Shown: piece by piece, positions 1-64,000 of the stretch
Layout: each line of letters begins with the position of its first letter
Numbering within the stretch: the first letter of the stretch is position 1
From: Candidatus Heimdallarchaeota archaeon
GTDB taxonomy: Archaea > Asgardarchaeota > Heimdallarchaeia > Hodarchaeales > Hodarchaeaceae
Direction of reading: 5' to 3'
Assembly (NCBI GenBank): GCA_048881705.1
Contig: JBHLSH010000008.1
Span: 10,728 to 74,727, forward strand
Length of the DNA: 64,000 bases
Program-made: the position numbers and the translations under genes
Notes under the pieces: generated by a model
Database searches by the model: none
What the model saw: only the letters and a program-made list of their open reading frames with translations
What the model was told of the DNA's origin: nothing

Positions 1-857
1 ACCGCTCCCAAGGGGATTAAACTATCAATAGATAGGAGTGATGTTGGCCCATTGCGGGGGATGAGGGCCATAATGAAAGACCCAATGAGGATGGAGCCAG
101 AATATGATATTAGCAAGCGATCCGAATATTTCTTGAACAGGACCAGTAAGAACGCGTGAAGAGCTAATAGGTTAAAGACATAAGTGGATGCTCCCCAGGA
201 GCCTGATAGTACACCTAGTGAGAGACCAGCAAAGATCGCACTGAAAATGGAATCGGTTCGCAAAGCTCGGGAGTAGAAATAGAGACTGAGAACTAGAAAT
301 AGAATTCCTAACCCTTCATTGTCAAAAAAACCTGCAGTGGTTCGCTGGAGATGGCCTGCAGAAATGGCCAGCAACAATGCTGACAAAAGCCCAACTTTCT
401 TATTGGCCAGTTCTTTCCCCAAGAAATAGATTGCCATGGTAGTCAAAGATCCCATAATCGCTGGTTGAAAATAGGCAATAACCCTTAACGGGATATCGAT
501 TCCTAAAAAGAGGGCCACTTCATGAAGAAAAACGGCAGAGAGAGGAGTGCCGAGGTATTGAGATTTCCCCCAATGCCGACCTTCGGGATACCAGGTCTGG
601 TTGTCTACCCATGACAGAAAGGCGAATAGTCCGTGCTCAGAAATATATTCAGCGGCCCGTAACTGGGAATAGGGATCATTGGCAGACAGGATTACTTCAT
701 ACTGAAAAAAAGGTAAAATTCGTAGAATGAACGCTATCACAAAAATGAGAACCAAAGAGGAGTAAAGAAAGAAATATTCTCTGGTAAAGGTCGTTGATGC
801 GAAATGGTACCGAGTTTTGAGATCATTGGCTATCCTAGTTACAAGGCCGTGTGCCAA
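1..857 (-). CDS. aglB: Oligosaccharyltransferase AglB/STT3, N-terminal part; runs off the window edge
   Basis: Absent from the ORF track. Manual minus-strand translation from TTG at 857 gives MAHGLVTRIAND...LRILPFFQYEVILSANDPYSQLRAAEY...WYPEGR...QRTTAGFFDNEGLG...SGSWGA, matching the STT3 N-terminal DP, WYPxGR, DNE and SWG motifs. An in-frame TGA lies just upstream of the TTG. Confidence 0.85.
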   Translation of the reverse strand, partial: MAHGLVTRIANDLKTRYHFASTTFTREYFFLYSSLVLIFVIAFILRILPFFQYEVILSANDPYSQLRAAEYISEHGLFAFLSWVDNQTWYPEGRHWGKSQYLGTPLSAVFLHEVALFLGIDIPLRVIAYFQPAIMGSLTTMAIYFLGKELANKKVGLLSALLLAISAGHLQRTTAGFFDNEGLGILFLVLSLYFYSRALRTDSIFSAIFAGLSLGVLSGSWGASTYVFNLLALHAFLLVLFKKYSDRLLISYSGSILIGSFIMALIPRNGPTSLLSIDSLIPLGA

Positions 858-906
858 GGTAGTTCACCGAGGACACTGGACGCGGAACAGGATTCAGTAG
901 GGAAGG

Positions 907-1617
907 TTAATCTCGTAAAGGCACGAGATCGGAAATCGCGAGATAATCTTCCACGATGTGCAATTGATTCTCCTCTACCTTAATCAGGCCTTGTTTGCGA
1001 AGATTCGTGACATAATAAGAGATAAGGGCCCTACTATGTCCAGTAAACGCAACGAGATCCTTTTGAAGACATATCCCATTGTTATTTGAGATATGTGTCA
1101 GAATTGCGGCTATTTTGGGATTTCTGGTCAAAGCTAACCACGACTTTTCCTTAATCGAATAATGAGCAGAACGATCAAAGAAATGTCGACATCGGCCTAA
1201 TTTCATAGACTCAATAGTCATCTCCTTCAACTCAAGATTGTAAAGATGATATTGGATCACACCTAAAGCGAGATCAGTTTCTCTTTGGATTTCTCTAAGC
1301 GTGATTCCTGGGTTTTGCGTTATAGTCTCCTGTATTAGATCTCTATTCTTAGATAGTTTAGTTTCCTCACGAAAATGGTCTTGGGAGTCTAAAGACGTAT
1401 GTGCACCTAATAATATCATGACTTGATGTATAGAAGTCGCAGAAGATGAATTCGGAGATGTGATTAGATGAGAAAATTCAGTTCCCGTTGCACCAGATGT
1501 TGGCGATATTAAATATTGGAAATTAGAGAAAATCCCGATCATCACAAAAACTAAGACCATTAATTGAAGGAATTTTATAATCTTCGTCTTTGTGAGTTTT
1601 GGAAGGATTGTCTCCAC
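907..1617 (-). CDS. Winged helix-turn-helix regulator (COG3398-like, two wHTH units) with N-terminal hydrophobic segment
   Basis: NPGITLREIQRETDLALGVIQYHLYNLE and a second wHTH (QKDLVAFTGHSRALISYYVTNLRKQGLI); N-terminal hydrophobic stretch FLQLMVLVFVMIGIF; GTG start. Confidence 0.75.
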   Translation of the reverse strand: METILPKLTKTKIIKFLQLMVLVFVMIGIFSNFQYLISPTSGATGTEFSHLITSPNSSSATSIHQVMILLGAHTSLDSQDHFREETKLSKNRDLIQETITQNPGITLREIQRETDLALGVIQYHLYNLELKEMTIESMKLGRCRHFFDRSAHYSIKEKSWLALTRNPKIAAILTHISNNNGICLQKDLVAFTGHSRALISYYVTNLRKQGLIKVEENQLHIVEDYLAISDLVPLRD

Positions 1618-1769
1618 CCGAAATTACTGTGGATCGTTTACTTTTAAATTCTTTCCCAGAAGATGTCAAAAGATTGTACTACATCCCTTTTTGGTAGGAT
1701 AACCAATACCATTCATTTAGTTCCTAGGAGGATCAATATCTCGGGACCATTAGGAAGGCAGAGCTACTA

Positions 1770-3263
1770 TTACAAGTAGAACTCTAGGATCCCAAACTTC
1801 CGACTATCATCATCCAGAATTTCACTATATCGTTTCAAAATAGCTACGCAAACATAGAGCCCAACCGCTGTTGTGAACAACCCAAGGATTTGTGCGATCA
1901 TAAGTAGCACTAGGAAACGTAAGCCCCAGGATCTGGCTGATCGTATTTGGTATGGTTGGTTATTTAGGATATCGTTATTGTTTTGCGAAAAACTGTCAAT
2001 CTTGAAGAACCCAATCACCGGTAGCATCATTAGGATATCAGCTCTTTCTGGATCCAATGGTTTTAAGATTTGACCCAAGAAGTAGATAGAGAACCCTACG
2101 AAAATCAAACCATACATAATTCCTCTAGTCAGAGCAGAGAGCGGATCCACGGGACTGATCAATCCCGAATCACCGATTAGTGATTGGGGGGGGGTTAATA
2201 AGTAAGCAAGTCCACTTTCGGGTACATATTGCCCGGAAACATGATCCGCTCTAAACGTCCCTAACAAAGAAACGAGGATATCGGGCGGCTTCTGGCCCCC
2301 ACTTGCACCTGCATTCCAAACCACCTGAGCCAGAAATGATATACTTGAGAACATGACCGAAGTTAAAATCACAGGAATAAGCAGAAAAAAAAGGATGTTT
2401 CCCTGATACTCGCAATCTTGCCTCTCTGTTGGTTGATCTTTGATGCATATCTTGAATTTAAAAGCTCCAATGTAGTTTAACAAGAGGAAAAAGATAATTG
2501 TAACCAAAAAGGACGATAGTGAATACGCAGGGAGGACTAGGTTATTTTGTGGATCATATCGAAACAATAGTGCCACTATTGCGGCAAACACGTTCTCTTG
2601 ATTGATCCAAGAAAGAAAAGCTAATATTAGGCCTCGATTTGATAAGATGTCGTTCGTACCCTCCAAAACCGCCTGAACAGAAAAAAGGTACATGAATAGA
2701 TCAAGACCTATTGTACTAAGGATAAATAGGGCTATCCCAGAACCATATCCCCATCCTTTAGAGATTATTTCATCTAGATAGATTGCGATAATTCCCCCTA
2801 CGACTAATTGGCCAAAGATAATTATCTGTCGATCTACGGTCAAGTTAACACCAAAATACTCGCCTAGCATCACTAAAAAGGCGCCAAGAATGGTAAAAGT
2901 GATTGCCATACCTTTAAGACTCGCATTATAGGCAGCCTTTCCTTTTACGGACGTAAAATCGTTGTTGATAGTTCTTCTAAGAAGGATGAATCGCATAATC
3001 AGGCCAGCTAGAAGAATCGGGAATATTCCTAATGTTCCCAAGTATCCAAGGGGCGGGGCATAAATCACCCTCAGGTAGGCAAAGGGATCTGCTTCTCCAA
3101 CGTGCGCTCCAATTAGTGGGATGGAGATCAGAAGCGAGTACGCCGCAAACACGATTAATGTCCAAGAAACCTTCTCTATAGGGGAAAGATCACGCGAAGG
3201 CCTTTTAACCGCGGGGAATATTGTTCCGATCCGTCCGAAGAATACAAGAAACATCTGAATCAT
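1770..3263 (-). CDS. secY: SecY/Sec61-alpha family translocon subunit, divergent paralog
   Basis: PAVKRP..EKVSWT..IPLIG, plug DPFAYLRVI, LGIFPI, IYLDEIISKGWGYGSGIALFI, GLAYLLTPP; about 10 TM segments. C-terminal half strongly divergent from canonical SecY. Confidence 0.85.
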   Translation of the reverse strand: MIQMFLVFFGRIGTIFPAVKRPSRDLSPIEKVSWTLIVFAAYSLLISIPLIGAHVGEADPFAYLRVIYAPPLGYLGTLGIFPILLAGLIMRFILLRRTINNDFTSVKGKAAYNASLKGMAITFTILGAFLVMLGEYFGVNLTVDRQIIIFGQLVVGGIIAIYLDEIISKGWGYGSGIALFILSTIGLDLFMYLFSVQAVLEGTNDILSNRGLILAFLSWINQENVFAAIVALLFRYDPQNNLVLPAYSLSSFLVTIIFFLLLNYIGAFKFKICIKDQPTERQDCEYQGNILFFLLIPVILTSVMFSSISFLAQVVWNAGASGGQKPPDILVSLLGTFRADHVSGQYVPESGLAYLLTPPQSLIGDSGLISPVDPLSALTRGIMYGLIFVGFSIYFLGQILKPLDPERADILMMLPVIGFFKIDSFSQNNNDILNNQPYQIRSARSWGLRFLVLLMIAQILGLFTTAVGLYVCVAILKRYSEILDDDSRKFGILEFYL

Positions 3264-3299
3264 GTTTTTTCCTCATTAGGATAGTTTTCGATACCCATA

Positions 3300-3500
3300 T
3301 TACCTAAATGATCTTCCTAGGATTAAAAAAACTATCACCCGGATCAAGAATGAGAATAATCCTAGGCCTCCAAATCCAATTGCAGTTTTTTGGATGAGCT
3401 TAATAACTTCTGATTTCGTAGGAGGATAGGGAACTAATTGAATTTTTCCGTTCCTCTTAGGTAATCTTAGATTTACCCTCTTCTCCTCTGAATTTTCCAT
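3300..3500 (-). CDS. secE: SecE/Sec61-gamma family subunit, divergent
   Basis: PTKSEVIKLIQKTAIGFGGLGLFSFLIRVIV matches the KPxxxEF..TAIGF..MG..GF..KLI pattern; 66 aa, one TM; 36 bp upstream of secY on the same strand. Confidence 0.72.
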   Translation of the reverse strand: MENSEEKRVNLRLPKRNGKIQLVPYPPTKSEVIKLIQKTAIGFGGLGLFSFLIRVIVFLILGRSFR

Positions 3501-3561
3501 TGATAAATCCCTAATACTCTGTTTTTTTGGGAATAAATATCCTCATCTAATCATGAAACGA

Positions 3562-3582
3562 GATTGATAACCTTTATCAATC
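3562..3582. promoter_or_regulatory. Perfect 9-3-9 inverted repeat, candidate operator
   Basis: GATTGATAA-CCT-TTATCAATC in the divergent intergenic region between secE and the ABC exporter, about 60 bp upstream of the secE start. Confidence 0.5.
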
Positions 3583-3828
3583 CTACAATCCTATGCAACG
3601 TCCAGTTTTGTTTATAACATTAGCAAGAACATTTCGTTTTATTGCTTCTGGTACAATTATTTGACACTGACTTTCCTTAATGTTTTTCTCTGTTCCGATT
3701 TAATAGGGGCGCTATAATCGCCGGTCTGAGGTTCTTCTTTCCAAAGGATTTAATATGTCTATACCCAGATTCCTTTTCATACCAAGTTTTAATCCGAATT
3801 GATGTTACTTTGAATTGAGAGAATCGAT

Positions 3829-4671
3829 ATGACATATGGTAATCCGACCCTAAATTTAGCATCGCCAGCACAAATCGAAATTCCGATAAAAATTGCCGGA
3901 TTAACCAAGAGTTACGGAACGGTGGGCGTCCTCGAAAATTTCGATTTAGTGTTAGACCATAAAGAGTGTTTAGGGATCATCGGCCCAAACGGAGCTGGAA
4001 AAACCACCCTCTTTAGATGTCTAATGGGATTGGTGAGAATTCAACAGGGAAATATTAACCTTCTAGGGCAAAGTGTGGTAACGAACGGAAAAATATCTCC
4101 ACAACTTCGTAGGATTCGGCCCAGAATAGGGTACGTACCAGAATCTTTAGAAATTTACTCATTTTTGACAGTAAGGGAATATCTTTGCTTCATAAGCAAA
4201 TTGTTTGTTTTAAGGGAAGATGAGTATAATCAGTATTCACGTTACCTAATCCGCTTATTTGAGCTAGAAGAGTGGGAAGAATCCCTTATCAAACATCTAT
4301 CAACGGGGAACTACCAAAAGCTAATATTATGCACTGCTTTGATTCATCAACCAGAAGTTCTTATTTTAGATGAGCCATTTTCAAATTTGGATATAAAAAC
4401 CAGAAAGAAAACAAAAAATATTCTTAAAAAGTTCATCAGTCGTGGAATACCAGAACTAGATATAGATGTGCCTGGTTCGATCATCATTGCTTCCCATATT
4501 CTCGCTGATCTAGAGGAATTATGTACACAAATAGCTCTTCTCCATTCGGGGAGGATAACTTGGAAAGGAACCATAGCGGAAATAAGGCAGGATCAAACTA
4601 AGGCAAGATCTTTTGAATCATTTGTTTTGGAGGTCTGGGACAATGAAACAGAAAAAGATTGGCAGGAGTAG
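3829..4671 (+). CDS. ABC transporter ATP-binding protein (ABC-2/CcmA type)
   Basis: Walker A GPNGAGKTT, signature variant LSTGNYQK, Walker B LILDEP, H-loop SH. Confidence 0.92.
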   Translation: MTYGNPTLNLASPAQIEIPIKIAGLTKSYGTVGVLENFDLVLDHKECLGIIGPNGAGKTTLFRCLMGLVRIQQGNINLLGQSVVTNGKISPQLRRIRPRIGYVPESLEIYSFLTVREYLCFISKLFVLREDEYNQYSRYLIRLFELEEWEESLIKHLSTGNYQKLILCTALIHQPEVLILDEPFSNLDIKTRKKTKNILKKFISRGIPELDIDVPGSIIIASHILADLEELCTQIALLHSGRITWKGTIAEIRQDQTKARSFESFVLEVWDNETEKDWQE

Positions 4672-6076
4672 ATTGCTTGTCCAATTTATGTGGCTAGAAT
4701 GCAAAAAACTGTCTAAATTCTGGGATGCGATCCCCAAAATATCCATTCTGCTATATTCGATGGTTTTTGTTGAGTGTCTCCTAGCGGCGGCTTTTGGTTG
4801 GTACTACCCATTATTCCTGCATAGTCATCCGCGAGCGCTTGTCATTTCAAGTCTGTTGGTATTATCAATAGGCATTTTTATATTCACTAGTAGTTCGTTT
4901 ATCGCTCCAAGTAAGGAGAGTTTTTTTGCAGCTAATCCCTTTCATGTTGATGAATCAGATCTGAATATTCTTTCACAAACGCTAAACGACCCCATATCCT
5001 GGGCCCTTATCGGGCTGATCCGAAATTCCCTCAAAGTATTACTATATGTAGTTTTCTTGGCGTTGATCATTGTTTCGTATGCATTTAGTGTCCAGATCCC
5101 TTGGCCAAACATAGTAATAGTTCTGGTTGCCCTTTATCTAGGGATCCAAGTCTTTATGTTCGCTGGATCGTTTGTATATAGTTTCACGGAGGAATTCTTG
5201 GAACAATTGAGACCAAGATGGCGAGAACAGAACTTTTCGCTTCTCAATAATGTTATTTCAACAGTTGCCATGATAATTGTTCTAGGTGGATTGGGGGTCC
5301 TGGCATTTATCGATACTTCTGAAGGAACTAGTTTCGTCATCTTAGAACAGATGGTTTTGGATTTGTGGTTCATTCCCCCTTTTAATCTCATTTATTTGGT
5401 TTTAGCGGCTCTTTCTAAGACATGGCCTCAAACCTACCTGATTCAAGCAATGATTAGTTTATTGTTCGAATGGGCAATGGCTCTCGGGCTTTTCTTTCTT
5501 ATCCACAGCAAAATCGATCCTTTAGCCCGGCTATACGAGAGACGACCCCTGGTAGATGCCCTCTCGGAGAGTTTCGATCTTGCTTTAGCAGGCTATTTCA
5601 TTTTCACTTCTATCTTTCAAAGTGGAGCCTCATGGTTTAAGTTTCTGCAATATAAGAACCAATTTCTCCATGAAGCAGTGAGTCTTCTCCAAAAAGACCT
5701 TCTTCTCCTCGATAAATATCGTATTTCCTTTACCTATACTCTCACAGTGCTAATATATGGCATTATTGTAGTTTTTTGGCTTGCATCGGCAGCTAATATC
5801 ATTCCCTGGTTTACTCCGGCCGGAATTCTCGCAATCATTGCTATTACAGTGTTTCTCTGGTTTAAAGAGTCAAGGCTTCTCGTCAAAAACCTCAAAATAT
5901 CGTTTAGGGCCGTATTAATGGAAAAACTATTTCTCTCGTTTTTTCTTTCCTGCTCTCTTCTTCTCGCGATTTTGATCATAAACGAAGGAACGTTGTTCCT
6001 AGGGGGAATAGTTGTTTATGCATTCAGTTTTATCTTCGGGCTCATCTATTATAGTATCAAGCCAATTCCATATTGA
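4643..6076 (+). CDS. Putative ABC exporter permease, multi-pass membrane protein
   Basis: About 10-12 hydrophobic segments; overlaps the ATPase 3' end. ATG at 4643 preferred to the track start at 4613. Confidence 0.65.
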   Translation: MKQKKIGRSRLLVQFMWLECKKLSKFWDAIPKISILLYSMVFVECLLAAAFGWYYPLFLHSHPRALVISSLLVLSIGIFIFTSSSFIAPSKESFFAANPFHVDESDLNILSQTLNDPISWALIGLIRNSLKVLLYVVFLALIIVSYAFSVQIPWPNIVIVLVALYLGIQVFMFAGSFVYSFTEEFLEQLRPRWREQNFSLLNNVISTVAMIIVLGGLGVLAFIDTSEGTSFVILEQMVLDLWFIPPFNLIYLVLAALSKTWPQTYLIQAMISLLFEWAMALGLFFLIHSKIDPLARLYERRPLVDALSESFDLALAGYFIFTSIFQSGASWFKFLQYKNQFLHEAVSLLQKDLLLLDKYRISFTYTLTVLIYGIIVVFWLASAANIIPWFTPAGILAIIAITVFLWFKESRLLVKNLKISFRAVLMEKLFLSFFLSCSLLLAILIINEGTLFLGGIVVYAFSFIFGLIYYSIKPIPY

Positions 6077-6176
6077 TCCAAGATAAGTCCCGCTTCCAGC
6101 AGGGAAGATTGTGCAAAAAATCCATATAATCGGATTGATGGAAGGTTGATTTCACCAAAACACTGGAAACTATGTC

Positions 6177-7154
6177 ATGAAAGCAATTGTTCTCCGCGAA
6201 TACGGAGATCCGGATGTTCTTCAGCTCAAAGAGGTAGCAGATCCCGTTCCTCGCGACAATGAAGTAAAGGTAAAGATTGTTGCGGCCTCTGTAAACGCTA
6301 CGGATCTGGAAATTGTTAGAGGAGACTTGATCGTTCGCCTTTCAAGCGGATTACGAAAACCCTCGAATTCAAGACTCGGTTGTGATTTTGCGGGGCGCGT
6401 TGAATCAATTGGAAAAAATGTAAAGCAGTTTGAACAAGGCGATGAGGTTTACGCGGATTTGATGTACCAGCCTCGTGCCTATGGCGCTTTTGCGGAATAT
6501 GTATGTATCCCTGAAAAATCATTACGACGGAAGCCTGCCAGCATGACATTTGAGGAGGCGGCTACCATACCTCAGGCTGGTGTTCTCGCCGTACAAGGAA
6601 TTCGTGGTAGAATACCACCTCGGACAGGACAAGAAATTTTAATTAATGGTGCTGGTGGTGGTGTGGGAACCTTTGCGATTCAGGTTGCCAAGTACTTCGG
6701 AGCGGAAGTCACAGCGGTTGATAATAGCAGCAAATTAGACATGATGCGTGAACTCGGGGCGGATCATGTTATAGACCATAACAATGAAGATTTTACAAGA
6801 AGCGGAAAGCGGTATGATTTGATTCTTGATGTCATAGCTAGGCGAGGAATCCTTGCCTATAGACGTGCATTAAAGCCAACGGGGGTTTTCCGTATGGTGG
6901 GCGGAACTGCTGGCCGAATATTCCAAATCTTATTCTTGGGAACCTTGGTTTCACGATTTTCTAGTAAAAAGATAGGTGTGCTTATGGGAAGTCCAAACAA
7001 GAAAAGAGATATGGAATTTTTGGCGGAACGGTTTGAAGATAAAACGGTAGTGCCGATTATAGACAGGATTTATCCCTTAAATGAAGTTGCAGAAGCGCTT
7101 CGGTATCTTAGAGACGGACATGCAAAAGGAAAGTTAGTGATCACGATGGAATAG
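6177..7154 (+). CDS. NAD(P)-dependent MDR-family oxidoreductase (quinone oxidoreductase/ADH-like)
   Basis: GroES-like N-terminus (EVKVKIVAASVN, GCDFAGRVE), INGAGGGVGTFAIQVAK, C-terminal GHAKGKLVI. Confidence 0.92.
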   Translation: MKAIVLREYGDPDVLQLKEVADPVPRDNEVKVKIVAASVNATDLEIVRGDLIVRLSSGLRKPSNSRLGCDFAGRVESIGKNVKQFEQGDEVYADLMYQPRAYGAFAEYVCIPEKSLRRKPASMTFEEAATIPQAGVLAVQGIRGRIPPRTGQEILINGAGGGVGTFAIQVAKYFGAEVTAVDNSSKLDMMRELGADHVIDHNNEDFTRSGKRYDLILDVIARRGILAYRRALKPTGVFRMVGGTAGRIFQILFLGTLVSRFSSKKIGVLMGSPNKKRDMEFLAERFEDKTVVPIIDRIYPLNEVAEALRYLRDGHAKGKLVITME

Positions 7155-7274
7155 GCAGAGGTAGTTGGTTCTCATCAGCAGCTTTTGGAGATGATCCAAA
7201 GATTTCATTAGCACTACTGAGCAAGACTTATAATTATAGCCTGTGTTCGGCTTTTGAACTGTGCCTTGACAGAG

Positions 7275-8102
7275 ATGGCAACGAGCGAAGTTAAATCTAC
7301 TCTAATTTGCATCTTACTCATTATTGCATACGGAAATTTCCTAGTTGATGTCAACGGAAATGATGACGTACATATAACTCCAAACGATGAATTCTTTAAA
7401 CAGGCAATTGACCTTTTTGATATTGATCCTGACAGCTATCGATTATATGTTACTGGTGAAGTAGCCAATCCTTTAAGTTTATCACTCGAAGAAATAAAAT
7501 CAATGCCTGTTACCTCCGAAACCGTACGGTTGACGTGTGTTGATTACAAGCAGGGAGCCCTGTCATTAACAGGAGTCGCCAATTGGACTGGTGTTAGGTT
7601 GTCTCACATTTTGAATTTATCAGAGATAAATTATCAGGCCGCGAAAGATATCGCCTTCTATACTCCCGATCTTAGTCCTTACGGATATACAACCAGTTTA
7701 GCATTGGAAGAGGCGTTCTGGGGTGATGTTATTCTTGCTTATGAAATGAATGGAGAAATTTTACCGAAAGAACATGGATTCCCTATACGACTTGTTTGTC
7801 CTCGGTTTTTTGGCTATAAATGGATCAAATGGATAGCTTACATCAACGTAACAGCATTTGACTATCATGGTTATTGGGAAAACAGGGGTTATAACGATAC
7901 ACCTTATGTAGATGTAGCTCTTCCTATTTATTATTCCCCAGTTGGATCAGACATACCAATCCCAGAGATAACATCTAGCGAGTCAGTATCTGACGGATCA
8001 AAATCTACGCGCGGGCCAGGTATGGAGATAATTCTTTCTATGCTAGCAATAGCTGCAATCACGCGAGTAAAAATTGGTCGAAAGAAAGGAAGGCAAAACT
8101 AA
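7275..8102 (+). CDS. Molybdopterin-dependent oxidoreductase (sulfite oxidase/MsrP-like), exported and C-terminally anchored
   Basis: LTCVD (Mo-ligand Cys), ANWTGVRL, AYEMNGEILPKEHGFPIRLVCP..GYKWIKWI, GYWENRGY; N-terminal signal; C-terminal PGMEIILSMLAIAAI plus basic tail. ATG at 7275 (track TTG at 7254). Confidence 0.85.
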   Translation: MATSEVKSTLICILLIIAYGNFLVDVNGNDDVHITPNDEFFKQAIDLFDIDPDSYRLYVTGEVANPLSLSLEEIKSMPVTSETVRLTCVDYKQGALSLTGVANWTGVRLSHILNLSEINYQAAKDIAFYTPDLSPYGYTTSLALEEAFWGDVILAYEMNGEILPKEHGFPIRLVCPRFFGYKWIKWIAYINVTAFDYHGYWENRGYNDTPYVDVALPIYYSPVGSDIPIPEITSSESVSDGSKSTRGPGMEIILSMLAIAAITRVKIGRKKGRQN

Positions 8103-8135
8103 AATTTGTTTAGGGTTTTATCTTCTGGCATAATT

Positions 8136-9308
8136 CTAGAGAGTCAACGGTGCGATCTCTTCTGGAGTTGAATATATCAACTCGTAATCCCCTCTACCGA
8201 GGCCGACTGCCTGGCAGAACTCAAATAATCTAGAATCATCGAACTTAGTTTCTCCTGGGTTATTACAGTTGAGTATATCAGCTTCAGTTCCTACAATTCC
8301 TGCAGCCTTATTGACAAGATCTAGTGAAGCTCGATCGATCGCTACAGGATTATTACCTAAAAGAAGGCCTACGTCAGGAACAATAGGAATACTGTTTAAC
8401 GATCTACAGTCACAGCCCGTGACAATGTCATATGCAGCATTGATGTATGTGAACCTGTCTTCACCTACTAGATCAATAACGGTTCTACTAATGTCCACAA
8501 TATATTTCTGTAATAGTACTTCGCTATGTTTCCCCTCTGGGTAAAATGCTTTCAAAGGACATAAACTCTTGCAATTGCCACAGAGAAGACAATACTTCTC
8601 ATTAATTCGGGCCTTGTTGTTCATGATTTCGATTGCCGAAGGAGCTGGACACTTTCCAAGACACTCGTCATTGCATTTACTACGATCGCACTTCTCTTTG
8701 TCAACGTGGAGCGGAGGATCGAAATGAGCTAGGAATTTGCCGGTTTTTGTTGTGAGTCCTATTCCCAGGTTTTTTAGAGACGCTGCAATGGATTCGCCAC
8801 GAGTATAGGGAGAATGGCCTTTAAAGTGAGAAAGACTGACCACATGATCCATGTTCAAAATTCCCCGCGCAATCCAGGCTTCATCAAGAACCAGGCCATT
8901 TTTAACTTTAACTTTAACCCCGTCAACTCCCCAGAACCCGTCCAACATTACCAATGGAGCTCTTATAGAACCAATAGTTAATCCATGCCAAGATGCAGCC
9001 TCCAGATATGCTTCTGCTGACTTTTTGTGACCGAAATATCCGTGTCCACAGGTTTCTGCCAAAAAAGGATGACCCCCTGCTTGCCGTACGGTTTCAACGA
9101 TGGTTCGATAGATAACCGGACGCAAGACATTCGGATTCCCAGGGTCCCCGAAATTAGTCTTTATGCACACAAGGTCTCCCTTGTCAATTTTTTCGGAAAA
9201 GCCTGAATCATAAAAGAGCTTTTGAAGTTTTGTGATAATGCTGCCGCTTCTATCGCTCGGTTTTCGATTAGATAGCCAAGCAGGGGAATAATATACCTTG
9301 CCAACCAA
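8136..9308 (-). CDS. DUF362 family protein with 2x[4Fe-4S] ferredoxin insert (COG2768-like)
   Basis: KTNFGDPGN, SHFKGH, LKNLGIG, CxxxCxxxCxxxCP and CLLCGNCKSLCP, CDC, PVAIDRASLDLV. Probable TTG start at 9308 after GAGGTA (track start 9404). Confidence 0.85.
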   Translation of the reverse strand: MVGKVYYSPAWLSNRKPSDRSGSIITKLQKLFYDSGFSEKIDKGDLVCIKTNFGDPGNPNVLRPVIYRTIVETVRQAGGHPFLAETCGHGYFGHKKSAEAYLEAASWHGLTIGSIRAPLVMLDGFWGVDGVKVKVKNGLVLDEAWIARGILNMDHVVSLSHFKGHSPYTRGESIAASLKNLGIGLTTKTGKFLAHFDPPLHVDKEKCDRSKCNDECLGKCPAPSAIEIMNNKARINEKYCLLCGNCKSLCPLKAFYPEGKHSEVLLQKYIVDISRTVIDLVGEDRFTYINAAYDIVTGCDCRSLNSIPIVPDVGLLLGNNPVAIDRASLDLVNKAAGIVGTEADILNCNNPGETKFDDSRLFEFCQAVGLGRGDYELIYSTPEEIAPLTL

Positions 9309-9563
9309 TGTTTTTACCTCATTACCTGATCCATGATGATACGATTTATAGAAGATAAGGTTTTTGAACGAATCTTTAAAAATTGTTATGCAAGTACGTC
9401 TCATGATTTAATAAATGTAAAAAACGATTCCTATTCGCAATCTTAAATGCATAAAATTGCCTAAAAAGGTATAAAGTTACAGAAATTTGTTAAAATCGAC
9501 ATATTAATTGATTAAATTACAGATCGAGTGATTAAGGGAACTGAATAGAGAAATAATTAGGAG

Positions 9564-9974
9564 ATGAAGGTAATGACTGAAATCACAGCTGATATGGAGA
9601 ATTTTCTTCAGGAACAGAGAATGATTCGAGTTGCAACGGTGGCCCCCGATGGATCACCTAACATTGCCCCATTTTGCTTTTTTATGCATGAGGGTACTGT
9701 TCATGTTTTGACAAGGCCAGAAACAAAAACAGTAAAGAATATAAAAAACAATCCAAAGGTTGCTTTCCTAATAGATTCATATGACGAGGATTGGAGTAAG
9801 AATAGATTTCTGATGCTAAAGGGTGTGGCGACGTTAATCGAGGATTCAAAGAGGACAGAGGAACTTCGGGCTGCCAGAAAAGCGAAATACCCTCAGCAGG
9901 CTGATGCCCCTCCTGATCGAAAGTGGACAGTGATAAGGATAAATCCTACAACGGTTCTTCCCTTTCGTATTTAA
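9564..9974 (+). CDS. Pyridoxamine 5'-phosphate oxidase-like (split-barrel FMN/F420-binding) protein
   Basis: RVATVAPDGSPNIAP, KTVKNIKNNPKVAFLID, LKGVA, VIRINP. Confidence 0.85.
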   Translation: MKVMTEITADMENFLQEQRMIRVATVAPDGSPNIAPFCFFMHEGTVHVLTRPETKTVKNIKNNPKVAFLIDSYDEDWSKNRFLMLKGVATLIEDSKRTEELRAARKAKYPQQADAPPDRKWTVIRINPTTVLPFRI

Positions 9975-10062
9975 AAGAAGAAGTATAAAATAATCCTTGG
10001 TAAAAATGAAGTTTGAACCATAATTCGTTTTGAAAACCTCCCCTATGGTGTGATCTAGGACG

Positions 10063-10515
10063 ATGCTAGATTCAAAGGACACTGAAATTCTCAAGCTTTT
10101 GAAAGAAAACTCGAAAATAGCTGCAAAAGAGATTTCAGATAAAGTTGAAGTCTCGATCCCCACGGTTTATTCACGAATTAAGAAAATGCAGGATAATGAA
10201 GTCATAAAGAATTTTACCATCGGGATCGATCACAAGAAGCTTGGAAAGAAGATTTGCGGTCTTTTGGGCTTAAATGTTCCATCTGCAAAAACACATAAAC
10301 TAGCGTCTCAGTTCAAGGATCTAAAAGAAGTCTATGAAGTTTATATTACAAACGGCCCAAGTAATATGATGTTAAAGATCCGAGTTAAAGATCTTGATGA
10401 GTTAAGAGAATTCGTAAGTGAGATCAGTAGAAATGGCGATATCCAGGGATATCACGTTTACATTGTTATGGATACCATCCTTGATGAGTTTACGAGTTCC
10501 TTTAAAGGTGTTTAG
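10063..10515 (+). CDS. Lrp/AsnC family transcriptional regulator
   Basis: LDSKDTEILKLLKENSK..EISDKVEVSIPTVYSRIKKM..VIKNFT HTH followed by a RAM domain. Confidence 0.92.
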   Translation: MLDSKDTEILKLLKENSKIAAKEISDKVEVSIPTVYSRIKKMQDNEVIKNFTIGIDHKKLGKKICGLLGLNVPSAKTHKLASQFKDLKEVYEVYITNGPSNMMLKIRVKDLDELREFVSEISRNGDIQGYHVYIVMDTILDEFTSSFKGV

Positions 10516-10518
10516 ACT

Positions 10519-11514
10519 ATGAGGGACGTTTTTGCATGCCTCACGTTCGATTTGGAAAGAGACGTCAGTCGTATGCCCCCTACATACAAAGGGATCGATG
10601 AAGCTCTTCCACTTCTTCTAGATGTTTTCAAAGAACGCCGGGTAAAGGTAACAGGGAATCTCGCCACCAAAATCATTGAAGAAAGAGGCGATATTCTGAA
10701 AGAATTCTTTGCGCAAGGTCATGAAATATGCAACCATGGATATATGCACCGGTTATACAAACAAGCCATTCGCTTACCGCTGTTGGAATACGAAAAGATC
10801 CTGTTTAAACAAATAGGCAGTCAAATAGATCTTCAAATTTTTTCAGGCTTTGATCCTATACCGTTTACAGATAAAGCTGAAGTCTTCAACATGATCGATG
10901 TCAGTACCGACCTAATTACAGATTTTTTTGGAAAGCGGCCGAATTCTTTTAAAATGCCCTTTCATTCCTTAGACTGGGACATACTCAGCTATCTGGACTC
11001 TAAAGACTATCTCGTTGATACCTCTATCCCCTATTGGAAATATTGGGATTGGAAACCTCCTCATCATCCCACTTTCCATGAAATTGTTGACCAGGATGAA
11101 TCCTTCAAGATTGGCGATAATGATCGAATACCCCTAAAGCTCCTCGAAATCCCTGCAAGTTTCGATCCGTCTCCAGATATCTTGGATAGCATGGAAGTAA
11201 TCCATAGAACTCTTTCCATGCTTACAAGTAGAACATTGGGTATGAAAAGGGTTGAAAACCTTCTTGATCGGATAACAGAGAGAACTCCTGAATCTAATCC
11301 TGTGATTTTGGTATTTAAATGCTCTATATGGGAATTCACTGAACTAGGCCCTCTGGGTCCTATTGAACTTGAACAGAATTTTGGTTCAGCAGCTATTCGA
11401 CTGCTGGAGGATTTTTTTACCCTTTTAGAAGATAGTCATAAAGCAAAATACGTTACATTGACAGAATTGAGAGAGATCTGGGAAAAGAATCATTGTCCTG
11501 ATCATACTTCCTAG
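10519..11514 (+). CDS. Polysaccharide deacetylase (NodB/CE4)-like protein
   Basis: CLTFDLE, GHEICNHGYMH, RPNSFKMP, YLVDTS; starts 3 bp after lrp. Confidence 0.8.
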   Translation: MRDVFACLTFDLERDVSRMPPTYKGIDEALPLLLDVFKERRVKVTGNLATKIIEERGDILKEFFAQGHEICNHGYMHRLYKQAIRLPLLEYEKILFKQIGSQIDLQIFSGFDPIPFTDKAEVFNMIDVSTDLITDFFGKRPNSFKMPFHSLDWDILSYLDSKDYLVDTSIPYWKYWDWKPPHHPTFHEIVDQDESFKIGDNDRIPLKLLEIPASFDPSPDILDSMEVIHRTLSMLTSRTLGMKRVENLLDRITERTPESNPVILVFKCSIWEFTELGPLGPIELEQNFGSAAIRLLEDFFTLLEDSHKAKYVTLTELREIWEKNHCPDHTS

Positions 11515-11646
11515 GATCTTTTTGATTATGATGTTTTTGCCTGGATGTCGTTGGCGGCCCAGCCCAGAATCCAACCGTGAGGATACTTATTTCCGAAATT
11601 AAGAAACAGATGAATGGTGAAAGGGGAAGAGGGACAATTAACACTA

Positions 11647-12600
11647 TTATATCAATAAATTTCCGTTCTTTATTATAGGGTCTCCATCAAGGGATATGGT
11701 TGGGTTTCTAGTCGATGAATCAATATGTGTGGTACTCTGGATAGTTCCCCCGAAATGAGTATTTCCCCCGAATCCGATGTGTCCTGATCCTGCAACTCTT
11801 TCATCTTCTATCAAATCTCCGATATAGGTAGCTTTCGCGTTTGTCCCACACCCTACTTCACAAACCCGAAATGAGTTTTCATCACCTGCAGAGAGAATCT
11901 TACGAAATTGCTCTGCCTGCTCGGAGTTTCCTAAGATATTTCCGATGCCATCGGTAACCTCTACGGTTATTGGGGGATCTATCAACCCTATTGATTGGAT
12001 ACTTCCATTAATTATCCATTTACCTTCTGCACAACCTTCTTGCAGTGGTATTGCGACCACACCTGAAGGAAGAGAGGTAAGAATCCCATTATCTCTACAA
12101 AGACCATCAAAATACATTGCTTTCATCCCCTTCAGAGAAAAAACCATATCTGTACCAGCAGAACTCTTTATTTCTACTTCTTTTGCCTCGGAAAACCTTT
12201 TTGCGACTTCCTTGGTGAGCTTAGACAGCTTGTCATAATCAAGATCGAAACAGCGTTGGATCATGCTTATGTCAGCTCTGCTCATCGAAAGGATTCGCGC
12301 ACCCTCATCCATTGCTTTTACACGGGAGGAATGGGGAAAAAGCTTGGAGTTACAAATAACAATTAGATTGGAATGATTCATGAATTGCTGCAGGGCATCT
12401 GGGAGCCGTTTCTCTACTAAGAGGTCAGTGTGAGGTATAACCAGGATTGTCTTGCCTCCTAAACTTTCGGCTGCTTTTGCAACTGATAGCGGGATCTTCT
12501 CATCCTGTGAAAGATCAGAAATCACTAGTACTGCCTCATCTGGTTGAAGATTCGCACATTGGATCAGGTTTGACCTAAATATATCTTCGATTGATTTCAT
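11647..12600 (-). CDS. M29/AmpS-like metallohydrolase (COG2309; family also includes NicX-like enzymes)
   Basis: LPSG, EVGCGTN, IEDER, GSGHIGFGGNTHFGG, THID. ATG at 12600 avoids the overlap with mmgE (track start 12702). Confidence 0.78.
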   Translation of the reverse strand: MKSIEDIFRSNLIQCANLQPDEAVLVISDLSQDEKIPLSVAKAAESLGGKTILVIPHTDLLVEKRLPDALQQFMNHSNLIVICNSKLFPHSSRVKAMDEGARILSMSRADISMIQRCFDLDYDKLSKLTKEVAKRFSEAKEVEIKSSAGTDMVFSLKGMKAMYFDGLCRDNGILTSLPSGVVAIPLQEGCAEGKWIINGSIQSIGLIDPPITVEVTDGIGNILGNSEQAEQFRKILSAGDENSFRVCEVGCGTNAKATYIGDLIEDERVAGSGHIGFGGNTHFGGTIQSTTHIDSSTRNPTISLDGDPIIKNGNLLI

Positions 12601-12616
12601 TTTTCTATCACCCAAA

Positions 12617-14053
12617 CTAAATAGGTACGATAAGAGAATCGATAAATTCTCCGAGATCATCAAGTTGTTCAAGGCGATTAACCTTCTCCCAGATCCTGTC
12701 AATTGACGGTGGTTCTAGGAATCCTTGTGTTAAATCCTTGATTTTAATCTTCAAGTCCTCATCCGACAATGGCGTCGCCGGGTCGCCTTTGGGGGACAAA
12801 ACTGTGGATTCAACAGATCTACCATCCCGTAATCTGACTTTTACAGTTGATGGCCACGGCCCTTGTTGAAGATTTCTTGTCATAAAGATCTTCTCAAACT
12901 CCTCATCCAGTTCGATTTTAGTACGTTTGAGTAAATTAATAAATTTGGGATTTTGAACTTTTTCATGCCATTTGATGGGAAGATCGTGTTTGCCATCGAC
13001 CAAAACCGAGGCTACCTGGTATGGGTGGCTAAAAATGGCGTTTACATGGGAATGAAAGGTAAAAGTGGCCCGTCTGGCTGAGTCAGAATTTAATCGGATT
13101 ATGACCTCCTGTATTTCATCCGGATTGACTTGTTCTATTTGAACCAGGTTTAATGCCGCTTCAATAGAAGCATGAAGAAATTTACATGCAGGCCAGGGTT
13201 TGAAATATCCTTCCTCTATTTTGAATCCTTCAGGGGTTCCTAAATTATCCAGAAACGCATTCCAATTAACGTTACCAACAATTGATCTTCCAACGGCTGA
13301 TTTCCCTTCGAGAATGTCTCTAGAACCCAAAATGCCGTTTTTTGCCAAGAATGCCGATTGAACTGCTCTTCTTGATTCCTGTCCACATACTATGTCTTTT
13401 TCGTGTCCCCCACTAATTGTATATTGAGCACTTACGATTTGTGCCGAGGCAGCTAAACCCATAGCTCCAGCTATCTGTTCTTTGGTAAGGCCAAGAAGTT
13501 TACCAGCAGGAATGACGCCTGCAAGTGGAGAAAGAACAACGAAGAAAGGACTTCGTTTGGTAACCGTCAGTTCCGCAGATCGAAACAGAACATATGCCAA
13601 TCGAATATAGGCTTCGTACCCAAGAGCCACCGCAGTCAGTAATTCTTTTCCGTTGGCCTTAACATTTTCAGCAACTGCCAGAGCTGTAGGAACCACACGA
13701 TCATTGATATGTCCCCCCATGTAATGTCCATCGCTAGCATCCAGAAAATTCGAGAGTACACTATTTGCAAAAGCAGCATCTTCGCAACTGGTCTTAAAAC
13801 CAGTACCAAGGACCGTCGCTTCTTGATGACCAGCCTTTGTTCGAATATATGCTAAAAGATTTTTTATAAGAGAATGCTGAGTTCCATAGCCTGCTAATGC
13901 AATTCCTGCAAAATCGAAAATAACTTCTTTGGTTCTCTTGATGACTGATAATGGTAAGTCTTCAAAATCAGTGTCAATCACGAATTCCGCAAATTTTTCA
14001 GCAACAAAACTGCTAGATTTTTCAGGTTCCGCAAGAACCATTATTTTCAACAC
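12617..14053 (-). CDS. MmgE/PrpD family protein
   Basis: AEFVIDTDFEDLP, AAFANSVL..DASDGH, VPTALAVAE, LTAVALGYE, FKPWPACKFLH, PKGDPATPL. Confidence 0.92.
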   Translation of the reverse strand: MLKIMVLAEPEKSSSFVAEKFAEFVIDTDFEDLPLSVIKRTKEVIFDFAGIALAGYGTQHSLIKNLLAYIRTKAGHQEATVLGTGFKTSCEDAAFANSVLSNFLDASDGHYMGGHINDRVVPTALAVAENVKANGKELLTAVALGYEAYIRLAYVLFRSAELTVTKRSPFFVVLSPLAGVIPAGKLLGLTKEQIAGAMGLAASAQIVSAQYTISGGHEKDIVCGQESRRAVQSAFLAKNGILGSRDILEGKSAVGRSIVGNVNWNAFLDNLGTPEGFKIEEGYFKPWPACKFLHASIEAALNLVQIEQVNPDEIQEVIIRLNSDSARRATFTFHSHVNAIFSHPYQVASVLVDGKHDLPIKWHEKVQNPKFINLLKRTKIELDEEFEKIFMTRNLQQGPWPSTVKVRLRDGRSVESTVLSPKGDPATPLSDEDLKIKIKDLTQGFLEPPSIDRIWEKVNRLEQLDDLGEFIDSLIVPI

Positions 14054-14067
14054 CTACCGAGCTTGAT

Positions 14068-15081
14068 TTAGTCATAGACGATTCGAGGATCTAACCACCC
14101 ATAGATGATGTCGACGATTAGGTTGATAAATGCAAAGATCAGAGCGTACCAGAGAATCACAGCCTGAATGACAGGATAGTCCCTTGATTGGATTGAATCT
14201 ATCATATATTGCCCTAAGCCATTATACTCAAACACTTTCTCAACGATGATGGAACCACCTAACATGGCACCAAAAGCGACGCCAGCTACGGTAATTACGG
14301 GTATCATGGCATTCTTTAGAGAGTGATAAATGACGACCCTAGATCTAGATGCACCTTTTGCTCTGGCCGTTCTTATGTAATCACTGTTCAAGACCTCCAG
14401 CATGGAAGAACGGGTCTGTCGCGCAAGGACAGCCATCAGAAAGGCTGAAAGAGTGACTGCGGGCATTATAATGTGTTGGATGGAATTTGAAACTTCATCA
14501 AAGAATTCTGAAACTGTTGAGCCCGGAGGATAGAATAATCCTGGAATGAGAGAAAGAATACGATCGTAGTCGCCGGTACCAACAACGGGAAGAATATCGA
14601 ACACAACTCCAAATATCCACATCATCATTAGGCCTAGCCAAAAAGCTGGCGCAGAAACTCCAACCATTGCTGCAATCATGGCTACATTGTCAGTTTTGGA
14701 ATATGGTTTTACACTAGATATCGTACCTGCTAATCCTCCAATGATTAGAGCAATAAGAGTGGCTGAACTGGCCAACACTACTGTGTTCGTAAATCGTGGC
14801 ATTATTTCTTCTAGAACCGGTTGGCCAGTTCGAATTGAAGACCCGAAGTCACCTTTCAAAATGTTAATCATGAAAACCAGGTATTGTTCGAGAAAAGGCT
14901 TGTTTAAACCCCATCGCTCCCGAAGAATTTCAACCTGTTCAAACGGCGCGTCCTCAGGAACGAGTAAGAGAGCAGGATCACCAGGAATCATGCGAATCAA
15001 CATAAAAACTACGAAAGAGACAACCAAAAGGACTGGAATGACTAGAAAGATTCTTCTAATTAAGAAAGAGGTAAAAGACAA
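14068..15081 (-). CDS. dppB: Peptide/nickel ABC transporter permease DppB/OppB
   Basis: LIRMIPGDP, GDFGSSIRTG, EAA loop DYIRTARAKGAS..HSLKNA, RDYPVIQ, DIIYGWLDPRI. TTG start at 15081 after GGTGA. Confidence 0.92.
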   Translation of the reverse strand: MSFTSFLIRRIFLVIPVLLVVSFVVFMLIRMIPGDPALLLVPEDAPFEQVEILRERWGLNKPFLEQYLVFMINILKGDFGSSIRTGQPVLEEIMPRFTNTVVLASSATLIALIIGGLAGTISSVKPYSKTDNVAMIAAMVGVSAPAFWLGLMMMWIFGVVFDILPVVGTGDYDRILSLIPGLFYPPGSTVSEFFDEVSNSIQHIIMPAVTLSAFLMAVLARQTRSSMLEVLNSDYIRTARAKGASRSRVVIYHSLKNAMIPVITVAGVAFGAMLGGSIIVEKVFEYNGLGQYMIDSIQSRDYPVIQAVILWYALIFAFINLIVDIIYGWLDPRIVYD

Positions 15082-15100
15082 TGTTAAATCACCATGTTTT

Positions 15101-16033
15101 TTAATCAGCCACCATTCGAGGATCAAGAGCGTCTCTAAGACCGTCTCCAACCAAATTGAAAGCTAAAACGGTCAATATGATAGCTAGCCCTGGGAACAAT
15201 GATAGATGGATCTTTCCAGTCAAGAGGTAAAGGCGTCCTTGATTTAACATGACACCCCATTCCGGAGTGGGCGGTTGTGCTCCAAGGCCCAAAAAGCCTA
15301 ATGCCGCAGCAGATAGGATTGCACTGGCAAAATTGAGAGTTGATTGAACAATAAGGGGTCCAGCAGCATTAGGTATGATGTGCCAAACCAGAATCCTCCA
15401 ATCTCGGGCACCCACCATTCGTGCTGCTTCGATGTAGTCATTTTGTTTTATTGATATAACTTGACCGCGGGTTAATCTTGCATAAATAGGGATGAGCGCT
15501 ATGCCAACGGCTACCATAGCATTTTGTAAAGTAGGTCCCAAAATTGCAATTATCATGAGTGCTAAGAGGAAAGCAGGGAAAGCCATCATCACGTCGATTA
15601 ATCGCATAAAGATATGATCTATCCACCTGCCATAATAGCCACATACTGCGCCAATTATTGTCCCGACAACCAACGCGATCGAAACAGAGACCAATCCTAT
15701 TGTTATTGAAATCCGACATCCAAGCATAATCCTGCTAAGTAAGTCTCTTCCAAGATCGTCAAGGCCCAAAGGATGTTGCGGAGACGGGGCTTCACCTATT
15801 CGATCCAAACGTTCCGACGTTGGGAGGTGTCCATAGGGATCATAAGGTACCAACAGCGGATTTCCCCATGGATCCACAGCGAAAATTGCGATTAGAAGAA
15901 TTATCAGAAGAATCAAGAGCCCAAAAACCGCACGCTTATTTTTCTTAAACTTATACAAAGTTTGGGGAAGCCTAGAAACTTTTGTGGTTCTATCCATTAC
16001 CTCTGCTGATGTTCCCATTTTCACGGACCTCAT
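15101..16033 (-). CDS. dppC: Peptide/nickel ABC transporter permease DppC/OppC
   Basis: HPLGLDDLGRDLLSRIMLG, DYIEAARMVGA, PPTPEWG, FNLVGDGLRDALDP. Confidence 0.92.
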   Translation of the reverse strand: MRSVKMGTSAEVMDRTTKVSRLPQTLYKFKKNKRAVFGLLILLIILLIAIFAVDPWGNPLLVPYDPYGHLPTSERLDRIGEAPSPQHPLGLDDLGRDLLSRIMLGCRISITIGLVSVSIALVVGTIIGAVCGYYGRWIDHIFMRLIDVMMAFPAFLLALMIIAILGPTLQNAMVAVGIALIPIYARLTRGQVISIKQNDYIEAARMVGARDWRILVWHIIPNAAGPLIVQSTLNFASAILSAAALGFLGLGAQPPTPEWGVMLNQGRLYLLTGKIHLSLFPGLAIILTVLAFNLVGDGLRDALDPRMVAD

Positions 16034-16077
16034 AGGTTTAACACACTGAATCAACCATAGAGTGTAATATAATGGAA

Positions 16078-17052
16078 TTAGGTTTGATCTAATGCCCAAC
16101 AGGCGGTGTAATGTTCATTTCCACGCTCTAGGAAGGGAGGGTCTTCTTCGCGGCACTTCGGAAGAGTTAGCCAGCATCGGGGGTGAAACCTACATCCTGA
16201 AGGAGGGTTTGCAGGGCTAGGGACGTCTCCTTGGAGAATTATTCTTTCTCTTTTGGATTGAAGAGTTGGTTCTAGAATTGCTGACATAAGTGCCTTAGTG
16301 TAAGGATGAGCTGGATTTTGGAAAATCTCGTCTGTTGGGCCATTTTCGACAATTTTTCCTACATACATAACGGCAGTACGATCGGACATGTATTCAATAA
16401 TTGATAAATCGTGAGATATGAATAAATAGGAAAGATTAAGATCTTTTAAGAGATCCTTAAATAAATTAAGGACCTGAGACTGGACAGATACATCTAGGGC
16501 TGACGTGGGTTCATCTAAAACTATTAAACTGGGATTTAATGCCAGAGCGCGTGCCACGCAGATCCGCTGACGCTGGCCTCCAGAAAATTCGTGAGGATGT
16601 CTATCCAGGTGCTCCTCCTTGAGACCCACCTTCTCTAGAAGCTTTAGTACCCTATCACTAATCTCTTTTCTTGGATGAACCTTATTAATGATAAGTGGTT
16701 CCCCTACTATTCTCTTTATGGTCATTCGGGGGTTTAATGATGAGAATGGATCCTGAAATACCATCATCATTTGCCTTCTCTGCTTTCGTAGTTTTCTTTT
16801 GTCCATCTGAGTGAGTGTTTTACCGTCAAATCTAATCTCCCCTGATGTAGGTTTCTCTAGCATCAAAACTACTCTTCCAACAGTGGTTTTTCCGCACCCT
16901 GACTCGCCCACTAGGCCCAAAACCTCCCCCTTCCGAATCTGAAAGCTGATATCGTCAACCGCCCTTACCCAGCCCACTGTCCTTCTTAATACTCCTGCTC
17001 GGATTGGAAAGTACATTTTGAGATTTTTAACATCTAATAAAATCTCTTGCGT
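16078..17052 (-). CDS. dppF: Peptide ABC transporter ATP-binding protein DppF/OppF
   Basis: GESGCGKTT, FSGGQRQR, LDEPTSALD, C-terminal PSGCRFHPRC. The conserved first strand (ILLDVKNLK) lies upstream of the first ATG at 17016; see finding on the non-canonical start. Confidence 0.9.
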   Translation of the reverse strand, partial: TQEILLDVKNLKMYFPIRAGVLRRTVGWVRAVDDISFQIRKGEVLGLVGESGCGKTTVGRVVLMLEKPTSGEIRFDGKTLTQMDKRKLRKQRRQMMMVFQDPFSSLNPRMTIKRIVGEPLIINKVHPRKEISDRVLKLLEKVGLKEEHLDRHPHEFSGGQRQRICVARALALNPSLIVLDEPTSALDVSVQSQVLNLFKDLLKDLNLSYLFISHDLSIIEYMSDRTAVMYVGKIVENGPTDEIFQNPAHPYTKALMSAILEPTLQSKRERIILQGDVPSPANPPSGCRFHPRCWLTLPKCREEDPPFLERGNEHYTACWALDQT

Positions 17053-17112
17053 GGTGAATCACCTTTTTCTGCTTCATGTAACCTGTAGATTGATCTTGCT
17101 AATGGAAATTTG

Positions 17113-18159
17113 TCATGCATATAAATTACAAGCTACAAAGTGTTCTTTACCGACTTCAACAAGTGTAGGTTTGTTTTTTAAACAATCGTTACTTACTTGA
17201 TCACAACGGGGATGAAATCTGCAGCCAGAAGGTGGGTTTATTAAATCAGGAACAGTTCCCTTGATAGTGTTCAATCTCCTTCCCCTGCTTTCCCCCAGAC
17301 GAGGAATGCATTTCATTAAACCTGAGGTATACGGATGTGTTGGATTGCTAAATAGGGAACGAATATCTGTGTATTCCACAATGTTGCCCGCGTACATGAC
17401 CGCGACCTGTTCGCACATCTCCGCAATTAATCCTAAGTGGTGAGAAATCAGCAATAGCGAAACGCCGAATTCTTTTCGTATTTTTTTGATCAGAGCCAAA
17501 ATCTGTGCCTGAATGGTGACATCAAGGGCTGTCGTGGGTTCATCCGCGATAAGAAGTTGTGGATGGCAAGCTAAGGCCATTGCAATCATAATCCGTTGTC
17601 GCATCCCACCGCTTAATTGGTGTGGATACCCAGATGCGACCTTCTCGGGTTCGGGTATCCCTGTTAGACCAATGAGTTCAAGAGCACGTTCAGTTACCTT
17701 TTGTTCAAACGTTCTATGATCCAATTTGGATACGTCGTCTCCATTATCTGATTGTGGGGGGTCAAAGTCATAAGTATCAGGATGAAGCAAGATAGCCTCA
17801 ACAATTTGATTGAGAATAGGAATGACAGGATTTAAAGAAGTCATAGGTTCTTGAAAGACCATAGAAATGCTTTTACCTCTGATTTCCCTCTGCATGTATC
17901 TCTCACTTTTTTGTAGGAGGTTTTCACCATTGAACCAAATTTCACCTTGAACAATGCGTCCCGGTGGTTGTGGAATTAACCGCATTATAGATAATGCTGT
18001 CACGCTCTTTCCGCAACCTGTTTCTCCTACAAGACCTAGCGATCCATTTTTCCCTTTTATCTCAAGGTTAACGGCGTCTATGGCTTTCACGTTGCCTGAG
18101 TATGTAGAAAAGTGAGTAGAAAGGTTTTTTACTCGCAATAAAGGGTCGATTTCAGTCAT
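17113..18159 (-). CDS. dppD: Peptide ABC transporter ATP-binding protein DppD/OppD
   Basis: GETGCGKS, LSGGMRQR, IADEPTTALDVTIQAQ, GCRFHPRC. Confidence 0.93.
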   Translation of the reverse strand: MTEIDPLLRVKNLSTHFSTYSGNVKAIDAVNLEIKGKNGSLGLVGETGCGKSVTALSIMRLIPQPPGRIVQGEIWFNGENLLQKSERYMQREIRGKSISMVFQEPMTSLNPVIPILNQIVEAILLHPDTYDFDPPQSDNGDDVSKLDHRTFEQKVTERALELIGLTGIPEPEKVASGYPHQLSGGMRQRIMIAMALACHPQLLIADEPTTALDVTIQAQILALIKKIRKEFGVSLLLISHHLGLIAEMCEQVAVMYAGNIVEYTDIRSLFSNPTHPYTSGLMKCIPRLGESRGRRLNTIKGTVPDLINPPSGCRFHPRCDQVSNDCLKNKPTLVEVGKEHFVACNLYA

Positions 18160-18534
18160 TGATATTTACCAACGGTTTCAGACTTTGAACCATCACAAAA
18201 AGCCCGATCTAGGTTTGAACATTCAAACATTGTTTCTACATAAGGTTGACGTTCTTTATTTGTCATGAGAGGGGTTTCCAACTGAAATTTACATGAAGCA
18301 ATCAAAATTCGATTCGTTATTACAATTCTGGTTTACATATCTTTGTGTAATTATAGTTAACAGAAGTAATCTCCGAAATTCGCTTTTGTGTACATGTCGA
18401 TTCTTCTCATACTGCTGGGGCCACTATAATTGGACTATTTGAGAACTATGTCCTCTAGCCATGTATTTGTGAACAATTTGTACCTCTATGGTTCATCCGA
18501 GCTACATTGAATCCATCCAACCCGTTAAGAAGCC

Positions 18535-18573
18535 AAAATAGAAAAAACAGTTGCCCCCCTGAATTGGGGACAA
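18535..18573 (-). terminator. Stem-loop plus T-tract downstream of dppA
   Basis: Minus strand TTGTCCCC-AATTCAG-GGGGGCAA (8-bp stem with one G-U pair) followed by CTGTTTTTTCTATTTT, about 50 bp after the dppA stop. Confidence 0.55.
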
Positions 18574-18625
18574 CGAGCAATCAAGTTGGAGAATTCACCA
18601 GGGGCCAATTGTGAAACTTATGGTT

Positions 18626-20353
18626 TTAGTCCTTTTTTTTCGATTTCTGGCCGAAGAAAGCTTTTTTGCCCATGATGATGGCTAGTGCAATCATCACCAG
18701 CGGGAACTCAAAGCTCGGAGTGGTTTGTCCAGGTACTGGGTATCCTGCTTCGTCTAAGAGTTGTTTAGCTTTCTCAACGTCTTGTTCGTAGCTCACATTA
18801 CCCTGTTGAACTCCGTAGGCGTTGGGCGCCATCATGGTATCAATCATGGGGGATCCATAACCTGAATAAAGCGTTTCAACCATTTTTGTTTGATTGACGG
18901 CGTAGTTCAGTGCTTGTCTCACTTTTCTGTTTTTAAAGATCTCAAAATCGTGATTCAGACCAATATGCATCATACGAACTGAAGCTGCTTTGATCATGTA
19001 GACTTCGGGATCAGCCATTAATGTGTCAACAGCTGTTGTCGGGGCCTGATGGATGTAGTCTACATCGCCAGCTAATAATGCTGTAACCCGCGATGCGGAA
19101 TCGGTGATTTTCTTCATGATAACAGTCTGAAAAGCAGGTTTCTTACCCCAATAGTTTTCATTTCGTTGCAGTGTTATGTGATCGCCTTTCACCCATTCTA
19201 CAAATTTGTATGGACCTGTACCAGAGGGGTCAGTCTGAAAATCTTCAGCAGGTACAGTCTCATTAGCCTTATGCAGAGCATCGCATCGTGTTTTTGAAAC
19301 GATTTCTGATGGCTGATAGTTGAAGAAGGGCATAAGGGCAGCGAATCCGATTGTTTCAACCTTCACCTGATACTTGGAGAGAACCGTAATATTCTTTATT
19401 GGGCCTGAAGGAGGACCAAATGAGGTTGACGCCAAAGCGCCGCTGTTAGGAGAAGCTAAGCGATCCCAGAGGGTATATTTGACATCCTCCGCGGTAAGTT
19501 CACTGCCATCATGGAAATATACCCCTTGACGTATATTGATGGTCCAGTTCTCTGCGTTGCTGTCGGTCGACCAGGATTCTGCTAGGACAGGTACTACATC
19601 GCCCGTTTCCTGATCTAGTTTCACTAGCGTTTCACAAACAAGACGTACGATTCCAAGATTTGACATTCCAGAAGTATGTTGCGGATCAAACTTGACTGGC
19701 TCTGTTCCCAGGGATAACGTAAGAGTATTGTTTGACGTTTCTGAATAGGCATCAAATATATCAACCGATTCGTCGTGGTAGGTGGTGATACCTTTTACTG
19801 ATTTTGCTGCATGGAGATTAGGTTCGATTGCAAGAAATATCCAGGGAGCATCGGTCATAACGATGTCATTCATTTCTTCATAGAGTTGCATTAAGCTGAC
19901 TTCGTTGGCTTCCTTACGGGATTGAACGAAAAGGTCATCAAAGTGTGTATTATTGTAGAAGAGAGGCTCTAATCCTCGCTGGGAGATGAAATTCTTTAAC
20001 GCCCCATCGGCATTCATCCAAGGGTTTCCAAAACCGACAAACCATGCCTGATAATCTCCTACTAATTTTGTTCGATTCGATTCCCTCTGAGCCGCCGCAA
20101 AAGAAGCCCAATCATGGGATTCTATCTTCATATTGATGTCCACTTCGGCCAGGAATGACTGAACGGCTTCTATTATCTGTTGGTCCATAGCGTAGCGTCC
20201 TGCGCCGTAGAATAAAGTAAATTCGAATCTATAGTCCGCCGCTTTGACTGGCACTGTAGAAGCGTAGGGTACCAACAGCAAGAGCGCTAGGCCCCCTATT
20301 TTTAGGTACGAAAATCCTATTTTCCTTCTATTAAACGGCAATACCGTCTTCAC
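18626..20353 (-). CDS. dppA: Class 5 (Dpp/Opp) solute-binding protein, circularly permuted, with signal peptide and C-terminal anchor
   Basis: EPVKFDP, ETLV, LAESW, IRQGVYFHDG..TAEDV, GTGPYKF, RKVRQAL, EKAKQLLDEAGYP. The normally C-terminal third lies at the N-terminus. Eight N-x-S/T sequons. Confidence 0.9.
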   Translation of the reverse strand: MKTVLPFNRRKIGFSYLKIGGLALLLLVPYASTVPVKAADYRFEFTLFYGAGRYAMDQQIIEAVQSFLAEVDINMKIESHDWASFAAAQRESNRTKLVGDYQAWFVGFGNPWMNADGALKNFISQRGLEPLFYNNTHFDDLFVQSRKEANEVSLMQLYEEMNDIVMTDAPWIFLAIEPNLHAAKSVKGITTYHDESVDIFDAYSETSNNTLTLSLGTEPVKFDPQHTSGMSNLGIVRLVCETLVKLDQETGDVVPVLAESWSTDSNAENWTINIRQGVYFHDGSELTAEDVKYTLWDRLASPNSGALASTSFGPPSGPIKNITVLSKYQVKVETIGFAALMPFFNYQPSEIVSKTRCDALHKANETVPAEDFQTDPSGTGPYKFVEWVKGDHITLQRNENYWGKKPAFQTVIMKKITDSASRVTALLAGDVDYIHQAPTTAVDTLMADPEVYMIKAASVRMMHIGLNHDFEIFKNRKVRQALNYAVNQTKMVETLYSGYGSPMIDTMMAPNAYGVQQGNVSYEQDVEKAKQLLDEAGYPVPGQTTPSFEFPLVMIALAIIMGKKAFFGQKSKKKD

Positions 20354-20607
20354 CTCGTCATTTTACTTTGATTCTGCACGAAATATCTATTACAGGTATT
20401 AGACGACCTATGTAGTTCCAATATTTAGGCCGTTTAGACCTGTATAAGTTAACAAATATTTTCGACAGATCGCCACTTCCTAATACTATCCACATAATAA
20501 ACTTTCTGTCTGTTAAACCGATACTTATATACACTTAATAAAAAATAAAAAATGGCAGTCATTATTAAGAAATCTCTAAAATTAGGATCCATAATGGAGG
20601 ATAAAAA

Positions 20608-21660
20608 TTGATCACTCGTGAAGAATACCTCAAGATACCGCTTAAAGAGCGATTCATAAAGCTGGATAAGGTGGAAGAAGAACGTGCGGAAGAATTGCAT
20701 AGAAAAATAATAACTATTGATTTACACAGCCACATTTTATGGGGAAATTATTTTATTCTGCCCCGTATTATGAATTCTGGCGTTTCAGGCTTTGTTGAAG
20801 CAGTTCCGGGAGTTTTTGGAGATTTTGATGTAGCAATGGCCTATCTAGGTCAGTTTCTTTTCCGCGTGAACAAACATAAGGAATTTACGCCCGTATATCA
20901 AGCTCAGGACTTTAGGAAGGCCAAGAAGGATAAAAAGATTGGAGTAATGTTCCAACTAGAACCCCAGCCGTTTGGAAGGAATCTAGACAATGTTGATATA
21001 GCCTATGGTCATGGTATCCGGATGGCCCTTCTGACGTTCAATAGCCGCAATTATGTAGGCGATGGTTGTGGTGAAAGGACGGATGAAGGACTAAGTTACT
21101 TCGGTTTAGACCTAGTGGAGCGAATGAACAATGTTGGGATGATGATTGACTTATCCCATGTGGGTGTCAAGACGACGTTAGATACGATTGAAAATTCCAA
21201 AGATCCTGTAATGTGTAACCATGTAGGGGCACGATCTTTGTATCCGCAATGCAAGCGAATTAAAACAGACGAGGAACTCAAAGCTCTTGCTGAAAAAGAC
21301 GGAGTAGCTGGTGTTTCCGCCATTCCCAATCAGTTAAGCGGCGATAAGGAGCAAGGGATAGAGAATCTCCTTGATCACGTCGATTACATGGTTAACCTTA
21401 TAGGTATTAATCACGTAGCAATAGGATTAGATAACGTTTTTGGTGATCAAGTCGAATCCCATCGCAGATCAGCCCAAACGGTTTTCAAAATTTCGTACAT
21501 TGGCCAGGAACTAAATGCACCCTTCATGTGGGGAATAGAGAGTCCTGAGGAGTGGCCTAATATCACACGAGGACTTGTCCAGAGAGGTTATTCGGACGAA
21601 GAAATCGAAAAGATACTAGGTGAGAATTCCCTAAAGCTCATGGAGAGGGTCATTGGATAA
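20608..21660 (+). CDS. Membrane dipeptidase family (M19) amidohydrolase, copy 1 (type A)
   Basis: DLHSH, QLEP, LTFNSRN..GDGCGER, IDLSHVG, NHVG, GLDN, RGYSDEEIEKILGEN; TTG start after GGAGG. Confidence 0.9.
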   Translation: MITREEYLKIPLKERFIKLDKVEEERAEELHRKIITIDLHSHILWGNYFILPRIMNSGVSGFVEAVPGVFGDFDVAMAYLGQFLFRVNKHKEFTPVYQAQDFRKAKKDKKIGVMFQLEPQPFGRNLDNVDIAYGHGIRMALLTFNSRNYVGDGCGERTDEGLSYFGLDLVERMNNVGMMIDLSHVGVKTTLDTIENSKDPVMCNHVGARSLYPQCKRIKTDEELKALAEKDGVAGVSAIPNQLSGDKEQGIENLLDHVDYMVNLIGINHVAIGLDNVFGDQVESHRRSAQTVFKISYIGQELNAPFMWGIESPEEWPNITRGLVQRGYSDEEIEKILGENSLKLMERVIG

Positions 21661-21757
21661 AAAGATGAGGTACCGTATCCGATATTGGCTTTGACTGTAG
21701 AAAACCTGAAAAAAAGCTGAAAATTGACCAACCGGAATCTGGAAGAAGGTTTAAAAC

Positions 21758-22819
21758 ATGATTTCACGAGAAGAATACCTGAAGCTTCCTCTTGAAGAAC
21801 GTTACATCAAATTGGATGCTTCTGAGAAGGAAAGAGCCGAGGAGCTCTTTGAAAAATCGATCACAGTGGACTTACATACCCATATCTTTGGCAGTGTATT
21901 TTTTGAATATGAATACGAACAGGTACGGCAAATGGGAGTTGATGGACTGTTTGAGGCGGTACCTTGCCTCTCAGAGGACTTTTTAGAATCCATGAAAATC
22001 CTTGGAAGGTACAAAAGCATCACAATGAAGGAACCTGGACTGATTCCAGCCTACACCGCTGCTGATGTGGAAAAAGCGAAAAAAGAAGGAAAACAGGCAG
22101 TTTTATTCCAGCTAGAGCCCCATACATTCAAAAGGAACCCAGATTTAGTTGAAGTGGCCTATGGATTGGGCATTAGAATGGCGCTTCTCACCTTCAACTC
22201 AAGGAATTACCAGGGAGACGGATGTTCGGAAAGAACAAACGGGGGGCTTAGCTATCTCGGCATGGACCTGATAGAGAGAATGAATAAAATAGGAATGATG
22301 GTAGATCTCTCTCATGTGGGGATTCAAACAACATTGGATGCAATAGAGCATTCAAAAGATCCAGTTCTCTTAAATCATACAGGTGCCCGGGTTTTAAATC
22401 CACCAGTTCTTCGACTAAAACCTGATGAGCCCTTGAAAGCGGTGGCAGAAAAAGGTGGGCTTATAGGTATCTCTGCCATTCCTAATCAACTTTCCAGTCA
22501 GAAAAAGCAAGGTATTGATGATTTACTCAACCACCTAGACTACTGCATCAAATTGGTTGGAATTAATCATGTGGCAATAGGCCTTGATAATGTCTTTAGA
22601 GACCAAGTAGCCGGACACAAGAAACAACAAGCGAAAAACATGGTAAACTTCGCTCGATCAGGAATTGTCCTTGCGGCCGATTACATGTGGGGGATAGAAT
22701 CTCCAGGTGAATGGCCCAATATTGTTCGTGGATTGGTAAAGAGAGGCTACTCAGACTCCGAAATCAAGAAAATCATTGGTGAAAACGCCCTAAGGGTCAT
22801 GAGAAAAATCATAGGGTGA
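21758..22819 (+). CDS. M19 amidohydrolase, copy 2 (type B)
   Basis: DLHTH, QLEP, GDGCSER, VDLSHVG, NHTG, GLDN. Confidence 0.9.
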   Translation: MISREEYLKLPLEERYIKLDASEKERAEELFEKSITVDLHTHIFGSVFFEYEYEQVRQMGVDGLFEAVPCLSEDFLESMKILGRYKSITMKEPGLIPAYTAADVEKAKKEGKQAVLFQLEPHTFKRNPDLVEVAYGLGIRMALLTFNSRNYQGDGCSERTNGGLSYLGMDLIERMNKIGMMVDLSHVGIQTTLDAIEHSKDPVLLNHTGARVLNPPVLRLKPDEPLKAVAEKGGLIGISAIPNQLSSQKKQGIDDLLNHLDYCIKLVGINHVAIGLDNVFRDQVAGHKKQQAKNMVNFARSGIVLAADYMWGIESPGEWPNIVRGLVKRGYSDSEIKKIIGENALRVMRKIIG

Positions 22820-22863
22820 TAAAGGGCAGTAATGAATACTTGGGAAGGTTAAGAGGCGTTGAG

Positions 22864-23916
22864 ATGATTCCACTCCAAGAATATCTGAATCGTCCCCTGA
22901 AAGAGCGCTTTATCAAATTGGATAAAGCTGAGGAAGAACGTGCAGAGGAACTCTATGAACAGTTTATTACGATAGAGCTTCACAGTCACATCCTTCCCGA
23001 TGAGGATTTTATTGTTCCTCGGATTAAAAATTCAGGGGTAAATGGCTTTTTCGAAGCCATTGCTGCCATAAACGAGAATTTTCACGATTCAATGGTTACT
23101 CTTGGATATCTGCTCAAGCGTGTCATCAAACATCCAGATTTTATACCTGCATTCGGAGCTGGAGACTTCAGAAAAGCAAAGAATGAGGGGAAACAGGCTA
23201 TTATGTTCCAACTGGAACCTCAAACTTTCGGAACAGATCTGGGTCGGGTAGACATCGCCTATGGTTTGGGAATAAGGATGGCCCTTCTTTCATTCAATAC
23301 CCGTACGTACGCGGGTGATGGTTGCGGAGAGAGAACCAACGAAGGGCTAAGTTATTTTGGATTAGACCTAGTGGAACGAATGAACAAAGTTGGGATGATG
23401 ATAGATCTTTCTCATGTAGGGATTCAAACCACCTTGGACGTTGTCGAGGCATCCAGACATCCTGTTTTGGCTAATCATGTGGGAGCACGTGAATTATATA
23501 AACAAAGTAAACGGTTGAAGACAGATGAGGAACTTAAAGCGATTGCAGAGAAGGGGGGTTTGGTTGGAGTTTCTGCAATACCCAATCAGCTAAGCGGAAA
23601 AGAAGAACAAAGTATCCATGACTTACTGGATCACGTGGACTACATTGCTGACTTGATTGGGGTAGAGCATGTAGGAATTGGACTTGACAATGTCTTTGAA
23701 GATCAAGTGGAATATCACCGCAGGGCAGCAAAATCGATTTTCAAATTGGAACATACGGGACAGGAACTTAATGCTCCTTATATGTGGGGGATTGAAAGCC
23801 CTGAGGAGTGGCCTAACATCGTTCGTGGACTGGTTCAGAGAGGATATTCCGATTCGGAAATCGAGAGGATTTCGGGACTTAATTCACTAAAACTTATCGA
23901 AAGGATTATTGGCTAA
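22864..23916 (+). CDS. M19 amidohydrolase, copy 3 (type A)
   Basis: ELHSH and the same motifs. ATG at 22864 gives 350 aa, equal to the other type A copies (track start 22816). Confidence 0.9.
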   Translation: MIPLQEYLNRPLKERFIKLDKAEEERAEELYEQFITIELHSHILPDEDFIVPRIKNSGVNGFFEAIAAINENFHDSMVTLGYLLKRVIKHPDFIPAFGAGDFRKAKNEGKQAIMFQLEPQTFGTDLGRVDIAYGLGIRMALLSFNTRTYAGDGCGERTNEGLSYFGLDLVERMNKVGMMIDLSHVGIQTTLDVVEASRHPVLANHVGARELYKQSKRLKTDEELKAIAEKGGLVGVSAIPNQLSGKEEQSIHDLLDHVDYIADLIGVEHVGIGLDNVFEDQVEYHRRAAKSIFKLEHTGQELNAPYMWGIESPEEWPNIVRGLVQRGYSDSEIERISGLNSLKLIERIIG

Positions 23917-24012
23917 TAAAAAGTATTATTTTGATTAGCAGGGAATCTTGCCATAAGGAATTGAAAGTTAAAATTTGATAGGAATATAAAAACAAACTAG
24001 GAGGTAAAAAAC

Positions 24013-25083
24013 GTGTTATCTTACGAAGAATATCTGAAGCTTCCTCTTGAAGAACGTTACATCAAACTGGATGCTTCTGAGAAAGATAGAGCTGAGAAGC
24101 TCTTTGAAGAATCGATCGCCGTGGACTTGCACACCCATATCTTTGGAAGCGTTCACTTCGAGTGGGATAACCACCTATACGAACGGGTTCGCAATTCTGG
24201 CATTAATGTTTGCTTCGAAGCAGTACCTTGTCTATCAGAGCGTTTTTCAGAATCGGTGGAGCAATTGGGCAGGTATCTAGCAATTACAGTGAAAGAACCA
24301 GGTTTAACTCCAGCGTACAATTTGAACGATGTGAAAAAAGCAAAAAAAGAAGGAAAACAGGCGGTAATGTTTCAAATGGAACCACAATCATTTAGGAGGA
24401 ACTTGGATCTAGTAGATGTAGCGTACGGTCTGGGATTTCGGATGGCACTCTTGACATTTAATACACGAAATTATATCGGAGATGGATGTTCTGAAAGAAC
24501 AAATTCCGGGTTGAGCTATATGGGATTGGAACTTGTTGACAGACTTAACAGGGCGGGAATGATGATAACATTATCCCACTGTGGTACTCAGACTGCTCTG
24601 GATGCAATTGAACATTCAAAAGATCCTTGTCTCTTCAACCATACAGGTGCACGAGCATTAAATCCAAAAGTTGGGCGCTTACGCACAGATGAGGAGTTGA
24701 AAGCTATTGCAGAAAAGGGAGGAGTTGTTGGAATATCTGCTATTCCAAACCAGCTTTCATTGGAGAAGAAACAGGGCATCGAGGATCATTTGAACCATAT
24801 AGACTATATTGTAAACCTCATCGGAATAAATCACGTTGGTATTGGCTTGGATAATACTTTCCATGATCAGGTTGGATTTCATCGGAAGTTGGCTGCTAGT
24901 AAAGAAATCAATCTTGAACGGACTGGAATCGTACTTGCCGCTGATTACATGTGGGGTTTGGAAAGCCCTGAAGAATGGCCGAATATTATTCGTGGTTTGG
25001 TCAAGAGAGGGTACTCTGACACCGAGATTGAAAAAATAATCGGTGGAAATGCCCTTAGGATCATTGAGAAGGTCATTGGATAG
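24013..25083 (+). CDS. M19 amidohydrolase, copy 4 (type B)
   Basis: DLHTH, QMEP, LSHCG, NHTG, GLDN; GTG start after GGAGGT. Confidence 0.9.
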   Translation: MLSYEEYLKLPLEERYIKLDASEKDRAEKLFEESIAVDLHTHIFGSVHFEWDNHLYERVRNSGINVCFEAVPCLSERFSESVEQLGRYLAITVKEPGLTPAYNLNDVKKAKKEGKQAVMFQMEPQSFRRNLDLVDVAYGLGFRMALLTFNTRNYIGDGCSERTNSGLSYMGLELVDRLNRAGMMITLSHCGTQTALDAIEHSKDPCLFNHTGARALNPKVGRLRTDEELKAIAEKGGVVGISAIPNQLSLEKKQGIEDHLNHIDYIVNLIGINHVGIGLDNTFHDQVGFHRKLAASKEINLERTGIVLAADYMWGLESPEEWPNIIRGLVKRGYSDTEIEKIIGGNALRIIEKVIG

Positions 25084-25119
25084 AGAAAACGAGAAGCTTG
25101 TCTACAAGGAGAATTCAGG

Positions 25120-26172
25120 ATGATAACGCGTGATGAATATCTAAAAATTCCCCTAGAAGAACGATTTATAAAACTGGACAAGGTACAAGAGGAACGAGTC
25201 GAACAAATCTACGAGAGGTACATATTTATTGAAATGCACTCACACATTCTCAATGATGAATACTTCATTGTTCCTCGAATAAAGAACTCCCGAATAAACG
25301 GGTTTGTCGAGGCGGTTGCGGCGATACACGAGGAGTTCAACACATCAATGGATAGACTCGGTTATTTTCTTAATCGGGTTCTCCATCATCCTGAATTTAC
25401 CCCTGCATTTCAGGTTAAGGATTTTAGAAAAGCCAGGGATGAAAATAAGCAAGCAGTGATGTTTCAGCTGGAACCTCAAACCTTCGGAAAGGATTTAGAA
25501 AACGTGGACATTGCTTTTGGGCAGGGAATCAGGATGGCGCTTCTGGCTTTCAATACTAGAACATATGCCGGAGACGGTTGTGGAGAAAGAACTAATGCCG
25601 GTTTGAGTTACTTTGGCCTGGATCTCGTTGAGAGAATGAACAAAGTTGGCATGCTGATAGATCTCTCTCATGTTGGTATTCAGACAACTTTGGATACCAT
25701 TGAACATTCTAAGGATCCAGTTTTGTGCAATCATGTAGGCGCACGAGCTTTATATCAGCAGTGTAAGCGATTAAAGACAGATGAAGAACTAAAAGCCTTG
25801 GCTGAAAAGGGAGGCCTAGCCGGCGTTTCAGCCATTCCTAATCAGCTTAGTGGAGAGCCCGAACAAGGTATTGATACTCTATTGGATCATTTGGAATATA
25901 TGGTTGATCTGATTGGGATAAACCATGTTGGTATCGGTTTAGATAATACATTTGGAGATCAAGTTGCAGGACATAGGAAATTCGACAAAACACTGTTTAA
26001 GCTTGATTATGTGGGTCAGGAGCTCAATGCACCTTTCATGCATGGCATTGAAAGCCCAGAGGAATGGCCCAATATAACGCGGGGACTAGTATTCAGAGGA
26101 TATTCGGATCAAGAGATAGAGAAGGTGGTCGGAAAAAACGCTCTCAACCTCATGGGAAGAGTAATTGGATAG
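25120..26172 (+). CDS. M19 amidohydrolase, copy 5 (type A)
   Basis: EMHSH, QLEP, IDLSHVG, NHVG, GLDN. Confidence 0.9.
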   Translation: MITRDEYLKIPLEERFIKLDKVQEERVEQIYERYIFIEMHSHILNDEYFIVPRIKNSRINGFVEAVAAIHEEFNTSMDRLGYFLNRVLHHPEFTPAFQVKDFRKARDENKQAVMFQLEPQTFGKDLENVDIAFGQGIRMALLAFNTRTYAGDGCGERTNAGLSYFGLDLVERMNKVGMLIDLSHVGIQTTLDTIEHSKDPVLCNHVGARALYQQCKRLKTDEELKALAEKGGLAGVSAIPNQLSGEPEQGIDTLLDHLEYMVDLIGINHVGIGLDNTFGDQVAGHRKFDKTLFKLDYVGQELNAPFMHGIESPEEWPNITRGLVFRGYSDQEIEKVVGKNALNLMGRVIG

Positions 26173-26225
26173 TCAAAATAGCACGGATATATCCATACCT
26201 GGCTAGTTTGAGGAATAAAAATACA

Positions 26226-27449
26226 ATGGAACGTGATCTTGTACTCATTCTGATTGCGGGTTTTGCCTACAGTACCATGCTTGGGCTCCTAAATCCAACA
26301 GTTCCCTTGTCCGCAAGTGCGCTGGGGGCCTCAACGGCTTTATTGGGAATCCTCCTTAGTTCTAGAGCAATTGTACAAACCGGGTTACGCGTCCCTCTTG
26401 GGCAGGGTGCTGATAGATACGGTTGGAGACGAATATTTTTGGTCGCATTCGTTCTTGGTGTCGCTTCAGGGGGTACTTTCTTCTTTGGTGTTGTGAGAGA
26501 GGACGTCTTTCTGTTTTTTCCGGCTTTAATGCTATGGGGAATGACAAATGCCTCATTCAGAACCACTGAACAAGGTTACATATCAGGCATTGGAGGAATG
26601 GGGGTAAATCGGACCCAGCTGATCGGGCGATATCTTGCCATTACTGGAGTCGGCCAGCTAGTAGGTCCTCCGCTCGCAGGTTTTCTGATAGAGGGTTGGG
26701 ATTTTGGAGTAGTTTATTTGATGTTCACGTTATTGGCTCTTATAGGCCTTTTATCAATGTTTTTTCTTTCCGAGGGAGATTTAATAGCAGATGAGAACAA
26801 AGAAATTCAGGAAGGAGTGAATGAGGATTTAGGACTCTTCAGGAGCTATTCGCGTGCCTTTCAATTAATCCGATCTGATAGAACCCTAGCAATTGCCACT
26901 TCTTGCGGTTTCTTTATGACCTTAAGCTTCGGGGTAGGGCTTTCTTTCCATCCAATCTTTTTGCGGGATTTGGGACTTGCATCTTTCGAGATTGGGCTTC
27001 TCCTGGCCGCTAGAGACATCAGTTCAATTATTAGTCGCCTATTTGCAGGTAACTTCTCATTGAGACTAGGGAACCTGTTTACGGTCTTTTTAGGGATTTT
27101 TTGCGTGGGTATTGGAATAACGATGATTCCCTCGCTAAAAGATCCTCTACTGGCAATAATCCCTTTATGTGCAACAGGATTTGGATTTGGTATCTTTTGG
27201 CCAGCCGTCGTCTCCCTAATAGCTGCTAACACGGAAAAAGCTAAACGAGGTTTGGCTATCGGCGTTCTAGGGACAGGTTTTACAACAGGTTTTTCAGTGG
27301 GGTCGATTATCTTTGGGATTATTGCTGATATATTTTCAAATCTAGATTATGCATTCACGTATGGCGGAATATGTACATTAATAGGATTTACGTTAATTAT
27401 AGTCTATTTTTATTTCAAAAGAGATCTATATTCCCAAATTAATCTTTAG
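26226..27449 (+). CDS. MFS transporter
   Basis: About 12 TM segments, motif A GQGADRYGWRR, QLVGPPLAG, RGLAIG. ATG at 26226 (track start 26064 overlaps the upstream gene). Confidence 0.9.
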   Translation: MERDLVLILIAGFAYSTMLGLLNPTVPLSASALGASTALLGILLSSRAIVQTGLRVPLGQGADRYGWRRIFLVAFVLGVASGGTFFFGVVREDVFLFFPALMLWGMTNASFRTTEQGYISGIGGMGVNRTQLIGRYLAITGVGQLVGPPLAGFLIEGWDFGVVYLMFTLLALIGLLSMFFLSEGDLIADENKEIQEGVNEDLGLFRSYSRAFQLIRSDRTLAIATSCGFFMTLSFGVGLSFHPIFLRDLGLASFEIGLLLAARDISSIISRLFAGNFSLRLGNLFTVFLGIFCVGIGITMIPSLKDPLLAIIPLCATGFGFGIFWPAVVSLIAANTEKAKRGLAIGVLGTGFTTGFSVGSIIFGIIADIFSNLDYAFTYGGICTLIGFTLIIVYFYFKRDLYSQINL

Positions 27450-27471
27450 AGCGAACGATTTAGGTGATCGT

Positions 27472-28128
27472 ATGTCCAAATTATCGTATTCAAATCCCCC
27501 GAGAGAGGGGGCCCCCTGGCGTGTTGGAATTTTGATTTTTGATGAAGTTGAAGTTTTGGACTTTTGCGGACCATTTGAGGTCTTTGCTACAACTAGGTTT
27601 TTAGACGTGAATGGTGAAAGAACGGATAAGATTGCCTTTAGTGTTAAATTGATTTCACAAACTGATAGTGTGGTAGAATGTCGTGGAGGGCTTAAAGTAA
27701 TACCTGATTTCGGCTTTGCAAATTCGCCAGATTTCGATATCTTGGTGGTTCCAGGAGGTTGGGGAACCCGTAAAGAGGTTGATAATCCAATCTTGGTTAA
27801 ATGGTTAAAATTTCAGTCTGAGAAGGCTCAATTAATGACATCTGTATGTACAGGAAGCTTTCTTCTGGCAAAAACGGGGATATTAGATGGCTTTGAAGTT
27901 ACCACACACTGGGCGAGTCTTGAAAGACTACAAAGGGCTTTTCCTAAGGTGAAAACTATCGCAAATAAGCGGTTTGTTATCACAGGAAATGGAAAAATTG
28001 TTTCTTCTGCTGGAATTTCATCTGGCATTGATATGGCGCTGTACCTAGTCAGTAAACTGGTTGGACAGGAGATTGCGTTAAATACTGCCAATAATATGGA
28101 ATATCGTGGGAATTTCCTGGATTTATGA
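27472..28128 (+). CDS. DJ-1/PfpI family protein
   Basis: FDEVEVLDFCGPFEVF, DILVVPGG, SVCTGS (nucleophile Cys), HW, SSAGISSGID. Confidence 0.9.
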   Translation: MSKLSYSNPPREGAPWRVGILIFDEVEVLDFCGPFEVFATTRFLDVNGERTDKIAFSVKLISQTDSVVECRGGLKVIPDFGFANSPDFDILVVPGGWGTRKEVDNPILVKWLKFQSEKAQLMTSVCTGSFLLAKTGILDGFEVTTHWASLERLQRAFPKVKTIANKRFVITGNGKIVSSAGISSGIDMALYLVSKLVGQEIALNTANNMEYRGNFLDL

Positions 28129-28307
28129 TCAACCTCCCATTTAGGCCTTTATGCCGACCCGAGGTACATCAAATACTGATTTCGAGTTACCATTGAAGGC
28201 CTTATTTGTTGTTTAGCAGCCTATTCGCATTTAATGCTCCATTTATTAATCCAAATTGAGATTTTGGTGACAAGAAAGAAATTCTCGATTGTGCAGGCAT
28301 CCTGCCA

Positions 28308-28676
28308 TCAATACAGGATATGGCTGATTTTTTGGATTAGTTGGTTGAGCTCTAGGAGGAGAGCTTCATCCTGATCGCCCTGAGCTGCGATCTTATCCCA
28401 TGTTTCTCGAGTTAATCCATAGCCCTGTAGGCGATCGTCCAAAATGAGACTCCAGCGATAAACTCCTTCTTGGTACGATCCTGCTCTACTGAGAACAATA
28501 TGATATTCTAAAGCTAGCTGAAGATACACTTTTTGCTCTGTTGGCGTAAGAGAGGATTCTTGGATGGAATCAGGAAAGATATGCTCCAAAGGAAGTTGCG
28601 AACTGATCTTCATGGATGGAGTCTGTGCCTTTGTGGATTTCTTTAGTGCTTCTAAAAGTTGCTCAAGTTCTTGCAT
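28308..28676 (-). CDS. Hypothetical protein
   Basis: 122-aa ORF, no competing frame, no recognised motif. Confidence 0.5.
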   Translation of the reverse strand: MQELEQLLEALKKSTKAQTPSMKISSQLPLEHIFPDSIQESSLTPTEQKVYLQLALEYHIVLSRAGSYQEGVYRWSLILDDRLQGYGLTRETWDKIAAQGDQDEALLLELNQLIQKISHILY

Positions 28677-28847
28677 GCTGAATACATCTCATTGGGTTTT
28701 CGATAATTTCTAAATCTCTGAATTTAATAATCCCAACCACCAACCTTATAGCTTGACTTACAAAAAATTGGAAGTCCCTTTTTCATCCCAAGTTAAACCT
28801 CTTCAATTTCTCAATTAATCCTGTTTGTAATACATGATCAAAACTCT

Positions 28848-29054
28848 TCAATCCTGTAGCTTGAAAAGAACCTTCAAGGCAACGAATCGATCGACTTCAT
28901 CATAGTAATGCTGGTTTTGTTCCCTCTTATCTTTGCCATGGGTGAATACACGAGTATCCAGCTCGACCTCATTATATATCTGATAAAAAATCGAGACTCT
29001 CTGCATTAAAGTCTCCACCAGGTCGGAGCTATTGATACCTGTAGCCATTTGCAT
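28848..29054 (-). CDS. Small hypothetical protein or gene fragment
   Basis: 68-aa ORF within a run of short same-strand ORFs. Confidence 0.3.
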   Translation of the reverse strand: MQMATGINSSDLVETLMQRVSIFYQIYNEVELDTRVFTHGKDKREQNQHYYDEVDRFVALKVLFKLQD

Positions 29055-29403
29055 ATTATTCTAGTAAATGGGTTAAAAAACTAGATAGGAACACTTCTCC
29101 GCAGAGTTGTGAAACATCACCGATGCGTATCCATTCTTTCTTCTCGATTGGTTCGGCAGCATCGTAACGCTTAATTTCCAGGCAGGTTTGAGTATAGTGT
29201 CCCTCGTAGAGATCTCGCATTATGGGATTAAATTTGAGAAAAAAAAACCCTTTTGGGAATTCTAAAGGTTTTCTCTTTATTCATGGTTCCCTCAAACCTC
29301 TAGACACCATTGAAGTCAGAGGGTATCCTCCAATAGGTTTATTGCTGTATTCCGAAATGGGAATACTTAAACCGGAAAAATCAGGAAATCTTCTTGAGGA
29401 GAT

Positions 29404-29727
29404 TTGGTTCTGAGGGCGAAAGAATTGTTACTAGAATCGGATTATTCGTTCGGTATTGGACATGTAATAAGTGTTTTTCTCTTTAGTGTCCCCTTTGGTT
29501 TCTTGACTGCTCTAATAATTGGAATAGCTTATTATCGTTTCAAGTGGCTTGATTACGGAGAGGAGGACAGACCTGACATTGGCGTTTCCGAACCCTTGGC
29601 AAACACCCAGATTGGAATCCACATTATATTTGAAAAATTATTACCTAATGGAAGATTTTACCTCCTAGGAGGATTTTTTTCACTACTTTGGCTGACCATT
29701 CTCTTGTCACCAATGCTATCGATGTAG
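29404..29727 (+). CDS. Hypothetical two-TM membrane protein
   Basis: Two hydrophobic segments (VISVFLFSVPFGFLTALIIGIAYY; YLLGGFFSLLWLTILLSPM). Confidence 0.4.
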   Translation: MVLRAKELLLESDYSFGIGHVISVFLFSVPFGFLTALIIGIAYYRFKWLDYGEEDRPDIGVSEPLANTQIGIHIIFEKLLPNGRFYLLGGFFSLLWLTILLSPMLSM

Positions 29728-30096
29728 GTATTGTGGAGGATATTTTGGAATGATAATTATCTTTAATAAAAGGGGATATGACATCCTTTTTTATTGCAAT
29801 AAACCGCTACAATGAAGTAAGAGTACCAAGAGGGCAGAAGGGGGTATTCGAGACAAAAGGGAGAGAATGGAAGGTTATATCGAAACGCAATCTGGACAAA
29901 CTGGAATTATAGCAAGAGGAGATCAGGTGGGAATCGGGGAAGGAATGATGGCAGCGGAGTAGCGAAACAGATCTTGGTATGAGATTATCTTCAAAGAAAG
30001 AAAAATCAAGCCAGATCCTGTATGATATGGCTCATCATTATTTAACTTCAGTACAGGCCCTTTAGGCGGTTTTTTGGCCTAAAAGGAGAAAATTCC

Positions 30097-30951
30097 TTGT
30101 CAAATGATTTCGAATATCTGAAGAAACTTAATTTCCTCCAACCTGAAGATCTAGATAGCTCTATCCAGGAAAATCTTCATCTCCAGGCAATTTGGGCGGA
30201 TGTGTTCTGGCGAAGGCGACATAATCACACCAAAAGAGAGGATCCTGAATTAAAATTTATTTTTGATAGGCCTGTCCGTCAACTGTTGGAAATCGGTGCT
30301 GGTTACGGCCGTATTTTACGGAAAATTGCCCATATTAACCAAAAAAGGCCCGATAAAACCAAGCTAGTTGGAATAGAGATCTGTTCGCATTTTAACAGAT
30401 ATTTTGATGTTTATCGGGAACAACACCCAGTTTTGAATGATGTCGAAATTCTATTTGATGATTTTTTAACAACCACAAAATTGAAAACGCACTCGTTCGA
30501 TGTGATTCTTCTACCCATGAACACGTTTCCCAATCTCCCGTTTAAAACGTTAAGGGCTCTTTTCAGTGCCGTCAAACGAGTATTACATAGTAAAGGTATA
30601 TGGATTTTTTCCACATACAAAATGCCTTCCGAGTCGATGCTTTTTGAGTTCATTGATAAGAGAAGTGGGTTTTTCAGAGAACTTCTGGGAGACCTAGGGG
30701 AGGAACCGATAGCAGCCGAGTATTATACCATGAAGGCCGAAAAAATGTCTTATGGGGCTCGAACTATAACATATATGTGCTATAATTCGTTTACTCGAGG
30801 ATATGAGTTAAAAAAACGGGAAATATTCCGGACTGTTCAAGAATATATACTCCCTGGCACCTTGGAAGAGCTAATTCTCAAAAATGGGTTTTCCATTGCC
30901 TTCCAAGATGAGTCGAGCCACTCAGCGATCTATGGACTAACCCCAGTTTAG
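30097..30951 (+). CDS. Class I SAM-dependent methyltransferase
   Basis: LLEIGAGYGRI, LVGIEI, FDVILLPMNTF. Confidence 0.82.
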   Translation: MSNDFEYLKKLNFLQPEDLDSSIQENLHLQAIWADVFWRRRHNHTKREDPELKFIFDRPVRQLLEIGAGYGRILRKIAHINQKRPDKTKLVGIEICSHFNRYFDVYREQHPVLNDVEILFDDFLTTTKLKTHSFDVILLPMNTFPNLPFKTLRALFSAVKRVLHSKGIWIFSTYKMPSESMLFEFIDKRSGFFRELLGDLGEEPIAAEYYTMKAEKMSYGARTITYMCYNSFTRGYELKKREIFRTVQEYILPGTLEELILKNGFSIAFQDESSHSAIYGLTPV

Positions 30952-31121
30952 GATAGCATTAGCGCTTGGAAATCTTAATACGAATCAAAAAGAAACCATC
31001 GGAAACATTTAGGGTAAATGCAGGTTCCTTAAGGTTCTCATGAGCTGGACATAAACTGATAGAAGGATGATATCCATAATCATGTAGAGAGAAGCGTTAA
31101 AATCCAGTGGGAGTTATTAAA

Positions 31122-31535
31122 CTACTTGGGAATTTGGTCAATCATCTTTTGCGCAGTCTTGAGGTAGGATAAGGCATCCTGCATTTGAAGTTGAAAATAG
31201 GCGTGGTGAGAGACTGGACGAAAACGCTCTAGATACCTCATTTGAGCTTCAATTTGCTTCAACGCTTTTTCTGACCTTTTCTTCAAGGATTTTAACCGAG
31301 ATTTTTCCGCTTCTTGCTTAGCTAACTCAAAGAGTTCTTTAGCCCTAATAAGATCGAAATCAGCACGTTTCAAATATCCTTGAAGAAGTAGAAGTTCAAT
31401 ATGGGCTCTAGATAAAGATTCCTTTAAATTCAGGCGCTGCAACTCCCTCATAACGAACCTGATTTCCCTCTCGTAGTAAAGTAATTTATTCGTTATTCTC
31501 GCAGGGTTTAGGTAATCGGTTGCCATCTTACTCAC
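31122..31535 (-). CDS. Small all-helical TPR-like protein
   Basis: ELLLLQGYLKRADFDLIRAKELFELAKQEAEK resembles a TPR helix pair; clear promoter upstream. Confidence 0.55.
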   Translation of the reverse strand: MSKMATDYLNPARITNKLLYYEREIRFVMRELQRLNLKESLSRAHIELLLLQGYLKRADFDLIRAKELFELAKQEAEKSRLKSLKKRSEKALKQIEAQMRYLERFRPVSHHAYFQLQMQDALSYLKTAQKMIDQIPK

Positions 31536-31611
31536 TTTTCGTTTTTGTTTCTCTCATCTAACCCAAATTCTCAATTTTTGTCTCGTTATTTCTCTATTAT
31601 CTGAAGGGTTT

Positions 31612-31664
31612 TGTCGTTATAATTATAATCATGTTATATTAATAACGACATATAAAGTTTTCCG
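31612..31664 (-). promoter_or_regulatory. BRE/TATA promoter with GTTAT-N21-ATAAC inverted repeat, copy 1
   Basis: Minus strand GGAAAACTTTATATGTCGTTAT...TAATTATAACGACA; 9-bp arms TGTCGTTAT/ATAACGACA. Confidence 0.65.
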
Positions 31665-32123
31665 TTTCTTGATCGTAACCTAATCACTACGATTGAGTTT
31701 GTAAACACCTCCCAGGGCTAGAAAGTGGGAATACAAACATCATCGCAAATTTCAACGCCAATTATCTACCTTGGGGATTCTTAATGAGAAATTTACCTTT
31801 TTTAGAAAAGATCTAGGATCTAAGAGCTTTAAAAAGACCCTTTGCTTTCATCAAATACTGAGGATCTGATTCTCGAGGTTTACGGGTTGTATCCTTTTGA
31901 TGCGGATACTCCCTCCCCCAGTTATGGATTTTTGATCCCTAGAAAACCCGTTTTGAAGGCCTTCACTTCTTGAGGATTTCTCGGGGCGGTACCCTCTTGG
32001 TGGCTCCACCGCTGCGTTCTACTGATAAATCTGAATATAAATAATCCAAAACTCTATGTCCCTCTCGGGCAATGAGGAGGGAAGAGATACTCCTATTCGA
32101 GATACTGATAGGGGATCTGGAAG

Positions 32124-32609
32124 TCATCTGTCATTTCCACCCGTTGTTTCGGTTTGCGATGAGGCTGTTTTCTTTTCATGAGGTACGAATAGGCACATCT
32201 CCCGTACGTACCGAAGCACATCGAAATCAGTCAGAAATTGGCCATTGTAAACCGTATCTTGAATAAAACTTCCAATATGCTTGATTTCTAGGATTTCTCT
32301 GTAATCTCTGGTTTCTTTGATGTAATTCTTCCATCTTGCAATTTGATCTGCGAGAATCTGTCGTTCTTTAGCAACCTGTGATGCTATCATCTGAAAATTG
32401 TTTTCCTCAGCAATAGAATAGGCCCTTTGTAAAAGAATTTGGGCCTTGTTGATACCGAATTCGAAGAGAGCCAGCTTGGATTGGAGCATTAACGAGTCAG
32501 CTAGCAATTGAAAATAATACTGGGAGCGTGGATTGATTAAAGAAGATTCATGGAGGCAATCACCAGTTTCCCTAGGATCAATCAATGATAATTGATGATC
32601 TATAGTCAC
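32124..32609 (-). CDS. Small all-helical TPR-like protein
   Basis: LADSLMLQSKLALFEFGINKAQILLQRAYSIAEENN; distantly similar to 31122-31535; GTG start. Confidence 0.58.
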   Translation of the reverse strand: MTIDHQLSLIDPRETGDCLHESSLINPRSQYYFQLLADSLMLQSKLALFEFGINKAQILLQRAYSIAEENNFQMIASQVAKERQILADQIARWKNYIKETRDYREILEIKHIGSFIQDTVYNGQFLTDFDVLRYVREMCLFVPHEKKTASSQTETTGGNDR

Positions 32610-32782
32610 TTTACCAATCCAACTTTTTCTCTCTTTATTCCGTAAATCAATCTGTTTGCGCCCTTAACTCTTACAGGATAAAGGGAAAACTCTTCAATTG
32701 TACATACCTAACTGCATTGGGCTAAATCTGATGGAGTTTTCGTTTTTTATCTCGTCTTCCAGCTCAGATCGAACGAATTTGA

Positions 32783-32832
32783 TGTTATAATTATAAAGAT
32801 GATAAAGGGATAACACCATATAAAAGTTTCCA
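32783..32832 (-). promoter_or_regulatory. BRE/TATA promoter with GTTAT-N21-ATAAC, copy 2
   Basis: Minus strand GGAAACTTTTATATGGTGTTAT...TAATTATAACATC. Confidence 0.65.
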
Positions 32833-32995
32833 TTTTTCAAACCGCGCTAAAATCTCCCTTTTATGCACTAATTACCCTAATTATCCATTCGAATATAGAA
32901 AAACCAGGTCGCTTGATCATATTATATTTATAAGCGCCTTAAGATAATCAATCCAATTTTATTATCTCTAAATTCATCTTCTGGGCGAAAATTGT

Positions 32996-34123
32996 CTAAA
33001 AAGCAGTGTTCACGTTCAAAAACGGGAAGGAGTCATGGGCAATCTTGTTCAATGCATCATATTCTTCGGTTGAGAATCTTCCCTCTGACGCCGCCTTAAA
33101 CGCAGCAGCAAAACGCTTGGAGAAGATATCCAACGAATTGTTTAGGGCTTTTGACGTGGAAGACGTAACAATTATGCAGCTTATGCTCTCTTGCCGATTT
33201 ATCAAGAGAACCGAGTCTGCCAAATGGAGTTCATGGAGGCCCAAAGAGAGAGCATCAATGACTGCACTCATCCCTGGATAGAGAGTGTCTAAACCTTTAT
33301 CATCCTTTGCGATCAAGCTATACGTGAAAAGGGGTTTTTTTGTTCTTGTACTGATTACCACCAGCTGAGATGTCTTAAATGGCAGAATAAACAGGAGTTT
33401 AGATTCTGAGACAAAGGCAATCATAAATAAAATGGTTCCTAGTAAATCCAAGGTTTCTATAAGTCCAATATCCTGGGGAACTATTCGTGTGAGGATCATC
33501 AGTTGGGCCAAAAGATGACAAACTGCACCAATCATAGCCATACTAACCGTTGCTTTCAAATCCTTCGTGGAGTATACATAAAGGCTCCCAGTAAATATAA
33601 GCAATAAAAGGGCCCTTAATATCCAAAAACCGATTTGAATGTATTGAAGTTCGATTGATACTGTCTTCGCTTGTACTCCTGGAAGTAATGCAAAAACCAC
33701 CATCAATGTGGCAAGAATTCCATAAACAATGATTTTGATAGGATCGTACGTTGTTCGTATTGCCGAATCCACGAAGACAACTCGGAATACAGTAAATCCA
33801 GTAACGCTGAAAAAACCAATAAAGCCAACAACAGCAGCCAAATTCATGGATACGACATTTCCCGTGGCTGTAGTTTTCATAAGCGGAATACCTATGTCAG
33901 TCATCAAAATATTTAGTGATAGACTATTGGGATCAATTGCCAACAATAATAACTGAAATCCGAATAGGAAAAGCCAGGCAAAAAGACCGAAAAAATCTAA
34001 TGAAAGCCAGAGGAATTGACGGTAGCCTGTCTTGAGCCATCTTCGAAATCCTACTGTTAGTATTATAGCTGAATTAAAAGCGTGGAATAAAGTGATCATA
34101 GAACCGACTAATAGGTCTTCCAA
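32996..34123 (-). CDS. 7TM membrane protein with C-terminal longin-like domain
   Basis: Seven hydrophobic segments, then LLFILPFKTSQLVVI..KPLFTY..DTLYPGMSAVIDAL..ELHL..VLLI..ISCIIVT..L..F..RF, a longin-like pattern by eye. Confidence 0.7.
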   Translation of the reverse strand: MEDLLVGSMITLFHAFNSAIILTVGFRRWLKTGYRQFLWLSLDFFGLFAWLFLFGFQLLLLAIDPNSLSLNILMTDIGIPLMKTTATGNVVSMNLAAVVGFIGFFSVTGFTVFRVVFVDSAIRTTYDPIKIIVYGILATLMVVFALLPGVQAKTVSIELQYIQIGFWILRALLLLIFTGSLYVYSTKDLKATVSMAMIGAVCHLLAQLMILTRIVPQDIGLIETLDLLGTILFMIAFVSESKLLFILPFKTSQLVVISTRTKKPLFTYSLIAKDDKGLDTLYPGMSAVIDALSLGLHELHLADSVLLINRQESISCIIVTSSTSKALNNSLDIFSKRFAAAFKAASEGRFSTEEYDALNKIAHDSFPFLNVNTAF

Positions 34124-34334
34124 TTTTCCAATCTCCTTACATTCGTATTTAGGTTCAATTCTGAGACAGAATTGCCTGTGTTTGGTGTTCTGGTTAGCTA
34201 TGGTTACGTAATTGAACCCCTCCTAAGCGGCAAAACGAATACTTTCCCCAATGATATCCACCGTGTGTTATACCAAATGTAAACATGCCATCAACTTAGA
34301 AAAGGAACAATTTACATACCCCACGATCTATTTG

Positions 34335-34385
34335 GGTGTTATAATTACACCGATGTAGTATGGATAACTGATATAAAAACTTACC
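34335..34385 (-). promoter_or_regulatory. BRE/TATA promoter with GTTAT-N21-ATAAC, copy 3
   Basis: Minus strand GGTAAGTTTTTATATCAGTTAT...TAATTATAACACC. Confidence 0.62.
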
Positions 34386-34415
34386 TCCTTCCTCGTATGG
34401 CAACGGTTTCTCTTA

Positions 34416-35543
34416 TCATATAACGGAATAAAGGGGAACAACTGGAAAAATTTCATGAACTATTTGATTCACGGCGCCATACTCCTCAGCTGAGAAGTCT
34501 GTCTTTGGTAATACGTCAAAGAGCGCTGCAAAACGTCTAGAGAAGATGTCCAAGGAATTTTTCATAGCTCTAGATGTGTCCGAAGTAACTATTATACAAC
34601 TTATCCCTTTTTGTCTATTTATGAGGAGAACTGCGTCTTCCAGGTGGAGTTCGTGAACGCCCGAGGAGAGAGCGTCCAAAACGGCAATCATACCTGGATA
34701 AAAGACATCTAAATGCTGATCTCTTTGCGCAGTCCAGCTATATGAAAAAAGTGGCTTTTTTGTGTCTGTGTTGATTACTACTAGTTGCGATGTCTTAAAT
34801 GGTAGAATAAACAGAAGTCTCGGTTCAGAGATAAAAGCAATCATAAAGAAGAAAGATCCAAGTAAATACGTGACTTCTACAAGCCCGATATTCAATGGTA
34901 GAAGTTGTGTTAAAATCATAATCTGGGCAAGGAGGTATGTAATGGCCCCCATCATTGCGATGCCGGCTTTAGTCTTTAAATCCTTTGTAGAGTTCATAAA
35001 GAGGTTCCCGGTATAAATGAGCAATAGAAGGGCTCTTAGTATCCAAAAACCGATTTGAATGTACTGGAGATAAATGGACACAGTTAGTGCTTCCACTCCA
35101 GGAAGTAGGGCGAAAACTACCATCAATGTGGCAATAATTCCATAAACGATGATCTTAATGGGATCATATGTTGTACGATGCGCGGAATCCACCAAAAGGA
35201 CTAGAAATATTGTAAATCCAGTGACGCTGAAGAAGCCTGCAAATCCTAGGACATCAGCGAGCCTCATGGAGACGAGCTCCCCCGTTACCGTGGTTTTCAT
35301 AAGAGGAATTCCTATATCGGTCATCAGGAAATTAATTGAGAGACCATTGGGATCTATTGTCACTAGTAGTAACTGCAAACCCACCAAAAAGAACCAGGCA
35401 AAAAGACCAAAAAAATCCAGAGAAAGTAACAGGAATTGCCGGTAGCGTGTGTCAAACCATCTTCTAAATCCAAAGAAAAGAATTATCAGTATTATAAAAG
35501 AGTGGAACAAAGTTATGCTGGAAATAAAAAGTAAATCTGCCAT
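34416..35543 (-). CDS. 7TM membrane protein with C-terminal longin-like domain, tandem paralog
   Basis: Colinear with 32996-34123. ATG at 35543 (MADLL versus MEDLL) gives the identical 1128-bp length. Confidence 0.7.
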   Translation of the reverse strand: MADLLFISSITLFHSFIILIILFFGFRRWFDTRYRQFLLLSLDFFGLFAWFFLVGLQLLLVTIDPNGLSINFLMTDIGIPLMKTTVTGELVSMRLADVLGFAGFFSVTGFTIFLVLLVDSAHRTTYDPIKIIVYGIIATLMVVFALLPGVEALTVSIYLQYIQIGFWILRALLLLIYTGNLFMNSTKDLKTKAGIAMMGAITYLLAQIMILTQLLPLNIGLVEVTYLLGSFFFMIAFISEPRLLFILPFKTSQLVVINTDTKKPLFSYSWTAQRDQHLDVFYPGMIAVLDALSSGVHELHLEDAVLLINRQKGISCIIVTSDTSRAMKNSLDIFSRRFAALFDVLPKTDFSAEEYGAVNQIVHEIFPVVPLYSVI

Positions 35544-35625
35544 CTTTTCCAATTCCCCAAACAATTAAGTTTCGGAATTTCTTTCTGAATTTGCAAAATT
35601 TTTTGGTGCAATTGTTTTAAAATTG

Positions 35626-36699
35626 TTACCGTGATACTCGTAATCTATCGAGAATATGATCTTGAATCATTTTACAGCTATTTTCATCAAGTGATTCAAC
35701 ATCTTTTAAGGCGGCAGTAGCAGTTTGTAACGACTCCATTATATCTCTTCTTCTTTTCTCGAATATTGGCTGTAAATCTTGATTGTATACCAATAAGAAT
35801 ACAATTGGTATCTGCATTAGGTTCTTTATAATACGAGGATCAACTGAGGACTTATCAATCAATTTCGTCCAATAGATTTCGAAAATCCAATTCTCACGAG
35901 TATTTTCCTTTCCTAGTATAGGAAATGGGCCGTATAGAGTATTCAGCTTGTCGGGCTGATACATTCGCCCGCTATAGGTTAAGCTTGATAGGATTTCGGA
36001 ATCATCTATCTTATCGGTTAGAAGGTCATTCTTCTGTTCGATCCTAATCCCCCGATTTTCATCAAATAATCCAATTGCTATCCCAAGTGGCAACTGCTCT
36101 CCTCCTTTTGCAGATATTCCTATCGGACCGGATTCCTGTCTTCTTCTATAAAATGCGGGAAGAAAGAGAACCAAGAATATTAGTCCTACGACAACCAATA
36201 TAACACCAATCACTACCATCAACGGAATTTCATGCTGAAATTCAACTTGAATGATGGCCTCACTGACAAGTCCTTCCGAACACTCTGCGGTAACTCGAAG
36301 CTGAACAATTCCATCGATAATAAACGGTAAATCCCAAGTGAATTTAGTACTACCTTCTACAGTTGCAATGAAATTCCAAACATGGCTTAAAGGCCCTGGT
36401 TCTTCTGCAAACCAAAAATAGTTGAGCGAATATGTGAACTCATGCCCTAGGGTATCGGCAGCAGCAATCCATTCAACACGTACGCTTTCAAAAAAATAAG
36501 TGATTTTTGACCCATTAATTGGCAATATAATGATGGGATCAGTTACGGTATGCGGTTCTTGTGCTATTTTTGGAGCAATCCTATAAGATGGTGAAATAAA
36601 GGATGTTGAAACAGGATCGGGTTGGGCAGCAAGGAATCCTGAATAGAGAATGATTGTCAGGATTATATTGGTTATAGTTAACAGAAGGATCCTGCGCAT
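35626..36699 (-). CDS. Type I membrane protein: signal peptide, Ig/FN3-like ectodomain, one TM, cytoplasmic uDENN/longin-like domain
   Basis: Signal MRRILLLTITNIILTIILYSGFLAA; beta-rich domain (EW..A.D.LGH..TYS..W..TWD..DG..LRVTAECSEGL); TM IPLMVVIGVILVVVGLIFLVLFLPAFYRRR; GIAIGLFDENRG, LYGPFP, DPRI. Confidence 0.68.
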   Translation of the reverse strand: MRRILLLTITNIILTIILYSGFLAAQPDPVSTSFISPSYRIAPKIAQEPHTVTDPIIILPINGSKITYFFESVRVEWIAAADTLGHEFTYSLNYFWFAEEPGPLSHVWNFIATVEGSTKFTWDLPFIIDGIVQLRVTAECSEGLVSEAIIQVEFQHEIPLMVVIGVILVVVGLIFLVLFLPAFYRRRQESGPIGISAKGGEQLPLGIAIGLFDENRGIRIEQKNDLLTDKIDDSEILSSLTYSGRMYQPDKLNTLYGPFPILGKENTRENWIFEIYWTKLIDKSSVDPRIIKNLMQIPIVFLLVYNQDLQPIFEKRRRDIMESLQTATAALKDVESLDENSCKMIQDHILDRLRVSR

Positions 36700-36724
36700 A
36701 CAGATCTCTCGATATCAGAATGGT

Positions 36725-37414
36725 CTATAAAAGTGATAAAAGATGGACTTCATTCTGAATAATGTCAATATCGCTTATAATCTCGTTGAAATCTACAAGT
36801 CTATCTCTCAATTTTTCAAGGTAGCTTGAAAAGACTTCCTTTCGACCGATTATTCGTGATTCAAAGTGTTTTGGATAGTGTATCAAGAAGATTGCAAGTG
36901 GATCGGTATTTTTAAAGGTTGTTTGTTTAGAAAATTTAAATCCGTAAGAAAAATAGTCGAAGGCAGGAAAGGATGAAGTAGATTGGCTAACGCTTCGATT
37001 CATATTTTGACTGTCTATGGGGAATGGCCCATATAACTGGTCAGTCTTCCCCTGTAAATAAAACACAGCACTATATTCCAATAGGCTCTTGATGTAATGA
37101 TCAGGAAAATTACACCGTTCACTTTTGGCTAGAAGCTTCATTCTATCATTCATGAGAACTCCAAAAGCGATTCCTATTTCCATCACTTTTTGGTGCGTTT
37201 CAGATTGGATAGCGTCCGTTTGCTGTATTTTTGAGTTAAGCATAAACTGGTAGAATATAATTGGCGTAGACCCCATTAAAACCAGAAGAATTATCCATGA
37301 AAATGATTCTAGCGTCGCCTCGTCGAAAATCATGAGACCATGCAAAATTGCAATCAGAATGATAATCGCTGTAGCAGAACCAATAATCAATACGTATAGA
37401 GGTGGCCTTTCCAT
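36725..37414 (-). CDS. Two-TM membrane protein with the same cytoplasmic domain as 35626-36699
   Basis: Two N-terminal TMs; GIAFG, SLLEYS, LYGPFPI, PLAIFLIHY align with the neighbour. Confidence 0.68.
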   Translation of the reverse strand: MERPPLYVLIIGSATAIIILIAILHGLMIFDEATLESFSWIILLVLMGSTPIIFYQFMLNSKIQQTDAIQSETHQKVMEIGIAFGVLMNDRMKLLAKSERCNFPDHYIKSLLEYSAVFYLQGKTDQLYGPFPIDSQNMNRSVSQSTSSFPAFDYFSYGFKFSKQTTFKNTDPLAIFLIHYPKHFESRIIGRKEVFSSYLEKLRDRLVDFNEIISDIDIIQNEVHLLSLL

Positions 37415-37558
37415 AACAATCTCCAGTGTAGGATAAGTTTGCCTCTTGGAAACACAATAAGAGCTTTTTCCTAATAAAATGAATTTAACATTTCGATCTT
37501 TTGTGATAACGAAAATTGGCTATATATTTATAACATCTAACAACCCCGTTCGATAATA

Positions 37559-38680
37559 ATGGTCGCTCTCCCACAGGATCTCAAAGATTCCATTCCCTTT
37601 GAACCTATGATAGAAGATCTTTATGGAGAACACGTTAACGAGCAACATGCTCGAATACTCGCCGTCATGTTTAAACTTGGAGGGTACACCACTCTAAATA
37701 CTCTACCTGGAATTTTAAAAATCAAACAGCCAACAGTTAGCATACGGGTTGACGAACTCGTTAAGATGGGGCTAATAAGAAAAAACACCGAATTAATGCC
37801 AATGTCTATCGTCCTGCTTTTATCCCCCGAGGCGTTACGTCGGAAAAATCAGGATCGAATTCAGAAAGTTCGTTATGCATCGGAATTCCTTCTAAAGATT
37901 TCCGAAGTGGAAGAAAAGACCCCGAGTGGAGAATTAATACAAAGGGCACTAGACATACTATTCCCAAGGGAAAAAGAAGTAGCTGCGATCCTTGCACGAT
38001 CGTATATATCTCCCGAGGAATTGATTGAGTATCATGATTCACCGGATATGGTCTCAGCGTATATTCACCTCTTTACTCAGAAGCGGAAAAAACCCCTTAT
38101 CCGGTTTTCCAGACCTGCACTTCCTCTAAACCTTTGCGTGAAAAGCAGGCTTAGCTATCATGAAGCCTTGCATGAGTATTACGATTTTCTGATTGATGAC
38201 CTAGCAAATTATTTCTTGGAAGAACACGTATCAGTCATACCACACCAATTGTTGCGATTTCCTTCTGAAATTAAGAATAGGATTGACACATGTTTGAAGC
38301 ATTATCAGGAGATCCGAATAATAGACAATAACGTGTTTAAATCAAAAGATGGAAAGATGGGTATCGTAGATCTAGTTGTTAGCTCAGAAAGTTTTAAGAA
38401 GCCCTCTTCTTCAGGGGATAACCATGTGGTCAAGGTCATTTCCCAAGAAAAGCACAAACGAGAATTCGATGGCGAAAAAGCATTCAGTTTTCGGTATGTC
38501 CAATTGGTTGACGAGGTCAGCCGCGATTATACGACACGTGACTTCTTAATTTTTGGACAACACGGTTGTTTGGTAATACCTTCCCGAGAAAACATTGTGG
38601 CTTATTACAACATTACGCCGTCTTTTACTGACACCATATCAGAGATATTTGAAAAATATTGGAGTTCCGAAAATGCTTAG
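37559..38680 (+). CDS. TrmB-like transcriptional regulator
   Basis: N-terminal wHTH (KIKQPTVSIRVDELVKMGLIRK); C-terminal PLD-like effector pattern (IRIIDN..DFLIF..CLVI..FEKYW). Confidence 0.65.
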   Translation: MVALPQDLKDSIPFEPMIEDLYGEHVNEQHARILAVMFKLGGYTTLNTLPGILKIKQPTVSIRVDELVKMGLIRKNTELMPMSIVLLLSPEALRRKNQDRIQKVRYASEFLLKISEVEEKTPSGELIQRALDILFPREKEVAAILARSYISPEELIEYHDSPDMVSAYIHLFTQKRKKPLIRFSRPALPLNLCVKSRLSYHEALHEYYDFLIDDLANYFLEEHVSVIPHQLLRFPSEIKNRIDTCLKHYQEIRIIDNNVFKSKDGKMGIVDLVVSSESFKKPSSSGDNHVVKVISQEKHKREFDGEKAFSFRYVQLVDEVSRDYTTRDFLIFGQHGCLVIPSRENIVAYYNITPSFTDTISEIFEKYWSSENA

Positions 38681-39260
38681 AGATTTTTTACGAATTATAA
38701 AAGGATTTGTACTCTTTATAGGACCTACTCAAGCAGGCAAAACATCTATCCTCAGACGTTTGGTTACGGGCAAATTCGAAGATCCTGAGCCTACACTTGG
38801 ATTTCGTGAGGAAAATATCGCAAAAGTTAGAGTTATAGAGATTGGAGGTCAATTGGAATTCAAAAAACATTGGGGAACGGCCATTGAACAGAAACCAGTC
38901 TGGATATTTTACGTGGTAGATATCACCAGACATGATGAATTTGGGGAATTCGAAGAATTTGTGGCGAAGCTTGAAGCAGTTGATTCTGGAATACGTAAAA
39001 AAATCACTCTGGTATTAAACAAGGTTGACAAACTAGAAGGGGTTACAAAAACCGTACCACCATCAAATTCAATCACATGTAGTGCAAAAACAGGTGAAGG
39101 TATGATAGACCTGCTTGAGGAGGTAGCAAGTAATAAAGATGCGATAGCATCAGATACAAGCGATCTTGGTACTGTTACTACTGAAGAAGTTTCCTCAAAT
39201 GATCAAAAAGGGGAAACTGATACCGAGACACTTCTTAATGAATACAAAGATAAGTTTTAA
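38673..39260 (+). CDS. Arf-like small GTPase (Ras superfamily)
   Basis: G1 GPTQAGKT, G2 PTLGF, G3 EIGGQ..W, G4 NKVD, G5 CSAK. ATG at 38673 overlaps the upstream stop by 8 nt (track start 38595). Confidence 0.88.
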   Translation: MLRDFLRIIKGFVLFIGPTQAGKTSILRRLVTGKFEDPEPTLGFREENIAKVRVIEIGGQLEFKKHWGTAIEQKPVWIFYVVDITRHDEFGEFEEFVAKLEAVDSGIRKKITLVLNKVDKLEGVTKTVPPSNSITCSAKTGEGMIDLLEEVASNKDAIASDTSDLGTVTTEEVSSNDQKGETDTETLLNEYKDKF

Positions 39261-39293
39261 TCCCTGGAATTACGAAAGAGCGCTTTTTTTCAG

Positions 39294-39722
39294 CTAGGAT
39301 TTGTACAGATAGGCTTGTTTTAACCAATCCAGCAATTGTTTGTCAATTTCCTCTTGAGTTTCAATCATAACGACATGTACGATCGTCCCATTCATTTTTG
39401 CCGCTTTATAGATCCTCGGATGCGTAATCCGATCTGGTAATTTGAACTCGACCTTTATTTTATCCTTCAGAATGAAAATCATGCCAAATTGTGCACGCGC
39501 ACTCATATTGATTGCAAATGAAATAGCATCAAACCGAACGGGGAGTTCTGCCACCAGCTGATCCTTTAAACTCTGATATAATAGTTTTACCTTCTCGGAT
39601 TTTCCTTTGAGATGATCCCGCGGTTTTATCTTAGTACAAGTGTGGGATTGGTTTTTCCTAGCAAACTGCCTTTTGCATTTCTTGCATGTCCAAAGGTTAA
39701 TAGCCAATTCCAGACATCTCAT
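39294..39722 (-). CDS. DUF5655-like protein with N-terminal Zn knuckle
   Basis: WTCKKCKRQF..NQSHTC; IETQEEIDKQLLDWLKQAY. Confidence 0.75.
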   Translation of the reverse strand: MRCLELAINLWTCKKCKRQFARKNQSHTCTKIKPRDHLKGKSEKVKLLYQSLKDQLVAELPVRFDAISFAINMSARAQFGMIFILKDKIKVEFKLPDRITHPRIYKAAKMNGTIVHVVMIETQEEIDKQLLDWLKQAYLYKS

Positions 39723-39769
39723 TATGTTTGATACAGGATATTACAGATGGTTAGTCCCCAGAATAGATG

Positions 39770-41203
39770 CTAACTATTCCTGAGTTTATAATTGACTTTG
39801 TGCATCAAATGGCGCTCGTAATCAAACGTAATTTCGCCATTCGCATGAAAAGTGAATTCGACATCCATCGTACCATAAGGATTAACAACGTGGAATTTGT
39901 GCGGAGTGCTTGCCTCAGAGGATGGAATCAAAGGGAATGAGAATTTTTCAATGAGTTCTCCTTCAAGATATAGCAGGCCTGCTTTCTCTACAATTTCCAT
40001 TTTTACGGTTTTCTTGTAAGCTTCATATTTCCCTACGATCTTCTCAAAAAAATCCCTGCGTTCGATAAACGGTAGTTCCTTATCAGGTTCTTTTCCCATT
40101 AGGAGGAGAAATGCATAGTCGATTAGATGGCGAGGAAGCCAACCGATATTGTAAAGCTGAGCGTAAGTCACCTCCAATTCGGGAATAAACCCAATATATC
40201 CTCCCGAGACTCCAGAAGAGCCGCTATGTGTGATCAATGTATATCCATGATAATTTTCTACAACTCCCCAGCCATAACCGTAAGCGCTTTTTCCACGGTG
40301 CAATAGAAAATTCCTACCTGTCAAATTAGTATTGTGAGGCTTTCGCATTTCCAGGATGAGATCTTCTTTAAGAATCTGGTTTCCATTAAACGACCCATTA
40401 TTGAGATGAAATAATAAGTAGTTTGTAAGTTCACGAACCGTTGAATTTAATCCTCCTGCTCCTGAATTAAATGGACCTGAGAGATGCGGTTTGGGTATTC
40501 GCTTGAGTTTCTTTTTTTGGGTTTCCTCCCCATATGCCCTGGAGGCATCTTTATCTTTTTCAAGCTCATCCCTAGAAAAAGTGCTTCGCTTCATGCCTAG
40601 TGGGGAGAAAATCTTCTCTCTCATATATTGCTCATACGACACCCCCGCGACTTTACTTATAATCTGGCTTAAAATCGTAAACCCACCATTAAAATAATAA
40701 AATTTCTTTCTTGGAGCATTAAGAACTTCTTTTTTTGCATCGTTCATGTGAAACCAAAAATCATCCCAATTCCCCATGGGAAAATTAGGAATACCGCCAA
40801 CAAATAACTCCTCATTGATAATAGGAAAAACATAATCGCTTAAAGAGGGGATCCCCGAGGCATGGCACATTAGATGATGAATCGTGATGGGATCCTCTTC
40901 AAAACCGATTGTCAGGGGAACATACTTCGAAATAGGGTCATAAATATTCAGTTTGCCCTCCTGATGTAATTGAAGGATGCCAACACAAGTCATGGACTTG
41001 GTAATGGACGCGATACCATATAAAGTATCGAGGGACGCAGGTTTTCCGCCCTGCCATTCACGTGAACCATAAGCACGTTCATAGAAAACTTCTTGCTTTT
41101 TTGTGATCAAAATCGACATACCAGGAACTTTATTATCGCGCATCAAGTGAACAGCTTCTCTATCGAATTTCCTCTTGAAATCTCTTATCTCTATTTCTTT
41201 CAT
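39770..41203 (-). CDS. Serine hydrolase, beta-lactamase class C/S12 family (Pab87-like peptidase)
   Basis: SxxK (ASITKS), YxN (YYFNGG), HSG, LMCHASG, MREKIFSPLGM, C-terminal extra domain. ATG at 41203 (track start 41233). Confidence 0.88.
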   Translation of the reverse strand: MKEIEIRDFKRKFDREAVHLMRDNKVPGMSILITKKQEVFYERAYGSREWQGGKPASLDTLYGIASITKSMTCVGILQLHQEGKLNIYDPISKYVPLTIGFEEDPITIHHLMCHASGIPSLSDYVFPIINEELFVGGIPNFPMGNWDDFWFHMNDAKKEVLNAPRKKFYYFNGGFTILSQIISKVAGVSYEQYMREKIFSPLGMKRSTFSRDELEKDKDASRAYGEETQKKKLKRIPKPHLSGPFNSGAGGLNSTVRELTNYLLFHLNNGSFNGNQILKEDLILEMRKPHNTNLTGRNFLLHRGKSAYGYGWGVVENYHGYTLITHSGSSGVSGGYIGFIPELEVTYAQLYNIGWLPRHLIDYAFLLLMGKEPDKELPFIERRDFFEKIVGKYEAYKKTVKMEIVEKAGLLYLEGELIEKFSFPLIPSSEASTPHKFHVVNPYGTMDVEFTFHANGEITFDYERHLMHKVNYKLRNS

Positions 41204-41317
41204 AAGGGCACCATTCTGGTTTAACGTGGTCATCTAGCTCTGCACTAGAGACTACTTCGTTTTATAAATAGTAAACGAGTAAATAGATATTAATCGTCTC
41301 GAATCGTGGAATTTCAA

Positions 41318-42247
41318 TTATTGATGAGACAATAATAATCTTTTCGTGTTATTTCCAAGTATATCCCATCTATCCTCATCCGTAATGATTTTTCGAATCA
41401 CCAAATCTTCCAAGATGCCTTTTTGTCTAAGAACCACATCGTGACGAAGGGCAAGACGCCCAGAATCAGTACCAAATAAAATATGTTGGGGGGTTAGCGC
41501 AAGTACGCTCTTCTCAAACACGGTGGTTAATGAGTCAATAGGACTCCATTGTATCCAATCATTAGATCCACTTGTATCAACGTATAATCGATCCTGGTGG
41601 GAATAAGCCATTAAAAAGATCTCGCGTAAGTATCCTGCACCAAAATGCGCAATAATATATCGTTGTTCTTCTAATTTAGGATTTTGTAACCAAGGACGGA
41701 GTTCGATTGGATTGGCAGGCCAGCTTGCGAGATTTCTTGGCCCACCTTTCATAACTCCAAAGTGAATCATCGGTACCAAGTCTAAATCAAGACACTTTTC
41801 TAGATAAGGAAGAACACGGTGGTCATTAAAATCAAAATCATTCCCCCATGCCCCAGGATAGAATTTTATCGATACGGCGCCTTTTTTCTTATATTCATCT
41901 ATCATATCTGGTGAATCATATCGTGGATCAATAAACGGGATTAACGCTGGGAATTTATCTGGGAACATTTTATGTGCCTGGTATACGGTATCAAAATCAC
42001 CACTAAATGACATGAGGAGAACTTGGTCGACGTTTGATTTCTCCATCTCTGTTACAGTTAATCTGGCCCGCTGTTCCGTTGTAGGGAGCGCCTCAATGAA
42101 CTGTTTTAATTCAGGATTGGTTTCTAAAATGTCGTCTGGAAAATTTTGTTTGAACGCTGGAATGCTTGATTTGGTGAAAAAATGATGATGAACATCACAG
42201 GTGAGTTTTTCATTCACTTCGCTAGATTTAGAAAGTTCGTATGACAT
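41318..42247 (-). CDS. Amidohydrolase_2 family protein
   Basis: DVHHH, IKFYP, MIHFG, IAHFGAG, YVDTSG, ILFGTDS, ILGNN. Confidence 0.88.
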   Translation of the reverse strand: MSYELSKSSEVNEKLTCDVHHHFFTKSSIPAFKQNFPDDILETNPELKQFIEALPTTEQRARLTVTEMEKSNVDQVLLMSFSGDFDTVYQAHKMFPDKFPALIPFIDPRYDSPDMIDEYKKKGAVSIKFYPGAWGNDFDFNDHRVLPYLEKCLDLDLVPMIHFGVMKGGPRNLASWPANPIELRPWLQNPKLEEQRYIIAHFGAGYLREIFLMAYSHQDRLYVDTSGSNDWIQWSPIDSLTTVFEKSVLALTPQHILFGTDSGRLALRHDVVLRQKGILEDLVIRKIITDEDRWDILGNNTKRLLLSHQ

Positions 42248-42638
42248 AATGTTGCCCGGAGAGAAGCGAATATTTCAGTATGCTGTTTGGTACTTCGCAA
42301 TTAGGGTAGCAACTCCCAATCGGGCCGTGAGAAAAATCGTAAGGATCACCATTAAGTTCACATTTGGATACAATGCACCTTATTAACTGGCTATGGACTT
42401 ATTTCATCGTAGTAAGTAGATAGTAAGGAGTGAATCAACTGCATCGCTAAGAGAAGATTAGAAATGAGATGATTTGGATGGAACCTAGAAATGAAATATC
42501 AAAAACACATAAGAGAAGGAAGAAATGAATTTGAATCGAGATCAAACCGGCTGGTTTCCCTTCCCGAACTGAAACGCCTTATTGGACGGTATAATCCTCA
42601 CAAGATGGATCTTCTCAATATAGCCTTGAAAAATTCCC

Positions 42639-44135
42639 TTATTTCCTGCTTTGTCGGTGGATAGATAGTCCCAACGCCCCCAGGATTCCCAGAATCAAAA
42701 TCATTGTAGGAAAAAAATGAGAGGGAATTCCATCGGAAGGTTTTTGCGTTGAAGAAGTTCTAGGAAAATAATCGTGATTAATCGTTCCTCCCTCGATAAG
42801 ATAGGGCCGATCCACGAGGCCATCCAGATTGATATCTGGGGATGTCCAGTCACTCCAATAATTATAAGCAATATAGTTGTTGTTTCCATCATCATATGCT
42901 TGGGAGGTTCCGTTTGGATTGTTTTCGATGAAATCGTTCCAAATTACCGAATTATTGTGGGACGAAGATAAAGCTATTCCTCGGTCATAGTTTCCTCTAA
43001 ATGCGTTACCGGAGATAATGCATCTACTTGTGGTATCTATCCCAAGGCCGGATCCACTGTTATTAACAATAAGGTTGAACATAATGGAACACTCGCTAGA
43101 AGAAGATAAGAAGATCCCATTTCCATCATTGTCTGTCAGGTTGTTTTTAGCAATGGTGGTATTACCAGAAGCTAATAAAAATATACCAGATGCCCTATTA
43201 CTATTAATGGCATTATAAATTATGATATTATCGCCTGAAGAAAGACCAATAACACCATTTTGAATGCTGTCGGTAATAGAGTTATTTGATATCGTGTTGG
43301 CAATACTATACTCCATAAAGATTCCCCATTCGTTGGCGGTCAATAGATTGTTTGAAAAAAGATTTGATTCCGAGCTCAGAAGAGCGACTCCGTACTTGCT
43401 ATTGTGAGTGAAAACATTATCTGAAACGGCGTTGTTATACGAATGTGCGATCCTAATTCCCCCTTCACTGCTGTGATTAATTATATTTTCTGCGATGATA
43501 CTCGTTACGACCGATTCAAGGGAAATCCCATATCCTGCATTATCGAGAAGGATATTGTCCGTAGTTCTAGTAGTACCTGTTCTCAATTGGAAAATGCCAT
43601 CAGCAGCATTTTCTGTGATCATATTACTATTTATGGTGATATTATGGGAGTCCTGAACATAGATGCCATATCCGAGGTTTTGGGTGACTGTATTATTGTA
43701 AATATGAGCATTAAGACTGTTTTCTAAACGAATGCCGTCCATAGCTCCTTCTAACCGACAATACCTGACGTCAAAAAACACGGTTGTATTTACAATTGAA
43801 ATCGCATAGGCGCCGCCGACTATGCCAAGCTCCTCGATAATATATGGCGATGCCGCAGATCCATCCCCTGACCAGTTCTCGGTTGTGGATTGTATCTGAA
43901 AATCCTCGTTTCCCTGGATCAATATAGGCAAATGACTTTCAAAGGATACGGTGGGGCTGACAGCTGAATGGATCTTGTTGGTATTTCTTTGGATTACTGG
44001 TAGATGACTTCCGTGCCCAAAAAGTGATTGAGTTTCGCTGATATGCCCCACTTTTGGTGAGATTAATGCAATGAGTATTAATATCGCAAAAAATCCTTTT
44101 ACGGCTTTTTTTTTAATTTTCTTTGAGAATTTCAA
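42639..44135 (-). CDS. Cell-surface parallel beta-helix (NosD/CASH-repeat) glycoprotein
   Basis: Signal peptide; HLPILIQGNEDF..WSGDGS..PYII; many GI.L..S.NN.I..N repeats; NYW; C-terminal TM plus basic tail; many sequons. Confidence 0.88.
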   Translation of the reverse strand: MKFSKKIKKKAVKGFFAILILIALISPKVGHISETQSLFGHGSHLPVIQRNTNKIHSAVSPTVSFESHLPILIQGNEDFQIQSTTENWSGDGSAASPYIIEELGIVGGAYAISIVNTTVFFDVRYCRLEGAMDGIRLENSLNAHIYNNTVTQNLGYGIYVQDSHNITINSNMITENAADGIFQLRTGTTRTTDNILLDNAGYGISLESVVTSIIAENIINHSSEGGIRIAHSYNNAVSDNVFTHNSKYGVALLSSESNLFSNNLLTANEWGIFMEYSIANTISNNSITDSIQNGVIGLSSGDNIIIYNAINSNRASGIFLLASGNTTIAKNNLTDNDGNGIFLSSSSECSIMFNLIVNNSGSGLGIDTTSRCIISGNAFRGNYDRGIALSSSHNNSVIWNDFIENNPNGTSQAYDDGNNNYIAYNYWSDWTSPDINLDGLVDRPYLIEGGTINHDYFPRTSSTQKPSDGIPSHFFPTMILILGILGALGLSIHRQSRK

Positions 44136-44258
44136 GGACGCGCACAGGTCTTTGTCTTTGATATGGTCGAGTTCTTAAGTTGATTCGCGGATTTTAATCT
44201 TCTCATTGCCAGCATTTTTCTGAATTTAACGGATTACCTCTTCATCATAATATTAGAG

Positions 44259-44276
44259 AACACAGCGGGCTGTGTT
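44259..44276. promoter_or_regulatory. Perfect 8-2-8 inverted repeat
   Basis: AACACAGC-GG-GCTGTGTT about 125 bp upstream of the beta-helix gene, in a divergent intergenic region. Confidence 0.4.
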
Positions 44277-44400
44277 TAAGAAAAGTTATGTCCTTAAAAG
44301 GGTACTTCGCGAATGAGGAATTGAATATACGAAAAAGCCCTTTGGGTGACAGAATAAAATCGAAGGGACTGATATAGGACAAAAGGAGAGTCACGAAAAC

Positions 44401-44592
44401 TTGGTAGGTCTCCTAGGACTCGAACTTCCATTTTTTTGCTACATAGACGAAAAAAATCATTCTGGATCAGAAACAATGTACAGGTGTCAAAACTGCGGAA
44501 TATATATGTGTAGTGACTGTTATAAGGCGCTCACTATCACAGCAGGGCCGATTAAATGCCTTCAATGCAACGGTATTCTTACCTTGGCATAA
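44401..44592 (+). CDS. Small stand-alone zinc-finger (RING-like) protein
   Basis: C-x2-D-x3-H-x7-CQNC-x3-CSDC-x11-CLQC in 63 aa; TTG start. Confidence 0.5.
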   Translation: MVGLLGLELPFFCYIDEKNHSGSETMYRCQNCGIYMCSDCYKALTITAGPIKCLQCNGILTLA

Positions 44593-44712
44593 ATTTTGCT
44601 CACTTACGAACAGAAAAAACGCAAAAACCTGCGGCGATCCTTTAGGGATGAGATTACGGGATATTTTGGCTAGGAGAAAACAATTAGATACTATACTGTG
44701 GATTGTTGAGAA

Positions 44713-44886
44713 ATGAATGACCAGCTTCGAAAATTTAAAGAAAAAACCGCCGAAATTTCAGAGGAAAAGGCGAAAACAATCATGCTAAAGGCAAATGATT
44801 TAACATTTAAGGAACTAGAGGAGCGGGATGACCTACTAACATATTCACGTCTTCAACGGGAGTTTTCAAAAAAATCCTTTAAATGA
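44713..44886 (+). CDS. Small hypothetical protein, 57 aa (not in track)
   Basis: MNDQLRKFKEK...KKSFK; its TGA overlaps the ATG of the next ORF (ATGA at 44883-44886). Confidence 0.3.
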   Translation: MNDQLRKFKEKTAEISEEKAKTIMLKANDLTFKELEERDDLLTYSRLQREFSKKSFK

Positions 44887-45161
44887 TGGACAATTGGAGG
44901 TATAACAACGAGGACAGCGTAAAAAATTCAGCTTTATTCGAAGTACATGTCAAATACCAATATATGGTAAACTCTTGCTGGTTTCAGCCAAAAAACATTC
45001 CTGTTGTAACAAACGAGAGCGTTACGATAGCTCGGAGCGAGATATCACTACCTGAATTGCAAATCTGGATGGGAGTTCTCCAAAACATGGGAAATAGATT
45101 TTATATGTCCCGATTAATAGTCGCAAGGAAATCATTTAATTCATATCTATCCACCGAGTAA
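44883..45161 (+). CDS. Hypothetical protein, 92 aa
   Basis: ATGA-coupled to the upstream ORF; ends 7 bp before the methyltransferase. Confidence 0.3.
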   Translation: MMDNWRYNNEDSVKNSALFEVHVKYQYMVNSCWFQPKNIPVVTNESVTIARSEISLPELQIWMGVLQNMGNRFYMSRLIVARKSFNSYLSTE

Positions 45162-45168
45162 CGGGAAA

Positions 45169-46686
45169 ATGGGCCATAGAATCAAAGAATTTGGAGATTT
45201 TCAAACATCTGATGATCTTGCAGATGAAATCCTCCAGTACTTATTGCGTGAAGGAGTAAAACCCCAAACCATCATCGAACCAACATGTGGCAAAGGATCT
45301 TTCGTTAGATCAGCTCTCAGGTACTTCCCAAACACCAAAATTATAGCGAGGGATATTAATCGTAAATATATAGCAGGCATTAAATCTGATCTGGGTGAGA
45401 ATGCCAAACTAGATATTAAAGTTGCAGATTTTTTTAAGGTTCCTTGGACTAGAATAATAAAAAAGGCGGCTCCTCCTGTTTTGATTGTGGGCAATCCGCC
45501 ATGGGTGACAGCGGCCGATATGGGAGTGATGGAGGGAAATAATATACCTCAAAGATCGAATTTCGCAGGGTATGCGGGACTTGATGCAATAACTGGTAAA
45601 AGCAATTTCGACATATCTGAATGGATGAGTATTGAACTTTTGAAGGCCCTGGGTGGAAAATATGGTACCTTTGCCATGATTTGTAAGGCCAGCGTGGCTC
45701 GAAGGGTTTTTGAATTTCTAGCAAAGAGTTCTGTTTGGGTTCAATCAGCTTCTTTCTGCATTATCGACACGAAACGACATTTCAATGTTTCGACGGTAGC
45801 AGGCGTTTTCATCTGCACCATTAAGCCTGGGTTTAGAACGAACACCTGTCGGGTGTTAAGGGGATTAGAAAATGGTCCATTGGTTCAGGAAATAGGCTAC
45901 ATTGACCAAACGTTGGTCGCGGATATTTCTCTTTACCAAAAATATAGTTATTTAAAGGGAGCTGGCATTTATAGCTGGCGTTCTGGTATTAAACATGATT
46001 GCGCCTCCATTATGGAACTAGAACTTCGTGACGGCCATTTATTCAATGGACTAGAGGAGGAAGTTAAGATAGAGGATACCTATCTCTTCCCTCTGCTTAA
46101 AAGCTCAGATATCGCAAATAAGCGGACAACCTCTACCAGGAAATTTATGCTTGTAACTCAGACTTTTATTGGAGAAGACACACGAAAAATCGCAAATACT
46201 GCTCCAATGACATGGGAGTATTTAATGACACATCAAGAGCTGTTTGATGGAAGGAAAAGCAGAATTTATAAGGGGAAACCTCAATTCGCCATATTTGGGG
46301 TGGGAAGCTATACTTTCTCTCCTTGGAAGGTAGCGATTTCTGGAATGTATAAACATCTCACTTTCGAATTGATCTCCCCGCTTTATTCCAAACCGGTGGT
46401 CTTGGATGATACCTGTTACTTTATCCCAGCGCGCTCTCGTGAGGAGGCATCAATTTTACAGCACCTCTATATGCACTTCAAGGTACAAGGCTTCTATCGT
46501 TCCCTTATTTTCTGGGATTCCAAACGGCCAATCAAAAAGGAAGTATTGCAGCAATTAGATCCGAGGAACTTAGTAAAGGAAATAGGACTCGAGCAAATAT
46601 TACAGGGGATTAATGCCAAATCTCCAACCTTGGATCAGGACAAGGTAAGAAACGCGTTATCGTCTGTTATAGGATATCATGCCTGA
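45169..46686 (+). CDS. DNA amino-methyltransferase (m6A, gamma class, TaqI/NspV-like)
   Basis: FGDFQT, motif I IIEPTCGKGSF, motif IV GNPPW, followed by a target-recognition region (WRSGIKHDC). Confidence 0.85.
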   Translation: MGHRIKEFGDFQTSDDLADEILQYLLREGVKPQTIIEPTCGKGSFVRSALRYFPNTKIIARDINRKYIAGIKSDLGENAKLDIKVADFFKVPWTRIIKKAAPPVLIVGNPPWVTAADMGVMEGNNIPQRSNFAGYAGLDAITGKSNFDISEWMSIELLKALGGKYGTFAMICKASVARRVFEFLAKSSVWVQSASFCIIDTKRHFNVSTVAGVFICTIKPGFRTNTCRVLRGLENGPLVQEIGYIDQTLVADISLYQKYSYLKGAGIYSWRSGIKHDCASIMELELRDGHLFNGLEEEVKIEDTYLFPLLKSSDIANKRTTSTRKFMLVTQTFIGEDTRKIANTAPMTWEYLMTHQELFDGRKSRIYKGKPQFAIFGVGSYTFSPWKVAISGMYKHLTFELISPLYSKPVVLDDTCYFIPARSREEASILQHLYMHFKVQGFYRSLIFWDSKRPIKKEVLQQLDPRNLVKEIGLEQILQGINAKSPTLDQDKVRNALSSVIGYHA

Positions 46687-46718
46687 CTGTATTGGCCAAC
46701 ATCATACTTTTGGAGCCC

Positions 46719-47561
46719 TTACTCCTGATTTACAATCCACTGACTCATGTACTTCCGAGATGCACGTTGTGCAAGTCTTCCGACGCCCGGTAACCCCATA
46801 ATAGCCGTTTGTATATGCGTAGCCCAGTTAGGATACATAAATCCACTTTTTTTCGCTATAATTGCAGCTGCCATTGTTTGAGCGACTCGATCTGGTTGAA
46901 GGAGGTTCCACTTTATGTTCTGGATTAACGGGATAACCTTGCTACCAGGGGCCGTTTGAGCTTTTGAATACAAAGCCGTATCAACTTGACCAGGGCGGAT
47001 TACAAGGGTCTTCACTTTTGACGGTAATTCCTGACGCAAGGATCTTAATAGCACCTCTAGACCAGCCTTGGACCCAGGATATGATCCAAAAAAGGGAATA
47101 GGCAATATCGCTGATGTACTAGAGATAAATGCTAGATAAACAATTCCTCGGGAGTTATCTAGAATGGTTGGAAATATTTCCCGGATCATTAGAAGGGTAC
47201 CAAGAAGATTTACACGAACCACATGTTCTAGGACTCCTGAAGGAATAGAAAAGAATGGTCCGAATGTAATAACTCCTGCACAGTTAATTAATCCCGCAAA
47301 ATCCGTAATTTTTGCCTCTAATGAAGTTTTTAGGATCTCTCTGGAAGCAGCGTCAGTAATATCGCAGTCCTGATAATTTATCTGGTGATCATACGTGCGG
47401 AGGTTTTTCCGTGCGAGGACAAATTCAGAGGGATCGTGGCTAACTATTACTAAATGGGCTCCGTGAGATGCTAGGCGTTTACTAAGGGCTAGGCCAATTC
47501 CACTTGAGCCACCGGTTATTAGAAAGGTTTTACCGGCAAACCAGGCATTATTCGAACTCAA
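46719..47561 (-). CDS. Short-chain dehydrogenase/reductase
   Basis: TGGSSGIG, NCAG, catalytic S and YPGSK (YxxxK), IRPG. Confidence 0.9.
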   Translation of the reverse strand: MSSNNAWFAGKTFLITGGSSGIGLALSKRLASHGAHLVIVSHDPSEFVLARKNLRTYDHQINYQDCDITDAASREILKTSLEAKITDFAGLINCAGVITFGPFFSIPSGVLEHVVRVNLLGTLLMIREIFPTILDNSRGIVYLAFISSTSAILPIPFFGSYPGSKAGLEVLLRSLRQELPSKVKTLVIRPGQVDTALYSKAQTAPGSKVIPLIQNIKWNLLQPDRVAQTMAAAIIAKKSGFMYPNWATHIQTAIMGLPGVGRLAQRASRKYMSQWIVNQE

Positions 47562-47666
47562 ACAGAATCCATCCGTAATGTATAGTATTTTTATGGAAAT
47601 AAATCTGTTTTTTGGAATATATTTACAAACCCTTATTATGTAGAGATCACTAGGAAGAAAAGGAAC

Positions 47667-47858
47667 ATGCCTTCATTAAAATGCGGAACTTGTGGAAACA
47701 CGATCCCACTCCCACGTTGCGTTAAACATAAACAGGAAGTAGTTGTTGGGGAGCTTGGAGGAATCAGAAGTGTTTACTGCGCGGTAGAAGGGGAATCGTG
47801 CGCTTCTCAACCCCTTCCGAACTGTTGTCCAAATCCAGCGTATTCGCGATGGATATAG
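47667..47858 (+). CDS. Small Cys-rich metal-binding protein
   Basis: 63 aa with 7 Cys; internal repeat C..PLP.C occurs twice; AGGAA upstream of the ATG. Confidence 0.6.
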   Translation: MPSLKCGTCGNTIPLPRCVKHKQEVVVGELGGIRSVYCAVEGESCASQPLPNCCPNPAYSRWI

Positions 47859-47884
47859 CTTCGCATCCACGTCTTATTGACCTA

Positions 47885-48562
47885 CTACGAGGTTTCTATG
47901 GTGATACTCGGGGGCGTGTCCAACATAGTTATTGTACGCTCCGCTTGCGCAATTTTAGCTGGTGATTCATCTGATCGTGTTTTTAAGGGGCTGATAGTGG
48001 CAATTTGGTATGTAATACCCGTTTCAAGTATTAAAGAATCAATCTCCTGAAGTAGGTTTAAGATATCTGCAATGGTAGGGATCTGTAACCACTCTATAGC
48101 GAAATCATAATGGCCAACCAATGCTCCAGTTGTAGCTTTGACTCCAGGGAAGGAATGTATTTGCCCTTCAAGGATTTCTAACGCTTGTGCGAGCCAGGGA
48201 CCGTGGATCTCAAAAAAGGTATACGCTACTCCCGCTGATTTAGAGGCCAAAAGATCCTCTGCTTCTTCAGAACGCAAAGGAGTATGTGTTACCAAGGAAT
48301 ATTTGGCACGACAGTCGGATCGAGAGAGAACTTGGTCAAGATTGTGGGCCAAAAGAAGGATGTCGTGTTTGGTGGCGGTATCCGTCCAAAAAAACTCGTA
48401 ATCTGCTTTTTCGCCGAGGTAAGGTCGTCCGAAAGATATCTTTTCGCGCAGGCTAGTCAAAGTTCTTATTTCACGAGTGAGATCCTCTAATCTTCTTAAT
48501 GCAATAGGAATTCCAGGTCCAAAGAGTTTCACTCGAGTGACACTTGGGTTCAAGGTATCCAT
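47885..48562 (-). CDS. Hypothetical protein with an internal duplication (two ferredoxin-like units)
   Basis: KLFGP..ALRRLE..DYEFFW..DILLL..LD..Y..T..PL and EIHGP..ALEILE..YDFAIEW..DILNL..ID..Y..T..PL. Confidence 0.6.
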   Translation of the reverse strand: MDTLNPSVTRVKLFGPGIPIALRRLEDLTREIRTLTSLREKISFGRPYLGEKADYEFFWTDTATKHDILLLAHNLDQVLSRSDCRAKYSLVTHTPLRSEEAEDLLASKSAGVAYTFFEIHGPWLAQALEILEGQIHSFPGVKATTGALVGHYDFAIEWLQIPTIADILNLLQEIDSLILETGITYQIATISPLKTRSDESPAKIAQAERTITMLDTPPSITIETS

Positions 48563-48871
48563 CTTCGATGTTGGCAGGTTATCATAGATTTTAAGTTATT
48601 TCACTTTGCATTGTATACATGAGTTTACAAAATTTGATAAGATATTAAGATTCGATAATTCCCAAACACTGCATCTGGCATGGATGGCTTGCATTTTAGT
48701 TAGTAAATTGTAAAATTGAGATCCTTTAATAAATCTGGATACATTGATAGTTAGGTTATTCACAGATCAGCAAGTAGTGTTTCACTAGTCCAAAATTGTG
48801 AAAAATTCGATTTCGTACAAAGGTATGTTCACTTTTTATTATCTAATTCTACTTATCAGTTGGTATGACCG

Positions 48872-50284
48872 ATGGAAACATCTCCCGAGGCAATTATGAG
48901 AAAGTTTGGTTTAGAGTTCATTAAAGATAACGCGAAAGATCGGAAGATCGCTATCCAGACCCTAGGGGTAACCTTCAAGAACGCAATGCAGACTTTGGGG
49001 AGATCAAGTGTTATGGCTATCGCTAGGGTGGAAGATAGAGAATACATAGATGATCTGTTTGAAGAACTTCATAACGAAACTAACCGAACAATTGAAACTC
49101 AGCTGACGCGCCTCACTGTTAAAGCATTTAATTGGATTAAAAACATTTTAGTATCCTCAGAGAAATTAATTATTACTGAGGAAGGTTCAAACGAGGCGTT
49201 GGTGAATGAACTTCGCGAAAAGGTGCGAGATCTTCAGCAACAATCGAAAATGCAGTCGGATGAGCTATCGCGCCTTCGATACGCTCACGAGGCGGCTGCG
49301 GATCAGATAAAAGAGAAGGAAGGTCTAGTCCAACGGTTAGAACAGAAATTTTCATCTATTAAAACAGAATTGCAGGAGCAATTGATCGCAGAAAAAACCC
49401 GTGGAGAAACGCTTTCCAAGCAAATTGAAACGATGGATCAAAAAATCAAAACTCAATCGGTTGAGCTATCTGAGAAGGATTTACAAAATCGAAAATACCA
49501 AAATGAGGCGAATGAACTTAGCATGCAGTTGGTGGTGCATAAAACTGAAATCAATAGACTTCAACAGTCGTTAGAACAGAAAAATGAAACAATTGAAAAG
49601 ATAAACATCTCTACAGATCGAACAGCCGCCGAGGCCATGGCAGCATGGGCTGAGAGTTATCAAAAACAGGAGATCAGCTTTCAAGACCAGTTGACAGCGG
49701 CCCGCCAAGAGTATGAGGGAACGATGCAGCAAAAGCTAGAAGAAGCGGCTGATCGATTCGAGGGGCAGATTGCTGCCCTGAAACAAAAGGTTCGTCTTGC
49801 TGAATCGCAAACCGCAAATCAAAGCGATGCCTATACTAGTAAAGTCTCTGAATTATCCACTAAACTTAAACAGATTGAGGAAAGAAACAAAGAACTGGAC
49901 AACTCAGTCGTAGAATTAATCCAGAAAAACGACCGGCTTGAGAAGGACTTGACCGAACAACGAATTCGTAATGATAAACTTCTATGGGATATTGAAGCTG
50001 CAAAGAATGCTGGCCCCGCCATTTCATTAACGGATATTCAGAAGACTACCAGTAAATTGAAAAACGTCAATGAATACATTGATCAGGTTCTCCAGCTCTC
50101 CAATTTTTCAATGATTACGATTTTACTCCGTATGGATGGGAGAATGAGTCTTGATCACCTTGCTAAGTCGGTTGGGATGGATCCAGTGGTACTGGAAAAC
50201 CAGCTCCAACCATTACATAAACGAGATTTGATTAATATTCAATCAGATGGACAAATCGTCGCAAATATTCCCAAGGGTGCATAA
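48872..50284 (+). CDS. Long coiled-coil protein with C-terminal winged helix
   Basis: About 270 aa of E/Q/K/L heptads, then ILLRMDGRMSLDHLAKSVGMDPVVLENQLQPLHKRDLINI. No Walker A motif. Confidence 0.75.
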   Translation: METSPEAIMRKFGLEFIKDNAKDRKIAIQTLGVTFKNAMQTLGRSSVMAIARVEDREYIDDLFEELHNETNRTIETQLTRLTVKAFNWIKNILVSSEKLIITEEGSNEALVNELREKVRDLQQQSKMQSDELSRLRYAHEAAADQIKEKEGLVQRLEQKFSSIKTELQEQLIAEKTRGETLSKQIETMDQKIKTQSVELSEKDLQNRKYQNEANELSMQLVVHKTEINRLQQSLEQKNETIEKINISTDRTAAEAMAAWAESYQKQEISFQDQLTAARQEYEGTMQQKLEEAADRFEGQIAALKQKVRLAESQTANQSDAYTSKVSELSTKLKQIEERNKELDNSVVELIQKNDRLEKDLTEQRIRNDKLLWDIEAAKNAGPAISLTDIQKTTSKLKNVNEYIDQVLQLSNFSMITILLRMDGRMSLDHLAKSVGMDPVVLENQLQPLHKRDLINIQSDGQIVANIPKGA

Positions 50285-51021
50285 GTCGATTCAATCCACT
50301 GTCATTTGATTATCGCAGGGGATTAAGATATAATACGATGTATGCAAGGTTTTCTGGATACCATCGAGATACCTTGCCATAGGGGTGGATAGGCAAACTA
50401 GCGAATCTACAACACAGCCGACAAATTCCCGTATCAATCAAGAGTCAGGTGGTGTTTATCGTAAACTATAAAAACTAATGATTAGAAGAGGGGCATAAGA
50501 AGTACAAAGAAAGTTCCAGGAATCTCTTTGTGCTCAATCGGTGTGACACGATGAGGCAATTGATGCACCCCCTTCAATGGCGGAAGTGTAATTGTATCAT
50601 TATAGAGTTCACACCGCACTCTTTTGCGTGAATCAAGCCATCTCGCCTCTCCTGGAAGGTTCGAGATCAATAAAAGGAGGTTTAAGTCGAAATGTTTTGT
50701 GAAGTATGTGGAACAGTCCTAAATCCCGATATGGAATGTGTGAACTGCGAGAAAAAAAGAACAGAAGTGAAAGAAAAACCCATAGTCTTAAAGCCAACAG
50801 TACAAGGATAATCTTGGATGAGAAACCTGTGATATGGCATGAAAATTCGGATTCAAATACGAGTTCAAGACGAAATCATATTAGATTTATTCCACACTCC
50901 CAAAATATTACAGATTTATACCAAACAGTCTAAACCAATTTCTGAAAACCGTTTTGCGGGAATCTTTCCATTTCCTTGAAAGGGTTCTCCTCGAAACCAG
51001 AAAAATAAACTTCATATAAGT

Positions 51022-51033
51022 TAACAATTGTTA
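51022..51033. promoter_or_regulatory. 12-bp palindrome between TATA-like element and the cysM start
   Basis: TAACAATTGTTA, whose last A is the A of the ATG; CATATAAG lies immediately upstream. Confidence 0.4.
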
Positions 51034-51983
51034 TGTCAATTAAAGTGTTAACGCTAGACAAACCCGTTTACCCTTCGAGTCTCATTAAAAACCACGGAAT
51101 CTTGGGCCAGATTGGCAATACACCGTTAATTGAACTAAACCATTTTTTTTCCAAGAAAAAAAATGTCAAAATCCTTGCCAAGGCTGAATGGTTAAATCCT
51201 GGCGGTTCTGTTAAGGATCGCGCTGCGCTTTACATGGTTGCTCAAGCAATTCAGGATGGAAAGCTCACAAAAGAAAAAATCATCCTTGATGCTTCATCTG
51301 GTAACACGGGTATCGGATATGCGCTAGTGGGAGCGGCGCTCGGGTACAGGGTTATGATTTGTATACCCAAAAATGCCTCACCTGAACGTTTAAGACTGTT
51401 AAAAGCATATGGAGCGGAATTAGTCTTGACCGATCCACTTGAAGGGATTGATGAGGCAATACTGACCGCTCGGAAGATGAAAGCTGCCGATCCCGATTTG
51501 TATTACTATCCTGACCAGTACAGCAATGAGGCAAACTGGATGGCACATTATCACACCACTGGCAAAGAAATATGGGAACAGACTCAGGGACGGGTAACTC
51601 ACTTTGTTGCAGGTTTGGGAACAACAGGAACTTTCACTGGAACCTCTAGGTTTCTGAAGTCAAGGGATCCAAAGATTCAAACCATCGCTCTCCAACCTGA
51701 TTCACCATTTCACGGTTTAGAGGGTTTAAAGCACATGGAAACCTCCCTGGTTCCTGCGATTTACGACTCTCGCCTTGTTGATGAAATGCTTTTTATCTCA
51801 TCCGAGTTGAGTCAAAGCTTAACTCAAGAATTGGCAAGGAAAGAAGGACTTCTGATTGGACCTTCTTCTGGAGCGGCTTTGGCTGGGGTTCTCCAAATTG
51901 CGGAACGGATTGAAAAAGGCGTCATTGTAACTGTTTTTCCAGATCGTGGGGATAGATATCTTTCCGGTAAGTTTTGGGAGTGA
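51033..51983 (+). CDS. cysM: PLP-dependent cysteine synthase (CysM-type)
   Basis: IGNTPL, KAEWLNPGGSVKDR (PLP Lys), ASSGNTG, GLGTTGT, GPSSGA, PDRGDRYLS. Confidence 0.9.
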   Translation: MSIKVLTLDKPVYPSSLIKNHGILGQIGNTPLIELNHFFSKKKNVKILAKAEWLNPGGSVKDRAALYMVAQAIQDGKLTKEKIILDASSGNTGIGYALVGAALGYRVMICIPKNASPERLRLLKAYGAELVLTDPLEGIDEAILTARKMKAADPDLYYYPDQYSNEANWMAHYHTTGKEIWEQTQGRVTHFVAGLGTTGTFTGTSRFLKSRDPKIQTIALQPDSPFHGLEGLKHMETSLVPAIYDSRLVDEMLFISSELSQSLTQELARKEGLLIGPSSGAALAGVLQIAERIEKGVIVTVFPDRGDRYLSGKFWE

Positions 51984-51988
51984 TTTAA

Positions 51989-52408
51989 TTGACGATTCAC
52001 ATTAGAAAATCTGAGTTAAAGAAGATTCAAAACCACGCGGTAGGTGAATTTCCATACGAATGCTGTGGAATACTTATTGGCACGTCCGCTCCGTCTCTTC
52101 GCGTTACAGAAGCCCGTAAAGTTCCTAATACTAATCGTACGATAAAAACAAGGCGTTATAATATCGATCCAATGAGCTATAGAAAGATCGAAGAAGAAAC
52201 CGAAGAAAATGGAATTGAAATTCTGGGTATATATCATTCTCATCCCAACCACCCTGCTACTCCCTCCGAGTTTGATTTAAACAATGCATTTCCGAATTTC
52301 TCATACATCATCCAATCAATAGACGATGGGAAGGTGGGAGCGATTACTTCATGGCGATTAGATCCATCAAGGATGAAATTCTACCAAGAACCTATTAGAA
52401 TCACATAA
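51989..52408 (+). CDS. mec: JAMM/MPN+ metalloprotease (Mec/CysO-cysteine peptidase-like)
   Basis: PYECCGIL and the JAMM motif YHSHPNHPATPSEFD (HxH-x7-S-x2-D). Confidence 0.88.
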   Translation: MTIHIRKSELKKIQNHAVGEFPYECCGILIGTSAPSLRVTEARKVPNTNRTIKTRRYNIDPMSYRKIEEETEENGIEILGIYHSHPNHPATPSEFDLNNAFPNFSYIIQSIDDGKVGAITSWRLDPSRMKFYQEPIRIT

Positions 52409-52425
52409 ATTGAGATGAATTAATT

Positions 52426-52707
52426 ATGGAAACCGTTATCTTAATACCGACTCCCTTACGAACTTATACGGATAATCAAAAGGCGATAACTCTGACGGGA
52501 AATACCGTTGGAGATATCTTGGAGCAACTCACGATCCGCTTTCCGAAGTTGGGAAGCCATTTATACAATGAACATGGAAATCTTCGTAGTTTTGTTAATG
52601 TGTACCTAAACGATGAGGATATACGTTACTTGGACAATGAGAAGTCTATTATCAAAAACGGAGACACCGTTTCAATTATCCCTTCAATTGCAGGAGGAAA
52701 AGCGTGA
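52426..52707 (+). CDS. Ubiquitin-fold sulfur carrier (CysO/MoaD/ThiS family) with capped di-Gly
   Basis: IPTPLR, LRSFVNVYLNDEDIRYL, IIPSIAGG followed by KA-stop. Confidence 0.9.
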   Translation: METVILIPTPLRTYTDNQKAITLTGNTVGDILEQLTIRFPKLGSHLYNEHGNLRSFVNVYLNDEDIRYLDNEKSIIKNGDTVSIIPSIAGGKA

Positions 52708-53895
52708 GTGTATCTACCTACGTTAGAGGAACAAAAAATAGCGGCCCAAACCGACCTTTCACAAGAAGAGATAATCAGGTATAGCCGTCATTTGATCCTT
52801 CCGGAAGTTGGAGTCAAGGGTCAACAAAAGCTAAAACAGGCACGAGTCCTCCTAGTAGGCGTAGGAGGTCTGGGATCCCCTCTGGCTCTATATCTTGCAG
52901 CAGCGGGTGTTGGAACGATTGGGATTGTTGACCATGATAAGGTCGATTTAACGAATTTACAGCGACAAGTGATTCATTCGACGGAAGACCTCGGTAAATC
53001 AAAACTAGAGTCCGCCCGCGCTCGAATTCTCGCGATTAATCCTGAAATAAAGGTAATAACACACGAAAAAGAACTTGCCTCTGAAAACGCGCTTGATATC
53101 ATAAAGAACTACGATATTGTAGCGGATGGAACAGATAATTTTCCCACGCGGTACTTGATCAACGATGCCTGCGTTCTCCTCGGCAAACCAAATGTTTATG
53201 CTTCAATATTTCGTTTCGAAGGTCAGGCATCTGTTTTTTACGCTGAAAAAGGGCCATGTTACCGTTGTCTATATTCAGAACCCCCACCTCCTGGACTGGT
53301 TCCTTCCTGTGCTGAAGGCGGGGTTCTTGGAATCTTACCTGGGATAGTTGGCACCATACAGGCAACTGAAGTAATAAAACTCATCCTTGATCTTGGGAAA
53401 CCCCTCGTGGGACGTCTTCTTTTGATTGACGCCCTCGATATGAACTTCAGGGAATTAATACTACGAAAAAACCCCCAATGTGCGATCTGCGGATCGAATC
53501 CTACGATTCACGAGTTAATAGATTATGAAGCGTTCTGTGGCGTCGGTACAGATCAGATTCCGCTATTTGAAAAAGAAGATGAGATTACTCCCCCACAATT
53601 GGCATCGCTCCTGAGCAGCGGTACTCCACTTCAATTAATCGATGTTCGGGAACCTCACGAACGCAAGATCAGCCAGATTTCCAATTCCCACCTTATGCCT
53701 CTTAACAAGGTGACAGAGATGGCTAAGGCTCTGGACAAAGACCAATTAACCGTAGTCTATTGCAGGTCGGGTGCACGTTCCGCAAGAGCAGTTAACCAAC
53801 TCAAACGGGAACTCGGATTCTCTAAAATCCTGAATCTGGTGGGGGGGGTAAATGCATGGGCATCTGAGGTTGACCCCAGTATTCCCACCTACTAG
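52708..53895 (+). CDS. moeB: E1-like adenylyltransferase plus rhodanese domain (MoeZ/MoeB-type)
   Basis: RYSRHLILPEVG, VGVGGLGS, DLTNLQRQ, CYRC, SCAEGG, CAIC, rhodanese IDVRE..YCRSGARS, W..EVDPSIPTY. Confidence 0.93.
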   Translation: MYLPTLEEQKIAAQTDLSQEEIIRYSRHLILPEVGVKGQQKLKQARVLLVGVGGLGSPLALYLAAAGVGTIGIVDHDKVDLTNLQRQVIHSTEDLGKSKLESARARILAINPEIKVITHEKELASENALDIIKNYDIVADGTDNFPTRYLINDACVLLGKPNVYASIFRFEGQASVFYAEKGPCYRCLYSEPPPPGLVPSCAEGGVLGILPGIVGTIQATEVIKLILDLGKPLVGRLLLIDALDMNFRELILRKNPQCAICGSNPTIHELIDYEAFCGVGTDQIPLFEKEDEITPPQLASLLSSGTPLQLIDVREPHERKISQISNSHLMPLNKVTEMAKALDKDQLTVVYCRSGARSARAVNQLKRELGFSKILNLVGGVNAWASEVDPSIPTY

Positions 53896-54289
53896 ATAAC
53901 TTCTTGCTCTAGTCCACGGTTGGGAGAGAGAAAGCCGTTTTTTTGAGCTAGGGAGGATTTCTACTTCCAAAAGTACCGAAATACCCCTTATTTTTTTTGG
54001 CCAGACAATAAATCCCCTCATAACTCATTTAGGAGATTCTACAAGCAAAAAATGTTAGGAATAGGTCAGTATATGAGATTTTGAAGGCTGTCATGAGTTT
54101 TTAATAGGCGAATAAGTCCATGATTTGGCGACTGAATTTTGTTTAATCTACCCTACAAGTATTATGCGGACAAAGCTCTGTGCTAGGCTTACTCTTATGA
54201 GATCAGAGTAACTAAGTGGTGATATCGGAAACGGGTCTCCTTCTTGTTTAGAAAAGGATTCCTTATATTCCGATTAAGAGGTAAAGAAC

Positions 54290-54556
54290 ATGTCTCAAGT
54301 TGTTGAACCAGTTTCCCTGATGGAGGCTATCGATGTTCTCGCTTATAATGGACCGCTTTTTTCTTCGGAAAAAAAAACCAAAAGGCATCTTATTCCCCAT
54401 AAGAGTGTAGAACTGGTTCCGAGTTGTATTTCAGAGGATTTTCTTTTCTACCTGTTTATGCGTAGGGGTTTTGTGGTCCACTCATCGCCTACCTTTCAGA
54501 ATCCGTTTTTTCGGGTCAAATACTTCCATTATAACGAAGAGGAATACAATCCATAG
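54290..54556 (+). CDS. Hypothetical protein
   Basis: 88 aa with GAGGTA RBS; no recognised motif. Confidence 0.35.
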   Translation: MSQVVEPVSLMEAIDVLAYNGPLFSSEKKTKRHLIPHKSVELVPSCISEDFLFYLFMRRGFVVHSSPTFQNPFFRVKYFHYNEEEYNP

Positions 54557-54679
54557 CTTCCGTTTACGATCATTCCCTTTTCTCCGTGTTTATCCTCCCA
54601 AGGCAGGTTGGATCCTCCTCACTACATCGTGTGGTGAGGTAGGATCCTCCTTTCTCGGAAAATACGATTTTATCATTAT

Positions 54680-55369
54680 CTAATGCTTATATATAAGTGC
54701 CAATCCTTTACCGACTGGAACCACTATATGTGATGCCATCCTAGACCGCTCGAGTTCTCCAATGAATTCTAGTAATTCGTATTCATGGCTTATCGCATTG
54801 TCTGCTATCAGCACTGAACCAGAAAAAAACCTATTATTCTCGAGAAACAACCCAAGAAAGCTAAAATAATCTTCTTTTTCTGCATCTAAGAAGACATAGT
54901 TAATGCTTGGGCCTGAATAGGATTTTAGAAATTGTTTTGCATCTATACATATCAGCTCTATAAATTCCTGTACCGTGGAACCATTTACGGTCTCTAAAGC
55001 CATTTTATGTTTGCGTGGATCATTATCCAAAGAAATTAGAGTACCGAATCCCAGTTTATGGAGTGCAGCACCCTGCCAAAGAGTTGAATATCCCCCCGAA
55101 GTTCCTATCTCAACTCCAAGAAATTCAGGATACCCCCCCGCATGAGATAGAAGATATTGATATAAGAATTCACCTGTTTTCCTTGGAATTTGTCGTAGGC
55201 GTACTCTTCTTTCAACATGTCCCTCCCTTTCCTTTCGATCTTGGTTTTCAAGGACAACGATCCTCTCCTGGAGTAGAGGATCTAGAAGGTCAAATGGAGC
55301 TACCATTGGTGAAGTTTCCTGAGTAATTGATAATTCATCTAGAAATTTAACGCCAACACATGATATCAA
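54680..55369 (-). CDS. SAM-dependent O-methyltransferase (Methyltransf_3-like)
   Basis: IPRKTGEFL, EIGTSGGYSTLW, VFLDAEKEDY, LIADN. TTG overlaps the upstream TGA (TTGA). Confidence 0.85.
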   Translation of the reverse strand: MISCVGVKFLDELSITQETSPMVAPFDLLDPLLQERIVVLENQDRKEREGHVERRVRLRQIPRKTGEFLYQYLLSHAGGYPEFLGVEIGTSGGYSTLWQGAALHKLGFGTLISLDNDPRKHKMALETVNGSTVQEFIELICIDAKQFLKSYSGPSINYVFLDAEKEDYFSFLGLFLENNRFFSGSVLIADNAISHEYELLEFIGELERSRMASHIVVPVGKGLALIYKH

Positions 55370-56259
55370 TAAAGAGGAGCCCGATCGATGAATTCTATTA
55401 TATTTTGAGAGATCTCAGCCCCTTTCTCTTCTTGAAGAAAGTGGCCTGCCTCCTTAATGACAATTTCGGGTTGGTCTTTGGCACTAGGTATCAATCTACG
55501 AAAGAATCGATCTGCTCCTCTAGTGATTGGATCTTTATCCGAAAACATTATCAATGCAGGTTTGGTCCATTTGCTAAGGTCGTTGCGAGCCGCAAGCATT
55601 TCATGAGCCACGGGATCCTCGGGCCTGATGGGAACGAGAAGGGGTAATGCTCGAGCGCCCATCTTGTATGAAGCATCAGGAAAAGGTGCTTCATAAGCAG
55701 AAATAATCTCTGGTGTTAATATATCGGAATTATAAATGCCTGTACTGATTACAACATCAATAGGCAAGTTTGGAGTGCTCTGAACAAAATTTCTCCAATT
55801 CATAAACGCTTCATTCACTTTTCGCCCCGAAGGAAGGCCGGTATTCATTACGACAAGACGAGCGAAACGGTGTGCGAGTGTCCCTGCCACTCGTAATCCA
55901 ACAAGTCCTCCCCAGTTCTGACAAACGAGAGAAATGTTCTGTAAATCGAGAATGTTTAGGAATTCTACCAAAGTATTATACAACAGCGAATAGGTATAAT
56001 CCTCAATGCTTGCTGGTTTATCTGAGCGGCCAAAACCCGGAAAATCCATGCATATAACCCTAAATTTCTTCACCAAGGGTGAAATCATTTTACGGTACAA
56101 GTAAGACCAAGTTGGTTCTCCATGGAGGCAGAGAATTACTTCTCCGCTTCCCTCGTCAATATAATGAACTCGAATCTTATTAATACTCACATAGTTAGGT
56201 TTATAGGAAAAATTCGGTAGTTTTTCAAAACATACGTCAGGGGTTCTGAGAATGGGCAT
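55366..56259 (-). CDS. Haloalkane dehalogenase family (HLD-I-like) with Asn at the nucleophile position
   Basis: LRTPD, HGEPTWSYLYRK, GFGRSDKP, QNWGG (canonical QDWGG), MNTG, FSDKDP, AGHFLQEE. Confidence 0.85.
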   Translation of the reverse strand: MPILRTPDVCFEKLPNFSYKPNYVSINKIRVHYIDEGSGEVILCLHGEPTWSYLYRKMISPLVKKFRVICMDFPGFGRSDKPASIEDYTYSLLYNTLVEFLNILDLQNISLVCQNWGGLVGLRVAGTLAHRFARLVVMNTGLPSGRKVNEAFMNWRNFVQSTPNLPIDVVISTGIYNSDILTPEIISAYEAPFPDASYKMGARALPLLVPIRPEDPVAHEMLAARNDLSKWTKPALIMFSDKDPITRGADRFFRRLIPSAKDQPEIVIKEAGHFLQEEKGAEISQNIIEFIDRAPLY

Positions 56260-56406
56260 TTTAATCAATCTCTCATGCATCTGCTTACCTATTGTTATAC
56301 ATTAAATTTCGTTTTTACTGTATAGGGAACGTTTTTAACCAACCTTGACAACAAATTAGAACAGAAATCTAGACCAAATGCCATATATGGTTGAGATGAT
56401 TCTCCA

Positions 56407-57096
56407 ATGAGTGACACCAGTTTTTATCTTGTTCAAACAGCCATTTTCTGGGTATCCGCTTTAATCTGTCTGGTTATAACTTACATCGTTTACCTCCGAG
56501 ATCCCAATTATGCATTAAACCGCGTTTTTTCGGGTGGAAGTTTGACTTTAGGGCTTTTCAACATTGTTATGGGAGTTTCTAATGTTCCCGTATTCCTTTT
56601 CCAAGAACAGCTGATCATACAGGCTGTACAGCTTGCATATTCTGCCTTGGTTATCAGTTTATGCTTCTTTCTGCTGTCTGCGGTAATCCTTCAATTTGGC
56701 ACGTCCTTTCCTAGACGAGGTGAACTTCTAATTGTACTTATACTGATTATATTGGTGGACATATTTGTAATCTGGTTCACGGATGATGCATTTGCTCCCA
56801 CCACGATTCTAGGTGATGTAACAACGAGTTTATTATTTAAAATGGTTGTCCTAGGTTCACTCGCCCTAATCTATCTGGTTGCATTAATATTGTTTGTATT
56901 AACTTACAGAGAAACTGAGGCGGACATAAGGAGAAACATAGGATGGTTATTAGGGGGGTGGTTGGTTGGAGGTGCGGCTCTAATCGCTTCCGCGATAAGT
57001 GATTTTTATCAGCCATTTGACCTAGTAGGACCTTTTTTGCTTGGGTTAGCCCTGTTTATCATGCAACGGGGATTTATACGACGGCCTAGTGTTTAG
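56407..57096 (+). CDS. Stand-alone 7TM membrane protein (HisKA_7TM-like sensor region)
   Basis: About 7 hydrophobic segments; VYLRDPNYALNRVF loop; no cytoplasmic output domain. Confidence 0.55.
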   Translation: MSDTSFYLVQTAIFWVSALICLVITYIVYLRDPNYALNRVFSGGSLTLGLFNIVMGVSNVPVFLFQEQLIIQAVQLAYSALVISLCFFLLSAVILQFGTSFPRRGELLIVLILIILVDIFVIWFTDDAFAPTTILGDVTTSLLFKMVVLGSLALIYLVALILFVLTYRETEADIRRNIGWLLGGWLVGGAALIASAISDFYQPFDLVGPFLLGLALFIMQRGFIRRPSV

Positions 57097-57507
57097 TGCG
57101 CACATTTGGTAAAGGATTTTGCCCACAATATGTCGTACGATCCATATCCATAAACCAATCTGATCAGTACACGTTTTGTCCTTGGGTCGAGAAGAATATT
57201 AATCCCAGCGTGAGATTGGCCAATAGAACGGATCCAGAAATCATAACTGGATCATGAACTTGTTTGGGTCTATCCCTCGGATTTTAAAAGGCAATTTAGA
57301 AGTAAAATGTTCCTCCTTTAACGACAAAAAGCGAAAGGAAAAGGGTCGAACTCTCAAATCAGACTCTAGGAGAACGGTTTATTTTTCCAAGATGCTCCAG
57401 ACTTTATTCGGTTACGTCGTGGAATGATTTTTATGTTGATGAAACATAGAAATCTTTTGATATAATCTTACCCATCAGGGAAGAAAACCGTATTAGGAAG
57501 TAGAAAT

Positions 57508-58188
57508 ATGGGATATTATTATCCACAACAATATAGAACCCAGCCGAGATACGATATAAAAGTCGAAGCCTATAGACAACTCGGAATTGCTTTATTATTA
57601 GGTACGATGACTGTAGCAGTAATGGTCTATTTGAGTGTTCCTACTGCCCTCTATTGGATGGGTACTATAGGTGAAATGCTCATCATTGGCATATTGTTTT
57701 TTGGAATGCTGTTTGGAACCCAGTTCAGTGAAAATACAGCTGCCATACTGTTATATTCATTCGCGATATGTAGTTCGGTCACATTGTCATTAATAGTTTA
57801 CATCGGCCTATTTCTTGAACCAGCAATTGTTGCGGGAGCTGTTGGATCAACTACCATAGTTGTTCTGGCCGCGTATCTCTATTCGGGCAGTACGATCAAT
57901 AAAATAGGGTCCCTGATGAAAATCGTGACTATCCTGGTGATATTCTTCCTGATCTTTGCTCTCCTTGGTTTTTTTCTCTTCAGCAGTGATCCGATGTTTT
58001 TCTTTATATTCAGTGTCTTTGGAGCCATTATCTTCAGCATTTACATTTTTATTGACTTTGCCCGCCTGGAAAATCGAATGTTTTCATCTCCTTCACTGAT
58101 GGCGCTCTGGCTATTCTATGATATCGTATATTTTCTCCGTCAAATTCTAATGGTTTTGATTTATATGTTCGGAGGTAGCCGAGACTAA
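57508..58188 (+). CDS. Bax inhibitor-1/YccA (TMBIM) family membrane protein
   Basis: Seven TMs, AVGSTT..LAAY, YIFIDF and ALWLFYDIV with both conserved Asp residues. Confidence 0.8.
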   Translation: MGYYYPQQYRTQPRYDIKVEAYRQLGIALLLGTMTVAVMVYLSVPTALYWMGTIGEMLIIGILFFGMLFGTQFSENTAAILLYSFAICSSVTLSLIVYIGLFLEPAIVAGAVGSTTIVVLAAYLYSGSTINKIGSLMKIVTILVIFFLIFALLGFFLFSSDPMFFFIFSVFGAIIFSIYIFIDFARLENRMFSSPSLMALWLFYDIVYFLRQILMVLIYMFGGSRD

Positions 58189-58236
58189 TTGGGGGATTCC
58201 CTCTCTTTCACTAGGCCTCATGGCATGTATCAACTG

Positions 58237-59025
58237 TTACAGTTCGTTTCTAAGGAGCGCGAAAAAAGCTGCTTTTGCATATTGCTCCCTCCACGGCTCA
58301 TGCCCACATTTCTTGAGGAGATAAAATCGGAAATCCTGAAGTAATCTCGATAACGGTTTTTCAACTCCCTCGGCTGGATGAGGGTCATAATCCCCGTGAA
58401 CAGCGACAGTTGGACATTTAACTTGTTTTACGCGTTTTAACAGATCTCCGCTCTTTCTTAACTGGGCAGCTTGGCTCCACACCGTTTGATGAATAGAACC
58501 ATTAAATAGTATAGAATCTGATTGTTCTGAATCTTCGATCAAAGGAGAAAAAGCATCGGTCTGTTTGGTTAACTTTTCCAAATGTTTGAGGGCAGTGTCC
58601 TTTCTTGAATCGTGATTGTCGTTCAACATCGTGATTATTGAGAAGTATTCATTTCTTTGCTTTGTACTAAGGCGGTTCAATCTTGTTTCTCGGACTTTGT
58701 TCGCATATTTTTCTTCAAAAGGCCCGCAACCAACAAGAATTAGTTTTTTTACAAAACCTGGATAATCAGTGGCAAACATTATACTTAACCAAGCACCCCA
58801 AGAGAAACCGATCAATGTTACGGGTAATTTTGCGTATTTCACAAGACCCTGTTTTAGTTCCTCAATCTGTCCTTCTATAGAGGATGCTGTTTGTATTGGT
58901 TCCAAAATCCCCCAATCTAAAGAAAGTTCACGGGCAATTGGAGCCATCTCACCTCCTGCTCCTGGACCGCCGTGTATGACTGCAATGGAGAAAGGAACCG
59001 ACCCGTATTTTCTTACCGTTTCCAT
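58237..59025 (-). CDS. Alpha/beta hydrolase
   Basis: HGGPG, GFSWG (Ser nucleophile), HGDYD, CGHEPW. Confidence 0.88.
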   Translation of the reverse strand: METVRKYGSVPFSIAVIHGGPGAGGEMAPIARELSLDWGILEPIQTASSIEGQIEELKQGLVKYAKLPVTLIGFSWGAWLSIMFATDYPGFVKKLILVGCGPFEEKYANKVRETRLNRLSTKQRNEYFSIITMLNDNHDSRKDTALKHLEKLTKQTDAFSPLIEDSEQSDSILFNGSIHQTVWSQAAQLRKSGDLLKRVKQVKCPTVAVHGDYDPHPAEGVEKPLSRLLQDFRFYLLKKCGHEPWREQYAKAAFFALLRNEL

Positions 59026-59061
59026 ATTTCACCACTCCGTCATTTGCATAAAGAATATTAT

Positions 59062-60219
59062 TCACCCATTTCCTTTATCGACAAAAATCGCTTCAAAATC
59101 CTCATTTTTCTTTGAGGTAGTCGGAGTGAATGTATACCACTTATTACTACTATGTGATGGTGTTCCGAAGTTAATATCCACCGTAAGCTCTGTAACATCA
59201 TACACTGAAGCCCAGAGTGCTCCAAAGTATCCAGATTGCCAGCTTGCACAAAATCCCTCTGGGATTTCTTTGGAAAGATAGTTTTTTATCAATTCTGTAT
59301 CCACATACGGGAATTTCGTCTCTACTAGGTCTTCAATGGTTTCTCTTCGCACTTTAGAGACATTTAATAACCACGGATTGTTGAATTGGTTATATTTAAG
59401 CATACCCGACATCGCGTATACGTTTGTAGCATACAGAAAATGCTCATCACATTGCAGATCGATTTCTTTTACTTCAAACTCACTATCATTCCCTTCAACA
59501 AGTGCGGCATGTCCCGAAGGATCAGCAACCAGGTAATTGGTAGACGTCCATATTGGTATATCAATGAGATTGTCCACAGCTTCGCGTGTTGTACCACACT
59601 TTTCCAATATCCCTCGTAAAGGAATCCAAAAAGGTAAGGACTTCTTATTAGTGACAGGAGTATCCCAGGCACCGCCCGCAGTTATTATAATGCATAGTCC
59701 TCGCTCATTTAGCCCCTCTAGTCTTCCAAATAGCAGAGTTGAAAACCCAATGTGTGCGAATTTACCTTGAACCCGAGTTGAACAGAGTCTATTGTCTTCG
59801 TCTTTATAATGCCAGTCATACGTTCTGGCTACATAGATACGGCCATTTACTGTCACTTTTGGAAGGAAAACTAGTCCAGTGCATCCTTTTTGGGTTGAAT
59901 AAGGAAAGTCATGGATCGCCAGTATTTCTGGTAAAACATTCAGTGATTCGGCAAAACCTTTAATCTCCTCTGTAATGCCAGGACAATACATTTCTTGTAG
60001 TTCCTCAATCTCAGCAAAACTGTTGAACCCTGATTTCTTACGGTTGAACTTAGCAGAGGTAAAGAACTCTCGCGTTGGGAACTTATTTTGTTTAATTTTC
60101 ATCCTGGCATTTTTTTGAAATATTTCACCTTGTTGTCTTCCAATCTCGTATGATGTTCCTTCCAAGACTAGGTGTTCAAAATTTCCTAAGATTTCCTCAT
60201 CTTTATCAGACATTTTCAA
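59062..60219 (-). CDS. C45 family autoproteolytic Ntn hydrolase/acyltransferase
   Basis: EEIKGFAE, KG-CT autoprocessing site, ARTYDW, GLNERGL, NYLVAD, ATN. Confidence 0.85.
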   Translation of the reverse strand: MKMSDKDEEILGNFEHLVLEGTSYEIGRQQGEIFQKNARMKIKQNKFPTREFFTSAKFNRKKSGFNSFAEIEELQEMYCPGITEEIKGFAESLNVLPEILAIHDFPYSTQKGCTGLVFLPKVTVNGRIYVARTYDWHYKDEDNRLCSTRVQGKFAHIGFSTLLFGRLEGLNERGLCIIITAGGAWDTPVTNKKSLPFWIPLRGILEKCGTTREAVDNLIDIPIWTSTNYLVADPSGHAALVEGNDSEFEVKEIDLQCDEHFLYATNVYAMSGMLKYNQFNNPWLLNVSKVRRETIEDLVETKFPYVDTELIKNYLSKEIPEGFCASWQSGYFGALWASVYDVTELTVDINFGTPSHSSNKWYTFTPTTSKKNEDFEAIFVDKGNG

Positions 60220-60708
60220 GTTTTCCTTTAATTTGTATCCATCAAATAGATTATCCTGTACTGAAAGTTGAAATAACCCCGTTTATGATGTTTTTGTCTT
60301 AAATCAAGATCTTTGTCTAATGTATATCTTTTTTCAGAGTTGTACCTTCTTTCACGGCACGAATGACGGATAAAAATGACTCTATAAAAGGATTCCTATC
60401 ATTTCGGAATGAATGAAAAGGTTCGTAACTCACAAATTGGCTAAAAATCATTTATTAAATCTCTGGTAACACTAAGGTTCATAATTAAATTTTTGGTGAC
60501 CAATTTTGAAATATTATTAATCAAATAGGAAACAAAAACGCATTTACATACTTCCGTTTTAACTTAAATTTCATTAGTTGGGCCCCAAAAAAAATTATGA
60601 ACAGACCAAAGATCGACGCCTCTGTGCGCCAAATAACAATTCGAACAATGGGAATACGTATAATCAAATAATAGTTCGGCTGATTGAATTTGATGAAAAG
60701 GGATTTCT

Positions 60709-61059
60709 TTGGAAATTAATACTGCTGTTAAACCCTGCTGGAAATGCGGACAATTGACGACGATTATTGAGACCGCTGACCGTTTTGTTACCGAGAGGGA
60801 AATTGGTGAAGAAATACAGACAAAATACCCCTTTTATTATCTAGATTTTTCCAAAGAGTCGGAACAGGGATACTATATGAACCATTGTGAACACTGTGGG
60901 GAAAAGCAGGGCGATAACTTGCTTTTTGTGGAACGATTGTTATCTAGTCATGAGCAAGGCAGGCCTAAACCTCGAGTATGGGATGAGAGACCCCCAAAGG
61001 AGCAAAAGATACTGGAACGTAATAAATTACGACGTTCAACCCTTGACGAGTTCTTTTAG
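60709..61059 (+). CDS. Small Zn-ribbon protein
   Basis: CWKCG and MNHCEHCG..QGD; TTG start; stop overlaps that of the convergent gene. Confidence 0.55.
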   Translation: MEINTAVKPCWKCGQLTTIIETADRFVTEREIGEEIQTKYPFYYLDFSKESEQGYYMNHCEHCGEKQGDNLLFVERLLSSHEQGRPKPRVWDERPPKEQKILERNKLRRSTLDEFF

Positions 61060-61835
61060 TGGATATTTGCCACGGTTCGGGTTGGTTTGTCTGTGGTTGT
61101 TGAAATCAGTTGGTAAAGCCATATTTGGTGAAGGCGTGATGCAACGCACATTCCAGTTAGTAGGGTTACGAGAGGACTTAAAACGCCTTCAGATGTGATA
61201 GCTAGGCCATAATTCAAGAGACTTAAAGCAAGATTGCCATTAGAGTCCCTAACATCGATTTCTTTAAATCTTTGGCCATCTAGTAACCGTTTGCCTTCAG
61301 CTAAGCATCTCTTATTTCTGTAAAATGCAGTGTATTGACCATTGGGGGTATATAACCTAAAGAACTCGTTATCTTCCGATTCAGAATAGCTGAGGATGGC
61401 ATGAATAAAACCATCAGGATCACAAATTTTCCAATTCGACATCATCGAGTTGCATTCAAGTCTTCCAAAGAGATCCCCGTCTCCATTTCGGAAGGTATAA
61501 GTGAATCTAAATCTATTAAATAACAGACAACATATTATAGTATATCCAACTGCCCAGAGGATTCCGAAGAGAAACAAGATTGGGATGATATTTCTAAGTA
61601 GTGCTGTACGAAGGAAGAACAGGACTATAATTACAACTATAGGAGCAGAAATGCCAGCAAGGTACCCCATTATTCCCAAGTGCTCTTTGCCCAGAGAGAA
61701 AAGACTTCCTCCCTTTAGAACAAGGGCGTTATTTTGATCCTTAATGACATGAAACACTCTAAAGGCGGTATCTAACCTTTCAATATAGTATTTATTCGAT
61801 CTTCCTAAAGCCTTCTGATTGACTTGGTAGATCAC
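61056..61835 (-). CDS. Hypothetical membrane protein, possibly LURP-one/scramblase (Tubby C-terminal)-like with a two-TM insert
   Basis: Repeated short beta-strands with DxxG turns flanking two TMs, plus a C-terminal hydrophobic helix. Confidence 0.5.
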   Translation of the reverse strand: MIYQVNQKALGRSNKYYIERLDTAFRVFHVIKDQNNALVLKGGSLFSLGKEHLGIMGYLAGISAPIVVIIVLFFLRTALLRNIIPILFLFGILWAVGYTIICCLLFNRFRFTYTFRNGDGDLFGRLECNSMMSNWKICDPDGFIHAILSYSESEDNEFFRLYTPNGQYTAFYRNKRCLAEGKRLLDGQRFKEIDVRDSNGNLALSLLNYGLAITSEGVLSPLVTLLTGMCVASRLHQIWLYQLISTTTDKPTRTVANIH

Positions 61836-61921
61836 TTAATCCGCCATCTTAGGAAAAGAAAATTGCTGAAACCATATTTGCTCTGTCTGTGTTATGTATA
61901 TCGCCACCACTTATAAGCTTT

Positions 61922-61936
61922 TGCCTAAATTAGGCA
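61922..61936. promoter_or_regulatory. Perfect 7-1-7 inverted repeat next to a TATA-like element
   Basis: TGCCTAA-A-TTAGGCA beside CTTATAAG, about 90 bp upstream of the 61835 start. Confidence 0.35.
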
Positions 61937-62401
61937 TTAGAAGGCAATAATAATAAATAAAATATTAATATCAGCTTTAATTGTGATTATTGCCGAGAAG
62001 GAAGTGGGTATCACAAAATTAATTGTTGAGGGCAAAAAAAAAGGGATCTTAGAGGAAAACATCTTCCGAGAGGGAATGGCACCCGAGATATGCTGGGTTA
62101 AAAAAGCGTTAAAGTTAACTCAATCTGTTTTTTCTGGATTTCCATGGTATTGAGTTCTATTGGAATTCGATTCCAGAGAGTAGGTTTTGATTATATTTGG
62201 TAGTAAAATTTTACGTCATATCTCATCCACTAAGGGGTAGCGATAATCGGTCGGAGGCAAGAAGTTGTCTTTTATTGTTCGTGGACTCGTCCAACGAAGG
62301 AGCTTTAACTAGCTCGACACTAGTTATAACATTTACTAGTAAAACCTACAAGGAGTTGTCTTAAAACTTATTTCCAAATCCACGAATAAATGTGAGGCTG
62401 C

Positions 62402-63757
62402 ATGGCTACTGAAGCGAGATCCATAGAAAGGAAATCTCCTATAGATATAATCCGACCATTCAAGGAATTTCTCAAAACAGAGCAATTTGGTGGATTAATT
62501 CTTATCTTTTGTGCGTTATTCGCACTCATTCTTACAAATTTCGTCTTCTTCGAGGCCTATAACGCCTTCTGGGAGACCGAACTGACAATCACATTTGGTG
62601 ATTTTGGCCTCAGCAAGAAATTCTCCTTATGGATCAATGATGGTTTTATGGCAATCTTTTTCTTTGTCATCGGATTAGAAATCAAACGCGAAATCATTGC
62701 AGGAGAACTAAATTCTCTCCGAAAAGCTTCTTTACCTATTATGGCAGCCCTCGGCGGAATGATTTTCCCTGCAGCCATTTACATTCTTTTTAATCTCAAT
62801 TCTCCTGAAAGTTTTGCTGGTTGGGGTATCCCCATGGCCACTGACATTGCCTTCACATTGGGGATCTTGGCTTTGATTGGAAAGAGAGCTCCTTTTCCAT
62901 TAAAAGTCTTCATTACAGGCTTGGCAATAATTGATGATATTGGCGCAGTAATTGTTATTGCAGTTTTCTATAGCACAAATATTGATTGGTTTATCCTTGT
63001 TATCGCTTTCGCCATCTTTTTTCTCTTGGTTCTTTTTAATAGAATTAATATCCAACATCCCCTACTATACATACTGTTTGGAATTGCGCTTTGGTTTGTC
63101 ATCCTTCAATCGGGGGTTCATGCAACTGTAGCAGGGGTGCTACTTGCATTCACCGTTCCAGCTCGCAATAAGATTGATGCTGATAAGTTTATTTTGGATT
63201 CTCAAATGATAATTGATGAATTTCAAACCGCTGGGAAATGTGGTTCAGGGGTGCTACTGAATCAAAAACAACAGAGTGCCGTGAAAACCCTCGAAACAGC
63301 TTGTCAGAGTGTTGAAGCCCCTCTCCAACGTTTTGAACGTGTTCTGCATTATTGGGTTGCTTTTGGTATTGTGCCAATATTCATTCTAGCAAATGCAGGT
63401 GTTTTACTAGGTCAGATTCCCCCATATATTCATCCCATTGAAGTGGGGATTTTTCTTGGTCTTTTAGTAGGAAAACCGATCGGAATAACGTTTGCTACCT
63501 GGCTAGCTGTCAAATCAGGCATCACATCATTACCTTCAGGATTAACCTGGACTCATATAATTGGTGTTTCGATGCTGGCTGGGATTGGTTTCACTATGGC
63601 TTTGTTCATAGGCAATCTTGCAATAACAGATGCTGCCCTCATAACAATGAAGAAATTTTCAATTTTGGTTGCCTCCTTTATAGCCGCCGTTCTTGGTATT
63701 GCCATTTTAAGTCGTACGGCCCCTATCGAAATTGATATCGAAGAATTTGAATGTTAA
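62402..63757 (+). CDS. nhaA: Na+/H+ antiporter NhaA
   Basis: WINDGFMAIFFF..GLEIKRE, GWGIPMATDIAF, AIIDDIG, SGVHAT, FILANAGV, GKPIGI, GIGFTMALFI. Confidence 0.95.
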   Translation: MATEARSIERKSPIDIIRPFKEFLKTEQFGGLILIFCALFALILTNFVFFEAYNAFWETELTITFGDFGLSKKFSLWINDGFMAIFFFVIGLEIKREIIAGELNSLRKASLPIMAALGGMIFPAAIYILFNLNSPESFAGWGIPMATDIAFTLGILALIGKRAPFPLKVFITGLAIIDDIGAVIVIAVFYSTNIDWFILVIAFAIFFLLVLFNRINIQHPLLYILFGIALWFVILQSGVHATVAGVLLAFTVPARNKIDADKFILDSQMIIDEFQTAGKCGSGVLLNQKQQSAVKTLETACQSVEAPLQRFERVLHYWVAFGIVPIFILANAGVLLGQIPPYIHPIEVGIFLGLLVGKPIGITFATWLAVKSGITSLPSGLTWTHIIGVSMLAGIGFTMALFIGNLAITDAALITMKKFSILVASFIAAVLGIAILSRTAPIEIDIEEFEC

Positions 63758-64000
63758 CATTATCCGAAAATTGAAAAAGGGCTCAATTTTACAAGATTGA
63801 AAGAAATGAATTCCACTAAGTGAAACCCAGATTTAGATTTTGCGGGCTATTCCTGACACCAGAGTCTGCAAAAAAAAATAGTAGGGCTGAAAGAAAACTG
63901 ACGGGGGAAAGAGATTCAGGGTAAACAAGAACCACCGCTATTCGAATGATAGTCAAAAAACTATCAGTCTGCCCACCAAACGACTGGGAGTAAACTAAAG

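Follow-up and report, generated by a model that had tools for sequence, protein, structure and literature searches.

The window analysed here, a 64,000-nucleotide stretch of contig JBHLSH010000008.1 of Candidatus Heimdallarchaeota archaeon (GCA_048881705.1, genome G000 in the following), carries two co-directional open reading frames that had been described in the initial annotation as adjacent secE and secY genes. Both frames were confirmed at the coordinates listed in Table 1, and we designated them secE2 and secY2. Judging from their sequence, secE2 and secY2 likely constitute a bicistronic unit, for which the AT-rich element upstream of secE2 is a putative promoter. In addition, a TTTAAAA element located approximately 28 nt ahead of the GTG start codon of the neighboring regulator gene suggests that this gene has its own promoter.

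Table 1. Features of the secE2-secY2 locus (positions within the window)
Feature	Position	Strand	Description
secE2	3300..3500	-	66-aa SecE/Sec61gamma paralogue, first gene of the pair
secY2	1770..3263	-	497-aa strongly diverged SecY/Sec61alpha paralogue
secE2-secY2 spacer	3264..3299	-	36 nt; GAGGA Shine-Dalgarno-like motif ~8 nt ahead of the secY2 ATG, read from sequence
secE2 upstream region	3501..3560	-	AT-rich TATA-like element ATATTTATT, ~3532-3540, ~36 nt before the ATG
Regulator gene (236 aa, double winged-helix)	907..1617	-	Pfam PF24266 (E 1.8e-11), HTH_24, MarR_2

The canonical secY and secE were searched for elsewhere in the genome, and both were found. secY2 is not the only secY, since the housekeeping secY is located on another contig (C73), beside the ribophorin I gene; the housekeeping secE is on C134, adjoining spt5 and rpoB. 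SecY2 shared 40% identity with the housekeeping SecY, and SecE2 showed 43% identity over 51 residues (BLASTP, E 2e-12) to the housekeeping SecE (L066:480-689-). The second SecE-SecY pair is genuine, and SecY2 clearly derives from the SecY of its own genus. SecY2 matched the NCBIfam model NF006341 with an E value of 1.8e-44, from which homology is clear, although its score of 152.7 bits was below the 300-bit cut-off. It gave no match to the Pfam SecY family at E ≤ 0.1, and a whole-genome scan with PF00344 reported the C73 secY alone and not secY2. SecE2 had no Pfam match, was not recovered at E ≤ 1 in a genome scan with PF00584, and scored 16.4 bits against the NCBIfam SecE model NF006907, far under its 99-bit cut-off. 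A search of the genome for a second Sec61beta gave one copy only. The absence of ribosomal-protein genes and adk from the vicinity had also been taken as a sign of accessory status. This argument does not discriminate, because the housekeeping secY of the genus likewise lies outside the ribosomal operon; it was head-to-head with ribophorin I in 20/20 loci examined. Contamination or mis-binning as the origin of the two SecYs was rejected because both loci also occur, with their flanks conserved, in the sister metagenome-assembled genome G001 and because the GC content of the contig agrees with that of the genome.

The residues of SecY2 were assigned by a HMMER alignment to human Sec61alpha. The polar cluster of the lateral gate consists of T87, Q129, and N302 in yeast and of T80, E122, and N268 in Methanocaldococcus jannaschii (PMC3518225). 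In the initial annotation, this cluster had been read as L, G, and L in SecY2, and it had been asked whether a proper alignment would restore the polar residues together with the Arg of loop 8/9. The first two substitutions (T86 to L85 and Q127 to G127) held and the Arg remained absent, but the third assignment was wrong. The FLLIP segment pairs with YTSNIP of Sec61alpha, and its Leu thus stands in place of N288. N300 pairs with Ser307, a position occupied by Gly in G001 and by Asp in the housekeeping copy. The cluster is therefore L85/G127/S307 in G000 and L/G/G in G001 as against T/E/D in the housekeeping SecY and in the near-canonical second copies of other genomes; it is disrupted, in a different manner from that first described, with two of the three polar residues lost and the third changed from Asp to Ser. 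The same alignment bore out two other substitutions, namely APPLG for ASNRG after the plug (ASTQG in the housekeeping SecY) and TTAVG for GSGTG in TM10. On the other hand, the pore ring was all-aliphatic (I80, L84, I177, I181, I299, and V471 versus I, V, I, I, I, and L in the housekeeping SecY). The apolar patch DPFAY(L/M)R of the plug, which is followed by APPLG, was kept, and 10 of the 11 conserved plug-region positions were retained, in a region of low local pLDDT.

Loop 8/9 of SecY2 has no Arg at the position of R405, as had been claimed. None of its nine conserved positions was kept, Arg was absent from the PGWR/GHR position, and loop 6/7 retained two of six, with K280 replaced by E and R283 by D; the local alignment of both loops is uncertain (pLDDT < 50). 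The net charges of loops 6/7 and 8/9 were 0 and −2 in SecY2 versus +3 and +3 in the housekeeping SecY, and the C-tail was rewritten. These sequence comparisons support a selective loss of the conserved basic residues of the two cytosolic loops. The pattern of conservation was inverted relative to that of a normal SecY: the normally conserved regions changed most, whereas the variable outward loops were kept best. The values in SecY2 versus the normal ones were 47% versus 93% for TM2b, 9% versus 55% for loop 6/7, 13% versus 48% for loop 8/9, and 18% versus 61% for TM9, in contrast to 59% versus 27% for the outward loop L5/6 and 67% versus 30% for L7/8. The changes clustered in the cytosolic loops, TM9/10, and the helices of the gate (TM2b, TM3, and TM7), and the TM4 positions were kept. 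For G000, recent gene conversion was discarded as the cause of the housekeeping-like outward loops, given that secY2 is saturated at synonymous sites throughout (pS 0.72–0.88); ancient conversion in G000 secY2 is possible.

An AF2 model of SecY2, built on an alignment dominated by canonical SecYs, contained ten long helices (pLDDT 80.3, pTM 0.81). In a Foldseek search of the PDB, all top matches were Sec61alpha or SecY; the best was Sec61alpha (E 1e-24), with TM-scores of 0.79 and 0.85 by query and target length, respectively, and the matches included the yeast Ssh1 complex (2ww9). The model thus retains the SecY fold, a ten-TM clamshell of two halves. Its confidence was low at residues 276–282 and 402–436 (pLDDT < 50) and in the blocks at 51–70 (pLDDT 64 and 55). 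The predicted SecY2-SecE2 complex gave an ipSAE of 0.74 versus 0.00 for the best control, although this score may mirror solved structures because SecYE is a textbook pair; 58 of 80 solved complexes attained this mark, as did 2 of 110 mismatched pairs. The agreement between runs was at least 84%, and the partner pLDDT was 65. SecE2 was predicted to contact TM1, TM5, TM6, and TM10 of SecY2, as in solved SecYE structures. It has a single C-terminal TM helix with a conserved core and a rewritten N-terminal amphipathic helix, and it keeps P27, E31, V32, T39, G42, G47, and R54, which are invariant in 12 aligned sequences.

The ribophorin-linked secY was present in all 22 genomes of the genus. A second secY (secYb) beside a double winged-helix regulator gene was also found in 12 of them, being near-canonical in seven and strongly diverged in five. 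The near-canonical copies (G003, G008, G010, G012, G013, G015, and G017) kept all docking and gate motifs. A second diverged lineage (G002, G014, and G018) has a hydrophobic gate and has lost 33 residues of loop 8/9 and seven of loop 6/7 by deletion. Its gate change appears from the sequences to have arisen independently of that in G000 and G001, the docking loops being deleted in one lineage and substituted in the other. All diverged copies were joined in a first tree (SH-aLRT 94), but with long-branch warnings; once the G018 copies had been omitted, the diverged clades were each placed beside the housekeeping copy of their own lineage, with no support. Lineage-specific indels and sliding-window identities favor at least two separate escapes over one shared origin. 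The near-canonical second copies likely reflect conversion or later duplication, as in G008, where dS between the two secY copies was 0.33 versus approximately 1.2 between species. Among the 26 genomes searched, G000 and G001 were the only ones with a second SecE. The SecY2 clade comprised only these two genomes in a search of 5.8 billion proteins, and a deep protein search with SecE2 recovered only itself. G011 contains a decayed remnant of a second secY, namely a fragment interrupted by three stops near an HTH-like ORF.

Such a remnant raises the alternative that secE2-secY2 is a redundant pair drifting to loss, whose odd residues reflect relaxed constraint. Under relaxation, polar residues that lie in the membrane are expected to be lost, and SecY2 evolved approximately four times faster at nonsynonymous sites than the housekeeping SecY (dN/dS of 0.22 against G001, at a dS of approximately 0.74, compared with 0.056 at a similar dS of approximately 0.7). 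Constraint on SecE2 was not significant (omega 0.88 for the whole gene and 0.55 for its TM part, with few sites). Furthermore, the only orthologue of secY2, that of G001, contains an in-frame TAG at codon 284, at the tip of loop 6/7. Pyrrolysine read-through of this codon was rejected, as PylS was searched for and not found, and the G001 gene is therefore broken or split. However, the dN/dS of 0.22 was significantly below 1 (p 4e-34), remained below 0.3 in every quarter of the gene, and was 0.15 for residues 396–497, which cover the rewritten loop 8/9, TM9, and TM10. SecY2 is thus under purifying selection along its entire length. The 497-codon frame of G000 is intact despite its synonymous divergence from G001, the G001 lesion is a single one in the least constrained loop, and divergence is concentrated on specific functional surfaces, sparing the pore ring, TM4 positions, and outward loops. 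We consider decay an unlikely explanation.

On balance, we lean towards the interpretation that secE2-secY2 encodes a functional, re-specialized channel of the SecYE type that would not bind ribosomes in the usual manner, and that the secYb locus is ancestral in the genus. secYb would have remained almost the same as the housekeeping gene in most species and diverged sharply in the G000/G001 lineage. There, the changes would have been concentrated on the gate helices, TM9, TM10, and the platform on which ribosomes dock, made up of loops 6/7 and 8/9 together with the C-tail. The pore ring, the apolar patch of the plug, the SecE interface on the back side, and the two large outward-facing loops would have been retained; the lineage would also have gained its own copy of SecE. 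The SecY2-SecE2 heterodimer would then form a sealed, gated pore whose outward side matches that of the housekeeping channel, and ribosomes would no longer dock on it via the canonical loops. With a more hydrophobic gate, the closed state would be favored and, if the channel behaves like yeast sec61 Q129L/N302L, signals or anchors might be accepted only when they are strongly hydrophobic. Its use would thus be restricted to a small range of clients or to a particular condition, controlled by the neighboring regulator. Yeast channels with hydrophobic residues substituted into the polar cluster are stabilized in the closed state and have a higher threshold for hydrophobicity, while the integration of a signal-anchor protein is spared (PMC3518225). 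Complex formation, the loss of docking, an altered gating threshold, and regulation of secY2 by the HTH protein are what we infer from these data.

Drivers of ribosome-independent transport were sought in the genome, which is 91% complete. PF07517 (SecA_DEAD) gave only a sub-threshold match of 20.8 bits in a 939-aa frame, and PF03839 (Sec62) was not found at E ≤ 0.01. This result counts against a channel that does not dock ribosomes. Relaxed constraint alone also gives polar-to-hydrophobic changes in the membrane, and this, the TAG in G001, the lack of significant constraint on SecE2, the restriction of the clade to two genomes, and the low-confidence loop regions count against it as well.

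The missing SecA and Sec62 would fit a co-translational translocon resembling yeast Ssh1, in which ribosomes are bound by another surface or an adaptor and SecY2 acts as an isoform whose use is regulated, be it for certain clients or under stress. With Ssh1, a Sec61 paralogue that has diverged and yet binds ribosomes is already known, and the near-canonical second copies, with their full set of docking and gate motifs, are presumably ribosome-coupled under the same type of regulator. Nevertheless, this alternative seems improbable to us in view of the state of loops 6/7 and 8/9, in which few or no conserved positions are kept, K280 and R283 have become acidic, and the net charge has fallen, together with the rewritten C-tail and the outright deletion of loop 8/9 in the other diverged lineage.

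The regulator gene is the sole universally conserved neighbor of the second secY, to which HTH homologues adjoin in 12 genomes. Its product consists of an N-terminal basic cluster, a hydrophobic helix of approximately 20 aa, an S/T-rich linker, and two winged-helix domains, one of the HVO_0163 type and one MarR-like; the hydrophobic helix was present in 11 of the 12 proteins. The dN/dS of the regulator against G001 was 0.15. HTH bit scores were 132–154 against the HTH proteins encoded at near-canonical loci versus 73–79 against those at diverged loci. The genome contains only two PF24266 genes; the second gene of the HVO_0163 type (C52) has no Sec neighbors, and the literature on HVO_0163 yielded one incidental mention. 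No other neighbor was retained as a partner. A combined translocon and N-glycosylation unit with the adjoining AglB was rejected, as this AglB copy is not part of the conserved module: it is a recent duplicate of 82% identity found in G000 only, and G001 has one STT3, at another site. An ABC ATPase was also rejected, being present at 3 of 14 loci, showing only generic ABC similarity, and being absent from G001, and the permease-like genes are unrelated.

The invariance of this linkage, the divergence of the HTH protein in step with SecYb, and the resemblance of its N-terminus to a Sec signal anchor ahead of DNA-binding domains could also point to a non-transport role of SecY2-SecE2 as a membrane receptor or sensor, e.g., one holding and releasing that N-terminus, but we regard this as very unlikely, since the aliphatic pore ring and the apolar plug patch are kept, which a mere receptor would not need, and plain transcriptional control explains the linkage equally well. 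A bolder scheme, which we hold to be doubtful, combines a ribosome-independent SecY2-SecE2 channel in G000 and G001 with a genus-wide spare translocon that monitors itself, the N-terminus of the regulator being a Sec client. With ample export capacity, the regulator would be inserted or exported and kept off DNA; upon a shortfall, it would stay in the cytosol and turn on secYb. If true, this would be an archaeal counterpart, at the level of transcription, of the bacterial monitors SecM, MifM, and VemP, and a ribosome-independent pore without SecA or Sec62 would imply a novel way of driving post-translational transport in an Asgard archaeon.

Second specialized SecY channels are known in Gram-positive bacteria, plastids, and yeast, and none was found described for archaea in the literature searched. 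SecY2 shares its fold, pore ring, and plug patch with the housekeeping SecYE/Sec61alpha-gamma (PF00344 and PF00584; M. jannaschii 1RHZ and mammalian Sec61), as well as the predicted clamp of SecE on TM1, TM5, TM6, and TM10; it differs in its sub-cut-off scores, the L/G/S cluster, the lost basic residues of the loops, TTAVG, and APPLG. In plants, plastid SCY2-SECE2 is an ancient second Sec translocon of the bacterial type with a SecA paralogue. Like SecY2-SecE2, it is a second SecY with its own SecE beside a housekeeping pair, whereas SecY2-SecE2 is archaeal and of the Sec61 type, is known from two species, is linked to a regulator, and has no SecA found in its genome. The Gram-positive SecA2-SecY2 system, which probably serves a few special clients, requires SecA2, Asp proteins, and glycosyltransferases and adjoins the gene of its serine-rich glycoprotein client. 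It has in common with secY2 a diverged extra SecY outside the ribosomal operon, but neither SecA2, Asp proteins, and glycosyltransferases nor a glycoprotein client is present at the secY2 locus. The Ssh1 complex of yeast is ribosome-binding and has its gamma subunit, Sss1, in common with Sec61. Both Ssh1 and SecY2 are lineage-specific, faster-evolving Sec61alpha duplicates beside an essential channel; SecY2 differs in its lost docking motifs and its own gamma/SecE copy.

The SecY2 clade is tiny, with two species, in one of which the gene has a stop codon. Within a single genus, however, there is a natural series from a near-canonical duplicate through a loop-less channel with a hydrophobic gate and its own gamma subunit to a decayed remnant. 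The nearest kin of the eukaryotic Sec61/OST translocon are found in Asgard archaea, and this series therefore provides a ready comparison, which could reveal the features of Sec61 needed for ribosome docking and gating and show how translocon paralogues such as Ssh1 originate. Change was parallel in the two diverged lineages, by substitution of the docking loops in one and their deletion in the other, and the invariant linkage to a regulator of unusual, membrane-anchored type suggests that the function is a regulated one.

SecY2 and SecE2, the products of the adjacent secY2 and secE2 genes (see the table), are best read as a functional, re-specialised SecYE channel that would work without canonical ribosome docking. 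A Pfam search with SecY2 gave no match. SecY2 matched the archaeal SecY equivalog NF006341 (E 1.8e-44) with 152.7 bits, below its cut-off of 300 bits, and SecE2 matched the SecE model weakly (16.4 bits). A whole-genome scan of the source genome (G000; a MAG of 155 contigs, 91% complete with 7.5% contamination) detected a full-scoring housekeeping SecY (SecY1; 401 bits) on contig C73, with secY2 as the sole further SecY match; a housekeeping SecE, flanked by rpoB and spt5, was found on C134. SecY2 and SecE2 were 40% and 43% identical to these proteins, respectively. Therefore, the two genes form a true paralogous pair. The sister MAG (G001) has both loci in the same gene surroundings, and the contig GC matches that of the genome, which makes mis-binning unlikely. 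The initial annotation had deduced a second copy from the gene context. This conclusion holds, but the context is not diagnostic because the housekeeping secY also lies outside the ribosomal-protein operon, head-to-head with the ribophorin I gene, in G000 and at all 20 genus loci examined. The secY-ribophorin I arrangement is a conserved translocon-OST gene pairing in the genus. The L30-L15-secY-adk ribosomal cluster arrangement is not used by the housekeeping secY in the examined genomes.

Features of the window and of related loci
Feature	Stretch	Position	Strand	Description
AglB/STT3 gene	window	1-857	(-)	directly downstream of regulator gene; extends beyond window (L069:9413-11584)
regulator gene	window	907-1617	(-)	236-aa ORF, 152 nt downstream of secY2
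secY2	window	1770-3263	(-)	497-aa ORF, 36 nt downstream of secE2
secE2	window	3300-3500	(-)	66-aa ORF
ABC ATPase and polytopic protein genes	window	3829-6076	(+)	280 aa and 487 aa, overlapping; divergent from secE2
housekeeping secY and ribophorin I homologue	L065 (G000 C73)	3604-7434		head-to-head; ribophorin I homologue of 700 aa; pairing also at 19 other loci
secY2 orthologue	L029 (G001 C6)	6062-7555		ATG nine codons past TAG opens 204-aa frame from TM7
SecY fragment and HTH-like ORF	L067 (G011:C12:188500-199000)	about 3915-5392		fragment covers residues ~292-396, three stop codons
SecY halves	G016:C1 (L049, L050)	1156359-1157147 and 619311-620267		N-terminal and C-terminal halves, ~537 kb apart

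Decay of the pair is one rival reading, and pairwise selection tests on the G000 and G001 orthologues (SecY2 identity 73%) bear on it. The dN/dS of SecY2 was 0.22 (pN 0.145 versus pS 0.470; Fisher p 4e-34) and ranged from 0.15 to 0.27 by quarter, the rewritten C-terminal part included; housekeeping SecY gave 0.056 at similar dS and the regulator 0.15. The value for SecE2 was 0.88, which is not significant over 66 codons. Codon 284 of the G001 secY2, at the tip of loop 6/7, is a single in-frame stop (TAG; TGC in G000). A search for PylS as a possible TAG decoder found none, and the G001 copy is thus broken or split; possible explanations are a pseudogene, an error of assembly, or division of the gene into TM1-6 and TM7-10 halves.

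In order to compare residues, SecY2 was aligned to human Sec61alpha with HMMER. Most of the initial by-eye assignments were reproduced: T86 and Q127 of the lateral gate correspond to L85 and G127, ASNRG to APPLG, and GSGTG of TM10 to TTAVG, and no Arg stands at the R405 position in loop 8/9. On the other hand, the Leu of FLLIP, previously assigned to N300, falls at N288, FLLIP being paired with YTSNIP. N300 pairs with Ser307 (Gly in G001, Asp in the housekeeping copy), so that the gate cluster reads L/G/S in SecY2 versus T/E/D. An aliphatic pore ring (I, L, I, I, I, V) is retained. The basic residues K280 and R283 of loop 6/7 are replaced by E and D, and the net charges of loops 6/7 and 8/9 change from +3 and +3 to 0 and −2. 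These loops bear on a second rival reading, an Ssh1-like ribosome-coupled isoform; under the preferred reading, SecY2-SecE2 would no longer dock ribosomes canonically, and its gate would tend to stay closed. The yeast substitutions Q129L and N302L make the closed channel more stable and increase the hydrophobicity that a signal must have, but spare the integration of a signal-anchor protein (PMC3518225). SecA and Sec62 were not found in the 91%-complete G000.

A region-by-region comparison showed that conservation is inverted in SecY2: the usually most conserved SecY segments changed most, namely TM2b, TM3, loop 6/7, loop 8/9, TM9, TM10, and the C-tail. Between SecY2 and SecY1, the large outward loops, two in number, have 59-67% identity, although they vary freely between classes (27-30% identity). 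The secY2 and secY1 genes are saturated throughout at synonymous sites (pS 0.72-0.88); the likeness is conservation at the protein level and is not due to recent gene conversion. By this comparison, SecY2 is a channel whose core and outward face are retained and whose gate and cytosolic face have been rebuilt.

The AF2 model of SecY2 (pLDDT 80, pTM 0.81) contained ten TM helices and was poorly defined only in the plug region, the loop 6/7 tip, and loop 8/9. Its best structural matches were Sec61alpha chains, the top match giving TM-scores of 0.79 (query) and 0.85 (target length). The predicted SecY2-SecE2 complex reached an ipSAE of 0.74, compared with 0.00 for the best control. Of 80 solved complexes, 58 attained this mark, as did 2 of 110 mismatched pairs. 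Contact agreement among runs was at least 84% (partner pLDDT 65), and SecE2 was predicted to contact TM1, TM5, TM6, and TM10, where SecE classically sits. SecYE is a textbook complex with solved structures, so the score shows likeness and not proof of binding.

No archaeal SecY or SecE paralogues are described in the searchable literature, which does cover Asgard translocons. The corrected residue map, the constraint on the intact secY2 copy, the inverted conservation, and a regulator-linked second secY locus with several fates across the genus are new here. Each of the 22 species genomes in the genus had a SecY match, and a second secY adjoined a regulator homologue in 12. Seven of these second copies are near-canonical in every motif (G003, G008, G010, G012, G013, G015, and G017). 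They tend to resemble the housekeeping copy of the genome that carries them, synonymous sites included (dS 0.33 in G008, against ~1.2 between species), suggesting homogenisation with it. The other five (G000/G001 and G002/G014/G018) are strongly diverged. Lineage-specific indels and sliding-window identities favoured placing each diverged clade nearest its own lineage's housekeeping copy rather than the other clade; the trees, affected by long branches, did not discriminate. The G002/G014/G018 clade likewise has a hydrophobic gate (IMV, TML, ILI, LGI), together with outright deletions of 33 residues in loop 8/9 and 7 in loop 6/7. A second SecE occurred in G000 and G001 only, and no further member of the SecY2 or SecE2 clade was found among 5.8 billion proteins searched. 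By their source names, the closest proteins in the database come from Candidatus Thorarchaeota, which assigns G000 to that group.

G018 has two more diverged SecY copies without a regulator link, three in total (L054, L055, and L056). Loop 8/9 is absent from all three, and each has a C-terminal extension that includes an additional hydrophobic segment. One follows the regulator gene and precedes ABC ATPase and 514-aa membrane protein genes on the same strand; another is preceded by a TPR protein. In G011, only a stop-riddled fragment is left, which looks like a decayed remnant of the second secY locus; an HTH-like ORF of 221 aa lies ~0.5 kb away. The sole SecY matches of G016 (single contig, 70% complete) are two halves, which could reflect misassembly or a genuinely split gene.

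The regulator combines an HVO_0163-type winged helix (PF24266) with a MarR-like winged helix; G000 has only two genes of this type. The two domains are preceded by a ~20-aa hydrophobic helix with a K/R cluster in front of it, an N-terminus conserved at 11 of the 12 loci (10 homologues, in L029, L032, L034, L038, L039, L042, L043, L046, L048, and L051). This signal-anchor-like N-terminus ahead of DNA-binding domains suggests, speculatively, that the regulator's location might report on Sec activity, the protein itself sensing export capacity. A regulatory role of the pair without transport is the remaining rival reading; the retained aliphatic pore ring speaks against it. The positive-inside rule would place the regulator's DNA-binding part outside the cell, a topological puzzle. 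The adjacent AglB/STT3 is a second copy, 82% identical to AglB on C90 with WWDYGYW kept. G001 has a single STT3, ~9 kb from the housekeeping secE; this adjacency is therefore a recent, G000-specific feature and not part of a conserved second-secY module. A family search with the 487-aa protein gave no match. Its gene and the ABC ATPase gene are missing at the G001 locus, where a zinc-ADH gene comes directly, and the ABC transporter recurs at two other genus loci only.

Follow-up and report, generated by a model that had tools for sequence, protein, structure and literature searches.

Longin domains bind Arf-family GTPases at membranes, as in SR-beta with the SRX longin of SR-alpha and Arf1 with the zeta and sigma longins of coats, and the uDENN part of DENN proteins is a longin too. 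Moreover, longin dimers act on small GTPases, among them Mon1-Ccz1, TRAPP, FLCN-FNIP and GATOR1 (reviewed in PMC10933270 and PMC12290439). In Asgard archaea an operon has been described that contains a roadblock (LAMTOR1-like) protein, a Rab-like GTPase and a DENN protein, and so have fusions of two-component domains with NPRL2-like longins (Liu et al., bioRxiv 10.1101/2020.10.19.343400). A mode of action resembling that of receptor-coupled G proteins has been proposed for the conservons (CvnA-D, MfpB-E), the G protein systems of Actinomycetota (PMC13621833, PMC11343762); the actinobacterial conservon DUF742 HTH protein (MfpC/CvnC) acts as a GEF and is not a proven transcription factor (PMC11343762). 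According to the initial annotation of the locus analysed here, no system with its gene set was known to have been described. For the exact set this agrees with the literature we searched, although the Asgard roadblock operon, the NPRL2-like longin fusions and the conservons are close analogues.

The locus lies in a window of 64,000 nt, the whole stretch of heimdallarchaeotal (Hodarchaeales-like) DNA that was analysed, and re-examination of the window bore out the gene order and coordinates first assigned (Table 1). The ORF of g4 extends to 35564, the likely true start being the ATG at 35543, which matches the start of its orthologues (MADLL). The ATG of g8 falls within the final codons of g7 (ATGCTTAG), giving an overlap of 8 nt. 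This overlap and the match of g8 to the Pfam Arf model (48.3 bits, cut-off 22.3) uphold the earlier proposal of an Arf-like GTPase translationally coupled to the gene of an HTH regulator.

Table 1. Features of the locus, numbered from the first nucleotide of the window. Transmembrane (TM) segments were counted by a simple hydropathy scan.
Feature	Position	Strand	Length	Description
g1	31122-31535	-	137 aa	TM-free; small helical or coiled-coil protein, accessory
Promoter-like element, copy 1	31602-31667			Upstream of g1; repeat families D2, D3, palindrome I5
g2	32124-32609	-	161 aa	TM-free; small helical, TPR-like, accessory
Promoter-like element, copy 2	32770-32835			Upstream of g2
g3	32996-34123	-	375 aa	~7 TM; predicted C-terminal TRAPPC2/synbindin-like longin, residues 240-375 (nt 32999-33406)
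Promoter-like element, copy 3	34324-34368			Upstream of g3
g4	34416-35543	-		~7 TM; predicted C-terminal TRAPPC2/synbindin-like longin (nt 34419-34826); g3 paralogue
g5	35626-36699	-	357 aa	Single-pass; predicted longin, residues 200-357 (nt 35629-36102)
g6	36725-37414	-	229 aa	Two-TM hairpin; predicted longin, residues ~73-228 (nt 36728-37201)
g6/g7 intergenic region	37415-37558		144 nt	Divergent
g7	37559-38680	+	373 aa	N-terminal MarR/HTH_24-type winged helix; divergent from g6
g8	38673-39260	+	195 aa	Arf-like small GTPase

The conserved core of this locus comprises the winged-helix (wHTH) protein g7, the GTPase g8 and a longin of the g5/g6 type. In all 19 full-length copies of g7 a g8 orthologue lies directly 3′ of it, the two genes overlapping or being no more than ~10 nt apart, and in 15 of the 19 a g5/g6-type longin gene is found within 1.2 kb of the pair; for three of the other four the contig is too short to decide. 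The g7-g8 pair of genome G066 (71% complete) has no longin gene within 10 kb. g7 was found only in the order, where 15 of 23 relatives carry it (13/21 in family f1, 2/2 in family f2), and in none of 376 other Asgard genomes sampled. The g7 and longin genes are divergent in the window and in loci L001 and L004, and convergent in L028, L029, L046 and L055. The gene set recurs among relatives in these two orientations; the arrangement is far beyond chance, and the synteny check shows a neighbourhood that survives rearrangement. The input domains, by comparison, are swapped between loci. Two-TM, single-pass and 7TM proteins occur together, elsewhere there are NosD beta-helix proteins of 757-926 aa or TPR proteins of ~762 aa (cytoplasmic, with no TM segments), and a fusion of a longin to an IclR HTH was also found. 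Three genomes (G067, G074 and G076) have two triads apiece, with differing inputs. In the present genome the sole g7, the sole g8 orthologue and two strong g5/g6-type longins are all in this cluster. Outside the order, the g5/g6-type longin is N-terminal in proteins of ~350 aa. In families f7 and f4 the genes of these proteins immediately follow the gene of an Arf-like GTPase, and in family f20 the distance to such a GTPase gene is 1.8 kb; family f4 also has many g5/g6-type longin genes with no GTPase within 10 kb.

We hypothesise that the locus is one case of an order-specific three-part system, in which a longin membrane or scaffold input, a dedicated Arf-like GTPase switch and a winged-helix partner would together convert a signal into altered transcription, and we put the probability of this reading at roughly one half. 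Many "eukaryote-like" GTPases of Asgard archaea are unexplained, and for one of them the triad offers candidate partners that can be tested.

The six membrane and helical proteins had been taken as one module with the regulator and the GTPase; the g5/g6-type longins hold their place in the core, whereas the 7TM-longin proteins are confined to one module subtype and g1 and g2 are accessory. An orthologue of g1 was found solely in the closest relative, L001 (6e-59), and none in L004 or any further module locus. No g2 orthologue was present in L001 or L004; its relatives in the fetched loci were only proteins of 389-645 aa, encoded in two distant genomes close to 7TM-longin genes, and the three that were scanned (572-645 aa) are MalT-type TPR proteins. 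g1, g2 and g3 are each preceded by a repeated promoter-like element of ~60 nt, made up of TTTTATAT and an imperfect palindrome around GTTATAATTATAAC, whose core has 15 matches in the window against 4.3 expected, clustered at this locus. Upstream of g7, at a distance of 20-40 nt, lies a TATA-like block (GCTATATATTTATAAC) that is conserved in L001 and L004 and related to this element (inverted repeat I1). The repeated element may be just a TATA box.

g7 has its winged helix at residues ~28-80 and, at its C-terminus, a lineage-specific region of ~190 aa. It had initially been called TrmB-like; however, neither TrmB Pfam model matches it, by the tests run it is not a member of that family, and the HTH is of the MarR/HTH_24 type. 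The MarR_2 model matches 13 of 14 g7 family members (best 1.8e-6), g7 itself giving weak-to-moderate Pfam matches to MarR_2 and HTH_24. DNA binding by g7 is assumed from this MarR-type HTH. A somewhat unlikely alternative is that g7 instead serves as a co-regulator of the GTPase, such as an exchange factor, in a conservon-like G-protein system, with the longins as GAP or anchor and an effector elsewhere that need not be transcriptional. Conservons have a comparable list of parts, in that a sensor in the membrane is combined with a small GTPase, a roadblock-superfamily protein and a protein containing an HTH (PMC13621833, PMC13343842), and their HTH-containing DUF742 protein MfpC is a GEF (PMC11343762). 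Moreover, the g7/g8 gene pair, overlapping or nearly so in every copy, is as expected of a tight regulator-GTPase pair, and g7 carries a large conserved C-terminal region, the C-terminal half of the protein giving no recognisable fold or family in our searches. Against this, g7 has no match to DUF742, its best-conserved part is the wHTH (family alignment A8), which is of a DNA-binding type, and the cluster has no histidine-kinase-like or roadblock protein.

g8 retains the P-loop, switch I Thr, Gln, NKxD and SAK, and is therefore probably an active switch. Further features of its sequence are an amphipathic N-terminal helix, ExxGQ replacing DxxGQ (E56 being invariant across 20 orthologues), NKVD as its NKxD, an acidic tail and a conserved C-terminal E[YF]xxKF. 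The nearest solved relatives in sequence are Arl1, Arf1, Arl3 and Sar1, the interswitch of g8 being 4 residues shorter. The genome encodes ~62-68 small GTPases, yet a single g8 orthologue, and the g8 orthogroup is distinct (277 bits, the next-best paralogue of the same genome scoring 58 bits). A GTPase-longin fusion is also encoded there. Residues 2-12 have a hydrophobic moment of 0.93, compared with 0.52 in human Arf1. Such a strongly amphipathic helix, as in membrane-binding Arf proteins, would suit a platform at the membrane with no signalling to genes, where longin proteins recruit g8 so that a patch of membrane is marked or remodelled for sorting, surface-protein handling or protrusions, much as SR-beta works with SRX or Arf with coat longins, and the g7 winged helix makes protein contacts. 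Binding of Asgard Arf-like proteins to membranes has been observed in both yeast and mammalian cells (PMC11914678, bioRxiv 10.1101/2024.02.28.582541).

The 7TM-longin proteins point the same way. g3 and g4 are 70% identical, and the modelled g3 tail (AF2 model m8e4a41049b9e; pLDDT 77.7, pTM 0.75) has the topology bb-a-bbb-a-a. Its top Foldseek matches are all longins (Fuzzy, TRAPP core, AP sigma, zeta-COP, Mon1-Ccz1), VIA gives Z 12.1 to sedlin and 12.0 to synbindin, and longin or roadblock folds make up the 50 matches listed. The model thus predicts a TRAPPC2/synbindin-like longin fold for the g3 tail and, by homology, that of g4, nearest to TRAPP, SNARE, coat-sigma and SRX longins. The 7TM part of g3 matched no Pfam or PDB family. 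Many further multi-pass membrane proteins of the genome terminate in this longin type, and across Asgard most 7TM-longin genes stand without g7 or g8. Nevertheless, we consider a purely membrane-site role unlikely, given that it leaves unexplained both a MarR-type wHTH protein invariably co-translated with the GTPase and the input variants that are TM-free cytoplasmic TPR proteins.

g5 consists of an N-terminal hydrophobic segment, an outer domain of ~130 aa, a TM segment at ~162-180 and a cytoplasmic longin. Its outer domain had been described as Ig-like, a label that found no backing, as the Pfam family search gave no match. The g5 tail was modelled with greater confidence (AF2 model mc3e310ffb04c; pLDDT 91, pTM 0.86), and VIA places it closest to a Lokiarchaeota longin (8yqg_B, Z 12.4, rmsd 3.2, 138 aligned), followed by Lst4 (Z 11.7), chain H of the FLCN-FNIP2-Rag-Ragulator entry 6nzd (11.2), C9orf72-SMCR8 chain A (10.0) and SEA complex chain S (9.7). 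The g5 and g6 tails share ~24% identity and are alignable end to end, and the family profile of the g5/g6-type longin matches g6 at 1e-41. Both are therefore predicted, g6 by homology, to have a longin fold closest to the Loki longin, Lst4/FLCN, SMCR8-C9orf72 and Npr (Z 10-12), in keeping with the initial view that all four membrane proteins carry longin-like cytoplasmic alpha/beta domains. That these tails are instead PAS/GAF-kind small-molecule sensors beside a merely co-regulated GTPase is highly improbable: PAS/LOV domains are among the weaker Foldseek matches of the g5 tail (E 0.02-0.1) and phytochrome GAF-type domains reach Z 6.5-6.7, but the longin matches are far stronger (Z 10-12.4) and span the whole domain, nearly all of the 50 listed matches are longin or roadblock, the topology is bb-a-bbb-a(-a), and the family sits repeatedly beside Arf-like GTPases in several lineages. 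The g3/g4 and g5/g6 longins belong to two unrelated sequence families. Neither has sequence-level likeness to any solved or Pfam longin, and so catalytic residues cannot be transferred from known longins.

Returning to the three-part system, its input would be one or two membrane or scaffold proteins that join a variable part (an outer domain, beta-helix, TPR repeats or, here too, a 7TM bundle) to a constant cytoplasmic longin output of the g5/g6 type. The g5 and g6 tails may pair, like eukaryotic longin regulators, to form a membrane-bound platform that would bind g8 and set or read its nucleotide state, as GAP or GEF. The g5 longin bears a YGPFP motif and D88-x-R90; this D-x-R loop is conserved in g5-type tails and absent from g6, where the alignment has a 7-residue deletion, an asymmetry reminiscent of FLCN-FNIP and NPRL2-NPRL3, where the arginine finger is on one side only. 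Active g8 would be kept at the membrane by its N-terminal helix. g7, presumably produced in fixed proportion with g8 from the overlapping genes, would be membrane-held or freed for DNA according to the state of g8, so that a surface signal could change transcription. In this subtype g3 and g4, with the second, TRAPPC2-like longin type, may be additional inputs.

Of the known systems, the eukaryotic longin regulators share the predicted fold, the g5/g6 tail being nearest to longins of Lst4, the FLCN complex, SMCR8-C9orf72 and the SEA complex, and the g3/g4 tail to TRAPPC2/C4, with matches to Fuzzy and Mon1-Ccz1. As in the eukaryotic heterodimers there are two paralogous longin proteins, here encoded side by side, with a conserved Arg loop on one only, and their genes are linked to that of a small GTPase. 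However, the present proteins lack sequence-level similarity to those regulators, as well as the DENN core or other C-terminal domains; their longins are fused to membrane anchors, the set includes a wHTH protein, and the partner is a single-domain Arf-like GTPase rather than a Rag or Rab. The operon of Liu et al. likewise unites a roadblock/longin-superfamily protein and a small GTPase in a conserved neighbourhood, and their NPRL2-like fusions also use a longin as a module of prokaryote-style signalling proteins. In contrast to that operon, which is found in most Asgard, the present set is limited to one order; its GTPase is Arf-like instead of Rab-like, its longins are anchored in the membrane, a wHTH protein is the partner, and neither a roadblock nor a DENN protein is included. 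Conservons, too, are prokaryotic operons in which a small Ras-superfamily GTPase accompanies a membrane sensor, a member of the roadblock superfamily and a protein with an HTH, but none of the four families is common to both: here there is a longin rather than roadblock/MglB, an Arf-like rather than an MglA-like GTPase, and neither a histidine-kinase-like sensor nor DUF742. The resemblance is thus one of analogy, not homology. Lastly, the g3/g4 tail counts SRX and the coat sigma and zeta longins among its structural matches; the present locus has no SRP or coat components, and here the longin is itself the membrane-anchored partner.

The eight-gene cluster (g1-g8) lies on contig C8 of an Asgard genome of 3.96 Mb that is ~91% complete. 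The gene layout, membrane proteins and Arf-like GTPase described in the initial annotation were correct as judged from ORF coordinates, Pfam and a hydropathy scan, the last being the basis for the transmembrane (TM) topology of all cluster proteins. The 7TM proteins g3 and g4 are paralogues (70% identity). No Pfam match was found for the outer domain of the single-pass protein g5, previously labelled Ig-like. The genes for the winged helix-turn-helix (wHTH) protein g7 and the GTPase g8 overlap by 8 nt, the start codon of g8 falling within the final codons of g7, and because of this overlap the two products may form a stoichiometric pair. Beyond g8 (39294-41233) are genes for a DUF5655-like protein of 142 aa and then a serine-hydrolase-like protein of 487 aa; DUF5655 and amidohydrolase genes also come next downstream of the module in the closest relative (L001 4481-6215). 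As they are missing from other module loci, these genes are local neighbours only.

Coordinates of the cluster genes, the shared upstream element and longin-encoding genes in the host genome and in relatives
Feature	Location	Strand	Description
g1	31122-31535	minus	0 TM
g2	32124-32609	minus	0 TM
g3	32996-34123	minus	~7 TM
g4	34416-35543	minus	~7 TM
g5	35626-36699	minus	N-terminal hydrophobic segment + 1 TM
g6	36725-37414	minus	2 TM
g7	37559-38680	plus	0 TM; faces minus-strand g1-g6
g8	38673-39260	plus	0 TM
~60-nt element, g1 copy	31602-31667		
~60-nt element, g2 copy	32770-32835		
~60-nt element, g3 copy	34324-34368		
Longin-bearing neighbour of g7-g8	seven loci		two-TM + single-pass + 7TM set
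Longin-bearing neighbour of g7-g8			757-926 aa: NosD/beta-helix part, TM (hydropathy), longin; some fn3-/Ig-like matches
Longin-bearing neighbour of g7-g8			~762 aa, TPR repeats + longin
Longin-bearing neighbour of g7-g8			366-aa single-pass form
Longin-bearing neighbour of g7-g8	L060 8980-9687 (G061:C173)		235-aa longin-IclR HTH fusion, 1 kb from g7-g8
Arf-like GTPase gene, then 350-aa longin protein	L077 9423-11063		
Arf-like GTPase gene, then 350-aa longin protein	L081 4580-6218		
Arf-like GTPase gene, then 350-aa longin protein	L082 1205-2846		
Arf-like GTPase gene, then 350-aa longin protein	L083 2516-4166		
TRAPPC2-like-longin membrane protein	C35:43-1722		host genome
TRAPPC2-like-longin membrane protein	C35:4906-6594		host genome
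TRAPPC2-like-longin membrane protein	C47:20968-22605		host genome
TRAPPC2-like-longin membrane protein	C6:28626-29735		host genome
TRAPPC2-like-longin membrane protein	C97:2336-3511		host genome
TRAPPC2-like-longin membrane protein	C110:1411-2541		host genome
TRAPPC2-like-longin membrane protein	C2:130374-131570		host genome
TRAPPC2-like-longin membrane protein	C51:9678-11138		host genome

All four membrane proteins (g3-g6) are predicted to end in a longin fold, in two distinct sequence families. Their cytoplasmic C-terminal domains (tails) were aligned as 39 sequences of g3/g4 type, collected by searching 400 Asgard genomes in six frames with a profile, and 40 of g5/g6 type, collected by profile from 1.84 billion representative proteins. 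The AlphaFold2 models of the g3 tail (pLDDT 77.7, pTM 0.75; DSSP E-E-H-E-E-E-H-H, that is bb-a-bbb-a-a) and the g5 tail (pLDDT 91.1, pTM 0.86; E-E-H-E-E-E-H-H-H, with two short additional helices) have the same core order, and both show the five-stranded antiparallel sheet and bb-a-bbb-a(-a) order of a longin; g4 and g6 were assigned by homology to these folded tails. Only longins matched the g3 tail, among them all 16 Foldseek matches at E<=1e-3. Fuzzy, subunits of the TRAPP core, AP sigma and mu, zeta-COP, Mon1-Ccz1, SRX and Sec22 were found by Foldseek, and VIA-align gave Z 12.1 for sedlin and 12.0 for synbindin (rmsd 3.0-3.2, 119-122 aligned). For the g5 tail the best VIA-align match was the longin of a Lokiarchaeota roadblock-longin protein (Z 12.4), followed by Lst4 (Z 11.7) and chain H of the FLCN-FNIP2-Rag-Ragulator entry 6nzd (Z 11.2), these three at rmsd 3.1-3.3 with 126-138 aligned; C9orf72-SMCR8 chain A (Z 10.0) and SEA complex chain S (Z 9.7) also matched.

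By sequence, the tails matched no Pfam family at E<=1, hence no curated longin family, and profiles of both types matched no longin among PDB sequences. The g5 and g6 tails align over their full length around a YGPFP motif (~24% identity), and hhalign found no relation between the g3/g4 and g5/g6 types. A profile of the 7TM bundle gave nothing meaningful against PDB sequences. DENN proteins have the order uDENN-DENN-dDENN, of which the uDENN part is longin-like. The tails had been described as longin- or uDENN-like, and the longin fold is borne out by AlphaFold2, Foldseek and VIA-align. A DENN core is absent: each tail is one domain (136-158 aa) that closes its protein, with no central DENN or dDENN domain and no Pfam DENN match; DENND1A and DENND10 match the tails solely via their longin part (VIA-align Z 7-8.5).

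On its sequence g8 is a member of the Arf family. Its best-scoring model was Pfam Arf PF00025 (48.3 bits, cut-off 22.3), Gtr1_RagA reached 17.9 bits, under that model's cut-off, and the nearest solved relatives among PDB sequences were Arl1, Arf1, Arl3, Sar1 and Arl8. The GxxxxGKT P-loop, switch I Thr, Gln, NKxD and SAK are kept. G3 reads IEIGGQ, with Glu replacing the DxxG Asp in 20/20 orthologues (canonical Arf, WDxGGQ), and compared with Arl1 the interswitch lacks four residues. The N-terminus is predicted to form a strong amphipathic helix (moment 0.93) and lacks Gly2, while the C-terminus carries a conserved E[YF]xxKF. Among the ~62-68 small GTPases of the host genome, g8 belongs to a distinct orthogroup (277 bits, compared with 58 for the next paralogue).

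The regulator g7 had been called TrmB-like, a label that neither half of the protein supports. The N-terminal TrmB HTH (PF01978) was unmatched in all 14 family members at E<=1, and a genome-wide six-frame search for the effector domain (PF11495) returned only a locus on contig C31. Instead the winged helix is of MarR/HTH_24 type, with matches in 13 of the 14 members (MarR_2, HTH_24 and MarR; best E 1.8e-6). The conserved C-terminal region had no match, the g7 profile gave nothing meaningful against PDB sequences, and hhalign related g7 neither to the g5/g6 longin nor to the soluble ~350-aa longin proteins described below. In the g7 tree shallow clades are well supported and track the type of input domain (TPR type 100/100), and the backbone is unsettled.

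To follow the neighbourhood we surveyed the surroundings of all g7 homologues from 83 genomes of the Heimdall-type class. A g8 orthologue directly follows g7 in 19/19 full-length copies, counts from relatives not being independent. For 15 of these copies a g5/g6-type longin is encoded no more than 1.2 kb away, in many cases separated from the GTPase gene by 2-70 nt. Of the remaining four, three sit on contigs of insufficient length to judge. The fourth (genome G066; L053, G066:C1:99000-118999) has a g7-g8 pair with no longin gene within 10 kb; its g7 is almost identical to that of the 7TM-type modules, pointing either to recent rearrangement or to an effect of the assembly. The set of two-TM, single-pass, 7TM, g7 and g8 genes has the same divergent layout in two metagenome-assembled relatives, and is convergent in four more genomes of the genus (forward g7 and g8 precede reverse-oriented 7TM, single-pass and two-TM genes). 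Elsewhere other longin-bearing proteins take the place of this set (see table), and three genomes hold two triads with differing inputs. The predicted conservation of the neighbourhood thus held, through both inversion and exchange of the input domain. The core consists of wHTH, GTPase and g5/g6-type longin, the 7TM-longin being confined to one subtype. Of the six genes originally placed beside g7-g8, the g5/g6 longin type belongs to this core; g1 and g2 do not and are accessory, since an orthologue of g1 occurs in the nearest relative only and g2 is a TPR-like fragment. In the 235-aa fusion at L060 the g5/g6-type longin is joined directly to a DNA-binding domain.

The families differ in distribution. 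In a sample of 400 Asgard genomes g7 is confined to the Hodarchaeales group (13/21 genomes of family f1, 2/2 of f2; 0/376 others), whether the whole protein or its C-terminal 190 aa was the query. We define two previously undescribed longin sequence families. The receptor-tail longin of g5/g6 type is present across most families of the class, in 70/82 of the genomes sampled (f1 21/21, f4 30/31, f7 11/12, but f6 2/12), and is patchy or absent outside it. In genomes beyond the order it is the N-terminal part of ~350-aa soluble proteins, whose genes lie directly downstream of an Arf-like GTPase gene in f7 and f4; in one f20 genome the two are separated by 1.8 kb, and in other f4 genomes no GTPase is near. 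The C-terminal half of these proteins has the motifs KIGIxG, LDGxxYFA and TKIP and a weak Arf1 match (E 0.19), suggesting a degenerate GTPase-like domain; their profile gave nothing meaningful against PDB sequences.

The second family, the 7TM-longin fusion, occurs in 191/400 Asgard genomes; tandem pairs are frequent, and most copies are not accompanied by g7 or g8. The g3 and g6 families had appeared very rare in word-based searches (5 and 2 relatives), a view overturned by profile searches. In f20, tandem 7TM-longin pairs abut a small GTPase of another family than g8 (L038 11222-11773, L044 9097-9657, L042 10357-11322), so that the fusion may be tied to GTPases there also. The closest relative has a third, solitary copy 44 kb from the module (L003, GCA_048882505.1 contig 6, 50346-71473), with histidine kinases and response regulators as neighbours and two Arf-like GTPases 6-8 kb off. 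Within the host genome, TRAPPC2-like longins stand at the end of many further proteins with 2, 5-7 or 11-12 TM segments by hydropathy (see table); the membrane-anchored longin is a general architecture of this genome, beyond the cluster. Moreover, a 317-aa protein (C35:31617-32570) fuses an Arf-like GTPase domain (11-125) to a TRAPPC2-like longin (171-287), a predicted 'Rosetta stone' link between such longins and small GTPases.

The same-strand gaps of the cluster that are free of ORFs are unusually long (31536-32123, 590 nt; 32610-32995, 386 nt; 34124-34415, 292 nt). No tRNA or Rfam family was found in the window, these gaps included. Lying 70-220 nt upstream of g1, g2 and g3 is a shared element of ~60 nt, TTTTATAT followed by an imperfect palindrome around GTTATAATTATAAC, and a related TATA-like block upstream of g7 (37515-37540) is kept in the relatives' loci L001 and L004. 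The element could be a common promoter, or a promoter with an operator. AT-rich sequence with TATA-like blocks precedes the g7 orthologues, so the palindrome motif may be simply a promoter rather than an operator for g7. If so, the leaders of g2 and g3 are long.

Linkage of the three genes, kept across inversion and exchange of the input domain, is strong evidence that the triad is one functional unit. The longin tails would be the GTPase-facing part, judging from how the constant domain folds and from what longin dimers are known to do. Our best model, to which we give a probability of about 0.5, is that g8 at the membrane has its state either set or read by a sensor-anchored longin platform, and in turn governs g7. 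FLCN-FNIP, NPRL2-NPRL3 and SMCR8-C9orf72 are longin GAP heterodimers with the arginine finger on one subunit (FLCN R164, NPRL2 R78). The genes for the paralogous g5 and g6 tails stand side by side in 7/7 7TM-type modules. R90, with D88, is kept in 35/40 members of the g5/g6 longin family, and the g6 subfamily lacks it through a 7-residue deletion; a D-x-R loop in g5-type but not g6-type tails recalls the one-sided finger of FLCN-FNIP and NPRL2-NPRL3. A complex prediction with four chains (g7, the tails of g5 and g6, and g8 as partner) did not discriminate, a control matching the test in score. The foremost rival is a system resembling the conservons, in which g7 would be a co-regulator of the GTPase in the manner of MfpC, a GEF that contains an HTH (PMC11343762). 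Against it, Pfam gave no HATPase, Robl_LC7 or DUF742 match in the eight cluster proteins or the g7 family. Another is that the platform marks a membrane site and is unconnected to transcription. That the tails are PAS-like ligand sensors is much less likely, as PAS and GAF domains score far below longins against the g5 tail in both Foldseek and VIA-align.

A bolder form of the longin-platform model, which we consider unlikely, is a transmembrane pathway of eukaryotic design in the Hodarchaeales group. Here surface or 7TM receptors would bring a longin regulator of their own. The tails of g5 and g6 would pair in FLCN-FNIP fashion, with an arginine finger on one side only, and the heterodimer would switch a dedicated membrane-binding Arf-like GTPase; the GTPase would free or capture a winged-helix DNA-binding protein and so alter transcription. 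If true, this pathway would be a prokaryotic precursor of small-GTPase signalling coupled to receptors, and the 7TM-longin fusions, present in about half of Asgard genomes, would represent a wider receptor class.

Asgard genomes encode dozens of small GTPases and >100 roadblock/longin families, with the pairings of regulator and GTPase mostly obscure, and the host lineage is reported as the closest to eukaryotes. With the triad, one Arf-like GTPase can be assigned likely longin partners and a likely output protein. Natural variants carrying three kinds of input domain offer mutual controls. Excising the tails gives a set of small, soluble parts, which makes binding, GTPase and DNA-binding assays feasible.

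In the literature searched we found no description of the triad gene set or of a 7TM-longin fusion. Tran et al. (PMC10933270) report for the cultured Asgard MK-D1 that GTPase genes generally lie outside operons with roadblock or longin genes, which makes matching regulator to GTPase hard, and papers on Asgard Arfs do not treat gene neighbours (bioRxiv 10.1101/2024.02.28.582541; PMC11914678). Among the arrangements reported by Liu et al. (bioRxiv 10.1101/2020.10.19.343400) are an Asgard operon in which roadblock, Rab-like GTPase and DENN proteins are encoded together, and NPRL2-like longins fused to two-component domains. The partner of FLCN-FNIP, NPRL2-NPRL3 and SMCR8-C9orf72 is a Rag-type GTPase with a C-terminal roadblock, whereas g8 is a single-domain protein of 195 aa. 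By logic the nearest prokaryotic analogue is the conservon (AGPS) set, which combines a histidine-kinase-like sensor, an MglB-type roadblock, a DUF742 protein and an MglA-like GTPase in one operon; it has no family in common with the triad, whose GTPase is Arf-like.
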